DNA of 64,000 nucleotides from an uncultured delta proteobacterium (GCA_963843145.1 CAWJJC010000012.1:192622-256621); one strand, 5' to 3'. Shown: positions 1 through 64,000, numbered from the stretch's first letter. Notes: a model not told the origin generated them from the sequence alone. Numbers and translations are program-made.

Positions 1-206
1 TTCATTTCCTTAATGATGTTGGTCATCTCCTCCTCGAAGAGGTTGATCAGAATATCGTCCTTGTTGTGAAAATAGAGATAGATCGTCCCATCGGCCACTT
101 CGGCTTCCCGGGCGATTTCGGCAACCTTGGACTGATAGAACCCGTTCCGGGCAAAGATCCGAACGGCGGCCTCCAGGATTTTCTTGCGCTTGTTGGTGTC
201 TCTCAT
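1..206 (-). CDS. TetR-family transcriptional regulator (FadR/YsiA-like), 3' end runs off the window
   Basis: Manual translation from ATG at 206: MRDTNKRKKILEAAVRIFARNGFYQSKVAEIAREAEVADGTIYLYFHNKDDIL, a TetR HTH signature. Not in the ORF track because it has no stop in the window. Confidence 0.9.
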   Translation of the reverse strand, partial: MRDTNKRKKILEAAVRIFARNGFYQSKVAEIAREAEVADGTIYLYFHNKDDILINLFEEEMTNIIKEM

Positions 207-265
207 GGGTGTCGGCGAACGCGAAAACGGTGAGGACAGCTATGTCCCCCGGGGCCGTCTTCTTT

Positions 266-314
266 CTGAATGAAGCGTCATTCAGGATATAAATGAAAGA
301 ATGGCCGCTGTCAA
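266..314 (-). promoter_or_regulatory. sigma70-like promoter with an adjacent palindromic TetR/FadR-type operator
   Basis: Minus strand TTGACA(314-309)-N17-TATATC(291-286), followed by palindrome TGAATGA-agcg-TCATTCA (267-284), which resembles the B. subtilis FadR box. Confidence 0.7.
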
Positions 315-419
315 GCATTTAATTGGGCAGAGATCTTTCCGTTGCCAATGATCAGGATAGGGAATAAAATATATTAAGAAAACAGCATAACTATAGAGGT
401 TATTCTGAGGACGATTCAG

Positions 420-578
420 ATGACTCTTGACAGGGAGGGAAGGCCAATGGACTGCGCCGTAAATTTGGATCATATCCAGACCGTTTCCAATGGTAAAATC
501 GGCCCAGTGATCACCACCATTTCCTCGGATAAATTAGAGAAAGTCGCCGAGGCTATTCGATTTGCACTCACTATTTAA
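420..578 (+). pseudogene. C-terminal remnant of a MazF/PemK-family toxin
   Basis: Frame reads ...PMDCAVNLDHIQTVSNGKIGPVITTISSDKLEKVAEAIRFALTI*. The N-terminal catalytic part is absent; in-frame stop at 375-377. Confidence 0.65.
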
Positions 579-590
579 GAGGATTTACCC

Positions 591-1145
591 ATGGATTTGA
601 TCGCCAAATGGCAGCGCACCGGCCGGAAGGTTCTGCATTCCTTTCGAATTTTTTCAATCCGGGAAGACCGCTATCGCCTTCCCCGAAACGGTCGGGAGGT
701 CCCTTTTTATGTCTTGGAAAGCTCCGACTGGGTGAATGTCATCCCCCTGACGGATTCGGGAGAGGTTATCCTGATTCGACAATTCCGGTTTGGTACGGAA
801 AGTGTCACTCTGGAAATCCCGGGTGGTATTGTGGAGCCGGGGATGACACCCTTGGAAGCCGCGCAGAGAGAGCTGTTGGAGGAAACGGGATATCAATCCG
901 GTGAATGGGACTATTTGGGATACGTACACCCCAATCCGGCCTTTTTAAACAACCGTTGTCACAGTTTTGTGGCCCGGGGGGTGAAGAAGACGGGGGAAAT
1001 CGACTTGGACGAGAGCGAGGAAATCGAGGTCACAACGACGCCCCTGAAGAACATACCGGATTTAATCGCCGCGGGGGAAATCACCCATTCCCTGGTGGTT
1101 TGCGCCTTTCATTGGCTGGGGCTAAAAAAATTCAACCCCCAATGA
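591..1145 (+). CDS. Nudix hydrolase (ADP-ribose pyrophosphatase-like)
   Basis: Nudix box GGIVEPGMTPLEAAQRELLEETG; RBS GAGGA. Confidence 0.9.
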   Translation: MDLIAKWQRTGRKVLHSFRIFSIREDRYRLPRNGREVPFYVLESSDWVNVIPLTDSGEVILIRQFRFGTESVTLEIPGGIVEPGMTPLEAAQRELLEETGYQSGEWDYLGYVHPNPAFLNNRCHSFVARGVKKTGEIDLDESEEIEVTTTPLKNIPDLIAAGEITHSLVVCAFHWLGLKKFNPQ

Positions 1146-1169
1146 ATTGGTCTTGGGAGTTGATTTTTT

Positions 1170-1829
1170 TTAACCGTCCGCCATCTTTGCCCTGAAAGTA
1201 TTTATCGTCTTCTTGTAGTCCGGGGTGTGAAAAACGGCCGATCCGGCCACGAAAATATCCGCCCCGGCCCTGACCAGAGTGCCTACGTTGTCCGGGGTCA
1301 CCCCGCCATCCACTTCGATGTCCACCTCCAGGTTTCTTTCCGTAATCATTTTTTTTAGGTCCCGGATTTTCTGAACGCTGCTGGGGATGAATTTCTGCCC
1401 ACCGAAACCCGGGTTGACGCTCATGATCATCACCATATCCACCTCCTCCAGGATTTGATCCAGCAGAACCAGAGGAGTCGCAGGGTTCAGGACCACCGCC
1501 GGAATCATTCCGCATTCTCGGATCAGGTTTATCGTCCGGTTCAGGTGGGGACAAACCTCGATCTGGACCGCCAGGACATCGGCCCCAGCCCGGGCAAAAT
1601 CCGGGATGTATTGATCCGGGTTCTGGATCATCAAATGGACATCCAAGGGCAGGCAACTGATCTTCCGGGCGGCTTCTACCATGACCGGCCCGAAGGTAAT
1701 GTTGGGGACGAAATGGCCGTCCATCACATCGATGTGGAGGTAGTCGGCGCCGGCGGCTTCCACGGCCTGGATTTCCTCGCCCAGACGGCCGAAATCGGCG
1801 GAGAGGATAGAAGGGGCAATTCGTTTCAT
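1170..1829 (-). CDS. rpe: Ribulose-phosphate 3-epimerase
   Basis: IAPSILSADF, HIDVMDGHFVPN, MSVNPGFGGQ and VDGG motifs. Confidence 0.97.
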   Translation of the reverse strand: MKRIAPSILSADFGRLGEEIQAVEAAGADYLHIDVMDGHFVPNITFGPVMVEAARKISCLPLDVHLMIQNPDQYIPDFARAGADVLAVQIEVCPHLNRTINLIRECGMIPAVVLNPATPLVLLDQILEEVDMVMIMSVNPGFGGQKFIPSSVQKIRDLKKMITERNLEVDIEVDGGVTPDNVGTLVRAGADIFVAGSAVFHTPDYKKTINTFRAKMADG

Positions 1830-1898
1830 AAGGAATCCTTTAATTTTTATTCAGTCTGTAGGGAGGGGGAGTCCCACCGCCGCCGGTATCCGAAGGCT

Positions 1899-1981
1899 GT
1901 AGGTTGGGTAGATCAACGCGAAACCCAAGGGAGAGATCCCCGCCCTGGTGTGGGGTTTCGTTTTACTCTACCCAAATCTAC
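1899..1981. repeat. REPIN-like inverted pair of GTAG-type REP sequences
   Basis: GTAGGTTGGGTAGA..CGAAACCCA ... GGGTTTCG..TCTACCCAAATCTAC inverted arms in the rsmB-rpe intergenic region. Confidence 0.7.
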
Positions 1982-2038
1982 ATCTACTTTAGGGGGTACC
2001 ATGGGTCGGTCCTTTTAACCAGCAACCTGCAACAGTTA

Positions 2039-3391
2039 TTATTTTCGGATCATCCGGGCGGCGAAGAAGCCGTCGGTGCCGTGTCGGTGCGGCCAGGCGT
2101 AATAATAACCCCGGGGATCAGCTAACTTTCTCGCTGGTCCCGGCAGATAGGGAGCTACCGAATCAAGGAAAAATTCGGTGTGCCTGGCCAGGAACCGTTC
2201 TATCACCCTTTCGTTTTCAAGCGGGCATAAGGTGCAGGTCGAATAAACCAACGTTCCCTTGGGTTTAAGGTATTCAGCCGCCTTTTGCAAGAATTTAATT
2301 TGCTGTTCTGCCAGGTGCTCGCTGTCTTCCAGGCGGATTCGCCATTTAAGGTCCGGGTGACGCCGGATCACCCCCCAGCCGCTGCAGGGGGCGTCGACCA
2401 GGATGCGGTCAAAGGCTGGTTGATCTTTCTGGAAAAAGTCCGGTTGCAGGAAATCCCCGGTCCGGAAGCGGATATTTTTTATTCCCATCCTGAGGGCATT
2501 TTTCCATAAATCCCGGACCTTCCGGGGGTTGGAGTCGACCGCTAAAACCGATCCCCGGTTTTCAAGGAACTGGGCCAGATGGGTGGTTTTTCCCCCGACG
2601 CCCGCGCAAAGATCCAGGACCCTTTCTCCGGGCCGGGGATGGAGGAGATAAGCGATCAACTGGGAAGCCTCATCCTGGATCTGGTAAAGCCCTTCCCGGT
2701 AAGGTCCCGAGGCATGGAGCGGGGCCTGAGGACGAAGGATACGGAGGCCCACCGGTGAGAAGGGCGTGGGGGCCAGCGGTCCGACCTCCCTTTCCAGACG
2801 AGGGCGCAATTCTTCCCGGCTGCCCTTGAGGGTGTTGACCCGCAAGTCCAGGGGCGGGATTTGATTGTCGGCCTCGCAGAGGGAAACGGTTTCCTTTGGT
2901 CCCAAGGTATCCAGCCAGTAGTTCGCCAGCCAGACGGGGTGGGATTGGGTAATGGTTAAGTAACCCGGGAGATCGTCGGGAGTGGGAAAGGCTAAAGATT
3001 CCTGCATGCGGCACAAAGCCCGAAGGGTCCCGTTGATCAACCCGCCGGTCCACGGCTCGGGCCCGGACTTGGCCAATTTGACCGATTCGTTCACGGCGGC
3101 CGAGGCCGGCACCCGGTCCAGGAGAAGAAGCTGAAAGGCCCCCAGGCGCAGGATGGACAGGGCCCGGAAAGAAAGTTTCTTCAGGGGGGCGTGAAGGCAC
3201 TGTTCCAGCGCCCAGTCGATCCTGGACCGCCAGCGATAGACTCCAAAAAACAGTTGCTGGATAAAGGCGCGGTCGATCGGGGGGATGTCCGGGTGCTTTT
3301 CGTAGAGTTCCCAGAGCATTCGATCCGGAAAGAGGTCGGTTTTTTGACCATGAAGCAGGAGGGTCAGGGCCCAATCACGGGCGGAGGGCAT
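2039..3391 (-). CDS. rsmB: 16S rRNA m5C967 methyltransferase
   Basis: NusB-like N-terminus; QDEASQ, DLCAGVGGKT, DAPCSG and YSTCT motifs. Confidence 0.95.
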   Translation of the reverse strand: MPSARDWALTLLLHGQKTDLFPDRMLWELYEKHPDIPPIDRAFIQQLFFGVYRWRSRIDWALEQCLHAPLKKLSFRALSILRLGAFQLLLLDRVPASAAVNESVKLAKSGPEPWTGGLINGTLRALCRMQESLAFPTPDDLPGYLTITQSHPVWLANYWLDTLGPKETVSLCEADNQIPPLDLRVNTLKGSREELRPRLEREVGPLAPTPFSPVGLRILRPQAPLHASGPYREGLYQIQDEASQLIAYLLHPRPGERVLDLCAGVGGKTTHLAQFLENRGSVLAVDSNPRKVRDLWKNALRMGIKNIRFRTGDFLQPDFFQKDQPAFDRILVDAPCSGWGVIRRHPDLKWRIRLEDSEHLAEQQIKFLQKAAEYLKPKGTLVYSTCTLCPLENERVIERFLARHTEFFLDSVAPYLPGPARKLADPRGYYYAWPHRHGTDGFFAARMIRK

Positions 3392-4342
3392 TTATGGACC
3401 TAATTTTTCCCCAACCCGAAGGGGAAAACCAATCAGGAAATCCTGACTGTTCAGGCGGCGATGACCTTCCAACTGGACTTCCAATAAAGACAGCGTTCCC
3501 TCCCCGGTGAAGACCTGAATTTGGGCATTCTCAAAGGAAACTATGGTGCCCGGCTCACCGGAGGTCCTTTCTTCCAGGGGTTGAGCACGGTGGAGGATCA
3601 ATCGTTTCCCCTGCAAAAAAGTATAGGCTCCCGGCCAGGGCGTTAAGCCCCGTATCCAGAAATCCAATTCCGGCGCGGAAAGCTGCCAGTCGATCCGGCC
3701 TTGGGATTTTTTTAAAGGGGGAGCATAACTGGCCTGTTCCGGGCCCTGGGGGCGGGCCTCTAAGGTCCCGGCCCGCAACGACTGGAGGGTCTTGATCAAC
3801 AGATCGGCCCCCAGATCGGCCAACCGGTCATGGAGGGTCTGGGCCGTGTCGGTTGTCGAAATAGGAGTCGTTTGCTGGAGCAGCAGATCGCCGGTATCCA
3901 GACCCGCGTCCAGGCGCATGGTAGTGATCCCGGTTTCTTTTTCCCCCGAAATCAGTGCCCATTGAATGGGAGCCGCCCCGCGAAATTTGGGGAGCAGGGA
4001 GGCATGAACGTTGATGGACCCCCAGGCCGGAATATCCAGAACAGGTTGAGGCAGGATCAAGCCATAGGCCACGACGATCAATAGATCCGGGCGAAAGGCG
4101 GATAGGGTTTCCCTCACGACGGGATCTTTAAGTGATTTTGGCTGCACCAGAGGGAGCCCGTAAGCCAGGGCCGTTTCTTTTATCGGGGAAAGGGCCAAAC
4201 GCTGTCCGCGTCCTTTGGGGCGGTCCGGCTGGGTAAAAACGGCCAACACCTGTTCGTTGTGATCCAGTAATTTTTTCAGGGAGGGCAAGGCAAAGCCAGG
4301 GGTGCCCATAAAAACCAGACGGGAATAATCAGACGAGTCCAC
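3392..4342 (-). CDS. fmt: Methionyl-tRNA formyltransferase
   Basis: FMGTPGFA, TQPDRPKGRG, NVHASLLPKFRGAAPI. Confidence 0.97.
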   Translation of the reverse strand: MDSSDYSRLVFMGTPGFALPSLKKLLDHNEQVLAVFTQPDRPKGRGQRLALSPIKETALAYGLPLVQPKSLKDPVVRETLSAFRPDLLIVVAYGLILPQPVLDIPAWGSINVHASLLPKFRGAAPIQWALISGEKETGITTMRLDAGLDTGDLLLQQTTPISTTDTAQTLHDRLADLGADLLIKTLQSLRAGTLEARPQGPEQASYAPPLKKSQGRIDWQLSAPELDFWIRGLTPWPGAYTFLQGKRLILHRAQPLEERTSGEPGTIVSFENAQIQVFTGEGTLSLLEVQLEGHRRLNSQDFLIGFPLRVGEKLGP

Positions 4343-4475
4343 TAATAATAACCTCGCAAAAAGTCAAGAAACGACTTTCTGCTCGGCGGGGGAGGGTTTC
4401 CCACTCCCCCGCCATTGGAAATGAATTCCAATGGTGCCACCCCCACCCCAGCCCGGCGCTTAATCGCGCTCGGGC

Positions 4476-5006
4476 TTATGATGGACTTTGAACGAGTCCA
4501 TCATTTGACTTCAGTTGTTTTTGGCGCCGTTTTTTGTAAAGGGCCCTTTTCAGGGCGCTGATGCGGTCCAGCATGAGGACTCCTTCGAGGTGGTCAATCT
4601 CATGCTGCAGGACCACGGCCAGCATCCCTTCTCCGCAGATTTCCACCGGTTCTCCCTGGGCGTTTAATCCCCGAACGGTAACCCGGGCGTGCCTTTTCAC
4701 CTCCGTATAATACTCGGGAACGCTGAGACAACCCTCTTCCTGAGTTTGAGAGCCATCGGCGGAGATGATTTCCGGATTGATCAACGCCTCGGGGTTTCGG
4801 GGCTGATCCTTGGGAGTGATATCATAAACGATGAGCCGCAGCGGTTTTCCCACCTGGTTGGCGGCCAGCCCGATTCCCGGCGCTTGGTACATGGTCTCAA
4901 TCATATCCTCGACCAATTGAAGGACGGAGTCGTCAATGGCCGTTATGGGAACAGCTTTTTGCTTCAGGACCGGGTTGGGGTAGGTACAAATGTTTAAAAC
5001 AGCCAT
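4476..5006 (-). CDS. def: Peptide deformylase
   Basis: GIGLAANQ, EGCLS, QHEIDH. Start moved to ATG 5006 (MAVLNI) because the ORF-track extension runs through a palindromic repeat. Confidence 0.95.
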   Translation of the reverse strand: MAVLNICTYPNPVLKQKAVPITAIDDSVLQLVEDMIETMYQAPGIGLAANQVGKPLRLIVYDITPKDQPRNPEALINPEIISADGSQTQEEGCLSVPEYYTEVKRHARVTVRGLNAQGEPVEICGEGMLAVVLQHEIDHLEGVLMLDRISALKRALYKKRRQKQLKSNDGLVQSPS

Positions 5007-5039
5007 ACCATAAAATAACAATTTATACGCCAAATGCAA

Positions 5040-5097
5040 TAGATTCTTACATCCATTGTTCTGAGAATTTGTCTCTAACAATGGATGTAAGAATCTA
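5040..5097. repeat. 58-bp palindromic element, copy 1 (MITE/REP-like, TA-flanked)
   Basis: TAGATTCTTACATCCATTGTT-16 nt-AACAATGGATGTAAGAATCTA; homologous copies at 17198 and 49152. Confidence 0.9.
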
Positions 5098-5173
5098 TAT
5101 AAAAGACCTCGTCTTTCCATATATTTTGGTGGTTTTTTTTATAGCCAAAAATTTCAATAATTTTTGGCTAGTT

Positions 5174-7585
5174 TTACAACATATCCACCGGATCCACATC
5201 CAGAATCAGTTGGACTCCGGAGCCCCTGAGGAACCGCTTGCTGTTTTCCAGAACCCAGGCGGAGACCTGATGCAGCATCCGGGGGTCTTTCCCTTTCAGT
5301 AAAATCTGCCAGCGGTACCGACCTTTGATTTTATTGATCGGAGCCGGTACCGGACCCAATAGCGTCAGGGAGGGGATCAGATTTCGTTTTTCTCTTTCCA
5401 GAGACAGCAGGATACCGATTTCCTGGGCCTTCTCTCGGACCCCCGTTTCCGGGTTGCCCTGAATAAGTATATGGACCAGCCGGGTGAAGGGGGGATATTC
5501 AAATTCACGGCGGAATTTGAGTTCCTGGCGGTAGAAACCCAGGTAATCGTGACGACGGACATATTCAAAGATATAATGATCGGGGTTATAGGTCTGGATG
5601 AATACCTTTCCCGGATAGGGGCCCCGTCCGGCCCGGCCGGCGACCTGGGCCAAGAGCTGGAAGGTCCGCTCCCCTGATCGGAAATCCGGCCAATTGAGGG
5701 ATAGATCGGCGCACAACACGCCGATCAGGGTTACTCCGGGGAAATCGTGCCCTTTGGTGATCATCTGGGTGCCGACCAGGATCTGGGTTTTTCGATCCTG
5801 AAAACGTTTGAGGATCTGGTAATGAGCATTTTTCTTGGACACCGTATCCCGGTCGAGTCGATCGATAACGGTTTCCGGGAAAAGCATTTTAAGTTCTTTT
5901 TCAACTTTTTCGGTGCCCCAGCCGATGGTTTTGATCCCCTCTCGCCCGCAGGCCGGGCAAAGAGGAAGCAAGGGCTGGTGAAAACCGCAGAGATGGCAGA
6001 GCAATTCCTGAGAAGCCGCGTGGAAGGTTAAGGAAACCGAACAGTTTCGGCAGCGGACCGGAGCTCCGCAGAGAGTGCATAAGGTCAGCGGTTCGAACCC
6101 CCGTCGGTTTAGGAAAAAGAGGATCTGGTGTCCCGCTTCCACCTGGGTCCTGACGGCTTCCAACAAAGGAGGCGACAGCGGCGTACCCTGACGCCCTTTT
6201 CTGAACTGCTTAAGATCGATCAGGCTGATCTCAGGCATGGCCCGCTGACGAACCCGACGGGTCAACGGGAGATAAGCCATTTTTTTCCGGTCTTGAAGGT
6301 GAAGGGTGGTCAGGGAAGGAGTGGCAGAACCCAAGACGGCTACTGCCTGGGCCAGTTGGGCCCGGACCAGGGCCAGATCCCGGGCATGGTATCTCAAGGA
6401 TTCCTGCTGTTTCAAGGAGGGATCATGCTCCTCGTCCACGACGATCAACCCCAGGGCTTCCAGGGGGGCAAAAATCGCGGATCGGGTCCCCACCACGATC
6501 GGGGTTTCCCCCACTTGGATGCGCCTCCATTGATCCAATCGTTCCCTGGGGGAAAGACCGCTGTGGAGGACGGCAATTTTTTCACCAAACCGGGTACGGA
6601 ACCGTCCTTCCATTTGGGGCACCAGACCGATTTCCGGTACCAGGATCAGGGCTTGACGGTTCCGGACCAGGGTATCCTCCGCCGCCCGCAAATAAACTTC
6701 CGTTTTCCCCGAACCGGTGACTCCGTGAAGAAGTAGAGACCGGTATTGCCCGTCGGACAGTGCCCGCTTTATTTTTTCCAGGGCCTGCTCCTGCTCAGCG
6801 GTCAAATCAACCGGCCTTTCTTCAACGCAAAAAATTTCCCCCAGCGGGTTTTGAATACAGGGTTGTTCCCGGATCTCCAGCAGGCCTTTCCGACACCATT
6901 GGTTTAGCCGCCGGGACGAAAGGGGGAAAAAAAGGCGCAAATCCGTTAAGGGCATTCCTTCCGGTCCTGGCAGAAAAGCATGGAGAGGCCGATCCTTTTC
7001 AGAAAAAGCCTCCTCCGAAAAACCGGGACCGGGATAGATCCATTTGATCTTTTTGGTGCGGGTCTTCTCTTTCGACAGGTCTTTTTTTCTGCTGATCAAA
7101 CCCTGGGCCTGCAACCGGGCGGCCAATTTTTTTTGTTCTACGTCCAACTTATCCCAGGGCCGCCTTTTTTGAGTAAGATCGTTCAGTAATTCCCGCTCCA
7201 GCCGGGACAATGGGACCGTTTTAAGGGTTTCCACGCCGCGGGGGGTGATTTCAATCACCTCCCGACTATTCACGGCCAGTCCAGGGGGCAGAGCCGCTTT
7301 GATCACCTGTCCCAGAGGGTGGTGGTAATATCGGGAAATCCAGCTTAAAAAGGCCCGCAGGGAGGGACTGAAAAAGGGTTGAGGGTCGAGGATCTGTTCG
7401 ATCATTTTTATGGATTGGTCGGGACCGGGGTCCGGGACCCGCTCCCAGAGATAACCGGTAACCCGTTGGTTCCGTAAGGGGACCAGGACCCGTTGCCCTA
7501 TTTCCGGAGGAATAGGGGAGGGCATTGGGAGTTGATAAACATAGGGCTGGTCTAAAGGTGGGATGACTACCTGGAAAAAAGACAT
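5174..7585 (-). CDS. priA: Primosomal protein N'
   Basis: GVTGSGKTEVY, DEEH, SATPS and CxxC zinc motifs, ILVGTQMITKGHDFP. Confidence 0.97.
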   Translation of the reverse strand: MSFFQVVIPPLDQPYVYQLPMPSPIPPEIGQRVLVPLRNQRVTGYLWERVPDPGPDQSIKMIEQILDPQPFFSPSLRAFLSWISRYYHHPLGQVIKAALPPGLAVNSREVIEITPRGVETLKTVPLSRLERELLNDLTQKRRPWDKLDVEQKKLAARLQAQGLISRKKDLSKEKTRTKKIKWIYPGPGFSEEAFSEKDRPLHAFLPGPEGMPLTDLRLFFPLSSRRLNQWCRKGLLEIREQPCIQNPLGEIFCVEERPVDLTAEQEQALEKIKRALSDGQYRSLLLHGVTGSGKTEVYLRAAEDTLVRNRQALILVPEIGLVPQMEGRFRTRFGEKIAVLHSGLSPRERLDQWRRIQVGETPIVVGTRSAIFAPLEALGLIVVDEEHDPSLKQQESLRYHARDLALVRAQLAQAVAVLGSATPSLTTLHLQDRKKMAYLPLTRRVRQRAMPEISLIDLKQFRKGRQGTPLSPPLLEAVRTQVEAGHQILFFLNRRGFEPLTLCTLCGAPVRCRNCSVSLTFHAASQELLCHLCGFHQPLLPLCPACGREGIKTIGWGTEKVEKELKMLFPETVIDRLDRDTVSKKNAHYQILKRFQDRKTQILVGTQMITKGHDFPGVTLIGVLCADLSLNWPDFRSGERTFQLLAQVAGRAGRGPYPGKVFIQTYNPDHYIFEYVRRHDYLGFYRQELKFRREFEYPPFTRLVHILIQGNPETGVREKAQEIGILLSLEREKRNLIPSLTLLGPVPAPINKIKGRYRWQILLKGKDPRMLHQVSAWVLENSKRFLRGSGVQLILDVDPVDML

Positions 7586-7826
7586 GGGGACAGGTTTTTT
7601 ACCTTTATTTATCGGATGGTTAATTGTAGCATACGGGTTGGTTAAGGTACCGTCGGTTAAAAGGACAGACCTGCAAAATGTCTGTCATCAGAGACTAAGT
7701 GTTTCGATTCGCAAAAATGATAATGAGTGTTTTATGAGCCTAACCAGTGCAATTGCTCACTCAACACTTAGTCCCGAGTGAATAAAAACGTTATCGAATT
7801 TATGAATCGAGGGACTAAGGATTCCA

Positions 7827-8735
7827 ATGCGTTCCATTGAGCAAATCATTTCGGCCTTGGAAAAACATCATTATATAACGGATCGGCCTCTGGCCACAGT
7901 TTTATTTCTGGCCCAGGCCCTTAAGAAACCTGTTTTTCTCGAGGGGGAGCCCGGAGTAGGGAAGACCGAGGTGGCCTTGGTGCTTTCCCGGATATTAAAA
8001 ACCCGGCTGATTCGCCTTCAATGTTACGAGGGGTTGGACGTCCAGACCGCCTTGTATGAGTGGAATTACCCGAAACAGATCTTAAGCATCCGCCTGGCGG
8101 AAGCCGCCGGCCGGGGTTCGAATGACCTGGAAAAACATATTTTTAGCGAGGAATTTCTGATAAAGAGGCCCTTGCTCGAAGCGATTCTCAGTTCGGAACC
8201 CCGACCGCCGGTCCTCTTGATCGACGAACTGGACCGGGCTGACGAAGAATTCGAAGCTTTTTTGTTGGAAATACTTTCCGATTTCCAGGTATCTATCCCC
8301 GAAATCGGGACCCTCAAGGCCAAAAAGCGTCCTTGGGTGATCATTACCTCCAATCGGACCAGGGATATCCACGACGCCCTTAAGCGGCGGTGTCTCTACC
8401 ACTGGATTGAGTACCCATCGATGGAAAAGGAATTTCAGATCATCCTCTCCCGCATACCTAAGATCGACCACTCCCTGGCAGGGAAAATCGCCCGGTTTAT
8501 GTCCAGGCTGCGCAGCCAGGATCTTCAAAAAATGCCGGGGATCTCCGAGAGTCTCGACTGGGCCTGGGCCCTGATTCACTTGCACAAGCCGACCCTGGAT
8601 GAACAAACCGTGGAAGAAACGTTGGGCTGTATCCTGAAATACCAGGAGGACCAACGTTTTTTTCGGGAAAAAGTGCTGGGGGATGAAGGACGGCGGCAAG
8701 CCTTTTTTGGCACCGATGCCGGGGCCCCGGGTTAA
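7827..8735 (+). CDS. MoxR-family AAA+ ATPase, CoxD-like
   Basis: LEGEPGVGKT, RLQCYEGLD, LLIDELDRADEEFEAFLLE, HDALKRRC. Confidence 0.9.
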   Translation: MRSIEQIISALEKHHYITDRPLATVLFLAQALKKPVFLEGEPGVGKTEVALVLSRILKTRLIRLQCYEGLDVQTALYEWNYPKQILSIRLAEAAGRGSNDLEKHIFSEEFLIKRPLLEAILSSEPRPPVLLIDELDRADEEFEAFLLEILSDFQVSIPEIGTLKAKKRPWVIITSNRTRDIHDALKRRCLYHWIEYPSMEKEFQIILSRIPKIDHSLAGKIARFMSRLRSQDLQKMPGISESLDWAWALIHLHKPTLDEQTVEETLGCILKYQEDQRFFREKVLGDEGRRQAFFGTDAGAPG

Positions 8736-9891
8736 CCCGCCCGGATGCGCCGGACCGGGTCCTCTGCCCGGGGTCCTGAACCAAGAGCGGCTCTCCGGCA
8801 GGGTCCATCGTTTTGGCCGCCGTTTGAAATCCTTGGGCATACCGGTGACCCTTTCCGGGATCCGAGATGCCCTGCGTTCTCTGCTCTATGTGGATATAAC
8901 CCGAAAAGCCGATTTCGAGATCGCCCTGCGGGCCAATTTAATTTTCCGAAAGGAGGATCTGGGTCTTTTCGAGGCCGAATTCGATCATTTCTGGTATTCC
9001 CTGGAAATCCCGGAAGAACAGAGGCCCAGCGAGGAGTCCGGGATCGGCCCCAGCCTTTGGCCGGCAGATCGAGGGATGGGGGAGGAAGAATTGTGCGCCG
9101 TCGAAGAGAAGACCGGAGGTCTTTTTAGCCGGGCCGAGGTGCTGGCCGAAAAAGATTTCCGGGCCTGGGAGGAGGACGACTGGCAGGAGGTCTTCCGCTG
9201 GGTGCAGCATTGGATCCGTCCGTTGATTAAACGCCATTCCCTTCGTTTTCGATCCTCCCATCGCGGATCGAGGCTCGAAATCCGAAAAATGCTTCGCCGG
9301 AGCCTGCGGGTGGGGGGGGATTTGACGGCCCTGGCCTATCGCCGGAAGAAAATCAAACCGCGGCGGTTGATTTTTCTGGCCGATGTGAGCGGGTCCATGG
9401 AGCAGTACGGACGGTATTTCTTTCTTTTTCTGCAGGCCTGGCTGCAGGACCGTTTTCCGGTGGAGGTTTTTGCCTTTTCTACCCGTTTGACCTATTTAAC
9501 CCCTTTGATTAAATCAAAAAAGAGGGAAGAGGTGAGGGAGATCGTTTCCGCTCACGTCCCTCAATGGTCAAGCGGAACCCGGATCGGGGAGTCTTTAGGG
9601 CAGTTTTTTCGGATTTACGGCAAAAAACTTTTGGGGACCCGAAGTCTGGTCCTGATTTTCAGTGACGGCTGGGACTTGGGGGAGACGGAGGTATTGCGGG
9701 AGGCCATGCGTAGAATTCACCGGCGGTCTCATAAGATCCTCTGGTTGAATCCTCTGATGGGGTGCGCCGATTACCAACCCATCTGCCGGGGCATGGCCGC
9801 GGCCCTACCCTGGGTGGATCGCTTGCTTCCGGCCCATAACTTAAACGCCCTGGTGGGAATCGTGGAGACGGTAGAGGAGTTGGCGGTCTAA
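8683..9891 (+). CDS. VWA-domain protein, CoxE-like (start uncertain)
   Basis: MIDAS DVSGSM, WSSGTRIG, FSDGWD and WLNPL motifs; follows the CoxD-like gene. Confidence 0.85.
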   Translation: MKDGGKPFLAPMPGPRVNPPGCAGPGPLPGVLNQERLSGRVHRFGRRLKSLGIPVTLSGIRDALRSLLYVDITRKADFEIALRANLIFRKEDLGLFEAEFDHFWYSLEIPEEQRPSEESGIGPSLWPADRGMGEEELCAVEEKTGGLFSRAEVLAEKDFRAWEEDDWQEVFRWVQHWIRPLIKRHSLRFRSSHRGSRLEIRKMLRRSLRVGGDLTALAYRRKKIKPRRLIFLADVSGSMEQYGRYFFLFLQAWLQDRFPVEVFAFSTRLTYLTPLIKSKKREEVREIVSAHVPQWSSGTRIGESLGQFFRIYGKKLLGTRSLVLIFSDGWDLGETEVLREAMRRIHRRSHKILWLNPLMGCADYQPICRGMAAALPWVDRLLPAHNLNALVGIVETVEELAV

Positions 9892-9943
9892 GTTACCCCT
9901 GTTGGACAGCAGGGCGGAACGACCAGAAAAACCGGATTGGAAA

Positions 9944-11095
9944 ATGACCTTGAAGAGACCGCTTCATGTTTGTTATTTTGGGACCTATCGGGCCGGGTAT
10001 TCTCGCAATCAAATTTTAATTGAGGGACTGCGCAGAAACGGGGTAAAGGTTACCGAATGCCAGCAATCGCTTTGGCGGGGCATTGAGGACCGGATAAAGG
10101 TCATCGGCGGGGGGTGGAGTAATCCTAAATTTTGGGGGAGGGTCATCCAGACCTATTTTCGATTACTGATCAAGTATTCAAGAATACCGGATTACGATCT
10201 TCTGATGGTCGGGTATCCGGGTCAATTTGATGTCTTTCTTGCCCGAATTCTTTCCCTCTTGAAGGGAAGGCCTTTAGGCTGGGACGTATTCATGTCCATT
10301 TACTTAATCGCCCTGGAGCGGGGCCTGGGCAGGAAACACCCCAGGATCCTCAAGATATTGCGGCGGATAGAAGGTTGGGCCTTGCGGTTGCCCCACCTTT
10401 TAGTCATAGACACCCGGGACTATGCCCTCTGGATGCAGGAGACCCATGGGATGAAGGCCGACCGTTTTAGTCTGGTTCCAACCGGGGCGGATGATCGAAT
10501 ATTCCATCGGCGGGCGATTCCCCCCAAAACGGACCGGTCTTTCCTGGTGCTGTATTACGGGACCTTCATCCCCAATCACGGGGTGGAATTCATCGTTGAG
10601 GCGGCTTATCTATTAAGGGAGCAGGAAGGCCTGCGATTCGAATTCATCGGGGATGGACCGGACCGGCCAAGGGTTCGGGAGCAGGCCCTAAAGTACCGAT
10701 TAAAGAACCTGTCCTTTGTCGATTGGTTGGATAAAGAAGCGTTGGTCCTCAGAATTCACCAGGCTGATATCTGCCTGGGAGCCTTTGGGACGACACCCCA
10801 GTCGATCATGACCGTACAGAATAAGATCTATGAAGGGCTGGCCATGGCCAAGCCGGTAATTACCGGGGATTCGCCGGCGGTCCGCCGGAACCTGACCCAT
10901 GGTGAGGACATCTGGGTCTGCCCGCGGGCGGACCCGCAGGCCCTGGCGGAAGCGATTCGGACACTCTGCACCAACCCGGCCCTGGCCGAGCAATTAGCGG
11001 AAAGGGGGCAGGAGACATTTATAAACACCTATGACTTGAAGCATATCGGTCAAACCCTCTCCCGGGCCATTGAAAGAGAGATCCGTTCCCAATGA
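9944..11095 (+). CDS. Glycosyltransferase family 4
   Basis: GT-B features (FIGDGP, ADICLG, KIYEGLAMAKPVIT); ATG at 9944 preferred. Confidence 0.85.
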   Translation: MTLKRPLHVCYFGTYRAGYSRNQILIEGLRRNGVKVTECQQSLWRGIEDRIKVIGGGWSNPKFWGRVIQTYFRLLIKYSRIPDYDLLMVGYPGQFDVFLARILSLLKGRPLGWDVFMSIYLIALERGLGRKHPRILKILRRIEGWALRLPHLLVIDTRDYALWMQETHGMKADRFSLVPTGADDRIFHRRAIPPKTDRSFLVLYYGTFIPNHGVEFIVEAAYLLREQEGLRFEFIGDGPDRPRVREQALKYRLKNLSFVDWLDKEALVLRIHQADICLGAFGTTPQSIMTVQNKIYEGLAMAKPVITGDSPAVRRNLTHGEDIWVCPRADPQALAEAIRTLCTNPALAEQLAERGQETFINTYDLKHIGQTLSRAIEREIRSQ

Positions 11096-12069
11096 AAGGT
11101 TGGTCTGAAGCTTTTATGGGCCAGAGAGCAATAGCCCTGAAGGGGCGCCCTTCCTCCGTAACTCCACTGGTCTCGGCCGTGATCGTAAATTGGAACCGGG
11201 GGGAGGATACGTTGGAGTGCCTTCATTCACTGGAACGGCAAACCTATCCGCGAATGGCTATTATTGTGGTCGATAACGGATCCGAGGATGGTTCGCCGGT
11301 GTCGATCCAACGAAATTTCCCTGAAGTGGAATTGATTGGCCTGAGCCGCAACACCGGATTTGCGGGCGGGTTTAACCGGGGTATTGAAAGAGCCCTTTCC
11401 CAAGGCGGGGATTATATTTTAATCTTGAATAACGACACGGTCTCCGATCGACTGATGGTTGAAAAATTAGTGGGCAGCATTCGGCCGGGGGTCGGCGTTG
11501 CCTTTCCAAAAATATATTATTATGATGATCCCGAACGCATCTGGTCGGTAGGCGCCCAGCGTCAGTTCCTGACCTTGGAGATGACCGATCAAGCGACCGG
11601 GCAAATGGATCGGGGACAATGGGATGAAATTCAGGAAAGGGATTATGTAACCGGTTGCGCTCTCCTGATTCCGCGGGAGGTATTTGAGAAAGTCGGATTA
11701 TTTGATGAACGGTATTTTGCCTATTATGAGGATTTGGATTTTTCTTTCCGAGTAACTGAGGCCGGATTTGGGATGTTATTGGTTCCGGAAGCCCGTCTCT
11801 GGCATAAGGTGGCCCAAACCAGTGGAGGCTTGGATTCACCGCTGGAACGTTACCTCATGGCCAAGGGAAGCGTGCTGTTCTTTGGCCGGCACGGCGGGGG
11901 CTGGCGTCGCCTTTTTATTGTCCCCTACCGACTGGGAAGCGCCGCCAAGACCACGTTTAAGTTGCTGGCCCGTCGAAAATTCAAGTCGGTTCAGGCCTAT
12001 TGGAAGGGGTTGTTCGAGGGCCTAAAATTGGTTTTCCAGGGCAACCAGAATGAATTCGAAAGCGGATGA
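11092..12069 (+). CDS. Glycosyltransferase family 2
   Basis: VIVNWN, VVDNGSEDG, NTGFAGGFN, LNND, YYEDLD. Confidence 0.9.
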   Translation: MKGWSEAFMGQRAIALKGRPSSVTPLVSAVIVNWNRGEDTLECLHSLERQTYPRMAIIVVDNGSEDGSPVSIQRNFPEVELIGLSRNTGFAGGFNRGIERALSQGGDYILILNNDTVSDRLMVEKLVGSIRPGVGVAFPKIYYYDDPERIWSVGAQRQFLTLEMTDQATGQMDRGQWDEIQERDYVTGCALLIPREVFEKVGLFDERYFAYYEDLDFSFRVTEAGFGMLLVPEARLWHKVAQTSGGLDSPLERYLMAKGSVLFFGRHGGGWRRLFIVPYRLGSAAKTTFKLLARRKFKSVQAYWKGLFEGLKLVFQGNQNEFESG

Positions 12070-13250
12070 AAAGGCCGATTAAGCTATTGTTGATAGTTTT
12101 TAACCAGGCGGGGAAGGGAACCTATTGGCGGGCCTTCCATTGGGGCAGAATGCTTGCCCGTTGGGGGCATGAGGTCACCTTAATGGCCACCGCTCCGCAG
12201 GCCAGGTTTTTCTTTCGCCTAAGCCAACCGGCGGGTCTCCGTTTGGTGGAAACCCCCGATCTTTTTTCAGGGGCTTTGCGTTCCGGATGGGATCCCTGGA
12301 ATACGTTGAAGCGGATCGCCTGGCTCGGACGAGAGGACTTTGATCTGGTCCATGCCTTCGAGGGAAGGCCGGTGGTCCTGTTCCCGGCCTTGTTTGAAAA
12401 GAAAAGAGGGGCCAAGTTGATCATGGACTGGTGCGACTGGTTTGGACGCGGCGGGTCGGTCGAGGAGAGACCCCAGCCCCTGGTCAGGTGGCTGCTACGG
12501 CCGATAGAGACCCATTTTGAAGAGGCTTACCGGCGTCGGGCGGATGGAACAACGGTGATCAATGCCTTACTGAGGGAAAAGGCCATTGGGTTGGGCGTGG
12601 ACCCGGCCACCATTTTGTTGATTCAAAACGGCTCGGATCCGGGCAGACCACAGCAGCTTCGGGAAGAAGCGAGAAAAAAAATCGGCTGGGGAAAAGAAGG
12701 ACAATTGATCGGTTTTGTGGGCGGGACTTTCTCCGAAGATGCCCGATTCATGGCGGAGGCCTTCAATCGGGTCATTGCTCAAAACAACAAGGTGAAGTTG
12801 TTATTGATCGGGTATTTTAATCGGGAAATTGAAAAGGGATTGACCGATCCCTCCAAAGTGGTCAGGACGGGTCGCTTACCCTATGATCGAGTCTTTGATT
12901 ATTTGTCCGCCTGCGATATCTGCTGGTTGCCGTTGTGCGATAACAGCGCCAATCGTGGGCGCTGGCCGCTGAAGTTCAATGACTATCTGACCGTTGGGCG
13001 ACCGGTGGTGGCTACCGATGTGGGGAATCTGAGGGAAGTCATTGAACGTCATCAGGTGGGATTGGTCACCGGGAATCGTTCCGCTGATTTCGCCCAAAGG
13101 ACGTTGGAATTATTGGAACAGCCCACGCTGCAGGAAGAATTGGGCAAAAAAGCGAGGGTGGCCGCAGAGACGGCATTCAGTTGGGAAAAGATGACTCGGG
13201 ATCTGGAATCGTTTTATTTAAGGATTTTAGATAAGGCCGGACCGAACTAA
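12066..13250 (+). CDS. Glycosyltransferase family 4
   Basis: GT-B C-terminal PLKFNDYLTVGRPVVATDVG. Confidence 0.85.
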   Translation: MKRPIKLLLIVFNQAGKGTYWRAFHWGRMLARWGHEVTLMATAPQARFFFRLSQPAGLRLVETPDLFSGALRSGWDPWNTLKRIAWLGREDFDLVHAFEGRPVVLFPALFEKKRGAKLIMDWCDWFGRGGSVEERPQPLVRWLLRPIETHFEEAYRRRADGTTVINALLREKAIGLGVDPATILLIQNGSDPGRPQQLREEARKKIGWGKEGQLIGFVGGTFSEDARFMAEAFNRVIAQNNKVKLLLIGYFNREIEKGLTDPSKVVRTGRLPYDRVFDYLSACDICWLPLCDNSANRGRWPLKFNDYLTVGRPVVATDVGNLREVIERHQVGLVTGNRSADFAQRTLELLEQPTLQEELGKKARVAAETAFSWEKMTRDLESFYLRILDKAGPN

Positions 13251-14201
13251 ATGGAATCCACTGCTTGTCCTATTTGTGCCGCTGACGATTTCGAAGCGGT
13301 CTTTGAAGGCCCCGATTGGATTTCCCATTTGCCCGGATTATTTCGAATGGTTCATTGTCTCCGTTGCGGGCTGTATTACCTCAATCCCCGTCCGGACCAA
13401 AATGAAATTCACCGTTTTTATCCCAATGATTATCTGGCCTTCCAGCAATCTATCGAGGAAGAAAACGGTTTCCTGAAAAGAGTGGACCGGCGCTACGGAA
13501 TCTATAAACGGGTCCGATCGGTCATTAAAGTCCTGCCAGGACCCGGGAGAATTCTGGACATCGGCTGCGCCACGGGTTTGTTTCTTTCGGGGATGAGGGA
13601 GCGGGGCTGGGAAGCCCTGGGGATTGAACTGAATGAACAGGCGGCGGCCTATGCCCGAGATCGGATGGGACTCAATATTATTACCGGGGATCTTCTGGCG
13701 GCGGATCTTCCCAGTCATTATTTTGACGTGATAACCCTCTGGGACGTCCTGGAACACCTGCCCGATCCTTTGCCGGTCCTCAAAAAATTGTCGGAAATTA
13801 TCCGCCCGGGCGGCCTGCTGCTCCTCAACCTGCCGAACCCTGAAAGCTGGGAGGCCAGGCGGTTTGGCCCCCTCTGGATCGGCTGGGACCTGCCCCGGCA
13901 CCTTAACCTTTTCCCCCTGCCGCTATTGACCTCTTTGCTGGAAAAGGTCGGATTTGCACGCCCCAAGGTCAAATCACTGACGGGAAATCATTTCGTACTT
14001 AAGTTCAGCCTCGGTCTGGTCCTGAATGAGAAGATCCCTCACCGGGCGGCGGCCTTGAAGATGCTCAGGCTGTTGATAAACTCCCCTCTGTCGCGACTGG
14101 TCGCCTTTCCGCTGTATGCCCTGTCGGATCCCCTCAAGCTGGGGAGTTGTCTGGCCCTGTTTTCCCGGTTTGAAGCCGGATCTAATGCTGGGGGTAAATA
14201 A
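13251..14201 (+). CDS. Class I SAM-dependent methyltransferase with N-terminal Zn-ribbon
   Basis: CPIC and CLRC pairs, ILDIGCATG, WDVLEHLPDP. Confidence 0.88.
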   Translation: MESTACPICAADDFEAVFEGPDWISHLPGLFRMVHCLRCGLYYLNPRPDQNEIHRFYPNDYLAFQQSIEEENGFLKRVDRRYGIYKRVRSVIKVLPGPGRILDIGCATGLFLSGMRERGWEALGIELNEQAAAYARDRMGLNIITGDLLAADLPSHYFDVITLWDVLEHLPDPLPVLKKLSEIIRPGGLLLLNLPNPESWEARRFGPLWIGWDLPRHLNLFPLPLLTSLLEKVGFARPKVKSLTGNHFVLKFSLGLVLNEKIPHRAAALKMLRLLINSPLSRLVAFPLYALSDPLKLGSCLALFSRFEAGSNAGGK

Positions 14202-14927
14202 ATGCTGGAAATTCGCCTGACGGAACATGGGAATACCAAAGAGGAATATGAAAAAATCTATGCGGACGAAGGAATCTGCCATCTGGATTCTTTTTATAAA
14301 TGGCTGCTGGGGCATTTGGCGCCCCAACCGGGGAAGATGTTCTTAGACGTAGCCTGCGGAGAGGGCCGCTTATCCGGATGGGCCCAGGCCCGGGGATTAA
14401 AGAGCCACGGTGTCGATTTCTCGGAGGGGGCCGCTCGCCTCGCTTCCTCCGGGTGCAGGGGGTCTTTCACCGTGGGGGACGGGGAAGCCCTTCCCTACAA
14501 GAGCGGCACTTTCGATTATATCACCAGCATCGGCAGCCTGGAGCATTACCTGGACCCTTTAAAAGGTATTGAAGAGATTGTCCGGCTTTTGGCCCCGAAG
14601 GGACAGGCGTTGATTTTATTGCCGAACACCTTCGGTGTCATGCACAATGTCTGGACTGCCTTACGTACCGGCAGACCCGCTATGGATAAACAGCCCATCC
14701 AACGGTACGCCACGGTTAGGGAATGGGAAGAACTGCTGATCCAGGGTGGTCTGCGCGTCACGAGGACTTTCAAATATGAACGGGAATTTCCGACTTCCTG
14801 GAAAGACGCCTGGTGGTATCTGGGGCATCGAAAAAATCTGGTTCGGTTGCTTTTGACCCCCGTGATTCCTCTTAATTGGGCGTGTTGTTTTGTATATAAA
14901 TGTCTGAAGGACGACAAGAATCCATGA
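14202..14927 (+). CDS. Class I SAM-dependent methyltransferase
   Basis: FLDVACGEG, GDGEALPY, GSLEHY. Confidence 0.88.
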   Translation: MLEIRLTEHGNTKEEYEKIYADEGICHLDSFYKWLLGHLAPQPGKMFLDVACGEGRLSGWAQARGLKSHGVDFSEGAARLASSGCRGSFTVGDGEALPYKSGTFDYITSIGSLEHYLDPLKGIEEIVRLLAPKGQALILLPNTFGVMHNVWTALRTGRPAMDKQPIQRYATVREWEELLIQGGLRVTRTFKYEREFPTSWKDAWWYLGHRKNLVRLLLTPVIPLNWACCFVYKCLKDDKNP

Positions 14928-14941
14928 GGAGTTAGCTGAAA

Positions 14942-14978
14942 CAAAAAAAGGCGTCCTGGTAAGGGACGCCCTTTTTTG
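14942..14978. terminator. Bidirectional rho-independent terminator
   Basis: A-tract, GGCGTCC/GGACGCC stem, T-tract, between convergent genes. Confidence 0.85.
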
Positions 14979-15005
14979 TGTTTCGGGAAAGAGCCCGGCT
15001 ATTAA

Positions 15006-16340
15006 TTAATTGGCAGCCAAAGCTTGATAGGTCATAAATTCATCCCCGGGGCCAAAGGCCAGTTCGTTAACGATGGAGGCCAGCTTGCAGGTTGCTCCGG
15101 TTCCGGTGATGGTGGCCGATCCCACATAGGTAGAAGGCCAGCTCGCCCCGGTCTGGAGGAAGGTATTGGAGGAGCTCGGGGTCAGGCCGGGAAAGCTTTC
15201 GTTGGTAGGAGTGAAACTCCCCGCCAGATTAGGGCCATAGGTAACGGCGATGTCACAATTCCCGGTCCCCACGTTTTGAACCTGGATGCCGGTAAAGAAC
15301 CCGCTGTTATGGGCCATCACCAGAGGGGCGACTACACTGGTCCCAGCGGCTGTAGGGTCAAACCCTTCATAGGCCGTACCCTGCCCCACCAAACTGAGCT
15401 GGTTGACAATAGCCACTAAGTTTTGGGAAGCGGAATTGGTGATGGTCGCCCCGCCCACGTAAGTGGAAGCCCACTGTCCATTGAGTTGGAGCTTGGTGCA
15501 GGATTGTCCGACGGCTAAAGCAAGGCAGGTGTCGGCGGTGGGGGCTAAAGACCCCGCGGTGTTGGCCCCATAAGTAATGGTCACGTCCGTGGGGGCGGAA
15601 CCGACATTCATAACCTGGATACCGCTGAAGAAGCCGGAGTTCTTAGCCATCACCAGGGGAGCCGTAATGGTTTGGGAGCCGGCGCCGAAACTGTTATACC
15701 CCAGCAGGGCCTTGGTACTCCCGGTGCCGACCTGCATCACCGTAGCTACTATGGGTTGACTGCCCGTGCTGGTCACAACAGCCGATCCGACAAAAGGGGA
15801 CGGCAACGCGGCGTTGGTGGCCTGATCGAAGGTCTTGGACGCTCCGGGAAGGATGGTGAACGGACCTTCGGTTGTTCCGTTACTATAAGTCGCGGTAACA
15901 TCCGTGCTGGCCGTCCCCGTGTTTTGAACGTTATACCAGGTGTCGAATCCCGAGTTTCCTTTCATCAGCAAGGGCAGGTTGATACTGCTGGCCCCTGAAG
16001 AAAAGCCGGTGGTGGAAGCAAAATAGATCCCGTCGCCTACGGTATTGACGATGGCCACGACCTGCTGGTCGGACTCGATGATCACGGAACCATTAAAACC
16101 GGAAGGAGCATCGATGGGATAGTAGGTTTTTGAACTATTGGCCGGAATGGTGTCCGTTGGACTGTTCACCACAGTTCCAGCCTGGTCGATGTACTTAATT
16201 TGGATGTTAGCGGTCGTGGCGCTCAAATTCTGAACCTGAAAGCCTGAAGAATAAGTAAGTGCGTTAACCGGATTGCCCATCGACAACAATACGAATACTC
16301 CCAAGAAAACGATGGCTGAAATTTGGCTGACTCTTTTCAT
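15006..16340 (-). CDS. Secreted Ser/Thr/Gly-rich protein with four internal repeats (putative cell-surface protein)
   Basis: Signal peptide ending VNA; four units starting SGFQVQNL, TWYNVQNTG, SGIQVMNVG and TGIQVQNVG; RBS AGGAG. Confidence 0.8.
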   Translation of the reverse strand: MKRVSQISAIVFLGVFVLLSMGNPVNALTYSSGFQVQNLSATTANIQIKYIDQAGTVVNSPTDTIPANSSKTYYPIDAPSGFNGSVIIESDQQVVAIVNTVGDGIYFASTTGFSSGASSINLPLLMKGNSGFDTWYNVQNTGTASTDVTATYSNGTTEGPFTILPGASKTFDQATNAALPSPFVGSAVVTSTGSQPIVATVMQVGTGSTKALLGYNSFGAGSQTITAPLVMAKNSGFFSGIQVMNVGSAPTDVTITYGANTAGSLAPTADTCLALAVGQSCTKLQLNGQWASTYVGGATITNSASQNLVAIVNQLSLVGQGTAYEGFDPTAAGTSVVAPLVMAHNSGFFTGIQVQNVGTGNCDIAVTYGPNLAGSFTPTNESFPGLTPSSSNTFLQTGASWPSTYVGSATITGTGATCKLASIVNELAFGPGDEFMTYQALAAN

Positions 16341-16831
16341 ACACGGCTCCTTCCCTTTTTGAAAATTAGTTAGAGAATTTAGTCATTAATTTTGGGGCTC
16401 TTTAAAGAATTTGTCAATATAAAAAGTAGGTCTATTTGTAAGACAGATGATGATTTCATTCTAACATAGATATTATCGGCAAGATAATGAAAAAGTTAAG
16501 TCTTTTTTTCTCCTTTCTGTGTCAAAAAGAATAAAGCGGTTTTTATAAAAAAAAAATGGGGTAAACCATGTATTTTGGCTCGCCAAACAACCTAATTTAT
16601 CGGACGAAAAAAGGACATCGGGCTCCACCGTTGTTCGTCTCCCGTTTCCTGGTTTCGCAAAAAGCCTGTAGAGATTACGACTGGCCAGGGCGAATAGAAA
16701 CAAGATATGGGGGTATAAGTACTCCTTAGGCCCTCCACTTGGTGCCGGCCATCGGGGAGGGAGGCCGGCATCCTTGGCCGCTCGGAAACGTAAAACCTCT
16801 CTGAAAGCTGCGAAGCCCTCCCCTGCAAAAG

Positions 16832-17098
16832 TCAGAGTTCCAAAACGAGGTCCGATTTAGGGAGGGCCACGCAAGGGAGGATCAGGTTATGGCCGGGTGG
16901 TTCCTCGTCCAGACCGTCATCCACCTCCATGAATACTTCACCGGAAAGCAGCTTCACTTTGCAGGACCCGCAAACCCCCACATGGCATTCGTTTTCAAGG
17001 TGTATTCCGTGTTCTTCCGCGAAATCCATAATATTTTCAAAACGTTCATCCCATTTCAGGACTTTCCCGCTCTTTTTGAATTCAATGGTATAGGCCAC
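16832..17098 (-). CDS. 2Fe-2S ferredoxin-like protein
   Basis: C-HVGV-C-GS-C ... ILPC plant-type motif. Confidence 0.9.
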   Translation of the reverse strand: MAYTIEFKKSGKVLKWDERFENIMDFAEEHGIHLENECHVGVCGSCKVKLLSGEVFMEVDDGLDEEPPGHNLILPCVALPKSDLVLEL

Positions 17099-17197
17099 GG
17101 GGTCAGGTTCCTTTCTTTGGTGAGCAACCGCTAGCCAAAAATATTTTTGGCTGTAATAAAAACCGCTTAACAGACTTAAAAATAACGTCTTTTAATT

Positions 17198-17255
17198 TAG
17201 ATTCTTACCTCCATTGTTAGAGACAGATTCTCAGAACAATGGAGGTAAGAATCTA
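17198..17255. repeat. 58-bp palindromic element, copy 2 (inverted relative to copy 1)
   Basis: TAGATTCTTACCTCCATTGTT...AACAATGGAGGTAAGAATCTA; supplies the TAG stop of the 17253-17441 gene. Confidence 0.9.
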
Positions 17256-17441
17256 AGTTCCGGCCGGCCGAGTAAAAAAATTAACCAGAAAATTGCATTC
17301 CTTAGGCGAAAGGTCAAAGTGTTTTCCTGCCTCATCGATCAATTCGATCAGGGGAGGCGGTGAAATCAGCTCCCGTTGTTCACTGATCCAACGAATGGCC
17401 CGTCTGAGAAGCTCGCCTTCGGGTAAATCCGGGTGTGTCAT
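17253..17441 (-). CDS. Small hypothetical protein
   Basis: 62 aa helical ORF (PEGELLRRAIRWISE...FDLSPKE) with GGAGG upstream. Confidence 0.65.
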   Translation of the reverse strand: MTHPDLPEGELLRRAIRWISEQRELISPPPLIELIDEAGKHFDLSPKECNFLVNFFTRPAGT

Positions 17442-17632
17442 AGGGGGGGTAACCTCCGGGTATATTGACCTAATCGGCCATAAAAACGAATAGATAACAC
17501 TGAATTCAGAATGTTGAAGGGGTTGGGGCGACCTTAGCCGACCCGCCCAGGGAGGCTGGAACCTCTCGGGCCCTATCTTTTCAGGCTGCGCGGGAGCCCG
17601 CCCGCTGGTTAAAGCGTCACTTTCTTTCTCCT

Positions 17633-17661
17633 ATTATAATGGAAATCAGGGGGCGGGTCAA
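17633..17661 (-). promoter_or_regulatory. Near-consensus sigma70 promoter
   Basis: Minus strand TTGACC-N17-TATAAT. Confidence 0.75.
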
Positions 17662-17855
17662 TAAAACAACTTCTTTTGAGGTTGACAGACTGAAAGTTGA
17701 TTATTAATTTTATAATATTTAACAAGGCTTAGGTAGTTAACCCGGCCTATGATCGACGGCGGATCGTTTGTAGCTATATCCGGCCCGAAATGGATGGCGG
17801 CTGACAATAGGCCGGTCAATCCTGCCTGGCCCCAATCTAAAAGGAGGTAAAAAGC

Positions 17856-18434
17856 ATGTCTTATGCAGCCAAGGATTACTCCAAGTTGATCGGGATGGAA
17901 GGATTCAGTGAAACCCTCTTGAAGAACCATTTTACCCTCTACCAGGGCTATGTGACCAACACCAACAAGGTCCTGGATACCCTTAGCCAGATGCTCAAAG
18001 ACGGCAAAGCCGGCAGCTACGAATTCGCCGAATTAAAAAGGAGGCTGGGCTGGGAATTCAACGGGATGCGACTCCATGAATATTATTTTGAAAACCTGGG
18101 TGGGAAAGGCGGCCTAAACCAGGGAGGAAAGCTGGCGAAGAAGTTAGTCGAGGACTTCGGCGGCTACGAGGCTTGGGAAAAGGATTTTAAAGCCACCGGT
18201 GCGATGCGGGGTATCGGCTGGGTGGTCCTTTACCAGGACCCGGCCAATGGGAAGCTGGTTAATTTCTGGATCAACGAGCACGATGTCTCCCACCCGGTCG
18301 GCGGCAATCCCCTTTTAATCCTGGATGTCTTTGAGCATGCCTTCATGATCGATTATGGGCTGAAACGTGCGGATTATCTCGAGGCCTTCATCAAAAATAT
18401 TCACTGGGACGCCGTGGAAGCTCGCTTGAAGTAA
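17856..18434 (+). CDS. Fe/Mn superoxide dismutase (ChrC-like short type)
   Basis: NHFTLYQGYV, LHEYYF and DVFEHAF metal ligands; RBS AGGAGG. Confidence 0.93.
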   Translation: MSYAAKDYSKLIGMEGFSETLLKNHFTLYQGYVTNTNKVLDTLSQMLKDGKAGSYEFAELKRRLGWEFNGMRLHEYYFENLGGKGGLNQGGKLAKKLVEDFGGYEAWEKDFKATGAMRGIGWVVLYQDPANGKLVNFWINEHDVSHPVGGNPLLILDVFEHAFMIDYGLKRADYLEAFIKNIHWDAVEARLK

Positions 18435-18470
18435 CCACCGAATGGTGACTTTTCCCCAATTTCGTATCTA

Positions 18471-18518
18471 AAGGGCGTTGCCTTATCACCGGATGGTGAT
18501 ACGGGGCGCCTTTTTTTT
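18471..18518 (+). terminator. Rho-independent terminator after sod
   Basis: GGGCG..TATCACC/GGTGATA..CGCC stem followed by T8. Confidence 0.75.
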
Positions 18519-18530
18519 CGGTCAAAAGGC

Positions 18531-19667
18531 TCAGGTCCTCATCACCGTATCCGGATCGATGGTGGCCGCCCGCCAGGAAGGGATGATAGTGGCCGCCAGG
18601 TAGGGAATAACCGTGAGGAAAAAAAGGGTCACCACCTGGTAGGGATCGACAAAAGGAGTCAGCCGGAATTCCGGGTAGAGGATGGCCCAACCCTTCAACG
18701 CGTGTTCGAAAAGAACGGCCGAGGTGAAGAATACATGGGCATAGGCCAGGATGAAACCCAATAAAAATGAAGAAAAGGCCAGGACCGTTCCTTCCCAAAA
18801 CTTCAGCAGCAGCACGTCCGAGGTCTCCCAGCCGAGGGCTTTCAAAATGCCGATTTCCCGCCTCTCCCCGGCGCTCAAGCCCGAGGCTTTTTCCCAGGCT
18901 AAGATGATAAAGGCCAGGGCCGAGGCCGTAAAAATAACCACGATCATCCCGCTCCGCCAGTCGAACAGCGAGTCGTAGGTCCGCAGGATTTCGTCCCGGA
19001 GGATCGACCGGGTGTCCGGCAACAGTTCGCTAATTTTAAAAGCAATGGTGTTCAATTCCCGCGAATTGCTGACCCGAAGGGCAAAGTCGGTGACATAAGG
19101 AGAGGCCAGGCCGGAAAAACTCCGGAAATCCCGTTCGGAGAGTAAGATCAAGTCTGAGCTGATCAGTTCCGATTCGGCGGCCAGGAGGCCTTTAACCTGG
19201 AAGATGGCCGGTTCTCCCCGGTAGTTGCGAAAGGAAAGGAGATCGCCCGGAAAGACCTGCCGGCTTCGTGAAATCCCCGGTCCAATGAGGATTTCCCCTG
19301 CGGCCAAAGGCTTCCGGTTCGAGACCATTAAGGTGTAATTAGCCTTCACCGCGGGATCGTAATAGTAACCCCAAAGCCTCGGGGTCAAAGAGGTGACCCC
19401 GCGGATTTGCCGGATTCTATCTGCATAGGCCAGAGGCATCAGGTCATGCCGGCCGGCAATCATCCGCTGGACCAATATCTCCGGTGTGCCTTTCAGGATG
19501 AGGGCGGCTTCCTTTTTCAGGGCTTGGGTAAATAGGATCACCGAACCCAGGAAGAAGACCACTGTCGTAAAGGTCAGTACCAGGGCGATGTTTTTTCCCC
19601 GGCGACGTCTCAATGAGGAAAGGGTGAAGTCGATCAGGTTTCGTTGTTTTTCAATCCAGATTCGCAT
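18531..19667 (-). CDS. ABC transporter permease, FtsX/MacB-like
   Basis: ERREIGILKALGW motif; N-terminal TM, periplasmic domain, C-terminal TMs. Confidence 0.88.
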   Translation of the reverse strand: MRIWIEKQRNLIDFTLSSLRRRRGKNIALVLTFTTVVFFLGSVILFTQALKKEAALILKGTPEILVQRMIAGRHDLMPLAYADRIRQIRGVTSLTPRLWGYYYDPAVKANYTLMVSNRKPLAAGEILIGPGISRSRQVFPGDLLSFRNYRGEPAIFQVKGLLAAESELISSDLILLSERDFRSFSGLASPYVTDFALRVSNSRELNTIAFKISELLPDTRSILRDEILRTYDSLFDWRSGMIVVIFTASALAFIILAWEKASGLSAGERREIGILKALGWETSDVLLLKFWEGTVLAFSSFLLGFILAYAHVFFTSAVLFEHALKGWAILYPEFRLTPFVDPYQVVTLFFLTVIPYLAATIIPSWRAATIDPDTVMRT

Positions 19668-19959
19668 GAGGTGGCCTTAACCTCTGGGGCGGCAGGACGA
19701 AAGAGCCGCTGGGAAAGTGCTCAAACGACAAGGGATGATCCTGGAAAGGAGAATGCAGGTCCGCTTGCGAGAGGTGACGGGTATAGCGGGCCTCGGTAAA
19801 AAGGCAGAGATCGGTCAGGGTCAGGTCTTCCACCATTCGGCCCATTCGCGTCAGCCTCTCCTGATCCGACACCGGCTGGGTCAGGAGGTGCAGGCCGATC
19901 AGGATCAGGGCCAGCGCACAGGCTGCCAAAAAACAAAAGAAAGAGGAGGAAGGACGCAT
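19651..19959 (-). CDS. Hypothetical membrane-anchored protein
   Basis: N-terminal hydrophobic segment; LTDLCLFTEARYTRHLSQAD..FQDHP; lies between nosL and the permease in one run of genes. Confidence 0.75.
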   Translation of the reverse strand: MRPSSSFFCFLAACALALILIGLHLLTQPVSDQERLTRMGRMVEDLTLTDLCLFTEARYTRHLSQADLHSPFQDHPLSFEHFPSGSFVLPPQRLRPPHANLD

Positions 19960-19966
19960 GGGGCGC

Positions 19967-20440
19967 TCAATCCAGTGTTTTCAGCATCTCGGGGGTAATC
20001 TCCTGAAAACGAAGAATTCTTTTTCCTTTATGATCTTTAAGAAATTCCTGAGCTTCGGATTCTCTTTCGAAAGGGATCAATTCCTTACCCATCGGCCCGA
20101 AAATGTCGCTCCCGATGACGAAAAAGGCCCGGGTTCCATCGATGCTTTCCAGGGAATAGTAGTCCTTCACGAAAAAGGCGGCTTTCTCCAGCCGGGATCT
20201 GGATGACGCGAAGGAGGAAGGGTTCAGGAAAAATTTCATCATGTCCTTCACCCCGTCGAAAAACAGGCGGCTGCCATCCCGAAAAACCCCCTGGGCCACC
20301 CAGTCCGGGTATTTGGAGACGAACATCCCGCAGACCGGGCATTTGTCCTTGGGCGTGGGCTTAAGTGGTTTGGGGTCGCCGGCCCAGGCCCCGGTAACCA
20401 GGAGAAAGAAAACAGCTAAGAAGAAAGAGGTCTTTTTCAC
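19967..20440 (-). CDS. NosL-family metal (copper) binding protein
   Basis: Signal peptide, CPVCGM, FDGVKD, GSDIFGPMG. Confidence 0.88.
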   Translation of the reverse strand: MKKTSFFLAVFFLLVTGAWAGDPKPLKPTPKDKCPVCGMFVSKYPDWVAQGVFRDGSRLFFDGVKDMMKFFLNPSSFASSRSRLEKAAFFVKDYYSLESIDGTRAFFVIGSDIFGPMGKELIPFERESEAQEFLKDHKGKRILRFQEITPEMLKTLD

Positions 20441-20585
20441 GAAATCCTCCTTTGGCTTTAGGACTCACCCGGGCGCGAGGGTTCAGGGAGGGGAAAGGTG
20501 CCTGAAGCAACAATAAAAACTGAAGCCTCCTTTTCCCGACCCAACCCTGCGCTCCGGGGTTGGCATTGGACTTCTTGAAGAACGG

Positions 20586-21098
20586 CTATTTCTTTTCCAT
20601 CGTTTTTTGACGCTTCATGCGCCGCCGTTCTCGAATCATCTTGGTGTCTTCGGCGATATCTTCATAGGCCGCCTTCAAGGCGCCGTCGAAGTCCGTAAGA
20701 TTTCCTCCGCTTTCTTTCAGAAACCGATCAGCCTCTTCTTTTTGAGCGAAGGCCCACTTGGCCCTTTTGGTCATAACCCCTGGTTTGGCCCCCCCGATCA
20801 CCCAAACGGCCTTCTCGGCGTTGATCAGGGTTTTGGTTGAATAGTCGCCGACCCATAACAGCTTAGGTGTTTTATCGAGGTTTAGGGCCAGATCGATCGC
20901 CGCACAGTGCAGGCTGCAGGTGCCGACCTGGGTACCGTCGTCATACTCGATGAGCATCCGGCTGTGGGCGAACTTCTCACGATCCATCCCGCAATATTTG
21001 CAGGAGGAGTGCTTCTGGGTATCCTCGTGGGCCCATAGCCTGGTGGATAAGGACAAAATGAAAAGTACCGAAACCAAAAGTAGTAAGATTTTTTTCAT
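20586..21098 (-). CDS. NosL-family protein
   Basis: Signal peptide, CKYCGM, CSLHC, GVMT; ATG 21098 with AGGAGG RBS. Confidence 0.85.
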   Translation of the reverse strand: MKKILLLLVSVLFILSLSTRLWAHEDTQKHSSCKYCGMDREKFAHSRMLIEYDDGTQVGTCSLHCAAIDLALNLDKTPKLLWVGDYSTKTLINAEKAVWVIGGAKPGVMTKRAKWAFAQKEEADRFLKESGGNLTDFDGALKAAYEDIAEDTKMIRERRRMKRQKTMEKK

Positions 21099-21310
21099 AA
21101 AACCTCCTGAGATAAATACCCCTCTCCTTGCGGGGGGGCATAGCAGCGCAGACGCTGCCGATTTAGTCAAATTCTTTCCAGGCCCGGCTCTCTCGCCGGC
21201 GCAGCGGTTTAATCCTCGCTGAGTCGGTTCAGTTCGCTGGATTTTTTCGCGGTAAAGCCCGTGGGCTACCGTCCGGGAGCTCGTTGGGCCGCAAAAATGC
21301 GGGTCGGGAA

Positions 21311-21655
21311 TTACAGGAGGAAAGGGGGTGGTTTTTGAGGGGTACTCCCGAAAAAAGACCGGCTAACCGGGTTCGGGGTATCTATAGCTCCGGTCGCCCC
21401 CAGGCGTAACTCTAAAAAGGTCAGGGCCATAATAAGGTCCTGGTCAAAGGAGGAGAATAGTTCCGATCCGGGACAGGGGCAGGGGCAAGGGCAAGGAGAT
21501 AAGGCCTCCCCGGTTGGCCGAGGTCCTTGAGGGGCGCAACAGGTACAGCCCAACCCGTTCTGTCCGAAACAGGCCATCCCCCGGGCATCCCCCCGAGAGG
21601 GCAGAAGGCCGATTAAAAGGGCGGTCAAGAGCAGAAGTATCGAGAGTTGTTTCAT
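21311..21655 (-). CDS. Cys-rich exported small protein with C-terminal KPPP (DUF2946/CutF/CruR-like candidate)
   Basis: Signal-like N-terminus, CTCC, CPCPCPCP, terminal QKPPPFLL; start overlaps the tlpA stop. Confidence 0.6.
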   Translation of the reverse strand: MKQLSILLLLTALLIGLLPSRGDARGMACFGQNGLGCTCCAPQGPRPTGEALSPCPCPCPCPGSELFSSFDQDLIMALTFLELRLGATGAIDTPNPVSRSFFGSTPQKPPPFLL

Positions 21656-22200
21656 TTGACCATCAAGGCGGATACCCGTTTATTCAATTCGTCTTTATTG
21701 ATTTCGCCCAGGATCTTAATCCGGATCAGGCCTCCCCGGTCCACGATGAAGGTGCTGGGGATCCCGGTAATTCCGTACCGTTTGGCGGTCGAGGAATCGG
21801 CATCCAGGGGGATGGAATAGGAGACCTTGAGGCTGGCCAGATAGGCCTCAACGGCCGCGGTGTTTTCCCCCACGTTAATGGAATAAGGGAGAAATCCTTT
21901 GCTTTTAAATTGTTGGAATAGGGATTCGATGGCCAGAATTTCCTTCCGGCAATAGGGACACCAACTGGCCCAAAAATGCACCAGACCCACCCGGCCCTTC
22001 AGATCGTCCGGCAGGGAAACCTTCCTGCCTTTCAGGTCCAGCAGGTCGGCCCGGGGGGGGATATCTCCGATCTTAACGGCCCCTTCGGCTGCTCCCTGCG
22101 GCCCCTCTAGACTCAGCCCCAGGCCGCCTAACCCGATGAACAATCCCTTAAGGAGGGCTCTCCTCGTCAGTGAACGGGGAAATGAGAAATCACCAGTCAT
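21652..22200 (-). CDS. TlpA/ResA-family thiol-disulfide oxidoreductase (Tat-like signal)
   Basis: TRRALLK, FWASWCPYC, GIPSTF. Confidence 0.9.
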   Translation of the reverse strand: MTGDFSFPRSLTRRALLKGLFIGLGGLGLSLEGPQGAAEGAVKIGDIPPRADLLDLKGRKVSLPDDLKGRVGLVHFWASWCPYCRKEILAIESLFQQFKSKGFLPYSINVGENTAAVEAYLASLKVSYSIPLDADSSTAKRYGITGIPSTFIVDRGGLIRIKILGEINKDELNKRVSALMVK

Positions 22201-22216
22201 TATATCTCTCGGGTTG

Positions 22217-23227
22217 TTAACAGATGCGCGGCAGTTGCTCCCCGGTCAACATGTCGATCAGCCGCCGTCCGCCGATGGCGGTTTTCATAAATACCAGGCC
22301 GGGGTTATCCCCGAGCACCCGCCCGATCAGGGCGGCTCCCTGACCATAGGGGTGCCGCCGCATGGCTGTCAATAATCGATCCGCTTCGGTCGGGGGGACG
22401 ACGGCCACCAATTTCCCCTCATTGGCCAGGTACAAGGGGTCCAATCCCAGTATTTCGGCCGCGGCCTGGACCTCATTGCTGACGGGCAGGGCGTCTTCCC
22501 ATATTTCCATGGATACCTGAGATTGCTGGGCGATTTCGTTTAAAGTGGTGGCCAATCCCCCGCGGGTGGGATCCCGGAGGACATGAAGGTCCGGGCAAAC
22601 GGCCAGGAGGGCCTTAACCAGGCCGTTTAAGGGGGCCACATCGCTTTGCAGCGAAGATTCAAAGGCCAATCCTTCCCGCTTGGAAAGAATGGTCATTCCG
22701 TGGTCTCCCAGAGTCCCGCTGACCAGGAGAACGTCCCCTGCCCGGGCATTCTGGCCGGCCACCTCGACGCCCGGGGGGATCAGGCCGATCCCGGCGGTGT
22801 TAATGAAAATCTTGTCGGCATTGCCTTTGGGAACCACCTTGGTGTCCCCGGTGACCACCTGGACTCCGGCCTGCCGGGCTGCCTCAGCCATGGACCGCAG
22901 GAGGCGCTCCAGATCAGACAATAAGAAACCCTCCTCCAGGATGAAGGCCAGGCTCAAATAACGGGGATCGGCTCCACGCATAGCCAGGTCGTTTACCGTA
23001 CCGCAGACAGCCAGAGAGCCGATGTCTCCGCCCGGGAAGAAGATGGGGTCCACCACGTAACTATCGGTGGTGAAAGCCAGACGGACGCCCCCTAGGTCCA
23101 GAGAGGCGCTGTCGTTTAAATCATTCAGAAAAACGTTTTGAAAATAAGGGAGAACGGTTTGGGCAATCAAGTCGTGAGAAGAGCGGCCCCCGCTGCCATG
23201 GTCAAGCATTATTCTATTTCCAGGCAT
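22217..23227 (-). CDS. hypE: Hydrogenase maturation protein HypE
   Basis: HGSGG, FTTDSYVV, DPTRGG and C-terminal PRIC. Confidence 0.96.
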   Translation of the reverse strand: MPGNRIMLDHGSGGRSSHDLIAQTVLPYFQNVFLNDLNDSASLDLGGVRLAFTTDSYVVDPIFFPGGDIGSLAVCGTVNDLAMRGADPRYLSLAFILEEGFLLSDLERLLRSMAEAARQAGVQVVTGDTKVVPKGNADKIFINTAGIGLIPPGVEVAGQNARAGDVLLVSGTLGDHGMTILSKREGLAFESSLQSDVAPLNGLVKALLAVCPDLHVLRDPTRGGLATTLNEIAQQSQVSMEIWEDALPVSNEVQAAAEILGLDPLYLANEGKLVAVVPPTEADRLLTAMRRHPYGQGAALIGRVLGDNPGLVFMKTAIGGRRLIDMLTGEQLPRIC

Positions 23228-23385
23228 TGGTCATTCCTTCAAATTCCGATAACGGGCCTTGAATCTCCGGGTTCGGCCCTGGATTCTTAAAAAGGATGGT
23301 CGTCCACGGCTTCGGAATGAGCGGGTGATAAAGAACGCTTAAAGAAATTAGAACAGTTCCAAATTGATCGGCAGGCAAAAGGGAC

Positions 23386-25113
23386 CTATTCGGATTCCCT
23401 GGGTCCTTTGGCCAAGGTTCGGAGCCGTTTGCCGGAATGTTTTTTAGGGGATGGCGTTTTAAGGGACCGATCGGCTCGGACCAGGGATCTGCGTTGGGAG
23501 CCTTTGATCTTTTTCCCGGTTTCCGGTTTGCTTTTTTCTTCTCCGTTTTCTTTGGACACAAAAAGATTCAAGGTCCGTCCGGCGTGCATTCTTTTGCTTT
23601 CCTGAGGATTCCATTTTCTGATCTGATCGACGGTGATCTCATAGCTGTGGGCGATGGAAACCAAGGTGTCTCCCTTTTTGACCCGGTAGCGAAGGGGTTG
23701 CCGACCGGCGGACTGATTTTTGTTCTCCACCCGGTTTGAACGTTTAGCCGTTTTGGAATTCGCCGATCGCTTGGCTTTTAAAGACGATCCGCTTCCGATA
23801 TCTTTATCTAAGTCTCCCTCGGGGATTTCCTCGGCCAACCCCTTCCGGGGGATCAGCAGGAGGGTCCCGGCGGCGGGATAGGCGGTCAATTTAACCCGAT
23901 TCACCCTGGCGATGGTAGCGGCTTTGACCCCGTATTTTCGGGCAATGGTGGAGAATCGTTCTCCCTTCTTGACCTTGTGGTGGGCGTAGACGGCCCGAGG
24001 TTTGGGTTTGGTCAACTGGGCGTAATTATCCATCAGGCGTTCCTTGGACCCGCGGGGGATGCGCAACCGGTATTCGGATTCACCCGGGGGGGTGATCCAT
24101 CGTTTTAATTCCGGATTTAAGTCCACCAATTGGCTGACTTCCACCCCGGCGGCGGCGGCCACATCTTTTAATTCTATGGCCGCGGGGAGGGTCACCTCCT
24201 CATAAGACAACGGAGGCTGATAAGAGACGTCGTGAAAACCGTATTTTTCCGGCTCCTTGGCAATCAGGGCGGCCGCGATCATTTTGGGCACGTACTGCTT
24301 CGTCTCGTCCTTGATGTAATTGCAATGCTCGGCGGTGATATCCCAATAAGTCTGGGCATCATACATGGCCAGGGCCTTGGTGATCTTCCCTTCCCCGGCA
24401 TTGTAACCGGCGGCGGCCAAATACCAGGAACCGAATCGTTTGAATAAATCGGACAAATGCCTGGCGGCGGCCTGCGTGGATTTAAGCGGGTCTTTTCGTT
24501 CATCCACCCAGGAATTGACTTTAAGTCCGTACCGTTGACCGGTTTCCCGGATGAATTGCCACATGCCCGCGGCCTGAGCCCGGGAATAAGCTTTGTTGCT
24601 GAAGCCGCTTTCGATCATGGCCAGATAGATTAGATCTTCCGGAAGGCCCTGTTCGTTCAATATTTTCTTGATCAAGGGGACATAACGGCCGGATCGGGAA
24701 AGCCAGAGCGAAAATCGTTTCGGTATCTTGGTCTGGAAGTAGTCCAGGAAATATTCCACCTGATCATTAATGACGAGGGGAATATCATTGGAAACTTCGG
24801 ATTCCAAAGCGAGGCCTTTTTGCAGTTCTTTCCACTCTAAAATGACCTTTTTTCGGATTTCCTCCTGAGAGGGCCGGATCACCGGAGGGATTTCATTCAC
24901 CGGTTCATCCAATAAGGCTTCTTCCAGGGCGGGGTCATTTTCGGGCCCGGCGAGCGCCGGGGAGGGCTTGAGGGTTTCCAACGGTTCGGTTAAAATAGAG
25001 GGAGAGCCAACACGGGCGGGTACGGAAGCGGCCGAAAGATAGGCCTCCGGGAACAGGAGCAAGGCAAAAAAAACAACCCACGAGAAACAGCCGATCCTTG
25101 GCCATTGATTCAT
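23386..25113 (-). CDS. mltD: Membrane-bound lytic murein transglycosylase D-like (SLT plus LysM)
   Basis: AMIESG, AAGMWQFI, AAGYNAGE and two LysM domains. Confidence 0.88.
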   Translation of the reverse strand: MNQWPRIGCFSWVVFFALLLFPEAYLSAASVPARVGSPSILTEPLETLKPSPALAGPENDPALEEALLDEPVNEIPPVIRPSQEEIRKKVILEWKELQKGLALESEVSNDIPLVINDQVEYFLDYFQTKIPKRFSLWLSRSGRYVPLIKKILNEQGLPEDLIYLAMIESGFSNKAYSRAQAAGMWQFIRETGQRYGLKVNSWVDERKDPLKSTQAAARHLSDLFKRFGSWYLAAAGYNAGEGKITKALAMYDAQTYWDITAEHCNYIKDETKQYVPKMIAAALIAKEPEKYGFHDVSYQPPLSYEEVTLPAAIELKDVAAAAGVEVSQLVDLNPELKRWITPPGESEYRLRIPRGSKERLMDNYAQLTKPKPRAVYAHHKVKKGERFSTIARKYGVKAATIARVNRVKLTAYPAAGTLLLIPRKGLAEEIPEGDLDKDIGSGSSLKAKRSANSKTAKRSNRVENKNQSAGRQPLRYRVKKGDTLVSIAHSYEITVDQIRKWNPQESKRMHAGRTLNLFVSKENGEEKSKPETGKKIKGSQRRSLVRADRSLKTPSPKKHSGKRLRTLAKGPRESE

Positions 25114-25223
25114 TCGTCCATCCTTTGCCGTTTTGGTATGAATTCGGTTAACCTGTATTTCAGCGGATTAAAGGATAAAATTATCTTTTGATTATCACGT
25201 CTTGAAAAAAATTACAACCCCTA

Positions 25224-25306
25224 AAAAATTTTAGGAGCCTTTCCGGTTAATAATTGCTGGAACACCCGGAGTGATGGTTAAAACCGGGAAGGCTCCTAAA
25301 ATTTTT
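25224..25306. repeat. MITE-like inverted repeat
   Basis: AAAAATTTTAGGAGCCTTTCCGGTT ... AACCGGGAAGGCTCCTAAAATTTTT. Confidence 0.65.
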
Positions 25307-25335
25307 AAAAACGGCCGGGGAGGGAAAAGGGATGG

Positions 25336-25650
25336 CTAGAATTTTACGCCGGTGACCAGATTCTCTTTCTGCAGGGCGTCAAAATTTTTTAAATCCCATA
25401 TGGCTTGTCCGATATGGGTGAGATGCTCCGCCAGTTCTCCAGCGGCCTCTTCCAGGCCGGGCAGGGCGCGGATTTGTCGGACCAGGTTCTCACCCCTGGC
25501 CAGCGGGGACTTGATTCGTTCAGTGGAGACCTCCTCTCCTTTCTTGAATTGTTCCTGGGTTTGTCGCAATTGATTCATGACATCCAGGATTTCATTTTTT
25601 ACCGCGATTAATGGGCTAAGCTGTTCTTCGGTGTATTCCGGTTCATTCAT
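25336..25650 (-). CDS. Hypothetical helical protein
   Basis: ORF with GAGGGG RBS before MNEPEY; no recognisable motif. Confidence 0.6.
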   Translation of the reverse strand: MNEPEYTEEQLSPLIAVKNEILDVMNQLRQTQEQFKKGEEVSTERIKSPLARGENLVRQIRALPGLEEAAGELAEHLTHIGQAIWDLKNFDALQKENLVTGVKF

Positions 25651-25839
25651 CCAAGTGCTCCCCCTCTTGAAGCCCGGCATACGGGGACTAGGGGATCACC
25701 TGCGGTCCGGGCCAAATGGGCTGAATGTATTGGCTACCTTCCCGTTGGTCAAGGTTTTTTGGTTGCGAATATGCATGAAACAGTAATAATTTCGAGGCGT
25801 TATTATCAAGGGCCGACGGGCTGAAAATAGAAAGCAAAT

Positions 25840-25881
25840 AAAAAAGCCGAAAATCTGCCTTTTCCGACAGACTTCGGCTTT
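25840..25881 (-). terminator. Rho-independent terminator after the HesB-like gene
   Basis: AAAGCCGAA...TTCGGCTTT stem with a T-run on the minus strand. Confidence 0.7.
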
Positions 25882-25897
25882 ATTTGATGAGATCAGG

Positions 25898-26218
25898 CTA
25901 ACAACTACAAGAAGTACCGCAGGTTCCTCCGCCGCCCAAGCTGGCATCCGAAGTAACCATAAATCCTGAACGTCCCCATTGGTCTACAAAATCCACTTTT
26001 ATTTCTTTGGCCTGCTCCTCCAAACTCTTATCGACTACATAGGTCAGGCCGTTAATTTCAAATACGTTATCCGTCTCTTTAGACTCATCCAGAGCCAAGG
26101 CCAATGAAGGCCCTGATCAGCCACCTTGACTTAAAAAAATACGGATGGGCGAGTTTACATTTTGTTTGGAAAAATAATCTTTAAATGCGCTTTGAGCCTG
26201 TTCGGTTACCGTTAACAT
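25898..26218 (-). CDS. HesB/IscA-like selenoprotein (in-frame TGA read as Sec)
   Basis: ATG 26218 with RBS: MLTVTEQAQSAFKDYFSKQNVNSPIRIFLSQGG-U-SGPSLALALDES...CGTSCSC. TGA at 26119-26117 sits at the GG[C/U]xG site, with hairpins right after it. Confidence 0.9.
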
Positions 26219-26311
26219 AATTAACCCCTCTTTTCTCAATGATATTTCGTTTTGTTTATACTACTTAAACGATTTTCTTTAATAAGAAATTAGTCACCAG
26301 AGCACTCTTTG

Positions 26312-27211
26312 TCAAGAACTGGAAGCGATTTGTTTTAAAATCGGCTCCAAACTGATTCGGTGGTCATTAAGCCCCAATAGGTTTCTATCCAGGCCGAAGG
26401 CCAGTCCGATAAGCTGGGAGATATGGAAAGCGGGGAGATTAAACCCGTCGTGATACTTACGTTCCAACATCATTTGCCCCCGATCAAACTGGGAAAAACA
26501 GGAGGGGCAGCCCACGGCGATGGCCTGGATATGATGCTTTCTCATGTGGCTGAGTTTTTCCCGGGTAATTTCATTGGCCGCTTCCTGATCAATATTGGTC
26601 CCTAAGGCCGATCCGCAGCAGAGGAATTTTCGGGAATATTCTACCGGTTCGGCGTCTAACAAAGACAGGATCTGGTCCATGCTTTTGGGTACATAACTAT
26701 CGGCTTCTGATAAATTTTCCGGGTACATCAGCCGGGGCGGGCGGTAGAGGTGACAGCCGTAATGGCAGCCGATCCGGATCCGACTCAACGAGTGAACGGC
26801 CCGCTCGCCCAGTCGAGCCAGGCCCAGGTCGTCAACCAGGACGTCCAGGAGGTGCTTGACTTTAATGGTTCCTTGATAGCTATGACCGAATTCCTGCAGC
26901 AGGCCGTTGACCTGGTTTTTTCGCTGGGGATCCTTTTTTAAGGCCAGGTTGGCCTCCTTCAAGGTATTCACGCAACCGTTGCAGATGGAGACGATGTTGA
27001 CTCCGGCCTCTTCGGCCAGACAGAGATTTCGGGCCGCTAAGGCCAGCCAACTGTCGAAGTGGACCAGTTTCAGTTGGGTCGGAGCCGGGCAGCAGGAAAA
27101 AGGCAGGTCCAGCAGTTCCACGTCCAAGGCCTTGAACACCTCGCGGGTGGCCTTCTCAAAGCCCGGATACTTCACCGGGATCACACAGCCTAAAAAGAGT
27201 GCATATTTCAT
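26312..27211 (-). CDS. hdrB: Heterodisulfide reductase subunit B
   Basis: Two CCG-type domains (FLGC..SCCP..CNGC; YGCH..CCG..CPSC). Confidence 0.92.
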   Translation of the reverse strand: MKYALFLGCVIPVKYPGFEKATREVFKALDVELLDLPFSCCPAPTQLKLVHFDSWLALAARNLCLAEEAGVNIVSICNGCVNTLKEANLALKKDPQRKNQVNGLLQEFGHSYQGTIKVKHLLDVLVDDLGLARLGERAVHSLSRIRIGCHYGCHLYRPPRLMYPENLSEADSYVPKSMDQILSLLDAEPVEYSRKFLCCGSALGTNIDQEAANEITREKLSHMRKHHIQAIAVGCPSCFSQFDRGQMMLERKYHDGFNLPAFHISQLIGLAFGLDRNLLGLNDHRISLEPILKQIASSS

Positions 27212-27212
27212 C

Positions 27213-27698
27213 TTAACTCAGTTCGATGACCTCGTTTAATCCGGTTTTTCTGAGAAGGCCCTCAATTTCGTCCACCGCCAGAGGACCCAGGGGGGGCAGG
27301 GCCAGCCTCTTCCGGTCGCGATGAACCTTGTCCGATATCACCAGGGTCCGGCCGGTCTTGGCCACCAGATCCACGCCAAATTTAATTTTTTCGGGCAGAT
27401 TCCCCCGTTGAGCGGCCAGGTTACAAATGGCCGTCAGCAGATCGGAGATATGAATTTCCTGGGGACAGCGGTCTTCGCAAACCTGGCAGGTAGTACAGTA
27501 CCAGACGCGTTCATCGTTGATCACCGCCTCCTGACCCAGATTCAAGCAGCGCAACAGGGTCTCCCGGGGGCCATAGGAATGGTCCAGGACCATGGCCGCA
27601 GGACAGCTCCCGGTACACCGGGCGCACTGATAGCATTCAAAGAGGTCTTCCTTGTTAAACATTTCCCAGATGCTATTGATCACCTTTTGTTCCCTCAC
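27213..27698 (-). CDS. hdrC: Heterodisulfide reductase subunit C
   Basis: CYQCARCTGSCP and WYCTTCQVCEDRCP. Confidence 0.92.
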   Translation of the reverse strand: MREQKVINSIWEMFNKEDLFECYQCARCTGSCPAAMVLDHSYGPRETLLRCLNLGQEAVINDERVWYCTTCQVCEDRCPQEIHISDLLTAICNLAAQRGNLPEKIKFGVDLVAKTGRTLVISDKVHRDRKRLALPPLGPLAVDEIEGLLRKTGLNEVIELS

Positions 27699-30132
27699 TC
27701 GTCTTTTTCTCTTTTTTTTCGGGGATCAGAACGGCCTTGGTTTTTTCAATTTCCTCCCGGGTGACCGTCCCGATAATTTCGTCCATTTCTTTGATCTTTT
27801 TGGAAAACTGAATGCCTTCGGCCGCGCTGATCCAGGCCAGTTGGAGACGGTTCTGGTCCAGGCCCAGGCGCTCCATTTTTTTCCAGACCTTCTTCACCCG
27901 CTTTTCGGTCTGCTGGTTGGCATTGATATAGTGGCAGTCCCCGATATGGCATCCGGAAACCAGAACGGCGGCCGCACCCCGGCGAAAGGCGGTTTCAATA
28001 AAACGGGTGCTGATGCGACCGGAACACATGGTGCGGATGATGCGCACCGACGGTGGATACTGCATGCGGCTGACGCCGGCAAAATCGGCGCCGGCGTAGG
28101 AGCACCAGTTACAGCAGAAGGCCACCGCCTTTTTCTCCGGATCTTCTTCGGTGATGGCCTCGATTTGGGCCAGGATTTGCGCATCGGTAAAATGCCGCTG
28201 GCTGAGCGCCCCGAAAGGACACTCGGCCACGCAGGTCCCGCAGCCGGCGCAGGAGGCCTGGGTGACGGCCACGATTTTGGTTTCCGGGTCCTGGCGGATG
28301 GCGGAATAAGGGCAGACCTTGACGCACATCCCGCAGCCCTGGCACAGATCCTCATCGACCTGGGCGGTAATGGCCTCCACCATGACCTTGCCCTGGGACA
28401 TGAGAATGTTGGCCCGGGAAGCGGCGGCACAAGCCTGGGTGACGGAATCCTTGATGTCCTTGGGGCCTTCGGCGCAACCGGCCAAAAAGATGCCGCCGGT
28501 GGGCGTGTCCACCGGCCGCAACTTGGGATGGGCCTCCAGAAAAAAACCGTCCGAACCGGTAGACAGATTCAAAAGCCGCTGGATAACCGGGCTGTCCTTG
28601 CGCGGTTCGATCCCTACGGAAAGTATAGCTAGGTCCGCTTCATAGCGGTAGAGCTGGGAAAGAAGGGTGTTCTCCCCGATGAGCGTCAGGTTATGAGATT
28701 CGGGGTCCTCGATGATTTCCCCGGGGACCCCCCGAATGAAGGAGATCCCCTCCCGGCGCGCCCGCTGAAATAAATCCTCAAAGCCTTTGCCGAAGGCCCG
28801 AATATCAATATAAAAAACGACGACCTTGGTTTCGGGCCAGTGTTCCTTGATCAGCAGGGCGTCCTTAATGGTGTTCATGCAACAGATATTGCTGCAGTAG
28901 ATATTGGAACGCTTGGAGCGGGAACCGATGCATTGCAGGAAGGCCACCGTCTTGGGGATCCGCCGGTCGGAGGGACGGATGAGATTACCCCCGGAGGGAC
29001 CCCCGGCGTTGATCAGCCGTTCGAACTCCAGGCTGGTGATGACATTGGGGAACTTCCGGTAACCGAATTCGGTCAGGGAAGTGGGGTCGTACACGTCCAC
29101 GCCGGTGGCGACGATGATGGTGCCCACCTCCAGGTGCAGGATGCGGTCTTTATCGGCATAGTCGATGCACCGCTTTTGACAAGCCTGGGAACAACGGTCA
29201 CAGGCCACGATGCCGTGTTTGTTCAGGCAGAGGTCCATGTCGATCAGGAAGGTGGAAGGGACGGCCTGGGCAAAGGAGCGGTAGACGGCCCGACGCATGG
29301 ACAGACCGGCATTGAACTCATCCGGAGCCACCTGGGGGCAGACCTGGGTGCAATCCCCGCAGGAAGTACAGGCATCCTTCACATAACGGGCCTTCCGCCG
29401 GATCTGGACTTGAAAATTGCCCACATAGCCGTCCACCTGTTCCACGTCGCTTAAGGTCAATAATTCGATATTGGGGTGGCGGCCGACCTCCGACATCTTG
29501 GGGGCCAAAATACAGATGGAGCAGTCCATGGTGGGGAAGGTCTTGTCGATCTGGGCCATGCGCCCGCCGATGCTGGATTCCTTTTCCACCAGATACACCT
29601 GATAACCGCTGTTGGCCAAATCCAGGGCCGCCTGGATCCCGGCCACTCCACCCCCGATCACCAGGGCCTTGCGGTGCACCGCTACTTCCAGTTCCTGCTG
29701 GGGGGCCAGGAGCCGGGCTCGGGCCACCGCCATTTTGACCAAATCCTGCGCTTTGAGGGTCGCCCCTTCCTTGTCGTGGAGATGTACCCAGGAGCAATGT
29801 TCCCGGATATTGGCCATTTCAAACAGGTAGGGATTCAAGCCGGCGTCCTGGCAGGCGGTTCGAAAGGTGGGTTCATGGAGGCGCGGCGTGCAAGAGGCCA
29901 CCACCACCCGGTTGAGCCGCTGTTCGCGGATATCCTGCTTGATTTCTTCCTGGCCCGGATCGGAGCAGGTGTATAAATTACTCTTGGAGAGAACCACGCC
30001 GGGCAGGGCGGCCGCGTATTCAGCCACCCGAGCACAGTCCACCACGGCGCCGATATTCAGGCCGCATTGGCAGACGTACACCCCGACCCGCGGTTCTTCC
30101 TTGTCTTTTCTGTGAACTTTCTTGGCGGCCAA
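27673..30132 (-). CDS. hdrA: HdrA-MvhD fusion protein
   Basis: VYVCQCG, ASCTPRLHE, GGGVAG FAD site, KTFPTMDC and ferredoxin inserts; C-terminal MvhD domain FCCNWCSY..MCSGR..GCHIGDCHY. Confidence 0.95.
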   Translation of the reverse strand: MAAKKVHRKDKEEPRVGVYVCQCGLNIGAVVDCARVAEYAAALPGVVLSKSNLYTCSDPGQEEIKQDIREQRLNRVVVASCTPRLHEPTFRTACQDAGLNPYLFEMANIREHCSWVHLHDKEGATLKAQDLVKMAVARARLLAPQQELEVAVHRKALVIGGGVAGIQAALDLANSGYQVYLVEKESSIGGRMAQIDKTFPTMDCSICILAPKMSEVGRHPNIELLTLSDVEQVDGYVGNFQVQIRRKARYVKDACTSCGDCTQVCPQVAPDEFNAGLSMRRAVYRSFAQAVPSTFLIDMDLCLNKHGIVACDRCSQACQKRCIDYADKDRILHLEVGTIIVATGVDVYDPTSLTEFGYRKFPNVITSLEFERLINAGGPSGGNLIRPSDRRIPKTVAFLQCIGSRSKRSNIYCSNICCMNTIKDALLIKEHWPETKVVVFYIDIRAFGKGFEDLFQRARREGISFIRGVPGEIIEDPESHNLTLIGENTLLSQLYRYEADLAILSVGIEPRKDSPVIQRLLNLSTGSDGFFLEAHPKLRPVDTPTGGIFLAGCAEGPKDIKDSVTQACAAASRANILMSQGKVMVEAITAQVDEDLCQGCGMCVKVCPYSAIRQDPETKIVAVTQASCAGCGTCVAECPFGALSQRHFTDAQILAQIEAITEEDPEKKAVAFCCNWCSYAGADFAGVSRMQYPPSVRIIRTMCSGRISTRFIETAFRRGAAAVLVSGCHIGDCHYINANQQTEKRVKKVWKKMERLGLDQNRLQLAWISAAEGIQFSKKIKEMDEIIGTVTREEIEKTKAVLIPEKKEKKTSEGTKGDQ

Positions 30133-30162
30133 CCCGGTAACTCCTTTAATAAAGCCTTGGTA

Positions 30163-30744
30163 TTAGCTGACTGGCGACTGATCGCCGCCGGCTGCAGTCA
30201 ATTGTTTTCCGTAGGCATACCCTTTTTCGAAGGCCTTGAGGTTCAATTCCTCGGTTCCCCGGGGGATGGAATCGAAAAGGGCCTGTTTCATGGCCTCGTA
30301 GCCGACCACCTCGGTCACGGAGGTGATAAACCCCAGCATGACGATATTGGCCACGATCTTCCGCCCCAGTTTTTCGGCAAACCGGGTGGCGGGGATTTTG
30401 AACAAGCGGGAGCCCTCCGGGGCCGAATCCAACTGGACCAGATCCTCATCGATCAGGACCGTGGAATGACCCGATAACCCGCTTCCGTAGGTATTTTTGG
30501 CCTCTTCGGACATGAGGACCAGAATCTCCGGGTGGGTCACCCGGGGATAATGAATCTCCCCCCGGGAGAGGACCACATCGGCGCTGCAGGCGCCTCCCCG
30601 GGCCTCCGGGCCGTAACTCTGGGTAAAAACCGCATTGAGGTGCTCGAACAAGGCGGCGGCCTTGCCCAGGACCTGGCCGGCCAGGACGATCCCCTGGCCG
30701 CCGAAGCCCGCCAGTCGGATTTCTGTTTTTGTATCGGTACTCAT
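30163..30744 (-). CDS. 2-oxoacid:ferredoxin oxidoreductase gamma subunit
   Basis: AGFGGQG, QSYGPEARGG, NIVMLG. Confidence 0.93.
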   Translation of the reverse strand: MSTDTKTEIRLAGFGGQGIVLAGQVLGKAAALFEHLNAVFTQSYGPEARGGACSADVVLSRGEIHYPRVTHPEILVLMSEEAKNTYGSGLSGHSTVLIDEDLVQLDSAPEGSRLFKIPATRFAEKLGRKIVANIVMLGFITSVTEVVGYEAMKQALFDSIPRGTEELNLKAFEKGYAYGKQLTAAGGDQSPVS

Positions 30745-30825
30745 TGGAATAAGTCGCCCGTAGTTAGGATCTAACCATCCGAAATTCGGCTTTCTCTGTG
30801 CTAACCAAAAGTCAACTATTTTTGG

Positions 30826-31722
30826 TTAGTTTTCCCGTTTAAATTTGCTTAAAATATTTTCCTGATAGAGTTCGTCGAAGGTCGGCCGGCTTTGATCAAT
30901 AAATTTTCCGACGATGATTTTTCCCTTCAGGCTAATGTCCGCTTCACGGGGGTCCGTGTCGTTTTGAACCAGGCTGTTCTCCCGATAAAACTTCATCTCG
31001 TCCAGGCCGCTGCCCAGTTTGTTCGGTCGCCCGTACCCGATGGGGCAGGGGGAGATGACTTCAATGAAGGTAAACCCCTTTTTGGTCAGGCTTTCCGCGA
31101 TGGCGGTGACCAGATGCCGGGCATGAAAGGTGGTCCAGCGGGCCACGTATACCGCCCCGCTGGCATAAGCCAGAAAGGGCAGGTTGAAGGAATGCTCGAA
31201 ATTGCCGTAGGGGGTGGTGGTGGTCCGGGCCGTCACCGGGGTCGTGGGGGCCGCCTGGCCGCCGGTCATGCCGTAATTGAAATTGTTGACGCAGATGATC
31301 TTCAGATTGATGTTTCGCCGGGCGGCATGAATGAAGTGATTGCCGCCGATGGCGAAGAGGTCCCCGTCACCGCTGAAGACCGTTACCGTCAGGTCCGGCC
31401 GAACCAGGGCCAGGCCGGTGGCGAAGGGGATGGCCCGCCCGTGGGTGGTGTGGTACGTGTCCATGTCCAGATAACCGGCCACCCGGCCCGTACAGCCGAT
31501 TCCGGAAACCACCGCCGTCTGGTCCACCTGCAGGCCGGCCGTCTTCAGCCCGTTGATGTAGGTATTCAGGACTACCCCCAGCCCGCAGCCCGGACACCAG
31601 ATATGGGGGATGCGGCCCGGCTTTAAATAGATATCGTCGGGATGGAAGCCATGCTGCTCCTCCCTGATCCGGCCGATGGTCTGAGGGTCATAGGGGACTA
31701 GGGGTGGATAGCGGATTTTCAT
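30826..31722 (-). CDS. 2-oxoacid:ferredoxin oxidoreductase beta subunit (KorB-like)
   Basis: WCPGCG, SGIGC, GDGD..GGNH and NN..YGMTGGQ TPP motif. Confidence 0.94.
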   Translation of the reverse strand: MKIRYPPLVPYDPQTIGRIREEQHGFHPDDIYLKPGRIPHIWCPGCGLGVVLNTYINGLKTAGLQVDQTAVVSGIGCTGRVAGYLDMDTYHTTHGRAIPFATGLALVRPDLTVTVFSGDGDLFAIGGNHFIHAARRNINLKIICVNNFNYGMTGGQAAPTTPVTARTTTTPYGNFEHSFNLPFLAYASGAVYVARWTTFHARHLVTAIAESLTKKGFTFIEVISPCPIGYGRPNKLGSGLDEMKFYRENSLVQNDTDPREADISLKGKIIVGKFIDQSRPTFDELYQENILSKFKREN

Positions 31723-32870
31723 ACCAGCGTTTCCTTAACGGCCTCGATGATATCGGCGGGGGTGTGGATCGATCCGCCCATGAGAGGCAGCAGCACCGTT
31801 TCCGCCCGACCCTGGGCGCAGCGCTCCACCTCGTAGGCCATCTGGCCGTAATTGATTTCCGGGACGATAAAGGCCTTGACCCGCGCGGAGATTTCTCTGA
31901 TCTCTTCTTCCGGAAAGGGCCAGAGGGTGATGAGACGCAGCAGTCCGACTTTTTCTCCGGCCTGCCGGAGATCGGTAACCGCCTCCCGGGCGGCCCGGGC
32001 GGTACACCCATAGGCCACGACCACCACCTCGGCCTGCTCCAGGCCGAGGGCTTCGGTCTGGATGATCTTGGCCGCGTTCAGACGGATTTTATCCACCAGC
32101 CTCCGGACCAGGCGTTCATGGGTCGCTGCCGTAATGACCGGATACCCCTGTTCGTCGTGGGTCAATCCGGTGACATGGACATGGTAGCCATCCCCGGCAC
32201 AGGCCATGGAAGGAACCAGGTCCTCCCCGGCCAGAAAAGGGAGATAGCACTCCCGGGTCTGATCCGGACGTTGGCGGGCAACCAACTGAATCTGTTCCGC
32301 CGGCGGGATAATTACTTTTTCGCTCATGTGCCCCACCATCTCATCCCCCAAAACAAAAACGGGCAAACGGTAGGTTTCCGACAGATTGAAGGCCGTAACG
32401 GTCAAATCAAACATTTCCTGAGGGGAGGAAGGGGAGAGGGCAATCACCCCATAGTCCCCATGCGACCCCCAGCGGGCCTGCATGACGTCCGCCTGGCCGA
32501 CCAGGGTGGGCAACCCGGTGGAGGGACCGGCGCGCATAATGTTCACCACCACACAGGGAGTCTCGGTCATCATACCCAACCCGATATTTTCCATCATCAG
32601 GGAAAAACCCGGACCGGAGGTGGCGGTCATGGCCTTCGCCCCGCCCCAGGAGGCCCCCAGGATGGCCGCCATGGAAGCGATTTCGTCTTCCATCTGGATG
32701 CACATCCCCTGCACCTGGGGGAGTCGTTTAGCCAGTCGTTCGGCGATTTCGGTGGCCGGGGTAATGGGATAACCGGCAAAAAAGCGACACCCGGCGGCGA
32801 TGGCGCCCTCGGCGCAGGCTTCATCGCCGTTGATAAAAAATTCACCTGTTAAGAATCCTGGAATGGACAT
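31719..32870 (-). CDS. 2-oxoacid:ferredoxin oxidoreductase alpha subunit (KorA-like)
   Basis: AGYPITPATE, QMEDE, TSGPG, RAGPSTGLPT; start at 32870 or 32909. Confidence 0.94.
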   Translation of the reverse strand: MSIPGFLTGEFFINGDEACAEGAIAAGCRFFAGYPITPATEIAERLAKRLPQVQGMCIQMEDEIASMAAILGASWGGAKAMTATSGPGFSLMMENIGLGMMTETPCVVVNIMRAGPSTGLPTLVGQADVMQARWGSHGDYGVIALSPSSPQEMFDLTVTAFNLSETYRLPVFVLGDEMVGHMSEKVIIPPAEQIQLVARQRPDQTRECYLPFLAGEDLVPSMACAGDGYHVHVTGLTHDEQGYPVITAATHERLVRRLVDKIRLNAAKIIQTEALGLEQAEVVVVAYGCTARAAREAVTDLRQAGEKVGLLRLITLWPFPEEEIREISARVKAFIVPEINYGQMAYEVERCAQGRAETVLLPLMGGSIHTPADIIEAVKETLV

Positions 32871-32936
32871 GGTCCTGTTGCTTTCCCGATCTTCCGCTCC
32901 CGGGTTCAAAACGGGGGGAGATCCGCCGGAGGGGGA

Positions 32937-33251
32937 TTACACTCCGAATTTCTTGGAATAATTAATGATGTCCTCGGCGGTTAATTCTTTGTACTCTTTC
33001 AGCTCACTGTAGATGGCAAATTCCGGGCAGATTATTTCGCAGAGGTTGCAATTCACGCACTCCCCTTGCTTGGTGACCATGGGGGGATGATACCCTTTTT
33101 TATTAAATTCGGAGGATTCCTTGAGGACCTGGTTCGGGCAGAACTCAATGCAAAAGTTGCACCCCTTGCAACGGTCCTTAATAATATGCAATTCCCCGAT
33201 CGGTATGGAGTGGGAAGAGGCATCTAATGGAAGTCTCCAAAATTTCATCAT
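32937..33251 (-). CDS. 2x[4Fe-4S] ferredoxin (oxidoreductase delta subunit)
   Basis: CKGCNFCIEFCP and CVNCNLCEIICPEFAI. Confidence 0.92.
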   Translation of the reverse strand: MMKFWRLPLDASSHSIPIGELHIIKDRCKGCNFCIEFCPNQVLKESSEFNKKGYHPPMVTKQGECVNCNLCEIICPEFAIYSELKEYKELTAEDIINYSKKFGV

Positions 33252-33283
33252 TTTACCAATAAAATAGGAAAATAAAGCTTTAC

Positions 33284-33312
33284 TTTGTAATAATTTCCGG
33301 ACTGTTTGTCAA
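33284..33312 (-). promoter_or_regulatory. Putative sigma70 promoter of the oxidoreductase-hdr cluster
   Basis: Minus strand TTGACA-N17-TACAAA. Confidence 0.5.
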
Positions 33313-33482
33313 TAAGAATCTCAGCGGACCGTTTAAAAGAGGGTGTTCGCCCTTTGGAGTGGGAGGCCAGACGGTACGGATGGTTCGTCCGAAACCGGAT
33401 TTTCGCGGGCGCCGGATTTCAACGAAAGGGTGTTCCTCCGGTACGCCCCATTCCGGTCCTGGGCCTAACGGGATGATTTAGT

Positions 33483-35717
33483 CTAACGCAGGCTGGCGGC
33501 TGGTAAACGCAAGATGATCGAAGTACCCTTTCCTTTCTTCCCTTCGATCGCAACCGCACCTCCGAAGATCAGCGCCCGCTCACGCATGCCCACCAGCCCG
33601 AGGGAATGGGTGTGGGCAATCTCTTCCGGGGAAATTCCCCGACCGTTGTCCCGGATGGTCAGGACCAAATCCCGGCCTTTTTTTATAAGAGAAGTTTCCA
33701 GTCGGGTCGCCTGCGCGTGGCGAACCACATTAGTCAAAGCCTCCTGGAAAATACGAAAAACAGCTATCGAAAGGTCCGGTTTCAGGTCAAGTTTTTTAAG
33801 GGTCGAACGAAAACGGCAGGTTATGCCGGTTTTAGCGGCGAACTCCTGGGCCTGCCATTCGAGGGCGGCCACCAGGCCGAAATCATCCAGTATCCGGGGG
33901 CGCAGTTCGGAGGAAATCCGGCGCACCGTCTGAACGGTCTGATCAATCGATTGGCCCAGGGCCTGGATCTTCTTCTTCAGCTCCGGCTGGTTCGGGTTGA
34001 GATGCCGGAGAAGCCAGCCCAGGTCCATCTTGAGGCCGGTCAGTCGCTGCCCCAGGTCGTCGTGGATCTCCCGGGAGATGTTGGCCCGCTCTTCTTCCCG
34101 TACCGATTGAATGTGGGCGGAAAGGGCCCGCAGTTTTTCCTGGGATTTTTTTAAACCTTCCTCCGCCTGCTTAGGGCCGGTGACATCCACATGCGTCCCG
34201 ACCAGTCGCAGTGCCCGCCCCTGATCATCGCGGGCCATACATTTCCCGCGGCCCAAAATCCAATGCCACTCCCCGTTTTTGGCTTTCATCCGGTATTCAA
34301 CTTCAAACGTTTCACGGCGACCCTCAATACAGTCCAGGTTCGCCTGCAGGGCACGTTCGCGGTCTTCAGTGTGGATCAGGTCCTTCCAGGCGTTGCCTTT
34401 TCCAGGGAAATCGCCGAGTTCGTAGCCCAACATGCGGTAGTACGCCGGACTGAAATAGGCCTCGTCAGTCTTGATGTTCCAGTCCCAAAGGCCATCGCTG
34501 GTCGCCTCCATACTCCGCTTGAACCGCTCCACGCTCTTGCGGAGTTCCTCTTCCGCCAGTTTGCGTTCGGTAATATCCGAGGCAAAGCCGATCGTCCCGG
34601 CGACCTTTCCTTCATCATCATGGTAGACCATCTTATCCGTGCGATTCCAGCCACGTTCCCCGGATGGTTTTTGAAAGTGTTCCTCGATGCCGAATTCGGG
34701 GACGCCGGAGATCAGAATTCTCCGATCATCGCCGATGAATTGATCGGCTGTCTCGGCCGGGAAGAGGTCATGGTCCGTTTTCCCGATAATGTCTTCTTCT
34801 GCCAATCCGAAGGTCTGACAATAGGCCCTGTTCACCGCCACGTATTTTTCATCCAGCCCTTTTTGCCAGATCAGCGCCGGAACCGTATCGAAGATCAGCT
34901 TGAGTTGCTGTTGGGTTTTTTCCAGCGTTTCTTCCGTCCGCTTTCGTTCGGTGATGTCCTGGACAGTCCCTTGGTAGCCGATTAACTCTCCCCGCTCATT
35001 GAATACGGTCCTGGTTTCGTCATGCACCCAGATGGTTTTCCCCTCCGGGCGGAGGACTCGGAAGTCGAGAGAAAAAGGCTCCTGTTTTTCAACGGCCTGC
35101 CGTATGGTGTTCTGCCAAAAATCAAGGTCCTCGGGGTGCACAAAGGATTTGGCGAGTTGGTACGAGGCTTCCTCTCGAGGGGCTCCGAATATCTTATACA
35201 CTTGATCAGACCATTCCGCTCGATCGGGGGCCATATTCCAAGACCAGTGGCCTATTTTCCCAATCGCCTGGGTTAGTTTAAGTTTCTCCTCGCTCGCGGA
35301 CAACGCTTCCGCTATTTGCTTTTCTCTCATCCGAGATTCGAAAAGCCGAAAAGCCGTTTTGATGGAGGCCATTAAAACGTTCTCCCCGGAGTTCACGATG
35401 ACCTCACCAGAGGAGGTCAGGTCCTCAATTTCTTTTACCCCGTCAGGAGCGGCCTGGGAAGATAAAAAGATTAGTGGAAGGTCACGCTGCTGAAGAATGA
35501 TTTCAGCAACCTGGAACCCGTCGGGACCCTTTCCCGGATTGACGCCGATCAAGACGAGGTCTATCTCCGGTGACGTTTGAATGGCGGCTAGCGCTTTTTT
35601 GCGGGTGTGAACGATGATGACCTTGAATCCGTACCGCTCCAGCGTCAGCGTTTCGTCCCTGCCGCTGCGGGCTTTATCTTGAACGAAAAGGATGGTTGGC
35701 TGTTTCCGGGTACTCAT
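33483..35717 (-). CDS. Cytoplasmic sensor histidine kinase: degenerate receiver, three PAS domains, HisKA_3/HATPase
   Basis: ISREIHDDLGQ H-box, FQEALTNVVRHA, DNGRG; PAS/PAC ends DITERK. Confidence 0.92.
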   Translation of the reverse strand: MSTRKQPTILFVQDKARSGRDETLTLERYGFKVIIVHTRKKALAAIQTSPEIDLVLIGVNPGKGPDGFQVAEIILQQRDLPLIFLSSQAAPDGVKEIEDLTSSGEVIVNSGENVLMASIKTAFRLFESRMREKQIAEALSASEEKLKLTQAIGKIGHWSWNMAPDRAEWSDQVYKIFGAPREEASYQLAKSFVHPEDLDFWQNTIRQAVEKQEPFSLDFRVLRPEGKTIWVHDETRTVFNERGELIGYQGTVQDITERKRTEETLEKTQQQLKLIFDTVPALIWQKGLDEKYVAVNRAYCQTFGLAEEDIIGKTDHDLFPAETADQFIGDDRRILISGVPEFGIEEHFQKPSGERGWNRTDKMVYHDDEGKVAGTIGFASDITERKLAEEELRKSVERFKRSMEATSDGLWDWNIKTDEAYFSPAYYRMLGYELGDFPGKGNAWKDLIHTEDRERALQANLDCIEGRRETFEVEYRMKAKNGEWHWILGRGKCMARDDQGRALRLVGTHVDVTGPKQAEEGLKKSQEKLRALSAHIQSVREEERANISREIHDDLGQRLTGLKMDLGWLLRHLNPNQPELKKKIQALGQSIDQTVQTVRRISSELRPRILDDFGLVAALEWQAQEFAAKTGITCRFRSTLKKLDLKPDLSIAVFRIFQEALTNVVRHAQATRLETSLIKKGRDLVLTIRDNGRGISPEEIAHTHSLGLVGMRERALIFGGAVAIEGKKGKGTSIILRLPAASLR

Positions 35718-35933
35718 GGATGTCTTCCCGTTTCAATGGGAATAAGGACCGCCCGGGCCTTCTTCCCCGGCGGCCGCTTCAGGATTTGGGGACCAATGAT
35801 CATAAACTCTTCTGATTGAAGGGACCCTCCAGCGCCGACCGACTATTTTTCTGGCAAGTCCTTCCGCCGCTGAAGGCCGAATCCCGCTAACCTGGAATCC
35901 CGGGCCAGGGGGATTCGATCCGAAAAGCAAAAA

Positions 35934-36449
35934 TCAGCTCAGGGAGGATAGCAATTCGGACGCTAGATCCCGGACCTCCTCGTCCTCGGCCAGCGCGAAC
36001 AGGGTGCGCAGCTTGCTCAGGAAGGCCTGCTGTTCCCGAGGGGAACGCGTGGGATGCAGTCGGGCCATCAGCTCGAGACTGCCGTTCGAAATAGCGGGGT
36101 CGGGAAAGTCCAGAAAAAGGAAGAGCAGGCCCCAGTCTCGGGGCAGGCCGTATTCTTTGACATACTCTTTGACCAGGGAGGGGAATTTTTTGCTTCCGAA
36201 ATTCCGCTGCAGGGCGTCCGCCAGCTTCTGGTGGGCCGGGGTCCCCTGCTTGCCCTCAAAAACCTTATGCGCCTCCTGGAGCGCCCGCTGGCGCATCCGT
36301 TCCGCCCGGGGGCTTCCCGGTCGGACCGCCGGCCGCTCTCCTCGGGAGACATGACGGCTGCCGTCCCGCCGCTGGTCGATTTCCCGCCAGGAGAGCCGCT
36401 CCCGTTCGGAGGAATCGTTATTTCGCGGGGTCACCCGGCTCACCTTCAC
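35934..36449 (-). CDS. Hypothetical protein
   Basis: SWREIDQRRD motif; last gene of the long minus-strand run. Confidence 0.7.
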   Translation of the reverse strand: MKVSRVTPRNNDSSERERLSWREIDQRRDGSRHVSRGERPAVRPGSPRAERMRQRALQEAHKVFEGKQGTPAHQKLADALQRNFGSKKFPSLVKEYVKEYGLPRDWGLLFLFLDFPDPAISNGSLELMARLHPTRSPREQQAFLSKLRTLFALAEDEEVRDLASELLSSLS

Positions 36450-37821
36450 TGGGCGGACGCCAGTCCGGCGTGTTCTTTAAAGGAGGCTGGCCGGTGGATT
36501 CCAAAACGCTTAACCACATATTGCCCTCCAGGTCCACCTGCTTTCTGCGGGCCACCGCGGCCCGGATGGGGACGTGCACGTACTGGTTGTTCCAGAGGCT
36601 GACCAGCATATTGGTCTTGCCGGCCATCCCGGCATGGACCGCGTTTTGACCCAGGAAGCCGCAAAAGATCCGGTCGCTGGAATTGGCCGGCTGGCTGCGG
36701 ACAATGTAACTGGGATCGATGTATTTCAGGTTGATTTCCAGATTCAGCCGGGCGAAGTGCGTTTTGATTTTATCGACTAGAAAAGGCCCGATATCGCCCA
36801 ATTTGATGTTTCCCGAGGGGTCCCGCCGCAAGGGGTCGCCGGTAAAAAACTTTTGTCCGGCGCCTTCGGCCACCACGATCACCACATGTTTACGATCAGC
36901 CAGGCGTTTTTGAATCGCGGCCAGCAACCCCTCGGGACCCTCCAGGTCGAAATCGGTTTCGGGAATGATCACTAAATTAGCTTCCCGGGAGGCCAGGGCG
37001 GCATGGGCGGCGATAAAGCCGGAGTTGCGCCCCATCAGCTTGACGATCCCGATTCCATGGGGCGCCCCCAGGGATTCGATATGGGCGCTGCGGATGGTCC
37101 CGGCCGCGCTTTCCACGGCCGTGGCAAAACCGAAAGACTTTTCCACCAGGGAGATATCGTTGTCGATGGTCTTGGGGATGCCGATGACCGCCGTGACCAG
37201 GCCGCGTCGTTTGATTTCCCGAGAGATCAGATCGGCTCCCCGCAGGGTGCCGTCGCCGCCGATGGCAAACAGGATGTTGACGTTAAGCTGCTGCAGGGAA
37301 TCCACGATTTCCTCGATCGGATATTGGCCCCGGGAAGAAGAGAGAATCGTTCCCCCCAGCTCGTGAATGGAGGAGACCCGCTCGGGATTCAAATCGATCA
37401 CCGAGTGATTGTAGGCCGGGATGAAACCTTGATAGCCGTAGGGGATGCCGATAATATTTTGGACACCGTAGATATAATAGAGCTCCAGGACGATGGCTCG
37501 GATCACATCGTTCAGTCCGGGGCAGAGTCCGCCGGCGGTGACGATGGCGCATTTGACCTGCTTGGGGTGAAAAAAAATCTTGTCTCGGGGGCCGGCCTTT
37601 TCGAAGGACAAAGGCGCCTCGCCCCGGCGAAAACAATCCAGAAAATACTGTTCGGATAGATCGATGACGACCCGATCTTGGTCGCGGATATAGTTTTTGC
37701 AGATGCGCTCGGGGTCCTGCAGTCCCTCATTGGAGAAGCAGCGGACCGGGGTTTCGGTTTTAGGCGCCCCGACGGTTTCAATCAGGACGTCTTCCTCCGT
37801 GAGACAATTGATAATATCCAT
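36418..37821 (-). CDS. pfkA: ATP-dependent 6-phosphofructokinase (long type)
   Basis: GGLCPG, GGDGT, PKTIDND, MGR, YIDPSY. Confidence 0.93.
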   Translation of the reverse strand: MDIINCLTEEDVLIETVGAPKTETPVRCFSNEGLQDPERICKNYIRDQDRVVIDLSEQYFLDCFRRGEAPLSFEKAGPRDKIFFHPKQVKCAIVTAGGLCPGLNDVIRAIVLELYYIYGVQNIIGIPYGYQGFIPAYNHSVIDLNPERVSSIHELGGTILSSSRGQYPIEEIVDSLQQLNVNILFAIGGDGTLRGADLISREIKRRGLVTAVIGIPKTIDNDISLVEKSFGFATAVESAAGTIRSAHIESLGAPHGIGIVKLMGRNSGFIAAHAALASREANLVIIPETDFDLEGPEGLLAAIQKRLADRKHVVIVVAEGAGQKFFTGDPLRRDPSGNIKLGDIGPFLVDKIKTHFARLNLEINLKYIDPSYIVRSQPANSSDRIFCGFLGQNAVHAGMAGKTNMLVSLWNNQYVHVPIRAAVARRKQVDLEGNMWLSVLESTGQPPLKNTPDWRPPSEGEPGDPAK

Positions 37822-37841
37822 GGTGGTCCTTTTCGAACAAG

Positions 37842-38819
37842 TTAGCGGAACTTAAACTCCCCCCGGCCCAAAAGGTCATGGAGATGCAGGATCCCCAACA
37901 CGCGCCGCCGATGGTCCACGATGGGCAGCGCGGTGATGAGATACGTTTCCATGAGTTCCAGGGCCTCGGAGGCCAGGGCTTCCGGGGAAAGGGTCTTCGG
38001 GTCTGCGGTCATGGCTTGGCCGGTCAGCGTTTCCAGAAGCGAAACCCGACGTTGGATCAAACGCCGCAGGTCCCCATCGGTCAATATCCCCCGCAGGATT
38101 TTTTCCTCGGTTTCCACCACCAGGGCGACGCCCAGGTCTTTACGGTCCATTTCCCGGATGGATTCCTCCAGCGGCTGGTCCGGAGAAACCAGGGGGATCC
38201 GATCTCCGGTCAGCATGACTTCCGCTACCCGGACGGTCAGGCGCTCCCCCAGCGTGCCGCCCGGGTGAAAGCGGCGGAAATCCTGATGATTGAACTGGCG
38301 TTGTTTGATCAGGGCCACGGCCAAGGCATCCCCCGCGGCCAAGGCCGCGGTGGTGCTGGCGGTAGGCACCATTCCCCAGGGGCAGGCCTCTTTTTCCACG
38401 CCCACATCAATGACGATATCGCTCTGCTTGGCCAGGGTGGATTCCGGGTTGCCGGTAAAGGCGATGCATTTAGCCCCGATCCGTCGAATGCTGGAGAGGA
38501 TGAGGGTCAACTCCCCGGTTTCGCCGCTGTTGGAAAGGGCTAGAACGATATCCTTGGGGGTGACCATACCCAAATCCCCGTGCATGGCTTCCACCGGGTG
38601 CAGGAAGAGGGCAGGGGTGCCGGTGCTGTTCAGCGTGGCTACGATCTTACGGGCCACGATCCCGGATTTGCCGATTCCGGTGAGTATGACCCGGCCCTGG
38701 GAGCCGTAAATAAGGTCAACCGCCTCTTCAAATTCATTTCCCAGCTTGGGGATTAGATTTAGAATCCCTTGGGCTTCTATTTCCAGGACCTCTTTGACCG
38801 TCGCCAGAATGCTCATCAA
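37842..38819 (-). CDS. kdsD: Arabinose-5-phosphate isomerase (KpsF/GutQ)
   Basis: GIGKSG, HGDLG, SNSGET, HPGG and a CBS pair. Confidence 0.93.
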   Translation of the reverse strand: MMSILATVKEVLEIEAQGILNLIPKLGNEFEEAVDLIYGSQGRVILTGIGKSGIVARKIVATLNSTGTPALFLHPVEAMHGDLGMVTPKDIVLALSNSGETGELTLILSSIRRIGAKCIAFTGNPESTLAKQSDIVIDVGVEKEACPWGMVPTASTTAALAAGDALAVALIKQRQFNHQDFRRFHPGGTLGERLTVRVAEVMLTGDRIPLVSPDQPLEESIREMDRKDLGVALVVETEEKILRGILTDGDLRRLIQRRVSLLETLTGQAMTADPKTLSPEALASEALELMETYLITALPIVDHRRRVLGILHLHDLLGRGEFKFR

Positions 38820-40225
38820 ACAATTCGTTCCAGGCAGAGTTTGGAAAAGGCCTGATCGGGGGGTATCGGGTAACGGCCGTCAAAGCAGGCCAGGCAAAAG
38901 CTGGCAGCCGGAAGGCCGGTGGCCGAGATCATCCCTTCCAGGCTCAGGTACCCCAGACCGTCCAGCTCCAGAAATTTTTGGATCTCCGGTACGGAATGCT
39001 GGCAGGCAATTAATTCCCCCTTGGTGGAAAAATCGATGCCGTAATAACAGGGGAAGCGATGGGGGGGGCAACTGACCAGCATGTGGATCTCGGTGGCCCC
39101 GGCGGATCGTATGGCCTGGACCCGGGTCCGGCTGGTGGTTCCTCGGATGATCGAGTCCTCGATGATCACCACCCGTTTCCCTTTCAAGACGGATTTGACC
39201 GGGTTGAGTTTGACCCGAACGCCGAAATCCCGCATGGTTTGGGAAGGCTGGATGAAGGTCCGGCCGATGTAGTGATTCCGGATGACTCCCATTTCAAAGG
39301 GGATGCCGGAAGCCTCGGCATAGCCGAGGGCCGCGTAATTGCCGGAGTCCGGGAAGGGCATGGACAGGTCCGCCTCCAATTGAAATTCCTGGGCCATCAT
39401 GCGGCCCAACCGTTTTCGAACCTGGTAGACATTCTGTCCGAAAATCAGGCTGTCCGGACGGGCGAAGTAAATGAATTCGAAGATACAAAAAGCCTTCCGC
39501 TCCTGGGGAAAGGGCTTGATGGAACGCAGGCCCTGGGCGTTGATGAAAACAATCTCGCCCGGTTCGATATCGCGGACATACTGGGCCTCCACCAGATCCA
39601 GGGCGCAGGTTTCGGAGGCCAGGACATAAGCACCGTTTAAGCGGCCCAAACACAAGGGTCGAAAGCCGAAGGGGTCCCGCACCCCGATCAGTTGATCCTG
39701 GGTCAGCATCACCATGGAATAGGCCCCCTGTACCTGAGACAGGGCTTTGGTCAGGGCCGACTCCAAGCCGTTTTCCAGCGCGTGGGCGATGAGATGAATG
39801 AATATTTCGCTGTCCATCGTGGATTGAAAGATGGCCCCCCGTTTTTCCAATTCCTGGCGCAGGGTGTGGGCATTGGTCAGGTTGCCGTTATGCGCGATGG
39901 CCAGGGCCAGCCCGCCGTGGGAGACCAGAAAGGGTTGGGCATTTTTCAACATGGAAGAACCGGTGGTGGAGTAGCGTACATGGCCGATGGCCATATTCCC
40001 CTGCAGTCGGGCCAACTGCTGTTCGTTAAAGACATCCGGCACCAGACCCATGCCCTTGTGTTCCCGGACCCAGGTGCCGTCGGAGATGACGATGCCGGCG
40101 CTCTCCTCCCCCCGGTGCTGCAGGGCGTACAGTCCGAAATAAGTCAACTTGGCGGCCTCCGGGTGTCCGAAGACCCCGAAAATGCCGCATTCCTCTTTGA
40201 TCTCGCGGTTGGAAAAAAGGGCCAT
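38816..40225 (-). CDS. purF: Amidophosphoribosyltransferase
   Basis: Propeptide then CGIFG, QHRG, DSIIRGTT; Fe-S cysteines. Confidence 0.97.
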   Translation of the reverse strand: MALFSNREIKEECGIFGVFGHPEAAKLTYFGLYALQHRGEESAGIVISDGTWVREHKGMGLVPDVFNEQQLARLQGNMAIGHVRYSTTGSSMLKNAQPFLVSHGGLALAIAHNGNLTNAHTLRQELEKRGAIFQSTMDSEIFIHLIAHALENGLESALTKALSQVQGAYSMVMLTQDQLIGVRDPFGFRPLCLGRLNGAYVLASETCALDLVEAQYVRDIEPGEIVFINAQGLRSIKPFPQERKAFCIFEFIYFARPDSLIFGQNVYQVRKRLGRMMAQEFQLEADLSMPFPDSGNYAALGYAEASGIPFEMGVIRNHYIGRTFIQPSQTMRDFGVRVKLNPVKSVLKGKRVVIIEDSIIRGTTSRTRVQAIRSAGATEIHMLVSCPPHRFPCYYGIDFSTKGELIACQHSVPEIQKFLELDGLGYLSLEGMISATGLPAASFCLACFDGRYPIPPDQAFSKLCLERIV

Positions 40226-43200
40226 TTACTTTATTCCTTGATGATATTCCTGGATGGTCCGCACGGTTATTTTTTTTCCCTGCAGGGCTTCAATGGCCTG
40301 GGCGGCGGCTTTGGCCCCGGCCACGGTAGTATAATAGGGCAGGTTATGCATCAGCGCGGTGCGGCGGATGGAATAGGATTCCGAAACGCTACGGGCGCCG
40401 ATGGTGGTATTGATGACCAAGTGAATGTCCCCGTTTTTGATATGGTCCACCACATGGGGCCGTCCCTCCCGGACCTTGTGCACCGTCTGGTTAGGCAGAC
40501 CGGCCTGCTGAAGAAAGTCGGAGGTGCCCCGGGTGGCCAGGATTTTAAAACCCAAATTATATAGTCTTTTGGCCGTGGAACAAATTAATTTTTTATCCCG
40601 ATCCCGAACGCTGATAAACACGCCGCCCTCCAGGGGTAGATTCTGCCCGGCCGCCAACTGGGATTTGGCGAAGGCCAAACCGAAGGTTTCGTCGATGCCC
40701 ATCACCTCACCGGTGGATTTCATCTCCGGACCCAGGAGGGTGTCCACCCCGGGAAAGCGCAGGAAGGGAAAGACGGCCTCTTTGACCGATACGTGGGTCG
40801 GGACAATCTCCCGGGTCAGTCCCTGGGCTTCCAGGCTGCGGCCCAACATGATCCGGGTGGCGACCTTGGCCCAGGGGATGCCGGTGGCCTTGCTGACAAA
40901 GGGGATGGTGCGGGAGGCCCGGGGATTCACCTCCAGGACGTAGAGGATTTCATCCTTAAAGGCGTACTGAATGTTCATCAGTCCGCAAACGTTTAATTCT
41001 TCGGCCAGGGCATAGGTGTTTTGCTGAATCCGGCGGATCTGTTCCGGGTTGAGGGTATAGGGGGGCAGGACGCAGGCGCTGTCGCCGGAATGGATCCCGG
41101 CTTCTTCAATGTGCTCCATAATCCCGCAGATCAGGGTGCGCCGGCCGTCCGAAATGGCATCCACATCGATTTCGATGGCCTCTTCCAGAAATTTGTCGAT
41201 CAGAATGGGGTGTCCGGGCGAGACCAGGACCGCCTTGGCCATGAAGGAGTCCAGGGCCTCGGGTCCATAAACGATCTCCATGGCCCGGCCGCCCAGGACA
41301 TAGGAGGGGCGGACCACCACCGGGTAACCGATCCGGGCGGCCACTTCCCGGGCCTCGGCCGTGGTCAGGGCCGTTCCGTTTTCCGGCTGGATCAGGTTTA
41401 ACTTTTGCAACAGGGCCTTGAACCGTTCCCGGTCTTCGGCCCGATCGATGCTGTCCGGCGAAGTCCCGATGATCGGGGCCCCGATTTTTTCCAGCCCTAC
41501 GGCCAGGTTCAGGGGGGTCTGGCCGCCGAACTGCACGATCAGCCCTTTCGGTTTTTCTCGGTCCAGGATGTGGCGGACATCCTCCAGGGTCAGCGGTTCA
41601 AAATAAAGCTTGTCCGAGATGTCGTAATCGGTGCTGACCGTCTCGGGATTGCTGTTGACCATGATGCTGGTCAGCCCTTCCTCCCGGGTGGTCAGCGAGG
41701 CGTGGACGCAGCAATAGTCGAATTCGATCCCCTGGCCGATCCGGTTGGGGCCGCCTCCCAGGATGATAATACTCTCCGCGGGGGAAGGACGGACTTCGTC
41801 TTCCTGCTCATAGGTGGAATAATAGTAAGGCGTATAGGCTTCAAATTCGGCGGCGCAGGTGTCCACCAGCTTGTAAACCGGAAGAATCCCGGCGGAGGTC
41901 CGGCGCCGGAAGACGTCCTCCGGGGAGGCCTGAAGCAGTCGGCTCAACTGGATGTCCGAGAAGCCGTATTCCTTGGCCTGGCGAAGCCGTTCAGCGGAGA
42001 GTTCCTCCAGTCGCTGCCCGGCCAGGGATTTTTCCAAATCCAAAATCTGAATCAGGTTTTCGATGAACCAGGGATCGATCCAGGACAGGTCATGAATCTC
42101 CCGGACCGTTAGTCCGGCCTGCAAAGCGGCCCGCAGATAAAAGAGACGCTGAGAATTCGGCTGGCGAAGTTTTTTCTGGATTTCTTCCAGGGGCACGTTC
42201 TCGAGGTCTTTGCCGTCGGCCCCGAATCCGTACCGCCCGATCTCCAGGGAGCGGATGCCTTTCTGCAGGGCCTCCTTGAAGGTCCGGCCGATGGCCATGG
42301 CCTCACCCACGGACTTCATGGAAGTAGTCAGCAAGTCCTCCGTACCCGGAAACTTTTCAAAGGTCCAGCGGGGAATCTTGACCACGCAATAATCGATGGT
42401 GGGCTCAAAGGAGGCCATGGTCTCCCGGGTGATGTCGTTGGGGATCTCGTCCAGCGAATAGCCCACGGCCAGTTTGGCCGCGATTTTGGCGATGGGGAAG
42501 CCCGTGGCCTTGGAGGCCAGGGCCGAGGAACGGGAAACCCGGGGATTCATTTCAATGACCACCATCTCTCCGGTCTGGGGGTGGACGGCGAACTGGATGT
42601 TGGAGCCCCCGGTTTCCACCCCGATCTCCCGGATAATGGCCAGGGAGGCATCGCGCATGGCCTGGTACTCCCGATCGGTCAGGGTCTGGGCCGGGGCCAC
42701 GGTGATGGAATCGCCGGTATGAACCCCCATGGGATCGAAGTTCTCAATGGAACAGATAATGACCACGTTGTCCTTATAGTCCCGCATGACTTCCAGTTCG
42801 TATTCCTTCCAGCCCAGGGCCGACTCTTCCAGCATGACCTGGTGGATCATACTGGCATCCAGGCCGGAAGTGACCAGGATCTCCATTTCTTCCCGGTTAT
42901 AGGCTATGCCGCCCCCGGTCCCGCCCAAGGTGAAACTGGGCCGGATAATGACCGGATAGCCGAGTTTTTCGGTCAGCACGCGGGCCTCTTCCAGGGTGGT
43001 GGCAATGCCGCTTTCCGGGACCCGGAGGCCGATTTTCCACATGGCCCGACGAAATTCATCCCGGTCCTCGGCCTTCTTGATCACCGGCAGCGAAGCCCCG
43101 ATCAATTCCACCTGGTAGCGCTCCAGGGCGCCGCTCTCGGCCACGGCCACGGCGGTATTGAGGCCGGTCTGGCCGCCCAGGGTGGGCAGCAGGGCCTGGG

Positions 43201-43447
43201 GCCTTTCCCGTTCAATGATCCGGATGACCATCTCCGGGGTAATGGGCTCGATATAGGTGCGCTGGGCCATTTCCGGATCGGTCATGATGGTGGCCGGGTT
43301 GCTGTTGATCAGTACGACCTCAAAGCCTTCTTCCCGCAAGGCCTTGCAGGCCTGGGTCCCGGAATAGTCGAATTCGCAGGCCTGGCTGATGATGATCGGT
43401 CCGGAACCGATAAGCAAAATTTTCTTTATATCCTGACGTTTGGGCAT
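40226..43447 (-). CDS. carB: Carbamoyl-phosphate synthase large chain
   Basis: [16 protein letters not shown], duplicated ATP-grasp domains, MGS domain. Confidence 0.98.
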
Positions 43448-43507
43448 AATTTTCTAGGTGTCTGCGAAGTGAATTCTAAAATTCTGTTTCGGATTTAGCT
43501 TAAAAAA

Positions 43508-44653
43508 TCAAATAGTTTTTTTTAGGTTATTCCCCATAAGGGTCAAAAAATGATCGAACAGATAGGAGGCGTCATGGGGGCCGGGGGAAGCCTCGGGATG
43601 GTACTGAACCGAAAAGAGGGGCAACTCCCGGTGCCGCAGTCCTTCCAACGTCCGGTCATTCAAGTTGATGTGGGTCAGCTCCACTTCCTGGTTTTTCAAA
43701 GACTCCAATTCCACCGAAAAGCCGTGATTCTGGGAGGTGATCTCCACCCGGCCGGTGGGCAGGTGAAGTACCGGCTGGTTGGCGCCCCGATGGCCGAATT
43801 TCAGCTTGAAGGTGGTCCCCCCCAGGGCCAGGCCGATGATCTGATGGCCCAGACAGATACCAAAAATCGGCAGGAGGCCGATCAGCTCGCGGACAATGGC
43901 CACGATCCCGGGGTTGGCCGCCGGATCGCCCGGCCCGTTGGAGAGCAGGACCCCGTCCGGCTTCAGGGCCAGGACCTCTTCCACGGGGGTCAAGGCCGGC
44001 ACCACCAGCACCTGGCAGTCCCGCTGTTCCAGATTTCGGAGGATATTATATTTAACCCCATAATCGAAAACCACGACTTTAAAACCCGATCCGTCGGGGT
44101 TCCAGGGAGATTCCCGCTTCTCCGTCGACCAGGGGTGAACCCGGGCTTGGTGCCAGCGGTAGGGTCGTGCGGTGGTGACCGTATCCACTAAATTATTTCC
44201 CGCCATAGGGGAAATGGCCCGGGCCCGAGCGGTTAAGGTTTCAGGGTCCAGGTTTTCGGTGGAGGCCGCGGAGCGCATGGCCCCGAAATTCCGGAGGTGT
44301 CGGGTCAGCGCCCGGGTGTCAAGGCCTTCCAGGCCTAAGACGCCGGATTGTTTCAAATAGTCCCCCAGGCTCCCTTGGGAGCGGTAATTGCTGGGGAAGG
44401 GCAGATACTCTTTCACCAAAAAGGCCTCGGCCTGGACGGCGGCCGATTCGACGTCTTCCGCGTTGACCCCGTAATTGCCGATCAGGGGATAGGTCATGGT
44501 AATCAATTGGCCGCGGTAGGAGGGATCCGTCAGGATTTCCTGATAGCCGGTCATGGCTGTATTGAACACGCACTCCCCCAGGGCCTCACCGGGGCCGGTA
44601 AAGGATCGGGCTCGAAAAATCGTTCCGTCTTCCAAGGCTAAAAGGGCTCTCAT
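43508..44653 (-). CDS. carA: Carbamoyl-phosphate synthase small chain
   Basis: LALEDG, SNGPGDP, GICLGHQ, QYHPE. Confidence 0.97.
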   Translation of the reverse strand: MRALLALEDGTIFRARSFTGPGEALGECVFNTAMTGYQEILTDPSYRGQLITMTYPLIGNYGVNAEDVESAAVQAEAFLVKEYLPFPSNYRSQGSLGDYLKQSGVLGLEGLDTRALTRHLRNFGAMRSAASTENLDPETLTARARAISPMAGNNLVDTVTTARPYRWHQARVHPWSTEKRESPWNPDGSGFKVVVFDYGVKYNILRNLEQRDCQVLVVPALTPVEEVLALKPDGVLLSNGPGDPAANPGIVAIVRELIGLLPIFGICLGHQIIGLALGGTTFKLKFGHRGANQPVLHLPTGRVEITSQNHGFSVELESLKNQEVELTHINLNDRTLEGLRHRELPLFSVQYHPEASPGPHDASYLFDHFLTLMGNNLKKTI

Positions 44654-44654
44654 C

Positions 44655-45965
44655 TTAATTCTTTCCAACGAAGTTCACAATGACCTCAGCCACTTTTTGA
44701 GTCACCCCCTGCCGGGAGCGCAGGGCCTGTTGGCCCGCCTGGCCCCTGCGGGTGGATTCCTCGGGCTGATCTATAAAAAAATTGATCCAGCGGACCAGTG
44801 CTTCCAGATCGGGAACGGTGGTCCCGGCGCCGACCCCTTCCAACAACAGACGGGCGTCTTCAAAGTCGTCCATAAAAGGTCCGAAAAGGACCGGCTTCCC
44901 CCAGGCCGCCGCTTCCAGGATGTTCTGTCCGCCTTTGGGGACCAGACTGCCTCCGCAAAAAACGAAGCTAGCCAGGCTGTAGAGGTCAAAGAGGACCCCC
45001 ATTCGGTCTACCAGGATAAGGTCGGCGGTCCGGGGGCACCCCGGACCGCCGACCTGGCTGTAAAGCTGGTAAGCCAGCCCCCGGTGGTTCAGCGTTTCTA
45101 CCAACCCGCGGATATTTTCCAGATGACGGGGGACCAGGATCAGGATCAAATCGCCCTGCCGGCTCTTTAAACGTTCAAAGGCCGTGAGCAGAATGTCTTC
45201 TTCACCGCCGCGGACACTGCCGGCTACCCAGACCGGAACCCCTTCCCGGAGCTGGAGTTGTTTTCTTAAGCGGATCTCGATTTCTGGATGCGCATTTTCC
45301 GGGAGTCCGTCGAACTTCATATTTCCAAAAACCCGGACCTTTTCGGCAGGGGCCCCTAAGGATATGATGGCCTGGGCATCTTTTTCCTGTATCATAATCA
45401 ATTGGGAGAAATTTTCAAGCAAAGGTTTAAAAAGTCCCTGGATTTTCAAGTATCTTTTTAAAGAACGTTTGGAAATTCGGCCATTTACCAGAAACAGCGG
45501 AACACCCGAAATTCGGGCCCGATTTAGAAAATTAGGCCAAAGTTCGGTTTCCAGGGCCACAAACAGGCGAGGCCGGAAAAAAGCGAAAGCCCTTTTAACC
45601 GCTCCATAAAAATCCAAAGGATAATAGATCAGGCCGAATTCGTCCGGCAAAAGGCGTTCCGCCAGGGCACGCCCGGTGGGGGTGGTGGTGGAAAGCAGTA
45701 AGGGCACTTGGGGAAGCTGCTTCCCGACCAATCGGGCCAAGGATACCGCCAGTTTGACTTCCCCCATCGAGACGGCATGAAACCAGATGGGTCTTCCCGG
45801 TCGGGCTTCAAAAAAGGATTTAATCTCCCGGGGATAAAAACCGAGCCGTTCGCCGAGCCGCTCGGCAGAGGAGCCTTTCCCCAGGCGATAGAGGAGAAAA
45901 AAGGGGATGCCGGCAGCAAAGGCCAAGGAGGTCAGGACCCGGTAGACACCTAGAGGCCAGGACAT
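44655..45965 (-). CDS. waaA: Kdo transferase
   Basis: WFHAVSMGE, ETELWPN, VPRH, GGQNILE. Confidence 0.95.
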   Translation of the reverse strand: MSWPLGVYRVLTSLAFAAGIPFFLLYRLGKGSSAERLGERLGFYPREIKSFFEARPGRPIWFHAVSMGEVKLAVSLARLVGKQLPQVPLLLSTTTPTGRALAERLLPDEFGLIYYPLDFYGAVKRAFAFFRPRLFVALETELWPNFLNRARISGVPLFLVNGRISKRSLKRYLKIQGLFKPLLENFSQLIMIQEKDAQAIISLGAPAEKVRVFGNMKFDGLPENAHPEIEIRLRKQLQLREGVPVWVAGSVRGGEEDILLTAFERLKSRQGDLILILVPRHLENIRGLVETLNHRGLAYQLYSQVGGPGCPRTADLILVDRMGVLFDLYSLASFVFCGGSLVPKGGQNILEAAAWGKPVLFGPFMDDFEDARLLLEGVGAGTTVPDLEALVRWINFFIDQPEESTRRGQAGQQALRSRQGVTQKVAEVIVNFVGKN

Positions 45966-45966
45966 C

Positions 45967-47517
45967 TCATCGCTTTCGCTGGACCGAGGGAAACAGGGCG
46001 GGGTCCGTATGGGGGATAAAGCGGGCGGCGCTGAAGCGGTTCATAAAATCCTGGTTAACGTTCATTTCCAGGTAGGTGATGGTCCGGGCAATGGTTTTCA
46101 TCTCTTCCAAGTGGCGGCGGTCCAGGAGCAATTCGGCCGCCCCTTTCAGCGAGGCATTGCCCAGGGGAACAAAACGCTCCCGGGGCAGATCCGGCAAGAG
46201 TCCGATGGTGATGGCCCGTTCCGGATCGATATGATTGCCAAAGGCCCCGGCGACATAAAACCGTTCGATATCGGATAGGCTGAAACCCACCGACTGGACC
46301 AAGGTGGTCAGGATGGTATACATGGCGGCCTTGGACCTTAAAAGGATATCCAAATCCACCTGGGAGAAAACCAGGGGCCGTCCGTTCAGGGTTTCTTCGG
46401 GGGGTACCAGCAGGAAGGCCGGCCGGTCCTCCACTGAGGTCCAGCGGATGGAGTGGATTTTTAGATTGAACTTCCCCTGGATATCGATCAAATCGGCTAA
46501 AAACATCTCCGCCACCAAGTCAATCAATCCCGAACCGCAGATCCCGGCAGGAGGACCGTCACCGATCAGTTTAAAGGTCAACTCTTTGGTTTTCGGATCG
46601 ATGCGGACCTGTTCGATGGCCCCGTTTCCGGCGGCCATCCCCATGCGGGCCACCCCGCCTTCCAGGGCCGGTCCGGCCGCCCCGGCGCAGCCCACCAGCC
46701 ACTGGGAGTTTCCCAAAACGACCTCGGCATTGGTCCCCACGTCCACCAGCAGGGACAGGGCTTCCTGATCCCGAAGCCTCGAAAAACCGATACCGGAAAT
46801 GAGGTCCCCGCCCAGGTAACTGCCCACGTTAGGGAAAATCACCACCGTTCCCAGAGGATGCAGGTTCAAACCCAGTTCCCGAGCAGAAAGCGGGTCCAGG
46901 CTGTTGATCAGCGGGATGTAGGGCTCCCGGCGGATGGTGGCAGGGTCCAACCCCAGAAACAGATGGACCATGGTGGTATTGCCGGCTAAAGTCAGGGCAT
47001 AAATATCGCGGGGAGACAGGGAATACTCCTCGGACAGGAAAGCCATGGCCTGGTTGATTTCCTCGACCACGCAGTCCCGGAGTTTCCTTAATCCTTCCGG
47101 GGTTTCCGCCACCTGGATCCGGGTCAGGATATCCGCTCCAAAACGGACCTGCGGGTTCTGACGGTCGATTTCTCCCATCAGCCTACCCTGCTGAAGGTCC
47201 CAAAGCTGACAGGCTATCCGGGTAGTGCCCAGATCCACCGCCAGTCCGAAAAGTTTGGCCCCCGTATCCCCCGGTTCCACCTCGATCAACTGAGGCGCTA
47301 CCGCCGCCAGGGAGACGGTGGCGGTAACCCGGTAATCGGCCTTTCTCAGGATGGAAACCCAGCGGGGGATCTCGGCGAAAGGAATGGTCAAATGCTCCCA
47401 CCCGCCGGTGGCTTTTAATTGCCTTTTTAGGCGGTCGATCTCGGCCGTATTATCGCGGAGGCTGGGGGGAGGAAGATGGAGCAGGAATTTTTTAACTAGG
47501 GGAGTGGGTTCGATCAT
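45967..47517 (-). CDS. ASKHA-domain protein, RACo/DUF4445 corrinoid reductive activator family
   Basis: AVDLGTT, NPQ..FGADILTRI, DVGTNAE, AGPALEG, GICGSG; ATG 47517. Confidence 0.88.
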   Translation of the reverse strand: MIEPTPLVKKFLLHLPPPSLRDNTAEIDRLKRQLKATGGWEHLTIPFAEIPRWVSILRKADYRVTATVSLAAVAPQLIEVEPGDTGAKLFGLAVDLGTTRIACQLWDLQQGRLMGEIDRQNPQVRFGADILTRIQVAETPEGLRKLRDCVVEEINQAMAFLSEEYSLSPRDIYALTLAGNTTMVHLFLGLDPATIRREPYIPLINSLDPLSARELGLNLHPLGTVVIFPNVGSYLGGDLISGIGFSRLRDQEALSLLVDVGTNAEVVLGNSQWLVGCAGAAGPALEGGVARMGMAAGNGAIEQVRIDPKTKELTFKLIGDGPPAGICGSGLIDLVAEMFLADLIDIQGKFNLKIHSIRWTSVEDRPAFLLVPPEETLNGRPLVFSQVDLDILLRSKAAMYTILTTLVQSVGFSLSDIERFYVAGAFGNHIDPERAITIGLLPDLPRERFVPLGNASLKGAAELLLDRRHLEEMKTIARTITYLEMNVNQDFMNRFSAARFIPHTDPALFPSVQRKR

Positions 47518-47528
47518 AGGCCATCCTG

Positions 47529-48470
47529 TCAACCGACAATCCAGACCGCCTTCTTCCCGGCCAACTGAATAACCTTGGCGGAGACGCTGCCCATGAAAAA
47601 TTCCTGGGCCTTGGAGATCCCGCGGCGACCCAAAACGATGGTCCCGTAACTCTCTTTCTCCGCCTCGGAGAGGATAGCCTTGGAGATGTCGGAGCAACGC
47701 CAGCAAATCTTTTTTTTGATTCCCTTGGACGGGAGCCCGGCTCCTAAGAGAAGATTCCCAGCCCGCTCCAAAAAAGATTCCATTTGGTTATGATGCTTTC
47801 CCTGGGCCGAGCCTTTCAAGGAGGAGAGGTTGGGGATCACCCGGGGCCCCGCCAGCGTCACCAGGCCGGGCCATATATTCAGCAATAGCACCTGGATCTG
47901 ATCACTCTGGCAGGACTCCACGATGAAAGAGACATGGTCCACGGCCCGGAGGGCGTTCTCCGAACCGTCCAGGGCCACCAGGATTTTATGGGCCTCTACC
48001 TTTCCGCCGACCAGCCAGACCGGGATATCCCCGGCGCCCTGGAGTACCTTGCCGGAGACACTCCCCAGAAAAAACTCCTCTACCTTGCTCAGCCCCCTTC
48101 GGCCCACGACCACCGCATCGTAAAGGCCGTTGCGGGCCTCGAAGAGAATGTCCCGGGCCAGTCCCACCCGCTTTTCCTGAGCCTTGATCTGGACCTGCGG
48201 CTCCTCCCAACCCCAACGGAGTAATTTATCTTTCGATTTTTTTAAAATCTGCTCTATGGCCGCCAAATGTTTTTCTTTCCATTGGAGCAGGTACTTCTGG
48301 GCGATAGGGTCTTTATAGAAAGCCTCTTTATATACAGGCGGCACCGGGGGGAGGACATGAAACAAGACCAATTGGAGATTGGGGCATTGGCGACCCAGTG
48401 AATGGACATAATCCAGGGCCGCTAAGGAATTTCGGGATCCGTCGATGGCGACCAGAATTTTCTTGTTCAT
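47529..48470 (-). CDS. Universal stress protein (two USP domains)
   Basis: KILVAIDGS and GRRG..GSVS motifs, each twice; ATG 48470. Confidence 0.92.
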   Translation of the reverse strand: MNKKILVAIDGSRNSLAALDYVHSLGRQCPNLQLVLFHVLPPVPPVYKEAFYKDPIAQKYLLQWKEKHLAAIEQILKKSKDKLLRWGWEEPQVQIKAQEKRVGLARDILFEARNGLYDAVVVGRRGLSKVEEFFLGSVSGKVLQGAGDIPVWLVGGKVEAHKILVALDGSENALRAVDHVSFIVESCQSDQIQVLLLNIWPGLVTLAGPRVIPNLSSLKGSAQGKHHNQMESFLERAGNLLLGAGLPSKGIKKKICWRCSDISKAILSEAEKESYGTIVLGRRGISKAQEFFMGSVSAKVIQLAGKKAVWIVG

Positions 48471-48673
48471 CAGGGACACCTTTCCCGTTGGCGATTGAAA
48501 CAGCAAAGGGCGCCCCTTCGATCCCGTTTCCAACGGGAGGGTCGGGGGCGGCGCTTGGGAGGCTGAGGCCCAAAATGTAGCCAATTAAGAAAAAGATGGC
48601 AATATAAAAAAACGCACCGCCAGGGCGCGGTTTTTTAAGGCTTGACCGGGGAAGGGCGTTCTACTGTTGTTTT

Positions 48674-49129
48674 TTAGACATACCTGGGGCGGGTTTTGGT
48701 TTTTTCATAGTATTGTTCCAGGCCCGTTTCCTTGATTTTTTCATTGATCAATACCCATATTTTATTCAGACGTTCGTCGAAGTTGGTTTTGTTACAAGGG
48801 AACTCGTCACACTGGTAGCAAAAATCAATCTGTTTCTCCTGGTGGCAGGGACGGACCCCGCAGTTTTTAAACAGCTTGCATTGCTCGTTCCGGCAGCCGT
48901 GGCAGTTTTCCGAAGCCAGGTAATCCAGCATTTCCTTGAAATCAGGATATTTTTTAAAAATCGGAATACCCAGCAGGGTTTCAAACCGTTGGGCGTAAGG
49001 TTCGAAATTCCCCAGTTTTTCTTTAAGCTTCAAACTGTACCGGCGGATATCCCCATCCACATGAGCGAAACAGGTTTCGCAGCACAGGCCGCAGGGGGAA
49101 ACGGACGCCTTGATTTGTTCATAATCCAT
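48674..49129 (-). CDS. DUF3795-like Cys-rich protein
   Basis: PCGLCCETC, CHGCR, FCYQCDEFPC. Confidence 0.8.
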   Translation of the reverse strand: MDYEQIKASVSPCGLCCETCFAHVDGDIRRYSLKLKEKLGNFEPYAQRFETLLGIPIFKKYPDFKEMLDYLASENCHGCRNEQCKLFKNCGVRPCHQEKQIDFCYQCDEFPCNKTNFDERLNKIWVLINEKIKETGLEQYYEKTKTRPRYV

Positions 49130-49151
49130 AACCCGGTCTCCTTTCGATATT

Positions 49152-49209
49152 TAGATTTTTACGTCCATTGTTCTGAGAATTTGTTTCTAACAATGGACAT
49201 AAAAATCTA
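49152..49209. repeat. 58-bp palindromic element, copy 3
   Basis: TAGATTTTTACGTCCATTGTT-CTGAGAATTTGTTTCT-AACAATGGACATAAAAATCTA. Confidence 0.9.
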
Positions 49210-49343
49210 AATAAAAATGGCTATCTTCAAATATTTTTGTCTAGACTTATGGTTTATTATACTAGTTGAATTTCGGAGAGAAAAGTGGCATAAACGACAA
49301 TATAATAGGTGATATCGGCATTTTTCGCAAAAAGGGTGAATCA

Positions 49344-50342
49344 ATGAAAAAAGTAACCATCCTTGGATTGTATAACTCCATGGCCACCACTATTTTCGGT
49401 CCCATGGATATCTTCAACCAGGCGGGCAGGCTCTGGCCGCGGGTGAACAAATCCCCTCAAACGCCGTTTTTTGACGTCGCCATTGCCTCAGTGGACGGGA
49501 AACCCATTCAATGCCTGAACAAAGTCCAAATTCAGCCCCATGAGGGCATCGAGGTCATTGAACAGACGGATCTTCTGCTAATCGCCTCGGCCACGTATAT
49601 CGATGAGATCCTTCAGAGGAGCCCCGGGCTGGTTCCCTGGATCCGACGGCAATACGACCAGGGCGCCCAGGTGGCCAGCATCTGCACCGGAGTGTTTTTG
49701 TTGGCCGAAACCGGTTTGTTGGATGGAAAAGCGGCTACCCTGCACTGGGGGTTCACCGAGACGTTCCGCCGGAGATATCCCCGGGTCCCTTTGGAGACGG
49801 ACCGGATGTTCATCGACCACGGCCGCCTCTATTGTTCGGCGGGGGTGAATGCCGGGATGGACTTATCCCTTTACCTGGTGGAAAAGTTCTGCGGCCGGGA
49901 AACCGCCGTCCAGTCGGCCAAGACCATGATCCTGGATTTGGGGAGGGAAACGCAGGCCCCTTACCGCAGTCATCTTTTCCCCGCGGACCATGGCGATCCT
50001 CTGGTCAGCAAAGCCCAGAAGTGGATCGAAGCGCATTACCGGGAGTCCATCGATTACGACCGGCTGGCCGGGAAATTCCGGATGAGCCGCCGTTCATTGG
50101 AACGGCGGTTCAAACAGGCCACGGGGGTAACGCCGTTGGGTTATCTGCAGCAGTTACGGGTGGAAAACGCCAAACGCCTTTTGGAGGACGGCAGCAGGAG
50201 CTTTAATGAAATCACCTACCAGGTCGGGTATGAGGATATTCCTTTTTTCAGAAAGGTATTTATCAAGCTGACCGGCCTGCGGCCAAGAGAATACCAGCAG
50301 CGGTTTGCCGGGTACTCGGCCAAACCCGTTCTTCAGGCGTGA
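49344..50342 (+). CDS. GlxA-family regulator (DJ-1/PfpI plus AraC HTH)
   Basis: ASICTGVFLLAETGLLDGK.ATLHW; MSRRSLERRF and VGYED. Confidence 0.92.
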   Translation: MKKVTILGLYNSMATTIFGPMDIFNQAGRLWPRVNKSPQTPFFDVAIASVDGKPIQCLNKVQIQPHEGIEVIEQTDLLLIASATYIDEILQRSPGLVPWIRRQYDQGAQVASICTGVFLLAETGLLDGKAATLHWGFTETFRRRYPRVPLETDRMFIDHGRLYCSAGVNAGMDLSLYLVEKFCGRETAVQSAKTMILDLGRETQAPYRSHLFPADHGDPLVSKAQKWIEAHYRESIDYDRLAGKFRMSRRSLERRFKQATGVTPLGYLQQLRVENAKRLLEDGSRSFNEITYQVGYEDIPFFRKVFIKLTGLRPREYQQRFAGYSAKPVLQA

Positions 50343-50394
50343 GGGCGATATTCAAAGATACTCTAAGAAATAATTTCAGAGGAGGAAGGTTATC

Positions 50395-51195
50395 ATGGCT
50401 TACGAAACGGTTAAACTGATCTATTTTTCCCCCACCCAAACCACCAAAAAAGTTTTGGAGGGTATTGCCCAGGGACTGTCGGTCGATCGGATCGAGCATA
50501 TCGATCTGACCCCGCCCCGGGCGGAGACCCAGCTCTTCGCTGAGCTGGCCGATGAATTGACTATCCTCGGCGCACCGGTATATGCCGGCCGTTTGCCCAT
50601 TGAGGCGGTGCGGCGGTTACGGCGGTTGAAGGCCAGGGAAACGCCGGCGGTTCTGGTGGTCGTCTACGGAAATCGGGAGTTTGAAGACGCCCTGCTCGAA
50701 TTAAAAGATTTGGCCATTGAACAGGGATTCCGGCCCATTGCCGCCGGGGCCTTCATCGGGGAGCATTCCTACTCCACGAACGACAAGCCCATCGCCGTCG
50801 GTCGGCCTGATGAGGCCGATCTGAACCAGGCCAGGGAATTCGGTGAGCGGGTTCTCCGAAAAATTCAGAATAGTCGGGAAATGGACCGGATGCCCGCCTT
50901 GGAGGTGCCGGGAAATTTCCCCTATAAGGAAAGAATGGAACGGCCCCTGGAAGCGCCCACGACGCAGGAAGCCCTTTGTATTCTTTGTGGAACCTGTGCC
51001 TCGGTCTGCCCCACCGCAGCCGTTATCGTGGAGGAAGCGGTGATTACCGCCCCGGAACGATGCATCCTCTGCCATGCCTGTGTAAAAAATTGTCCGACCG
51101 GGGCCCGGGTGATGGAGGTCGAAAGGATCAAAAAGGTGGCCGATTGGTTAAGGACCAATTATCCCCAACGGAAAGAGCCCGAAATATTTTTGTAG
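50395..51195 (+). CDS. Flavodoxin-fold plus 2x[4Fe-4S] protein (EFR1-like)
   Basis: YFSPTQTT, PVYAGR, YGNR; two CxxCxxCxxxCP motifs. Confidence 0.88.
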   Translation: MAYETVKLIYFSPTQTTKKVLEGIAQGLSVDRIEHIDLTPPRAETQLFAELADELTILGAPVYAGRLPIEAVRRLRRLKARETPAVLVVVYGNREFEDALLELKDLAIEQGFRPIAAGAFIGEHSYSTNDKPIAVGRPDEADLNQAREFGERVLRKIQNSREMDRMPALEVPGNFPYKERMERPLEAPTTQEALCILCGTCASVCPTAAVIVEEAVITAPERCILCHACVKNCPTGARVMEVERIKKVADWLRTNYPQRKEPEIFL

Positions 51196-51389
51196 CCGGC
51201 TAGTTCAGAAATCACTTCGTCCGCTTCGGCCCCCATTCAAACCCTGCATTCAAAGCCGCGGAGGCAATCAGTAACAAGGCCCCGGCGACCAGGAGGGCCC
51301 ACCCCCAGCGGATTTGAATGGATTGCATAGCCTTATCCGCCAGACCGCGGAACGGATTGCCGGCCAGTCGCGTGGCCATCTTTTGCTTG

Positions 51390-51707
51390 AAGGGCGACCA
51401 AGTCTAAATTGAATGGTTAAAAAGGTGACGGCTACTACACCGAGACCTAAAAAGCCGGTGATCCAAAGCCGATTATACGTCCGGTCAAACTTAAAAACAA
51501 AGAGATGACGGCCAGTATGAGAATGAGGGGTCCCTCCCATCGGGTGTGTTGGAAGGTATTCAGGCTGCCGACCATCGGATAACTGATAATCGGAGTGAAG
51601 ACCCCTATGAATAGCAGGCTTGCCCCAATGAGTCCGAGGAGTTGCTTGGGGTCTTTGGAGAGTTTGATCGGGGGATTTGTTTGAAAGCTGTTATGGTTCT
51701 CCGGCAT
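51390..51707 (-). pseudogene. Frameshifted or truncated membrane protein
   Basis: Hydrophobic reading continues across a frame change near 51480 (SLTGR / YNRLWITGFLGLG). Confidence 0.5.
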
Positions 51708-51782
51708 TGATTTTTTCCGCTACTTATTATTCAATTCACTTGGAATTCATCAGATTCGGATGGTCCCCCCCCTTCGGCCTTC

Positions 51783-52085
51783 TTACTCTTCATCGTTTAG
51801 GCGGTTGATCCAGTACCCAGGACGGCGATGCGAGTGGGCCACTGCTATAATGCGGATGAGGTCTTCTTTCACTTGGTAGATTACGCTATACGGGAATCGC
51901 TTCGTGAAACAACGACGGGCCCTACCCGAAAATTGGCTCCATGCGTCGGGGTACCGGAGTATTCGGGCTATGGTGGAGTAGGTTTCCTCCAAGAACTCAT
52001 AACCCAAGCCAGGCTCGCACTCCTCGTAGAAGTCTACGGCCTGGTTCAATTCGGCGCTGGCGTCGGGATGGAAGGAGAAGGTCAT
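51783..52085 (-). CDS. RelE/ParE-family toxin
   Basis: FHPDA..EL..AVDFYE, RFPYSVIY, AVAHSHRRPGYW. Confidence 0.9.
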   Translation of the reverse strand: MTFSFHPDASAELNQAVDFYEECEPGLGYEFLEETYSTIARILRYPDAWSQFSGRARRCFTKRFPYSVIYQVKEDLIRIIAVAHSHRRPGYWINRLNDEE

Positions 52086-52315
52086 TTTCCGAGCCGTTGC
52101 CGGATTTCAGCAAATACCTGTTCACCTGGGATAGCCTGTACCTTGCCGGAGTCAAGGTCGTCAATCCTCCGTTCCACCTCCTTTGCCCATATTCGGTCAA
52201 TTTCCTCCCGACTTGGTGCATTCAAGCTCTCGAGCAATCTGTCCACCAAGTAGATCCGGTCTTCGCAAGGGAGAGACAGGATTTGATCCGCCAGTTTGGC
52301 TGTTGCTGTTGTCAT
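52082..52315 (-). CDS. Addiction-module antitoxin (TIGR02574-like)
   Basis: LLESL..IDRIWAKEVERR..SGK..IPGEQVF; overlaps the toxin start. Confidence 0.88.
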   Translation of the reverse strand: MTTATAKLADQILSLPCEDRIYLVDRLLESLNAPSREEIDRIWAKEVERRIDDLDSGKVQAIPGEQVFAEIRQRLGK

Positions 52316-52463
52316 GCGTGGGCACCCCCTTTCGATTCATACCAATGATACTCCGAGTAGGCTGTGACTGCAAGTGCATCCGTAACGGCGTTGGGTCGGA
52401 CCCCAAAACAAATACAGGTCGATGAAACCGTTCGCCGCGATTGGTGTTTCAATCGAGCGCAAA

Positions 52464-52610
52464 CTAGCCGGTCTTAAGACTCTCTCCAAGACGATAGACG
52501 CCGACAATTACGCCCTTGCTGATGATGGCGGAGCTCACGAGTGTGAGCATGGTAGGCACGGCGCCAACGCCGAAAAGCCACTTGCCGGTGCCCAGGATCA
52601 CCGGAGTGGC
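52464..52610 (-). pseudogene. C-terminal remnant of a RibD-C/dihydrofolate reductase-like protein
   Basis: PVILGTGKWLFG...GVIVGVYR with no N-terminal part. Confidence 0.55.
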
Positions 52611-52625
52611 TAGGCCCCATTTCGG

Positions 52626-52808
52626 TTGCGAGTGGAAACCGCCAAACACCTTTTGGAGGAGGGCAGCCGGATTTTCGATGAATTCACCTATGAGGTCGGC
52701 TACGAAAACCCCTCCCAGTTCAGCCGCGAGTACTGCCCTACGTTTGGCGCGCCGCCATTACGCGACGTCATGAATTTACGTCAAATGCCTGCTAATGAGA
52801 TGGCTTAA
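52626..52808 (+). pseudogene. AraC HTH remnant
   Basis: RVETAKHLL..VGYENPSQFSREY..FGAPP; only the second HTH is present. Confidence 0.7.
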
Positions 52809-52911
52809 CCGGTATTGTCAACGCTGATCAGGCTGCCTGTTCGCCGCTAAGGCATCGAGCCCGGTCGCCTCGATTTAAGTGTTAAACGTTCAATGCTTTT
52901 CTTTAATCAAT

Positions 52912-53235
52912 TTATTGCTGATCAAGTATTTTTTTCAAGTGAGCAAACCCGGAGGCTGCCGACGGCCACCCGGCGTAGAAAGCAATATGGGTAATTGCCG
53001 CCACCAGTTCTTCCTTGGTGAGGCCGTTTTCAAAAGCCTTTTTAAGGTGAAACTCAACCTGCTCGATACGATTTAGCGCAACCAAACAGGTGACGGTAAT
53101 TAAGCTTTTGTCGCGTTGCGAGAGTCCGGGACGTTTCCAAATATCACCGAAAAGCAAGTCTTGGGTAAGTTGCGCAAATTCCGGTGCTACCGCCTTTAAG
53201 TCATCAAGCCCTTTTTGTTCGTTACCGTTTGCCAT
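52912..53235 (-). CDS. Carboxymuconolactone decarboxylase family protein
   Basis: LFGDIWKRPGLSQRDKSLIT, HIAFYAGWP. Confidence 0.9.
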   Translation of the reverse strand: MANGNEQKGLDDLKAVAPEFAQLTQDLLFGDIWKRPGLSQRDKSLITVTCLVALNRIEQVEFHLKKAFENGLTKEELVAAITHIAFYAGWPSAASGFAHLKKILDQQ

Positions 53236-53315
53236 TGGTATCTCCTTATATTTGTCAACTACATTGATTTCTTGGGCGCGCTGTCTGGCGATCCGTCACC
53301 GGAGTGGATCGGGCG

Positions 53316-53762
53316 CTACGTTGGAATTTCGGCCTCAACAAGCTTCGCCAGGAGAATGAGTGATTCCTGCCAGCCAAGATAGCAAGCCTCGAGCGGAATG
53401 ACCTCGGGCAGCCCTTCTTGCACGATATTCAACTCAGTCCCGACGGATACCTTCTTCAAGGTTACCGTGACCTGCATTTCCCCCGGCAGGTTTGGGTCGT
53501 CGAACTGGTCCGTATAGCGAATTCGTTCGTACGGTATCAGTTCGAGATACTTTCCGCCGAAGGAGTGGCTCTGTCCGGTGGTGAAATTCGTGAAGGACAT
53601 CTTATGGGTGCCGCCGACCTGGGCATCCAAGTGGTGAACTTTGCCGGTGAAACCGTTTGGCGGAAGCCACTTGGCCATGGCGTCGGCGTCGAGAAACGCC
53701 CGATAAATTCTCTCAGGCGTTGCCCGGAGCACGCGGTGGAGCCGTACGGTATTTGTTGACAT
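53316..53762 (-). CDS. SRPBCC/AHSA1-family protein
   Basis: RLHRVLRATPERIYRAF, CYLGWQESL; ATG 53762. Confidence 0.88.
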   Translation of the reverse strand: MSTNTVRLHRVLRATPERIYRAFLDADAMAKWLPPNGFTGKVHHLDAQVGGTHKMSFTNFTTGQSHSFGGKYLELIPYERIRYTDQFDDPNLPGEMQVTVTLKKVSVGTELNIVQEGLPEVIPLEACYLGWQESLILLAKLVEAEIPT

Positions 53763-53984
53763 GATTTCTTCTCCTTTCGTCTTGGAGTAAATTCGCCCCA
53801 TTTCCCAAGTATTCCTTAAATTAGGTGGTTCGGGCGGCCCGACCCAGTCATCTCTATTAAGGATACCTAATCCGAAGCGGGACTTCCATAATCAAAAACT
53901 ACTATTTCAAGGGTAATAAAATAGTATTTTTAAAATTACACTTAGACTTTAGATGATATTACGGAGGGTATCCTTAGTCTGACC

Positions 53985-54083
53985 TGCGGTGAATGACGGT
54001 CATATTCAACGCAATAGATGCGGAGAATGTTCTTGTTTTTGCGGTGAATAATCGGCAAAATATCCGCAAGGAGTGCGAAGAAT
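53985..54083 (+). promoter_or_regulatory. Repeated operator array upstream of fic
   Basis: TGCG(G/A)(T/A)GAAT at 53985, 54019, 54040 and 54074; two of them pair with inverted half-sites across a 5-nt spacer. Confidence 0.65.
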
Positions 54084-54084
54084 T

Positions 54085-55197
54085 ATGGACTATATCCACG
54101 ATAAGAAGAATTGGCCAAAACTGACTTGGAGTCCGGAGCGGCTTGCAGGGCAGCTTGCCGGCGTACGTCATCGCCAGGGACGGCTAATCGGGCGCATGGA
54201 GGGGTTGGGTTTTTCGCTCCGCAACGAAGCCGTACTACAAATCTTGACTGAGGATGTTCTCAAATCCAGTGAAATCGAAGGTGAAAAGCTGGATAGGGAC
54301 CAGGTGCGATCTTCTATCGCCCGCCGGTTGGGTCTTGATTTCGGCGGACTTTCACCGGTTGATCGGCATGTCGAGGGCGTTGTTGAAATAATGCTCGACG
54401 CCACCGAGCATTATGCCGATCCGTTGACTGAAGAACGTCTATTTGCCTGGCACTCCGCTCTGTTCCCAACTGGGCGCAGTGGTATGAAGAAAATCGTTGT
54501 GGGCGGCTGGCGTGACGACAAATCCGATCCCATGCAAGTGGTTTCCGGCCCAATGGGCCGGGAGAAGATGCATTATCGAGCTCCCGAGGCTAAGCGGGTT
54601 CCCGAGGAAATGCGAGCTTTCCTGAAATGGTTTAACGGACCCGAATCTGCCGATCCGGTTCTAAAGGCAGGTCTGGCGCATCTTTGGTTTGTGACGATCC
54701 ATCCTTTTGAGGACGGTAACGGCCGGATGGCTCGGGCGATTGCCGATAGGACGCTCGCGCTTTCGGAAAAGAGCAGCCAGCGTTTTTATAGTATGTCGGC
54801 GCAAATTCGTCTGGAGCGAAAGGTCTACTATAACCTGCTGGAAAAAACCCAGAAAGGCGACCTGGATATAACCCCCTGGTTGGAATGGTTCTTGGGCTGC
54901 CTGGATCGCGCCATTGACGGCGCAGAACATATCCTGGCCGGCATCTTCCTCAAGGCCCATTTCTGGGAAGCTCATACCCACAAGCCGTTCAATGAACGCC
55001 AGCGAGCTATCATCAACCGGCTATTCGACGGTTTTGAAGGAAAGCTGACTTCTTCCAAATGGGCCAAGTTGGCCAAATGCTCGCAGGATACCGCCCTCAG
55101 GGATATCGGCGATCTGGTGAAGCGTGGCGTTCTTTTGAAAGAGTCCGGCGGCGGTCGCAGCACGAGTTATGCCTTGACAGACCGATGGGCAAGGTGA
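54085..55197 (+). CDS. Fic-domain protein (DUF4172-Fic-wHTH)
   Basis: SSEIEGE, HPFEDGNGRMAR, C-terminal SQDTALRDI..GGRSTSY. Confidence 0.93.
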   Translation: MDYIHDKKNWPKLTWSPERLAGQLAGVRHRQGRLIGRMEGLGFSLRNEAVLQILTEDVLKSSEIEGEKLDRDQVRSSIARRLGLDFGGLSPVDRHVEGVVEIMLDATEHYADPLTEERLFAWHSALFPTGRSGMKKIVVGGWRDDKSDPMQVVSGPMGREKMHYRAPEAKRVPEEMRAFLKWFNGPESADPVLKAGLAHLWFVTIHPFEDGNGRMARAIADRTLALSEKSSQRFYSMSAQIRLERKVYYNLLEKTQKGDLDITPWLEWFLGCLDRAIDGAEHILAGIFLKAHFWEAHTHKPFNERQRAIINRLFDGFEGKLTSSKWAKLAKCSQDTALRDIGDLVKRGVLLKESGGGRSTSYALTDRWAR

Positions 55198-55245
55198 GGT
55201 CTACGGAAATCAGGAATATGAGGATGCCCGGCTTGAATTTTTAAT

Positions 55246-55319
55246 TCCCTAAATTCGCTATTCTTCCTGGATGGCTAATTCTTCACTTGACTGGATGGAT
55301 GTAGGATATCCCGGATTAC
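55246..55319 (+). repeat. Diverged copy of the IS110 right end plus flank
   Basis: Aligns without gaps to 57189-57262, 60/74 identical by hand count. Confidence 0.8.
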
Positions 55320-55448
55320 CCTTTCCTCCAGACGGCACAGGAAGTCCTCCCGGTCTTTCTGCTTTCGAAAGATTTTGGTTCTCTCTATCCCGCGGGTCAT
55401 GACATGGTGCAGAACCCCCGGAGCGTCTAATCGTGCTTGTCTAGGCAT
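55320..55448 (-). pseudogene. N-terminal fragment of a RAYT/IS200-like HUH tyrosine transposase
   Basis: MPRQARLDAPGVLHHVMTRGIERTKIFRKQKDREDFLCRL, truncated before the HUH motif. Confidence 0.8.
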
Positions 55449-55642
55449 ATGCAAAATTTATTACATTTTCTCCGGGTCTGTCAACGCAATCTAGAACCAA
55501 CGTTATATATTCCCAGAATTTGGAATAGGCTCCCGAGCCTGCGCCAGAAAAAAAATTCATATAATCTTCCCAAATAAAAAACCTCCTGTTAAGAGAAAAA
55601 GTAAGCATCACCAAACTTCAACTCTTAAACAGGAGGTGTTCA

Positions 55643-56923
55643 ATGAACGAAGAAGAGGATACCAGGCTCAAGGAATTCCGTCAACTCAAGAAAGAGATCC
55701 GGGGATCGAAGGACCATTTGATCGTCGGGATCGACGTAGCCAAGGAAAAGCACCATGCCTTCTTGGGCACGGCTACCGGGAAGACGCTTTTCAGGCGATT
55801 GGTCTTTGACAATACCATCGAGGGATTTGAGAAGCTGCTGACTCAGGTCAGGGCCATCCAGGTGGCCCAGGGTCTGCCGAAGGCGGTCTTTGGTTTGGAA
55901 CCCACGGCCAACTACCACAAGCCGCTGGGAGAGCATTTGATTAAATGCGGCCGGATGGTGGTCTTGGTTTCCGGGGTAGCGGTCAAGCGCAACCGGGAGC
56001 TTTTGGACGGGCGCTGGGACAAACACGATAGCAAAGACGCGGCCAATATCGCCGACCTGATCTCCCAGGGAAAATGCCTGTACTACGAGTACCCGGAGAT
56101 AGGGCTCCGGGATCTGCGCACGCTGCTGTCGCTGAAGAAGAAGCTGAAGAAACAGGAGCACAGCTATCGGGTGCGTATTCGGAACCACCTCTTAGCGCAG
56201 TATTTCCCCGAATTGGATCGTTTTAGTGGGCGGCCAGAGGTGGAAGCGATTGTCCGCTGGTGCTTGGATACTTCCGAACTGGCCGGTTTGGAGTTCGCTC
56301 AATTCGTCCAACGGGTAGTGCCCGGGCGAAAGACCCTGGCCCAGCACCAGCGCTTAAAGACCATCCAGCAACTGGCCATCGACTCCATCGGTTGCGAGAT
56401 GGGGGAAGGGGCCCACTTCGAGGCCGAGGTGATGGTGGACGGGTTGCGGCAACTCCGGGAGACCATTAAGACGACCGACGAGCGGATCCGGGAGACGTGC
56501 CGCCAGTTTCCGGAATATGGGTATCTGCTGACCATCCCCGGCTTTGGCCCGGACGTTTCGGCCAAGGTGATCGGCGCCCTGGGTAATCCCTTCCGTTTTC
56601 AAAACCGGAAGCAGGTACTCAAGATGGCCGGCTTGGATCTGGGCGCCGAGCGGAGCGGGAAACCCTCGGATACGGTGATCCCGGTCATTTCCAAAAAAGG
56701 AAAAGCCGATCTGCGCTATGCCTTATACCAGGCAGCCTTCATCGCCTCCACCCGTTATCGGCCTTGGATCGAAAAATACACCGATCAATTGCAGGAGCGG
56801 GCCAAAGAACCCGGGATCAGAACCAAACGGTGGGTCAAGCTGTCGGCCAAGTTCTTGATCATCGCTTGGACGATCATGAAGAAAAAGGAGCCCTATAACC
56901 CGCGATATCTGAATCCGGAGTAA
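55643..56923 (+). CDS. IS110-family transposase/recombinase
   Basis: DEDD residues (GIDVAK, LEPT, KHDSKDA), TIPGFG, ERSG serine, LRYALYQAA. Confidence 0.96.
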   Translation: MNEEEDTRLKEFRQLKKEIRGSKDHLIVGIDVAKEKHHAFLGTATGKTLFRRLVFDNTIEGFEKLLTQVRAIQVAQGLPKAVFGLEPTANYHKPLGEHLIKCGRMVVLVSGVAVKRNRELLDGRWDKHDSKDAANIADLISQGKCLYYEYPEIGLRDLRTLLSLKKKLKKQEHSYRVRIRNHLLAQYFPELDRFSGRPEVEAIVRWCLDTSELAGLEFAQFVQRVVPGRKTLAQHQRLKTIQQLAIDSIGCEMGEGAHFEAEVMVDGLRQLRETIKTTDERIRETCRQFPEYGYLLTIPGFGPDVSAKVIGALGNPFRFQNRKQVLKMAGLDLGAERSGKPSDTVIPVISKKGKADLRYALYQAAFIASTRYRPWIEKYTDQLQERAKEPGIRTKRWVKLSAKFLIIAWTIMKKKEPYNPRYLNPE

Positions 56924-56944
56924 GCAGAAAACTCATAATTCCCT

Positions 56945-57100
56945 TTAGCGAGCCCGGGCACCAACGTGGAGGCCTTCTAAGGACCTCGGGAGGGACAATC
57001 AGGGCCGCTCACTAAACTTTAAAACCTGGATAAGGGATGATGGGTGCCTGTCTCAGACGGGATGCCGGATATTGATAACGCTGAGGTTTAGAGTTTGCGG
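56945..57100 (+). ncRNA. Putative bridge/seek RNA of the IS110 element
   Basis: Two stem-internal loop-hairpin modules. Loop 1 carries ACCAACGT and GGGAC matching the target; loop 2 carries GGATG and ATAAC matching the circle junction. Confidence 0.7.
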
Positions 57101-57305
57101 TTGGTGGGCACTGGGGAAGCTTTATGAATCACGTCTGTCCGTCAGGCGAACAGGGGAGATATGTCCAAAAAAGAGCCCAAATCCTATCTCCCTATATTCA
57201 CTATTTTTCTTGGATGGCTACTTTTTCTCTTGACCGGTTGGTTATAGGATGTCCCCTATTACGTCCTCTATTATCAAATTGGACAGGAAGGTTGAGAAGG
57301 TAAAA

Positions 57306-57924
57306 TTAGCAAAGCTTTCTAACTGTTGAAACCATTTCTGAAATCAGATTTTCATACCGCGTTTGAGATGGCGTTATTCGAAATATGCTCCTTAAAAATC
57401 CTGCTGGTTTCCTCTCTTGCTGAGTAAGTGGAATGGAGCCTATCACTTCTTTTTCGAATAAACCTAAAGAATAAGAACTCTTATGAGCAATAGCATTGCG
57501 AATTGTTGTATAAGATTTCTAGTTGTTTTATGTCCCTCTTGTCCAAATTTGTAAAAGGCAAACCATTACGAAAAAATGCCTTGGCTCTTTTAACTGTAAA
57601 TTTTTGATATGGTAGCCAGTCAAGATATCTCCTTCCCCCGAACGTTATTTCTCCAGCTATGCGGTCTGAATTGAAAGAAACGCGAGGAACAACTGAAGAT
57701 GAATGATGCTTTATTTTGCCTACCAGTAAACCTATAAATAAGTTTTCAATCCAATTCTCTAGATATGTCATTGAACTCATAAATAATCCTTCATAAAATT
57801 GTTCGAGATCCCGGCGAACTATAACGCGCCCTTTTAAGAGCATCTCCATTTTTTTACGTGTTTTATCCAAGCTATTGAGATGGCTTATAAGCTTGTTTAA
57901 ATGAATGGATGTATCGCTAGCCAA
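57306..57924 (-). pseudogene. HEPN-domain protein, one frameshift near 57505
   Basis: After the frame change it reads TIRNAIAHKSSYSLGLFEKEVIG...RKLC* (RxxxxH motif). The start overlaps the DUF262 stop. Confidence 0.7.
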
Positions 57925-58981
57925 CGTAGGTCTCTTTAACGAGATAATTAAAAAGTGCCTTTCTAGAGTCGATGTTTGTAGTTCTTCTTGTCGCAGCATC
58001 TAGTATTTGTTCAGGCGCCGTTCGATCTTGTAACCGTTTTCCGATCAGTTTTATTTTTGCTACAATATCATTAGAGATTGGCTGGGCATTTACTTTTTCT
58101 ATGCGTGATTTGAGTTCAAATTGGCAATGATATAAAAGCAAAAAGTGAATAGAATAAAGTTTTTTTGGAGAAAGGAATATATTTCAATCCATCTCCAAGA
58201 TAATTATCAATTGTCTCCATAATAATTCTGAACCGTCGTTCTACTTCAGCACACTCCGGATATTCTGCATCTTTCTCGTTATAAATCTTATTTATGGAAG
58301 CTTGAGTCTTACCAGTTAATCCTTTAAGCATTAGCAAAGCGAATTCACTTGAAATTTCTACTTCCTCCATTCTTGCAATGTTATTCTCAGTGAATATTTT
58401 CCAGGTGCGCCATTTATTTAACTGTTCTGAAGCTATTCTATACATAGACGTTTTAAATTCCCCATAAAATTTCGCATTTCGCAATTCCTGTTCGTTTAGT
58501 TTCAGCCCCGTGGCATTCATTCTGGCAAATATTTCTAATACTTCACGGTCATCGGTACTAGATGGGAGAATATGGACACTGAACTCATAATCTAAAATTG
58601 CTTGCTGTGTCTGATCAGGAAGATCCAAAAACATTTTACCGTAGAGCTCTTTGTTATGTGATCTCTTCACAGTAAAAATGTCTCTATCTGGATTTAAATC
58701 TTTAAGAAAGTTAGGGCTTATATATGAAACTAAAGTACGTATCCTTTGTTGACCATCTACAACTTTGGGTTCAAAGGTCTTCAAGTCAGATTTTTGCTCT
58801 CTCAAGAAGATAATCGGCATTGGCAAGCCACGCACGACAGTATCTATAAGATATGACTTTGCTCCTGGATCCCATACAGGACGTCTTTGAAAGCTGGGGC
58901 TTAGAAGAAGTGTTTGGCTTTTTGCCATGTTATAAAATCACTAACCTTATAATTTGTCTTTGTAATATCTATTGTTTTCAT
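57917..58981 (-). pseudogene. DUF262 (ParB-like/GmrS) protein, frameshifts near 58922 and 58130
   Basis: AGGAG-ATG 58981 MKTIDITKTNYKVSDFITWQK, then FQRRPVW, VVDGQQR, IFARMNATG. Confidence 0.8.
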
Positions 58982-59456
58982 CGAGTTCTCCTAACGCCTT
59001 GGCATTTTAGAAAGAGCTTAGCATATAATGTCACTTCAAAAAAGAGAACAGCTATTTTGAAAATTTAGCTGCTTTTTATGCCAGAATCAATTAAATTCAC
59101 GGGGACTCATAAAGCTGCTACTGTTCTTCGCCCTTCCGGCGAATGGACTTGAATCCTAATTAGTCACGGATGTTTTTTGCCCACGCCTATATAAGCATCG
59201 GTTGGGTCTTTGTGCGTTGTTCCTCCCTGATTGTATTACTATTTTTTCAGGGCAAAACCCCTCTCTTCCGGCGTCGATGAGGGATTTGCCAAACCCTATT
59301 TGGACGAAACATCGAGATGGGTCGTTGCATTGGTGATCCGCTTAGAAGCTTTTTTGTGAAAGAAAAAGGGGTCGTTAATCCATTCTCGTCTCTCATTTTG
59401 TACATAAACCGCTTATAAATAGGTCAAGAGGTCCAGACAGGCCAGGTCCAAGTCCA

Positions 59457-62400
59457 CTACACACCTCCATGACTCTGGCGTACGACTTGTACCGCACTCT
59501 TGAGACGTTCCCGGATCCGACCGCCCAACCGATGGAACGGTAGATGTCAAAGATGCCAGCGGATGAGTTCCTCGTCAGTGCGCAAAAGTCCGTCGGATGT
59601 CAACCACTTGGCAATCTGCCGAAGTTCTTCATCGGTGTACTGGTCGATCGTCTCCCGTACTGGCAAGAGTGGCTGTGGCCCGCGCTGCGACTCTGCCGTC
59701 TGCGACGGCTCCTGTGGCAAGGATTCGATCCTTCCAGCAGTCGGCGCAAGGGCCACATGGGCGTCCAACAGATCCGCCAAGCGCACTGCCTCCTCGTATG
59801 CTGAAACAGCGCGCTGGGTCTCCTGTTCACGGTTGTCAACCAGTCCGTCGACCAGATAGCGATGAAACCTCCAGCCGAGGCGTTGCAGGTGAGTTTGTCT
59901 CAAACGATCACGGTCTCGGGCTGTGGCGCTCAGAGTGGTACGAGGCCCCATCGCATTCGATAGCGAGCACAGGACGACCGGGTTTCTTCGGGTGCATGGC
60001 AACGAGGTCGATGCGGTAACGAGAGGCACCGAACTGCGGGCGTGTCGTGATGCCGCTGGCCTCCAGAGCGTCGTTCACATCGGCCTCGAACGCATTGAGA
60101 CCGATTCCGCTGTCGCTTTCTTCTTCGGGCATCCATTTGCCACCACTCGCTGCAAACTCAAGAATAGCCTTCAGTAGCTGCACGCCTCGACCGCCGGAGC
60201 GGTTCAAGTCGATCTCGTGGTGAGAGAATGAACTGATTACGCATATCCGGCGCTTCGCACGTGTTACAGCCACGTTTAGGCGGCGGTGCCCAGCCTCTTT
60301 GTGAGCGGGCCGAAGCGGTGTGGAAGATCTCCATTTGAGGCCTTGCCATAGCCTAATGGAAAGGATGCAATCGGCGTCACGTTCGTCCCCTTGAACGGTT
60401 TCTAGGTTCTTGACGAAGAAGCGCTCCTCCCAATCCAGAAGAGAAGTCCGAAAAGTCGGGCCGAAGCACGAGGGCGCGATCCAATGCGGCCTGTACGCGG
60501 TTTGCGTGCCTGATGCCCATGGTGATGACGCCGAGCGATTCGTGGGGCCGTTTCTCCGCGTGCAGCAGAACCTGGCGTACGACTTCCTCGACCTCACGCG
60601 ATGCACTCTCCTCTTGCCCGCCCAACTCCGGATCATGAGGAACCAGTATGTGACGGATTGCCTCGTGACCACGGGCACTCGGAAAAGTCACAAGCCGACC
60701 TGTATAAATGTGCGTATTGCTGAATGTGATGAGCCTTTCGTCCTCGCTGCGGTAGTGCCACTCCAGGAGCCAATTCCGGTAGGAAAGTTCGAGCGTGTCG
60801 AGCAGGCTCTCGAATCCGCCAATCGCTGCCGTCGCTTGGGCCAGGGCGTCGCGCGCTTCATCATCGTCCTCGATGATGTCGTCCTCACCTTCGACCGCCG
60901 TCGCGAAGAAGGTCGTAGGCGGCAGCTGGTGCCGGTCTCCAGCCACGACCACCTGTTCAGCGCGGTAGAGTGAGGAAATTGCTTCTTCTTGAAGCACTTG
61001 GCTAGCTTCGTCGAAAACGACGATGTCGAAATGGCGGTTGCCGCCATCTGTTCAACTGGCTGACCGAAAGTGGGCTGGCTACCCAGCACGGCGCGATCCG
61101 TGTCAGCACGTCAGGCGCTCGAGCCAGTAGTTCGCGCAGCGGTATGTGCCGCGACTTCTTGAGTGCCTCGGTCCGGACCAGGTTGGCTTGATCGAAGTGC
61201 TGGTTCATCGCTTCGATGGCGCGCTCGCCTGGAGCCTGCGAACACGGTCGGCGGCGAGGCGGATACGTTCGCGATCTAACCGGATGAAGTCAGAGACGAT
61301 TTCATCGTGTGTGCGACCGTTGAATGAAGCAGGAGCGGATCGGATGCGAACACCTCTTCGAGCGCTGAGTAGAGCCAGATGTACTCGAACCGGGACGCCC
61401 AATGGTTGGTAGCGACCTCGTGCTTTCGGATATCATCCAACAGGTGGTCAAGATTCGCCGCCCTGAGGCGTGAGCGGACGGCATGAACGCCTGGCAACTG
61501 GTAAGGTGTTTTTTGGTCATCGGCCAGTGACCGCAGTCGCAAAGCCATAGACATGAGCGGCATGCCGCCGATGGGTTCGATTTGGTCAACGCGTCGAGCG
61601 ACTTTGTTGCTTCGCACAACGCGACGAACGCATCATCGAACTCTGTCTCGTTGTCCGTTACGACGGGAACGTCGGAGACCGCACCCAAGCCCTCGCCAAC
61701 TGCGGAGGGCATCCTCGGCGTTCAATGCCTCCTCCCTCGAGTGTCACGGCTGCTGCCGGAGTTGATCGCAACGCGAGCAGGCGCTTACGTGCGGCACGGT
61801 ACGCCCCATTACTGACGAATGCCCATGCTCGGGCAATTGGTCCTTCCGTCGCGCCGATGAGAGCCCGCGCCAGTTCACAGGGAGTGCCGAGAATATCTGC
61901 CTTGTACCGTTCGCGAATGCGACTCAAATAGCACAACAAAGACAGAAACGTAGCAGTCTCATCGAGCGTCCCGGATAGCCAGACACCAAGTTGCTGCACC
62001 ACCTGTCCGAAATAACGCTCGAAGTCGGGCCAGAGTTTGTATGCGGCCCTCGTCGCTAAATCAAGCGCCTCCTGTGCATGGCGTCCGTCCGTAATTTCCG
62101 AGTTATTCCAGGGCGATGGGTCCGTTCCGAGAAGAAGGGTTGGATTGGCCGCGCCCTCGAGGATCCACTGTTTCACTTCGTCCTTACGTTCGGCTGTGAG
62201 CGCCCCCAGCGCCTCTCCGCGAAGCCGAAGGGCGGATTTTGCCGCCTCCGGCAGCGCGAAGAGGCTGCCGATCATCCGGTTTCACTGAAGCCCCGGTCGG
62301 TTGCCGAATAACGTTCACCCGGCGCGCATGTGGTTTCGAACTGTTTGCGCCGACCTCGAATTCCCTGTGCACAGCCGTGACTCCATCGGCCGGCATTGCG

Positions 62401-63592
62401 TGGCGAATCTGCTCAAGCGCAGCGCCGATCGGGCCATGACCTCCCTGCGGGACACGGATGCGCCGTGCAGGTCGAGGACCAAGTGGCCGAGGGCGACCGT
62501 CGGGTGATTCAGTCGTTTGATCACCGCATCGAGAGCAGCACGCTTCTCGGCGACGAAGAGGACGCGCCGCCCTCGGCGACCTCCTGGGCAATCAGGTTGG
62601 CGATGGTCTGGCTCTTCCCGTACCGGGTGGGCCTTGGATGACGCCGTTCTGCCCCCTGCAAGCGAGGACGATCGCGCGATGCTGCGTCGAGTCGGCATCG
62701 AGCACGAGATAGTCGTCGGCAGCGGGCCGCTCGTCGAGGGTGTGCGGGTCGATGTCGACGACGGCCTGGGCGAGCTGGCGTCGCGACTCCCGGTGGCCCG
62801 CTATGGCAGCGATGAGCGGATTCGCAGCCATCGCGTCGCCGTTCTCTTGAGATCCTCGACCATGGCCATCTTTGCGAACTGGAAGTTCCCGGACTACGCG
62901 TCGGCGGACTTCGAGAAATCGGGGATCGCTCGCCCGTCGAGTTCGACGCGCTCGATGACCGAGTTGGGATCGATCCTCCATCGTCCGTCATCGTCTTCGG
63001 CCGTACAGGCAGAAAGCACGCATCGGCGGAGATGCGAACGCCGAAGCTCTGTTCCAGCACGAAAACGAGCACCGGGTTCAGCTGGGGTTCGCCGTGGACC
63101 TTCGAAGCGGGAATCCTGGCCGCCCTGACCGCGTGACTCGATTCGTGCCGGGATGAGCAGCACCGGTGCCTCATAAGGGCGACCGCCATCGGATGCGGGC
63201 CAGGTAGCCATTCCCCTGGCGAAGAAGAGCGTTTCTATGCCCTTCTCTTCGAGGGAACCGGAGCAGCGCTTTGCGTTCGATAGCGATGCGTGAATTTCGA
63301 GCCTTCTGCCTTGGCTCGACTCGGACTCGAGGACACGTTTGATGGGGTCAGTGTCCTCCTCGTACCGGCCTTCCGAGATTAGTGACTCGACGGGCATGGG
63401 CTCGCCGCCGAGGAGGCGGTCCACAGCCTCCGTCTCGGCGCTCAGGTCGAGGGTGCCAATCGTAAGGTCGCGGTAAAAAGAAAGGGAGTTCGATCGCGAG
63501 TGGTCGATAAGCCTACGTATCCACACGCCCCGGGCGGCATCCACGATTCGACAGATCTCTCGGTTTGAGGAATAGACTTGAGTTTCAGGCAT
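59457..63592 (-). pseudogene. DUF4011 - SF1 (Upf1-like) helicase - REase/Vsr-like nuclease (Hhe-like), many frameshifts
   Basis: Fragments in order: W..RLID.SRSN, DADSTQ..IQGPP/GKSQTIANL, FVAEKRAAL, CWVASPLSVSQ, GDRHQLPPT, WHYRS, KNLETVQGDERD, RRLNVAVTRAK, YRIDL..AIECDGASYH, LQRLGWRFHR. Confidence 0.85.
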
Positions 63593-64000
63593 CGAACGAA
63601 TAGATCAGCGTGTCGAGCTGTAGTCCGAGGACACCTGAATGGGCTAGCAGAATGGGTTTGGAACTGAGCAAACAAACCAACCCTTTAAGTATAGAGATAA
63701 CTGATTAATTTAAAAGGAATATTTATCCTAATAGGCCTCTTTCCAGAGTCAAGATACTCTTTATAAATATAATGCTGTTGCGCCTCCTATTGGTGAACTA
63801 TTTTCCTCATCCCGGTGCCATTTTCTGTTCTTCCTGTCTGGATGGCAGGGATGATCGCTTTGAAGACTGAATCAAATTCGCCGGATGGTGGATTGGCGGA
63901 TGGGAAACGTTCAGTAGATGGTAGGCATAAAACGAACGCTGGCATTCGCAACTCCCATAGGTGCCGGCAAAGCGGCTAACCTTCTCAGAGGGTCGGGATA

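Follow-up and report, generated by a model that had tools for sequence, protein, structure and literature searches.

The locus described here raises the question of whether a recombinase gene of the IS110 family is followed by an RNA that guides the element to the very site in which it is found. The DNA analysed, termed the window, is a stretch of 64,000 nucleotides from an uncultured delta proteobacterium (GCA_963843145.1 CAWJJC010000012.1:192622-256621), for which a preliminary description had proposed an IS110 element with a 426-residue recombinase and a guide RNA encoded in its 3' end, the loops of which match the insertion site and the predicted circle junction. The segment 55504-57252 is most probably an insertion sequence of the IS110 family whose recombination is guided by a bridge RNA, a reading to which a probability of about 0.9 is assigned from sequence comparison. 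The features of the element are listed in Table 1, in which, by convention, the left GT is assigned to the target and the right GT to the element.

Table 1. Features of the insertion sequence and its target site, in positions of the window.
Feature	Position	Strand	Basis or remark
Left half of target site	55484..55503	+	~20-nt repeat common to the three copies
Left target ACCAAC	55496-55501	+	
Core GT	55502-55503	+	
Insertion sequence, 1749 bp	55504..57252	+	three copies with the same ends, three empty sites, relatives
Left end, 139 nt	55504..55642	+	starts with TATATA
TATATA, -10 box of predicted junction promoter	55504-55509	+	contains right donor half
Recombinase gene, 426 aa	55643..56923	+	DEDD_Tnp_IS110 and Transposase_20
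Predicted target-binding module	56947..57009	+	comparative fold, guides against flanks
Target module, closing stem	56947-56955 / 57002-57009	+	
Left target guide ACCAACGT	56960-56967	+	
Target module, inner hairpin	56969-56987	+	
Right target guide GGGAC	56992-56996	+	followed by invariant AAT
Predicted donor-binding module	57015..57095	+	comparative fold, end covariation
Donor module, closing stem	57015-57029 / 57081-57095	+	
Left donor guide GGATG	57035-57039	+	
Donor module, inner hairpin	about 57042-57068	+	
Right donor guide ATAAC	57075-57079	+	
Handshake-like G	57080	+	
Remainder of right end	57096..57252	+	
-35 box TTGACC of predicted junction promoter	57230-57235	+	followed by 17-nt spacer
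Left donor half and core, GGATGT	57247-57252	+	
Right half of target site	57253..57264	+	
Right target CCC	57253-57255	+	

The host genome (5.35 Mb in 32 contigs) contains three full-length copies of the element, which align from base 1 to base 1749 with DNA identities of 100, 97 and 94% and share exact ends, with a left end of 139 nt and a right end of 329 nt. A flank of ~20 nt on the left and ~11 nt on the right is common to all three copies. The same genome also displays three empty sites (C15:56446+, C12:96475+ and C12:95430-), in which the left half, a single GT and the right half are contiguous, an arrangement that agrees with the restored site put forward in the preliminary description. 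A search of the same taxonomic family, covering 21 genomes of which 10 gave a match, provided nine further elements, and in 12 elements of this family the flanks diverge directly outside the boundaries ...GT/TATATA and ...GATGT/CCC. Since empty sites exist and the flanks of relatives are divergent, the flank shared by the three copies represents a repeated target. A longer element, suggested by the shared flanks, is ruled out by the same three empty sites and by the relatives' flanks. The edges find additional support in ~140 related elements elsewhere, and the proposed extent of a GT-ended element, with a left flank of ACCAAC plus GT reaching 55503 and a right flank starting with CCC at 57253, proved correct in every coordinate. 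GT is present at both junctions and only once in the empty sites, a pattern that is repeated in the relatives. Judged from these junctions, insertion appears site-specific and without target duplication, with a GT dinucleotide core common to target and element. A decayed remnant of a right end is located 185 nt upstream of the window copy.

When up to three mismatches are allowed, the left half-site occurs nine times in the host genome, comprising three occupied sites, three empty sites, two sites that continue into other sequence and one unrelated occurrence. At the two sites with other sequence behind the left half (C15:55401(-) and C5:81875(+)), a right end was looked for and not found. The sites constitute inverted pairs, ~1045 bp apart, around a gene of 333 aa with an IS200-like Y1_Tnp domain, and two of the element copies flank one such Y1 unit with their left ends directed inward. 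The preferred target in this genome is a ~30-bp repeat forming the inverted ends of ~1-kb Y1 transposase units. In the flanks of relatives, a Y1 homologue was present on the left side in 11 of 72 cases and on the right side in 0 of 76. Targeting of repeats and of the ends of other mobile elements has been described in the IS110 family (Durrant 2024, PMC11208160; PMC12288879).

The recombinase matches the Pfam families DEDD_Tnp_IS110 (E 4.1e-24) and Transposase_20 (E 1.2e-16), as well as the NCBIfam model NF033542, "IS110 family RNA-guided transposase" (161.7 bits, cut-off 140). Its sole relatives of solved structure are IS621 (E 2.6e-13), with a recombinase of 326 aa, and ISCro4 (E 8e-12). Pfam, NCBIfam and the IS621 alignment thus agree with the earlier assignment of a 426-residue recombinase to the IS110 family. 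Using the catalytic residues of IS621 as the reference (Hiraizumi 2024, PMC11208158), the equivalent positions are D31, E86, D129, D132 and S338-G339, all of which are invariant in 12/12 relatives with 69-91% identity. Between the two aligned blocks the protein presents ~75 extra residues (query 167-274 versus IS621 142-175), and this block between the domains corresponds to a region described as variable, and long in the IS110-proper subgroup (Siddiquee 2024, bioRxiv 10.1101/2024.04.26.591405). The protein family is large, with 5364 of 8000 scored candidates reaching E <=1e-20, most of them unnamed proteins from metagenomes, and the clade is abundant in Desulfobacterota and Nitrospirota metagenomes. 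Every record retrieved from the plasmid collection (tblastn, 1305 records) displayed less than 31% identity. Subgroup placement through the only named plasmid elements, ISBth13-like and ISEsa2-like, was rejected, as these are too distant.

Located 3' of the recombinase gene, on the same strand, is a conserved structure of ~150 nt comprising two modules, each consisting of a stem, an internal loop and a hairpin. RNAalifold applied to 10 relatives yields both modules. A covariance model of 38 pairs, in which the loops were left open, matches downstream of the gene and on the gene's strand in 88 of 92 sources, six being duplicates of the same places; the four unmatched sources include three that end at the gene end (L057, L086 and L087) and one, L074, that has downstream sequence without a match. 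Of 80 metagenome loci, 79 likewise carry the module behind the gene, and the single exception ends 51 nt past the gene. Both the fold and the model therefore sustain the modules of the preliminary description, whose coordinates (stem 56948-56955 / 57002-57008, the loops, and a second module at 57015-57029 / 57081-57095) were all correct.

Paired cells amount to 91.5% in the alignment, and compensatory changes are observed in 21 of the 38 pairs (62 distinct rows). None of 500 shuffles reaches any of the pairing measures, and sliding the partner by 1-3 columns leaves 26-48% paired. The donor module is conserved as much as the target module, with compensatory changes in 17 of the 24 pairs of its two helices. 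Many pairs alternate between G-C, A-U and G-U, and the high frequency of G-U pairs fits an RNA read from the + strand. Within the host genome, where 150 of 3565 first-look candidates were scored, the only matches of the model are in the three copies of the element. Folding of the single sequence is no better than that of shuffles (the right end as a whole gives z = 0.37, the module z = -1.21), and the structure is thus derived from comparative data only. Rfam returned no family for this region up to E 10, the six listed matches being noise, and a site scan revealed no promoter-like site before the RNA and no terminator-like site behind it. Metatranscriptome contigs of relatives, 90-99% alike, cover the gene and positions 56964-57093 and end before 57159; they originate from two runs, RNA libraries may hold DNA, and such coverage also tracks sequence conservation. 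Two skips in one of the sequencing runs were disregarded because of their short sides.

The 5' strand of the target loop is identical to the left target plus the GT core and could pair with the bottom strand, and the 3' strand, complementary to GT plus the right target, could pair with the top strand. For the window copy, agreement with the adjoining flank extends over 8 nt for the left guide and 5 nt for the right guide, and together the two guides would specify about 11 bp, ACCAAC-GT-CCC. The relation between guides and flanks was analysed in related elements whose ends had been set without reference to the guides: left ends by GT and an adjoining TATAT, located as far before the gene as expected, right ends by a -35-like box and a TATAG.AT(T)GT tail. 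The resulting dataset comprises 73 left ends, 77 right ends and 69 complete elements from 82 non-duplicate loci.

Over the eight positions before the core, the left guide and its flank present 6.00 matches, versus 3.28 after shuffling (sd 0.20; 0/10000; 56 unique pairs out of 69), and with one pair per guide (n = 35) the values are 6.20 and 3.55, respectively (0/10000). Agreement per position is 0.71-0.91 at the six or seven positions nearest the core and lower beyond, a profile that indicates a left guide of ~7 nt plus core. For the right guide, 4.47 matches over seven positions were observed versus 3.09 (sd 0.15; 0/10000; 57 unique pairs out of 74), with per-position agreement of 0.98, 0.98, 0.91, 0.58, 0.51, 0.39 and 0.12, corresponding to 3-5 nt plus core. 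In all, 35 left and 19 right guide variants track their flanks. An independent metagenome set gave 6.10 versus 4.43 matches on the left (sd 0.17) and 4.20 versus 3.66 on the right (sd 0.09), with 0/10000 permutations reaching either value. Very different guides are found in matching sites, over 10 nt in L099, 10-11 nt in L056/L059, 8 nt (left) and 9 nt (right) in L076, 7-9 nt on the right in L069/L111 and 7 nt on the right in L040; imperfect cases, with 1-3 mismatches to the left guide, include L019, L021, L139 and others. The match of the loops to the insertion site noted in the preliminary description, in which ACCAACGT equals the left target plus core and GGGAC is the reverse complement of GTCCC, is therefore far beyond chance, and the flanks follow the guides in both datasets.

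Joining the right end of the element to its left end generates a TTGACx box and a TATATx box separated by 17 or 18 nt in 68 of 69 complete elements and in 60 of 60 from the metagenome set, the window junction displaying TTGACC, a 17-nt spacer and TATATA. This predicted promoter, of sigma-70 type, points into the recombinase gene and the RNA. In one contig, L041, a right end is joined to a left end via a single GT, which may represent a tandem copy or an assembled circle.

It is possible, if rather unlikely, that the mechanism is correct for the family while the window copy is a fossil unable to move. Such a state would be in line with the 3-6% difference in DNA between the three copies, none of which has an identical counterpart in the genome, and with the decayed right-end remnant upstream. 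This contrasts with the full 426-aa frame, which is open in all three copies with a protein identity of 97-100%, and with two RNA modules, two element ends and a junction promoter that are all intact, as well as with guides that still match their own flank. The interpretation of the locus in the preliminary description, a complete RNA-guided unit of the IS110 family in which a GT core and a 426-aa recombinase are combined with a predicted bridge RNA encoded at the 3' end, is supported: fold, covariance model, loop/flank covariation and empty sites, the computational checks put forward there, all gave a favourable result.

In the donor loop, the 5' strand matches the right end of the element (GGAT+G). 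The 3' strand, which reads ATAAC or GTAAC, is the complement of GT followed by TAT, the first three bases of the invariant left end; in the GTAAC form of this right donor guide, a G:T wobble would preserve the pairing. The donor guides are short, with ~5 nt each, core included. At the variable base of the left donor guide, G predominates; a Nitrospirota clade has T, L090 has A, and L065 as well as four metagenome loci have C. A one-base-longer GGATT form is present in both the donor guide and the right end. The left donor guide and the right end are concordant in 74 of 77 cases (L015, L081 and L110 are discordant) and in 64 of 64 of the metagenome set, which upholds the earlier proposal that GGATG in the second module matches the predicted circle junction; the independent changes behind this covariation are few, perhaps in four or five lineages. 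Apart from the A/G change, neither the right donor guide nor the left end varies, and pairing between the two is plausible given their complementarity.

The base that follows the right donor guide is G in 60 of 60 cases in which the target base before the core is C, and U when that target base is A (15) or T (6), while the metagenome set contains 76 G/C combinations and one U/A. The same position holds, in the published model, the donor-loop handshake guide that pairs with the target after strand exchange (Hiraizumi 2024, PMC11208158). In addition, the invariant A after the right target guide could pair with the invariant T before the donor core.

An alternative explanation of the donor module is that only the target module guides, in a seekRNA-like manner, and that the donor module is a structural or protein-binding scaffold whose matches to the ends are incidental, the ends being recognised via the flanking target halves or by the protein. 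The shortness of the donor guides, the lack of covariation between the right donor guide and the left end, and the three discordant cases among 77 are compatible with this proposal, as is the report of short seekRNAs, matching the target only, that co-purify with the transposase (Siddiquee 2024, 10.1101/2024.04.26.591405). It is nevertheless very improbable, as all four bases at the variable position of the left donor guide track the right end, the GGATT change is present in both partners, the base after the right donor guide tracks the target base as predicted by the IS621 handshake model, and the donor module is no less conserved than the target module, compensatory changes in its helices included. 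Finally, a 3' structure that functions as DNA, or within the 3' UTR as a stability or terminator element, with flank resemblance due to an old carried target copy, would suit the absence of promoter-like and terminator-like sites around it in the scan and the unremarkable single-sequence fold, but has a negligible probability, since a carried copy would not follow new flanks over 35 left and 19 right variants in two datasets, the frequent G-U pairs show selection on one RNA strand, and a hairpin flanked by the left target half in sense and the right half in antisense orientation is the published bridge-RNA layout (PMC11208160).

The element was compared with published models (Durrant 2024, PMC11208160; Hiraizumi 2024, PMC11208158; Siddiquee 2024, 10.1101/2024.04.26.591405). 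By analogy with IS621, guided recombination would start with excision of the element as a circle, in which the junction promoter would boost expression of the recombinase and the RNA. A recombinase tetramer would then hold the RNA, which would bridge the circle junction and the target site; S338 would cut after the GT core, and strands would be exchanged to give an insertion without target duplication.

The similarities to IS621 (E. coli, IS110 group; PDB 8wt6), as far as its published description extends, involve protein, RNA and site. Both recombinases combine a DEDD RuvC-like domain with a Tnp domain bearing a catalytic Ser-Gly, and in both systems one RNA carries the target module followed by the donor module, each with a simple internal loop around a hairpin. 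The predicted pairing is also shared, with 8-9 nt of the 5' strand, core included, directed to the bottom strand and 4-7 nt of the 3' strand to the top strand, the core lying within all four pairings and the dinucleotide core being common to target and donor. Insertion without target duplication, a rebuilt junction promoter, a target of ~11 bp, a handshake position after the right guides and a very short terminal repeat, here the 4-nt TATA, complete the resemblance. The differences are that the IS621 RNA is described in the left end, before the gene, whereas here it is located in the right end, behind the gene, and that the core is CT in IS621 and GT here. The solved IS621 chain has 328 residues versus 426 aa here, with only remote protein similarity (E 2.6e-13), and the natural target here, in contrast to that of IS621, is the repeat at the ends of Y1 transposase units.

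The IS1111 group (ISEc11, ISPa11 and ISKpn4; 10.1101/2024.04.26.591405, PMC11208160) resembles the present element in its long non-coding region with a guide RNA downstream of the gene and in its repeated targets, such as REP sequences and the terminal repeats of other mobile elements. Its members are, however, described with subterminal inverted repeats of 7-17 bp, whereas the longest exact inverted repeat between the 40-nt ends measures 4-8 nt in 59 distinct elements of the present clade, with TATA being common, and is below 7 nt in 53 of the 59. IS1111 transposases are reported with 330-350 aa, as opposed to 426 aa here; the top-strand match lies 5' of the bottom-strand match in that group, in contrast to the reverse, IS110-type order observed here; and donor bases are often placed in a multi-loop there and in a simple internal loop here. 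ISPpu9 of Pseudomonas putida (PMC12288879) also belongs to the IS110 family, occupies repetitive extragenic sequences and has a small RNA gene behind its transposase gene; it is set apart, by its description, through free-standing extra copies of the RNA gene, whereas the RNA here, among the 150 candidates scored in the host genome, occurs only within the three element copies.

What is unusual, as predicted from sequence, is an IS621-style two-loop guide RNA placed behind, not before, a long recombinase gene. A description of the clade was not found in the main texts on bridge RNA, IS110 and IS1111, while the supplement of Durrant 2024 may list ISfinder members, and RNA location by clade is absent from the preprint 10.1101/2024.06.21.599552. 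The mixed combination of IS110 and IS1111 features is itself already anticipated in print. The same mechanism has been published for IS621 and the seekRNA elements, and the element is therefore an addition to the known kind of bridge-RNA elements, a new member of a subfamily rather than a new system; the preliminary description, in suggesting a potentially new programmable system, was overstated, as both mechanism and architecture are already in print. More tentatively, and with the odds somewhat against it, the clade may constitute a third architectural type of the IS110 family, in which an IS621-style RNA with two internal loops, guides in IS110-type order and a handshake position, in an element lacking long subterminal repeats, is placed in the right end behind a long recombinase gene. 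Recombinase and RNA would then share a single transcript from the junction promoter, with the RNA as a processed 3' UTR. If so, the move of the RNA between ends would be independent of, or intermediate to, the IS110/IS1111 split, and the clade would provide a compact bridge system of natural origin, with a GT core and one transcript.

For the host, the finding is an ordinary one, with three insertion-sequence copies placed in the end repeats of another small mobile unit. For the family, it adds a well-delimited subfamily to the repertoire of bridge recombinases, together with evidence of natural reprogramming in the form of at least 35 left and at least 19 right guide variants. The exact ends, core, guide lengths and covariance model provide a basis for choosing an orthologue for a recombination assay. 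The position of the RNA, in the left or the right end, and the feature sets of the IS110 and IS1111 groups are not strictly linked, which bears on how these groups diverged.

The repeat targeted by the IS110-family element also delimits a second type of sequence in the same genome. Units of ~1.05 kb, each carrying a gene for a 333-aa IS200-like Y1 transposase (PF01797), are flanked by the ~30-bp target sequence of the element in inverted orientation, and they may be mobile in their own right. In the window, the Y1 gene has a promoter-like site on the minus strand at 55484-55455, directly to the left of the half-site. Upstream of the intact copy and next to it, the right-end remnant of a second copy of the element retains its own -35-like box and is followed by the right-half-site-like CCCGGATTAC. 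Together with the cut-down Y1 transposase gene, this remnant records an insertion or deletion that took place earlier. Short fragments on contigs C27, C5 and C10 are decayed copies or solo ends, and one of the right-end pieces on C27 is followed by a right half-site.

Y1 units, remnants and neighbouring gene in the genome carrying the element (C5, C10, C12, C15 and C27 are contigs of this genome; L002 is a locus on C15)
Feature	Location	Strand	Remarks
Y1 unit	L002:445-1446	-	C15, between the two other element copies
Further Y1 units	C12:95430-96494; C15:55401-56477
Fic/DOC-family protein	window 54073-55197	+	374 aa, N-terminal DUF4172; directly upstream of truncated Y1 gene
Right-end remnant of second element copy	window 55246-55319	+	74 nt, 81% identity
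Truncated Y1_Tnp gene	window 55310-55449	-	cut to ~first 46 codons; adjoins right-end remnant
Short element-like fragments	C27:2724-2772, 5910-5946, 15587-15712		70-92% identity; pieces of right end
Short element-like fragments	C5:95858-95926; C10:194085-194126		70-92% identity to parts of element

Around the two bridge RNA modules, a further conserved block lies downstream at window 57100-57200, common to relatives down to 76% identity. It contains GTGAGCACTGGGGA, a small hairpin at ~57131-57150 and an A6 run, and may form part of a longer RNA. On the other side, a -10-like box, CATAAT, is positioned at window 56934-56939, ~8 nt upstream of the first RNA stem, and an A/T-rich hexamer is kept at this position in close relatives. 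The box, which was not called in the promoter scan, may provide the bridge RNA with its own promoter.

Some related elements accommodate additional genes. In some relatives, the recombinase gene is separated from the bridge RNA by a passenger ORF of 323 aa, in which Toprim_2 and DUF3991 domains were identified (locus L084, 2895-3866, plus strand); long forms (2826-2872 bp) also occur in L068, L089 and L082. An IS110-family element with a cargo gene inside is unusual. In L050, an IS630-like element (252-1500), comprising HTH and DDE_3 domains in two frames, is nested in the left end, in the stretch that leads from the terminus to the recombinase gene. Joined ends were observed in L041, where the left flank at the left junction, ~1438 nt upstream of the RNA, consists of a second copy's right end, which meets the left end via a single GT. 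Such a joint marks either copies arranged head to tail in tandem or a circle junction caught in the assembly.

One Nitrospirota genome (loci L094-L098 and L099-L110) holds ~17 copies of several guide classes. For two classes, with guides ending GTTGT and CTAGT, the flank base immediately preceding the core is often the one expected for the other class, which suggests that this position is tolerant or that RNAs are cross-used there.
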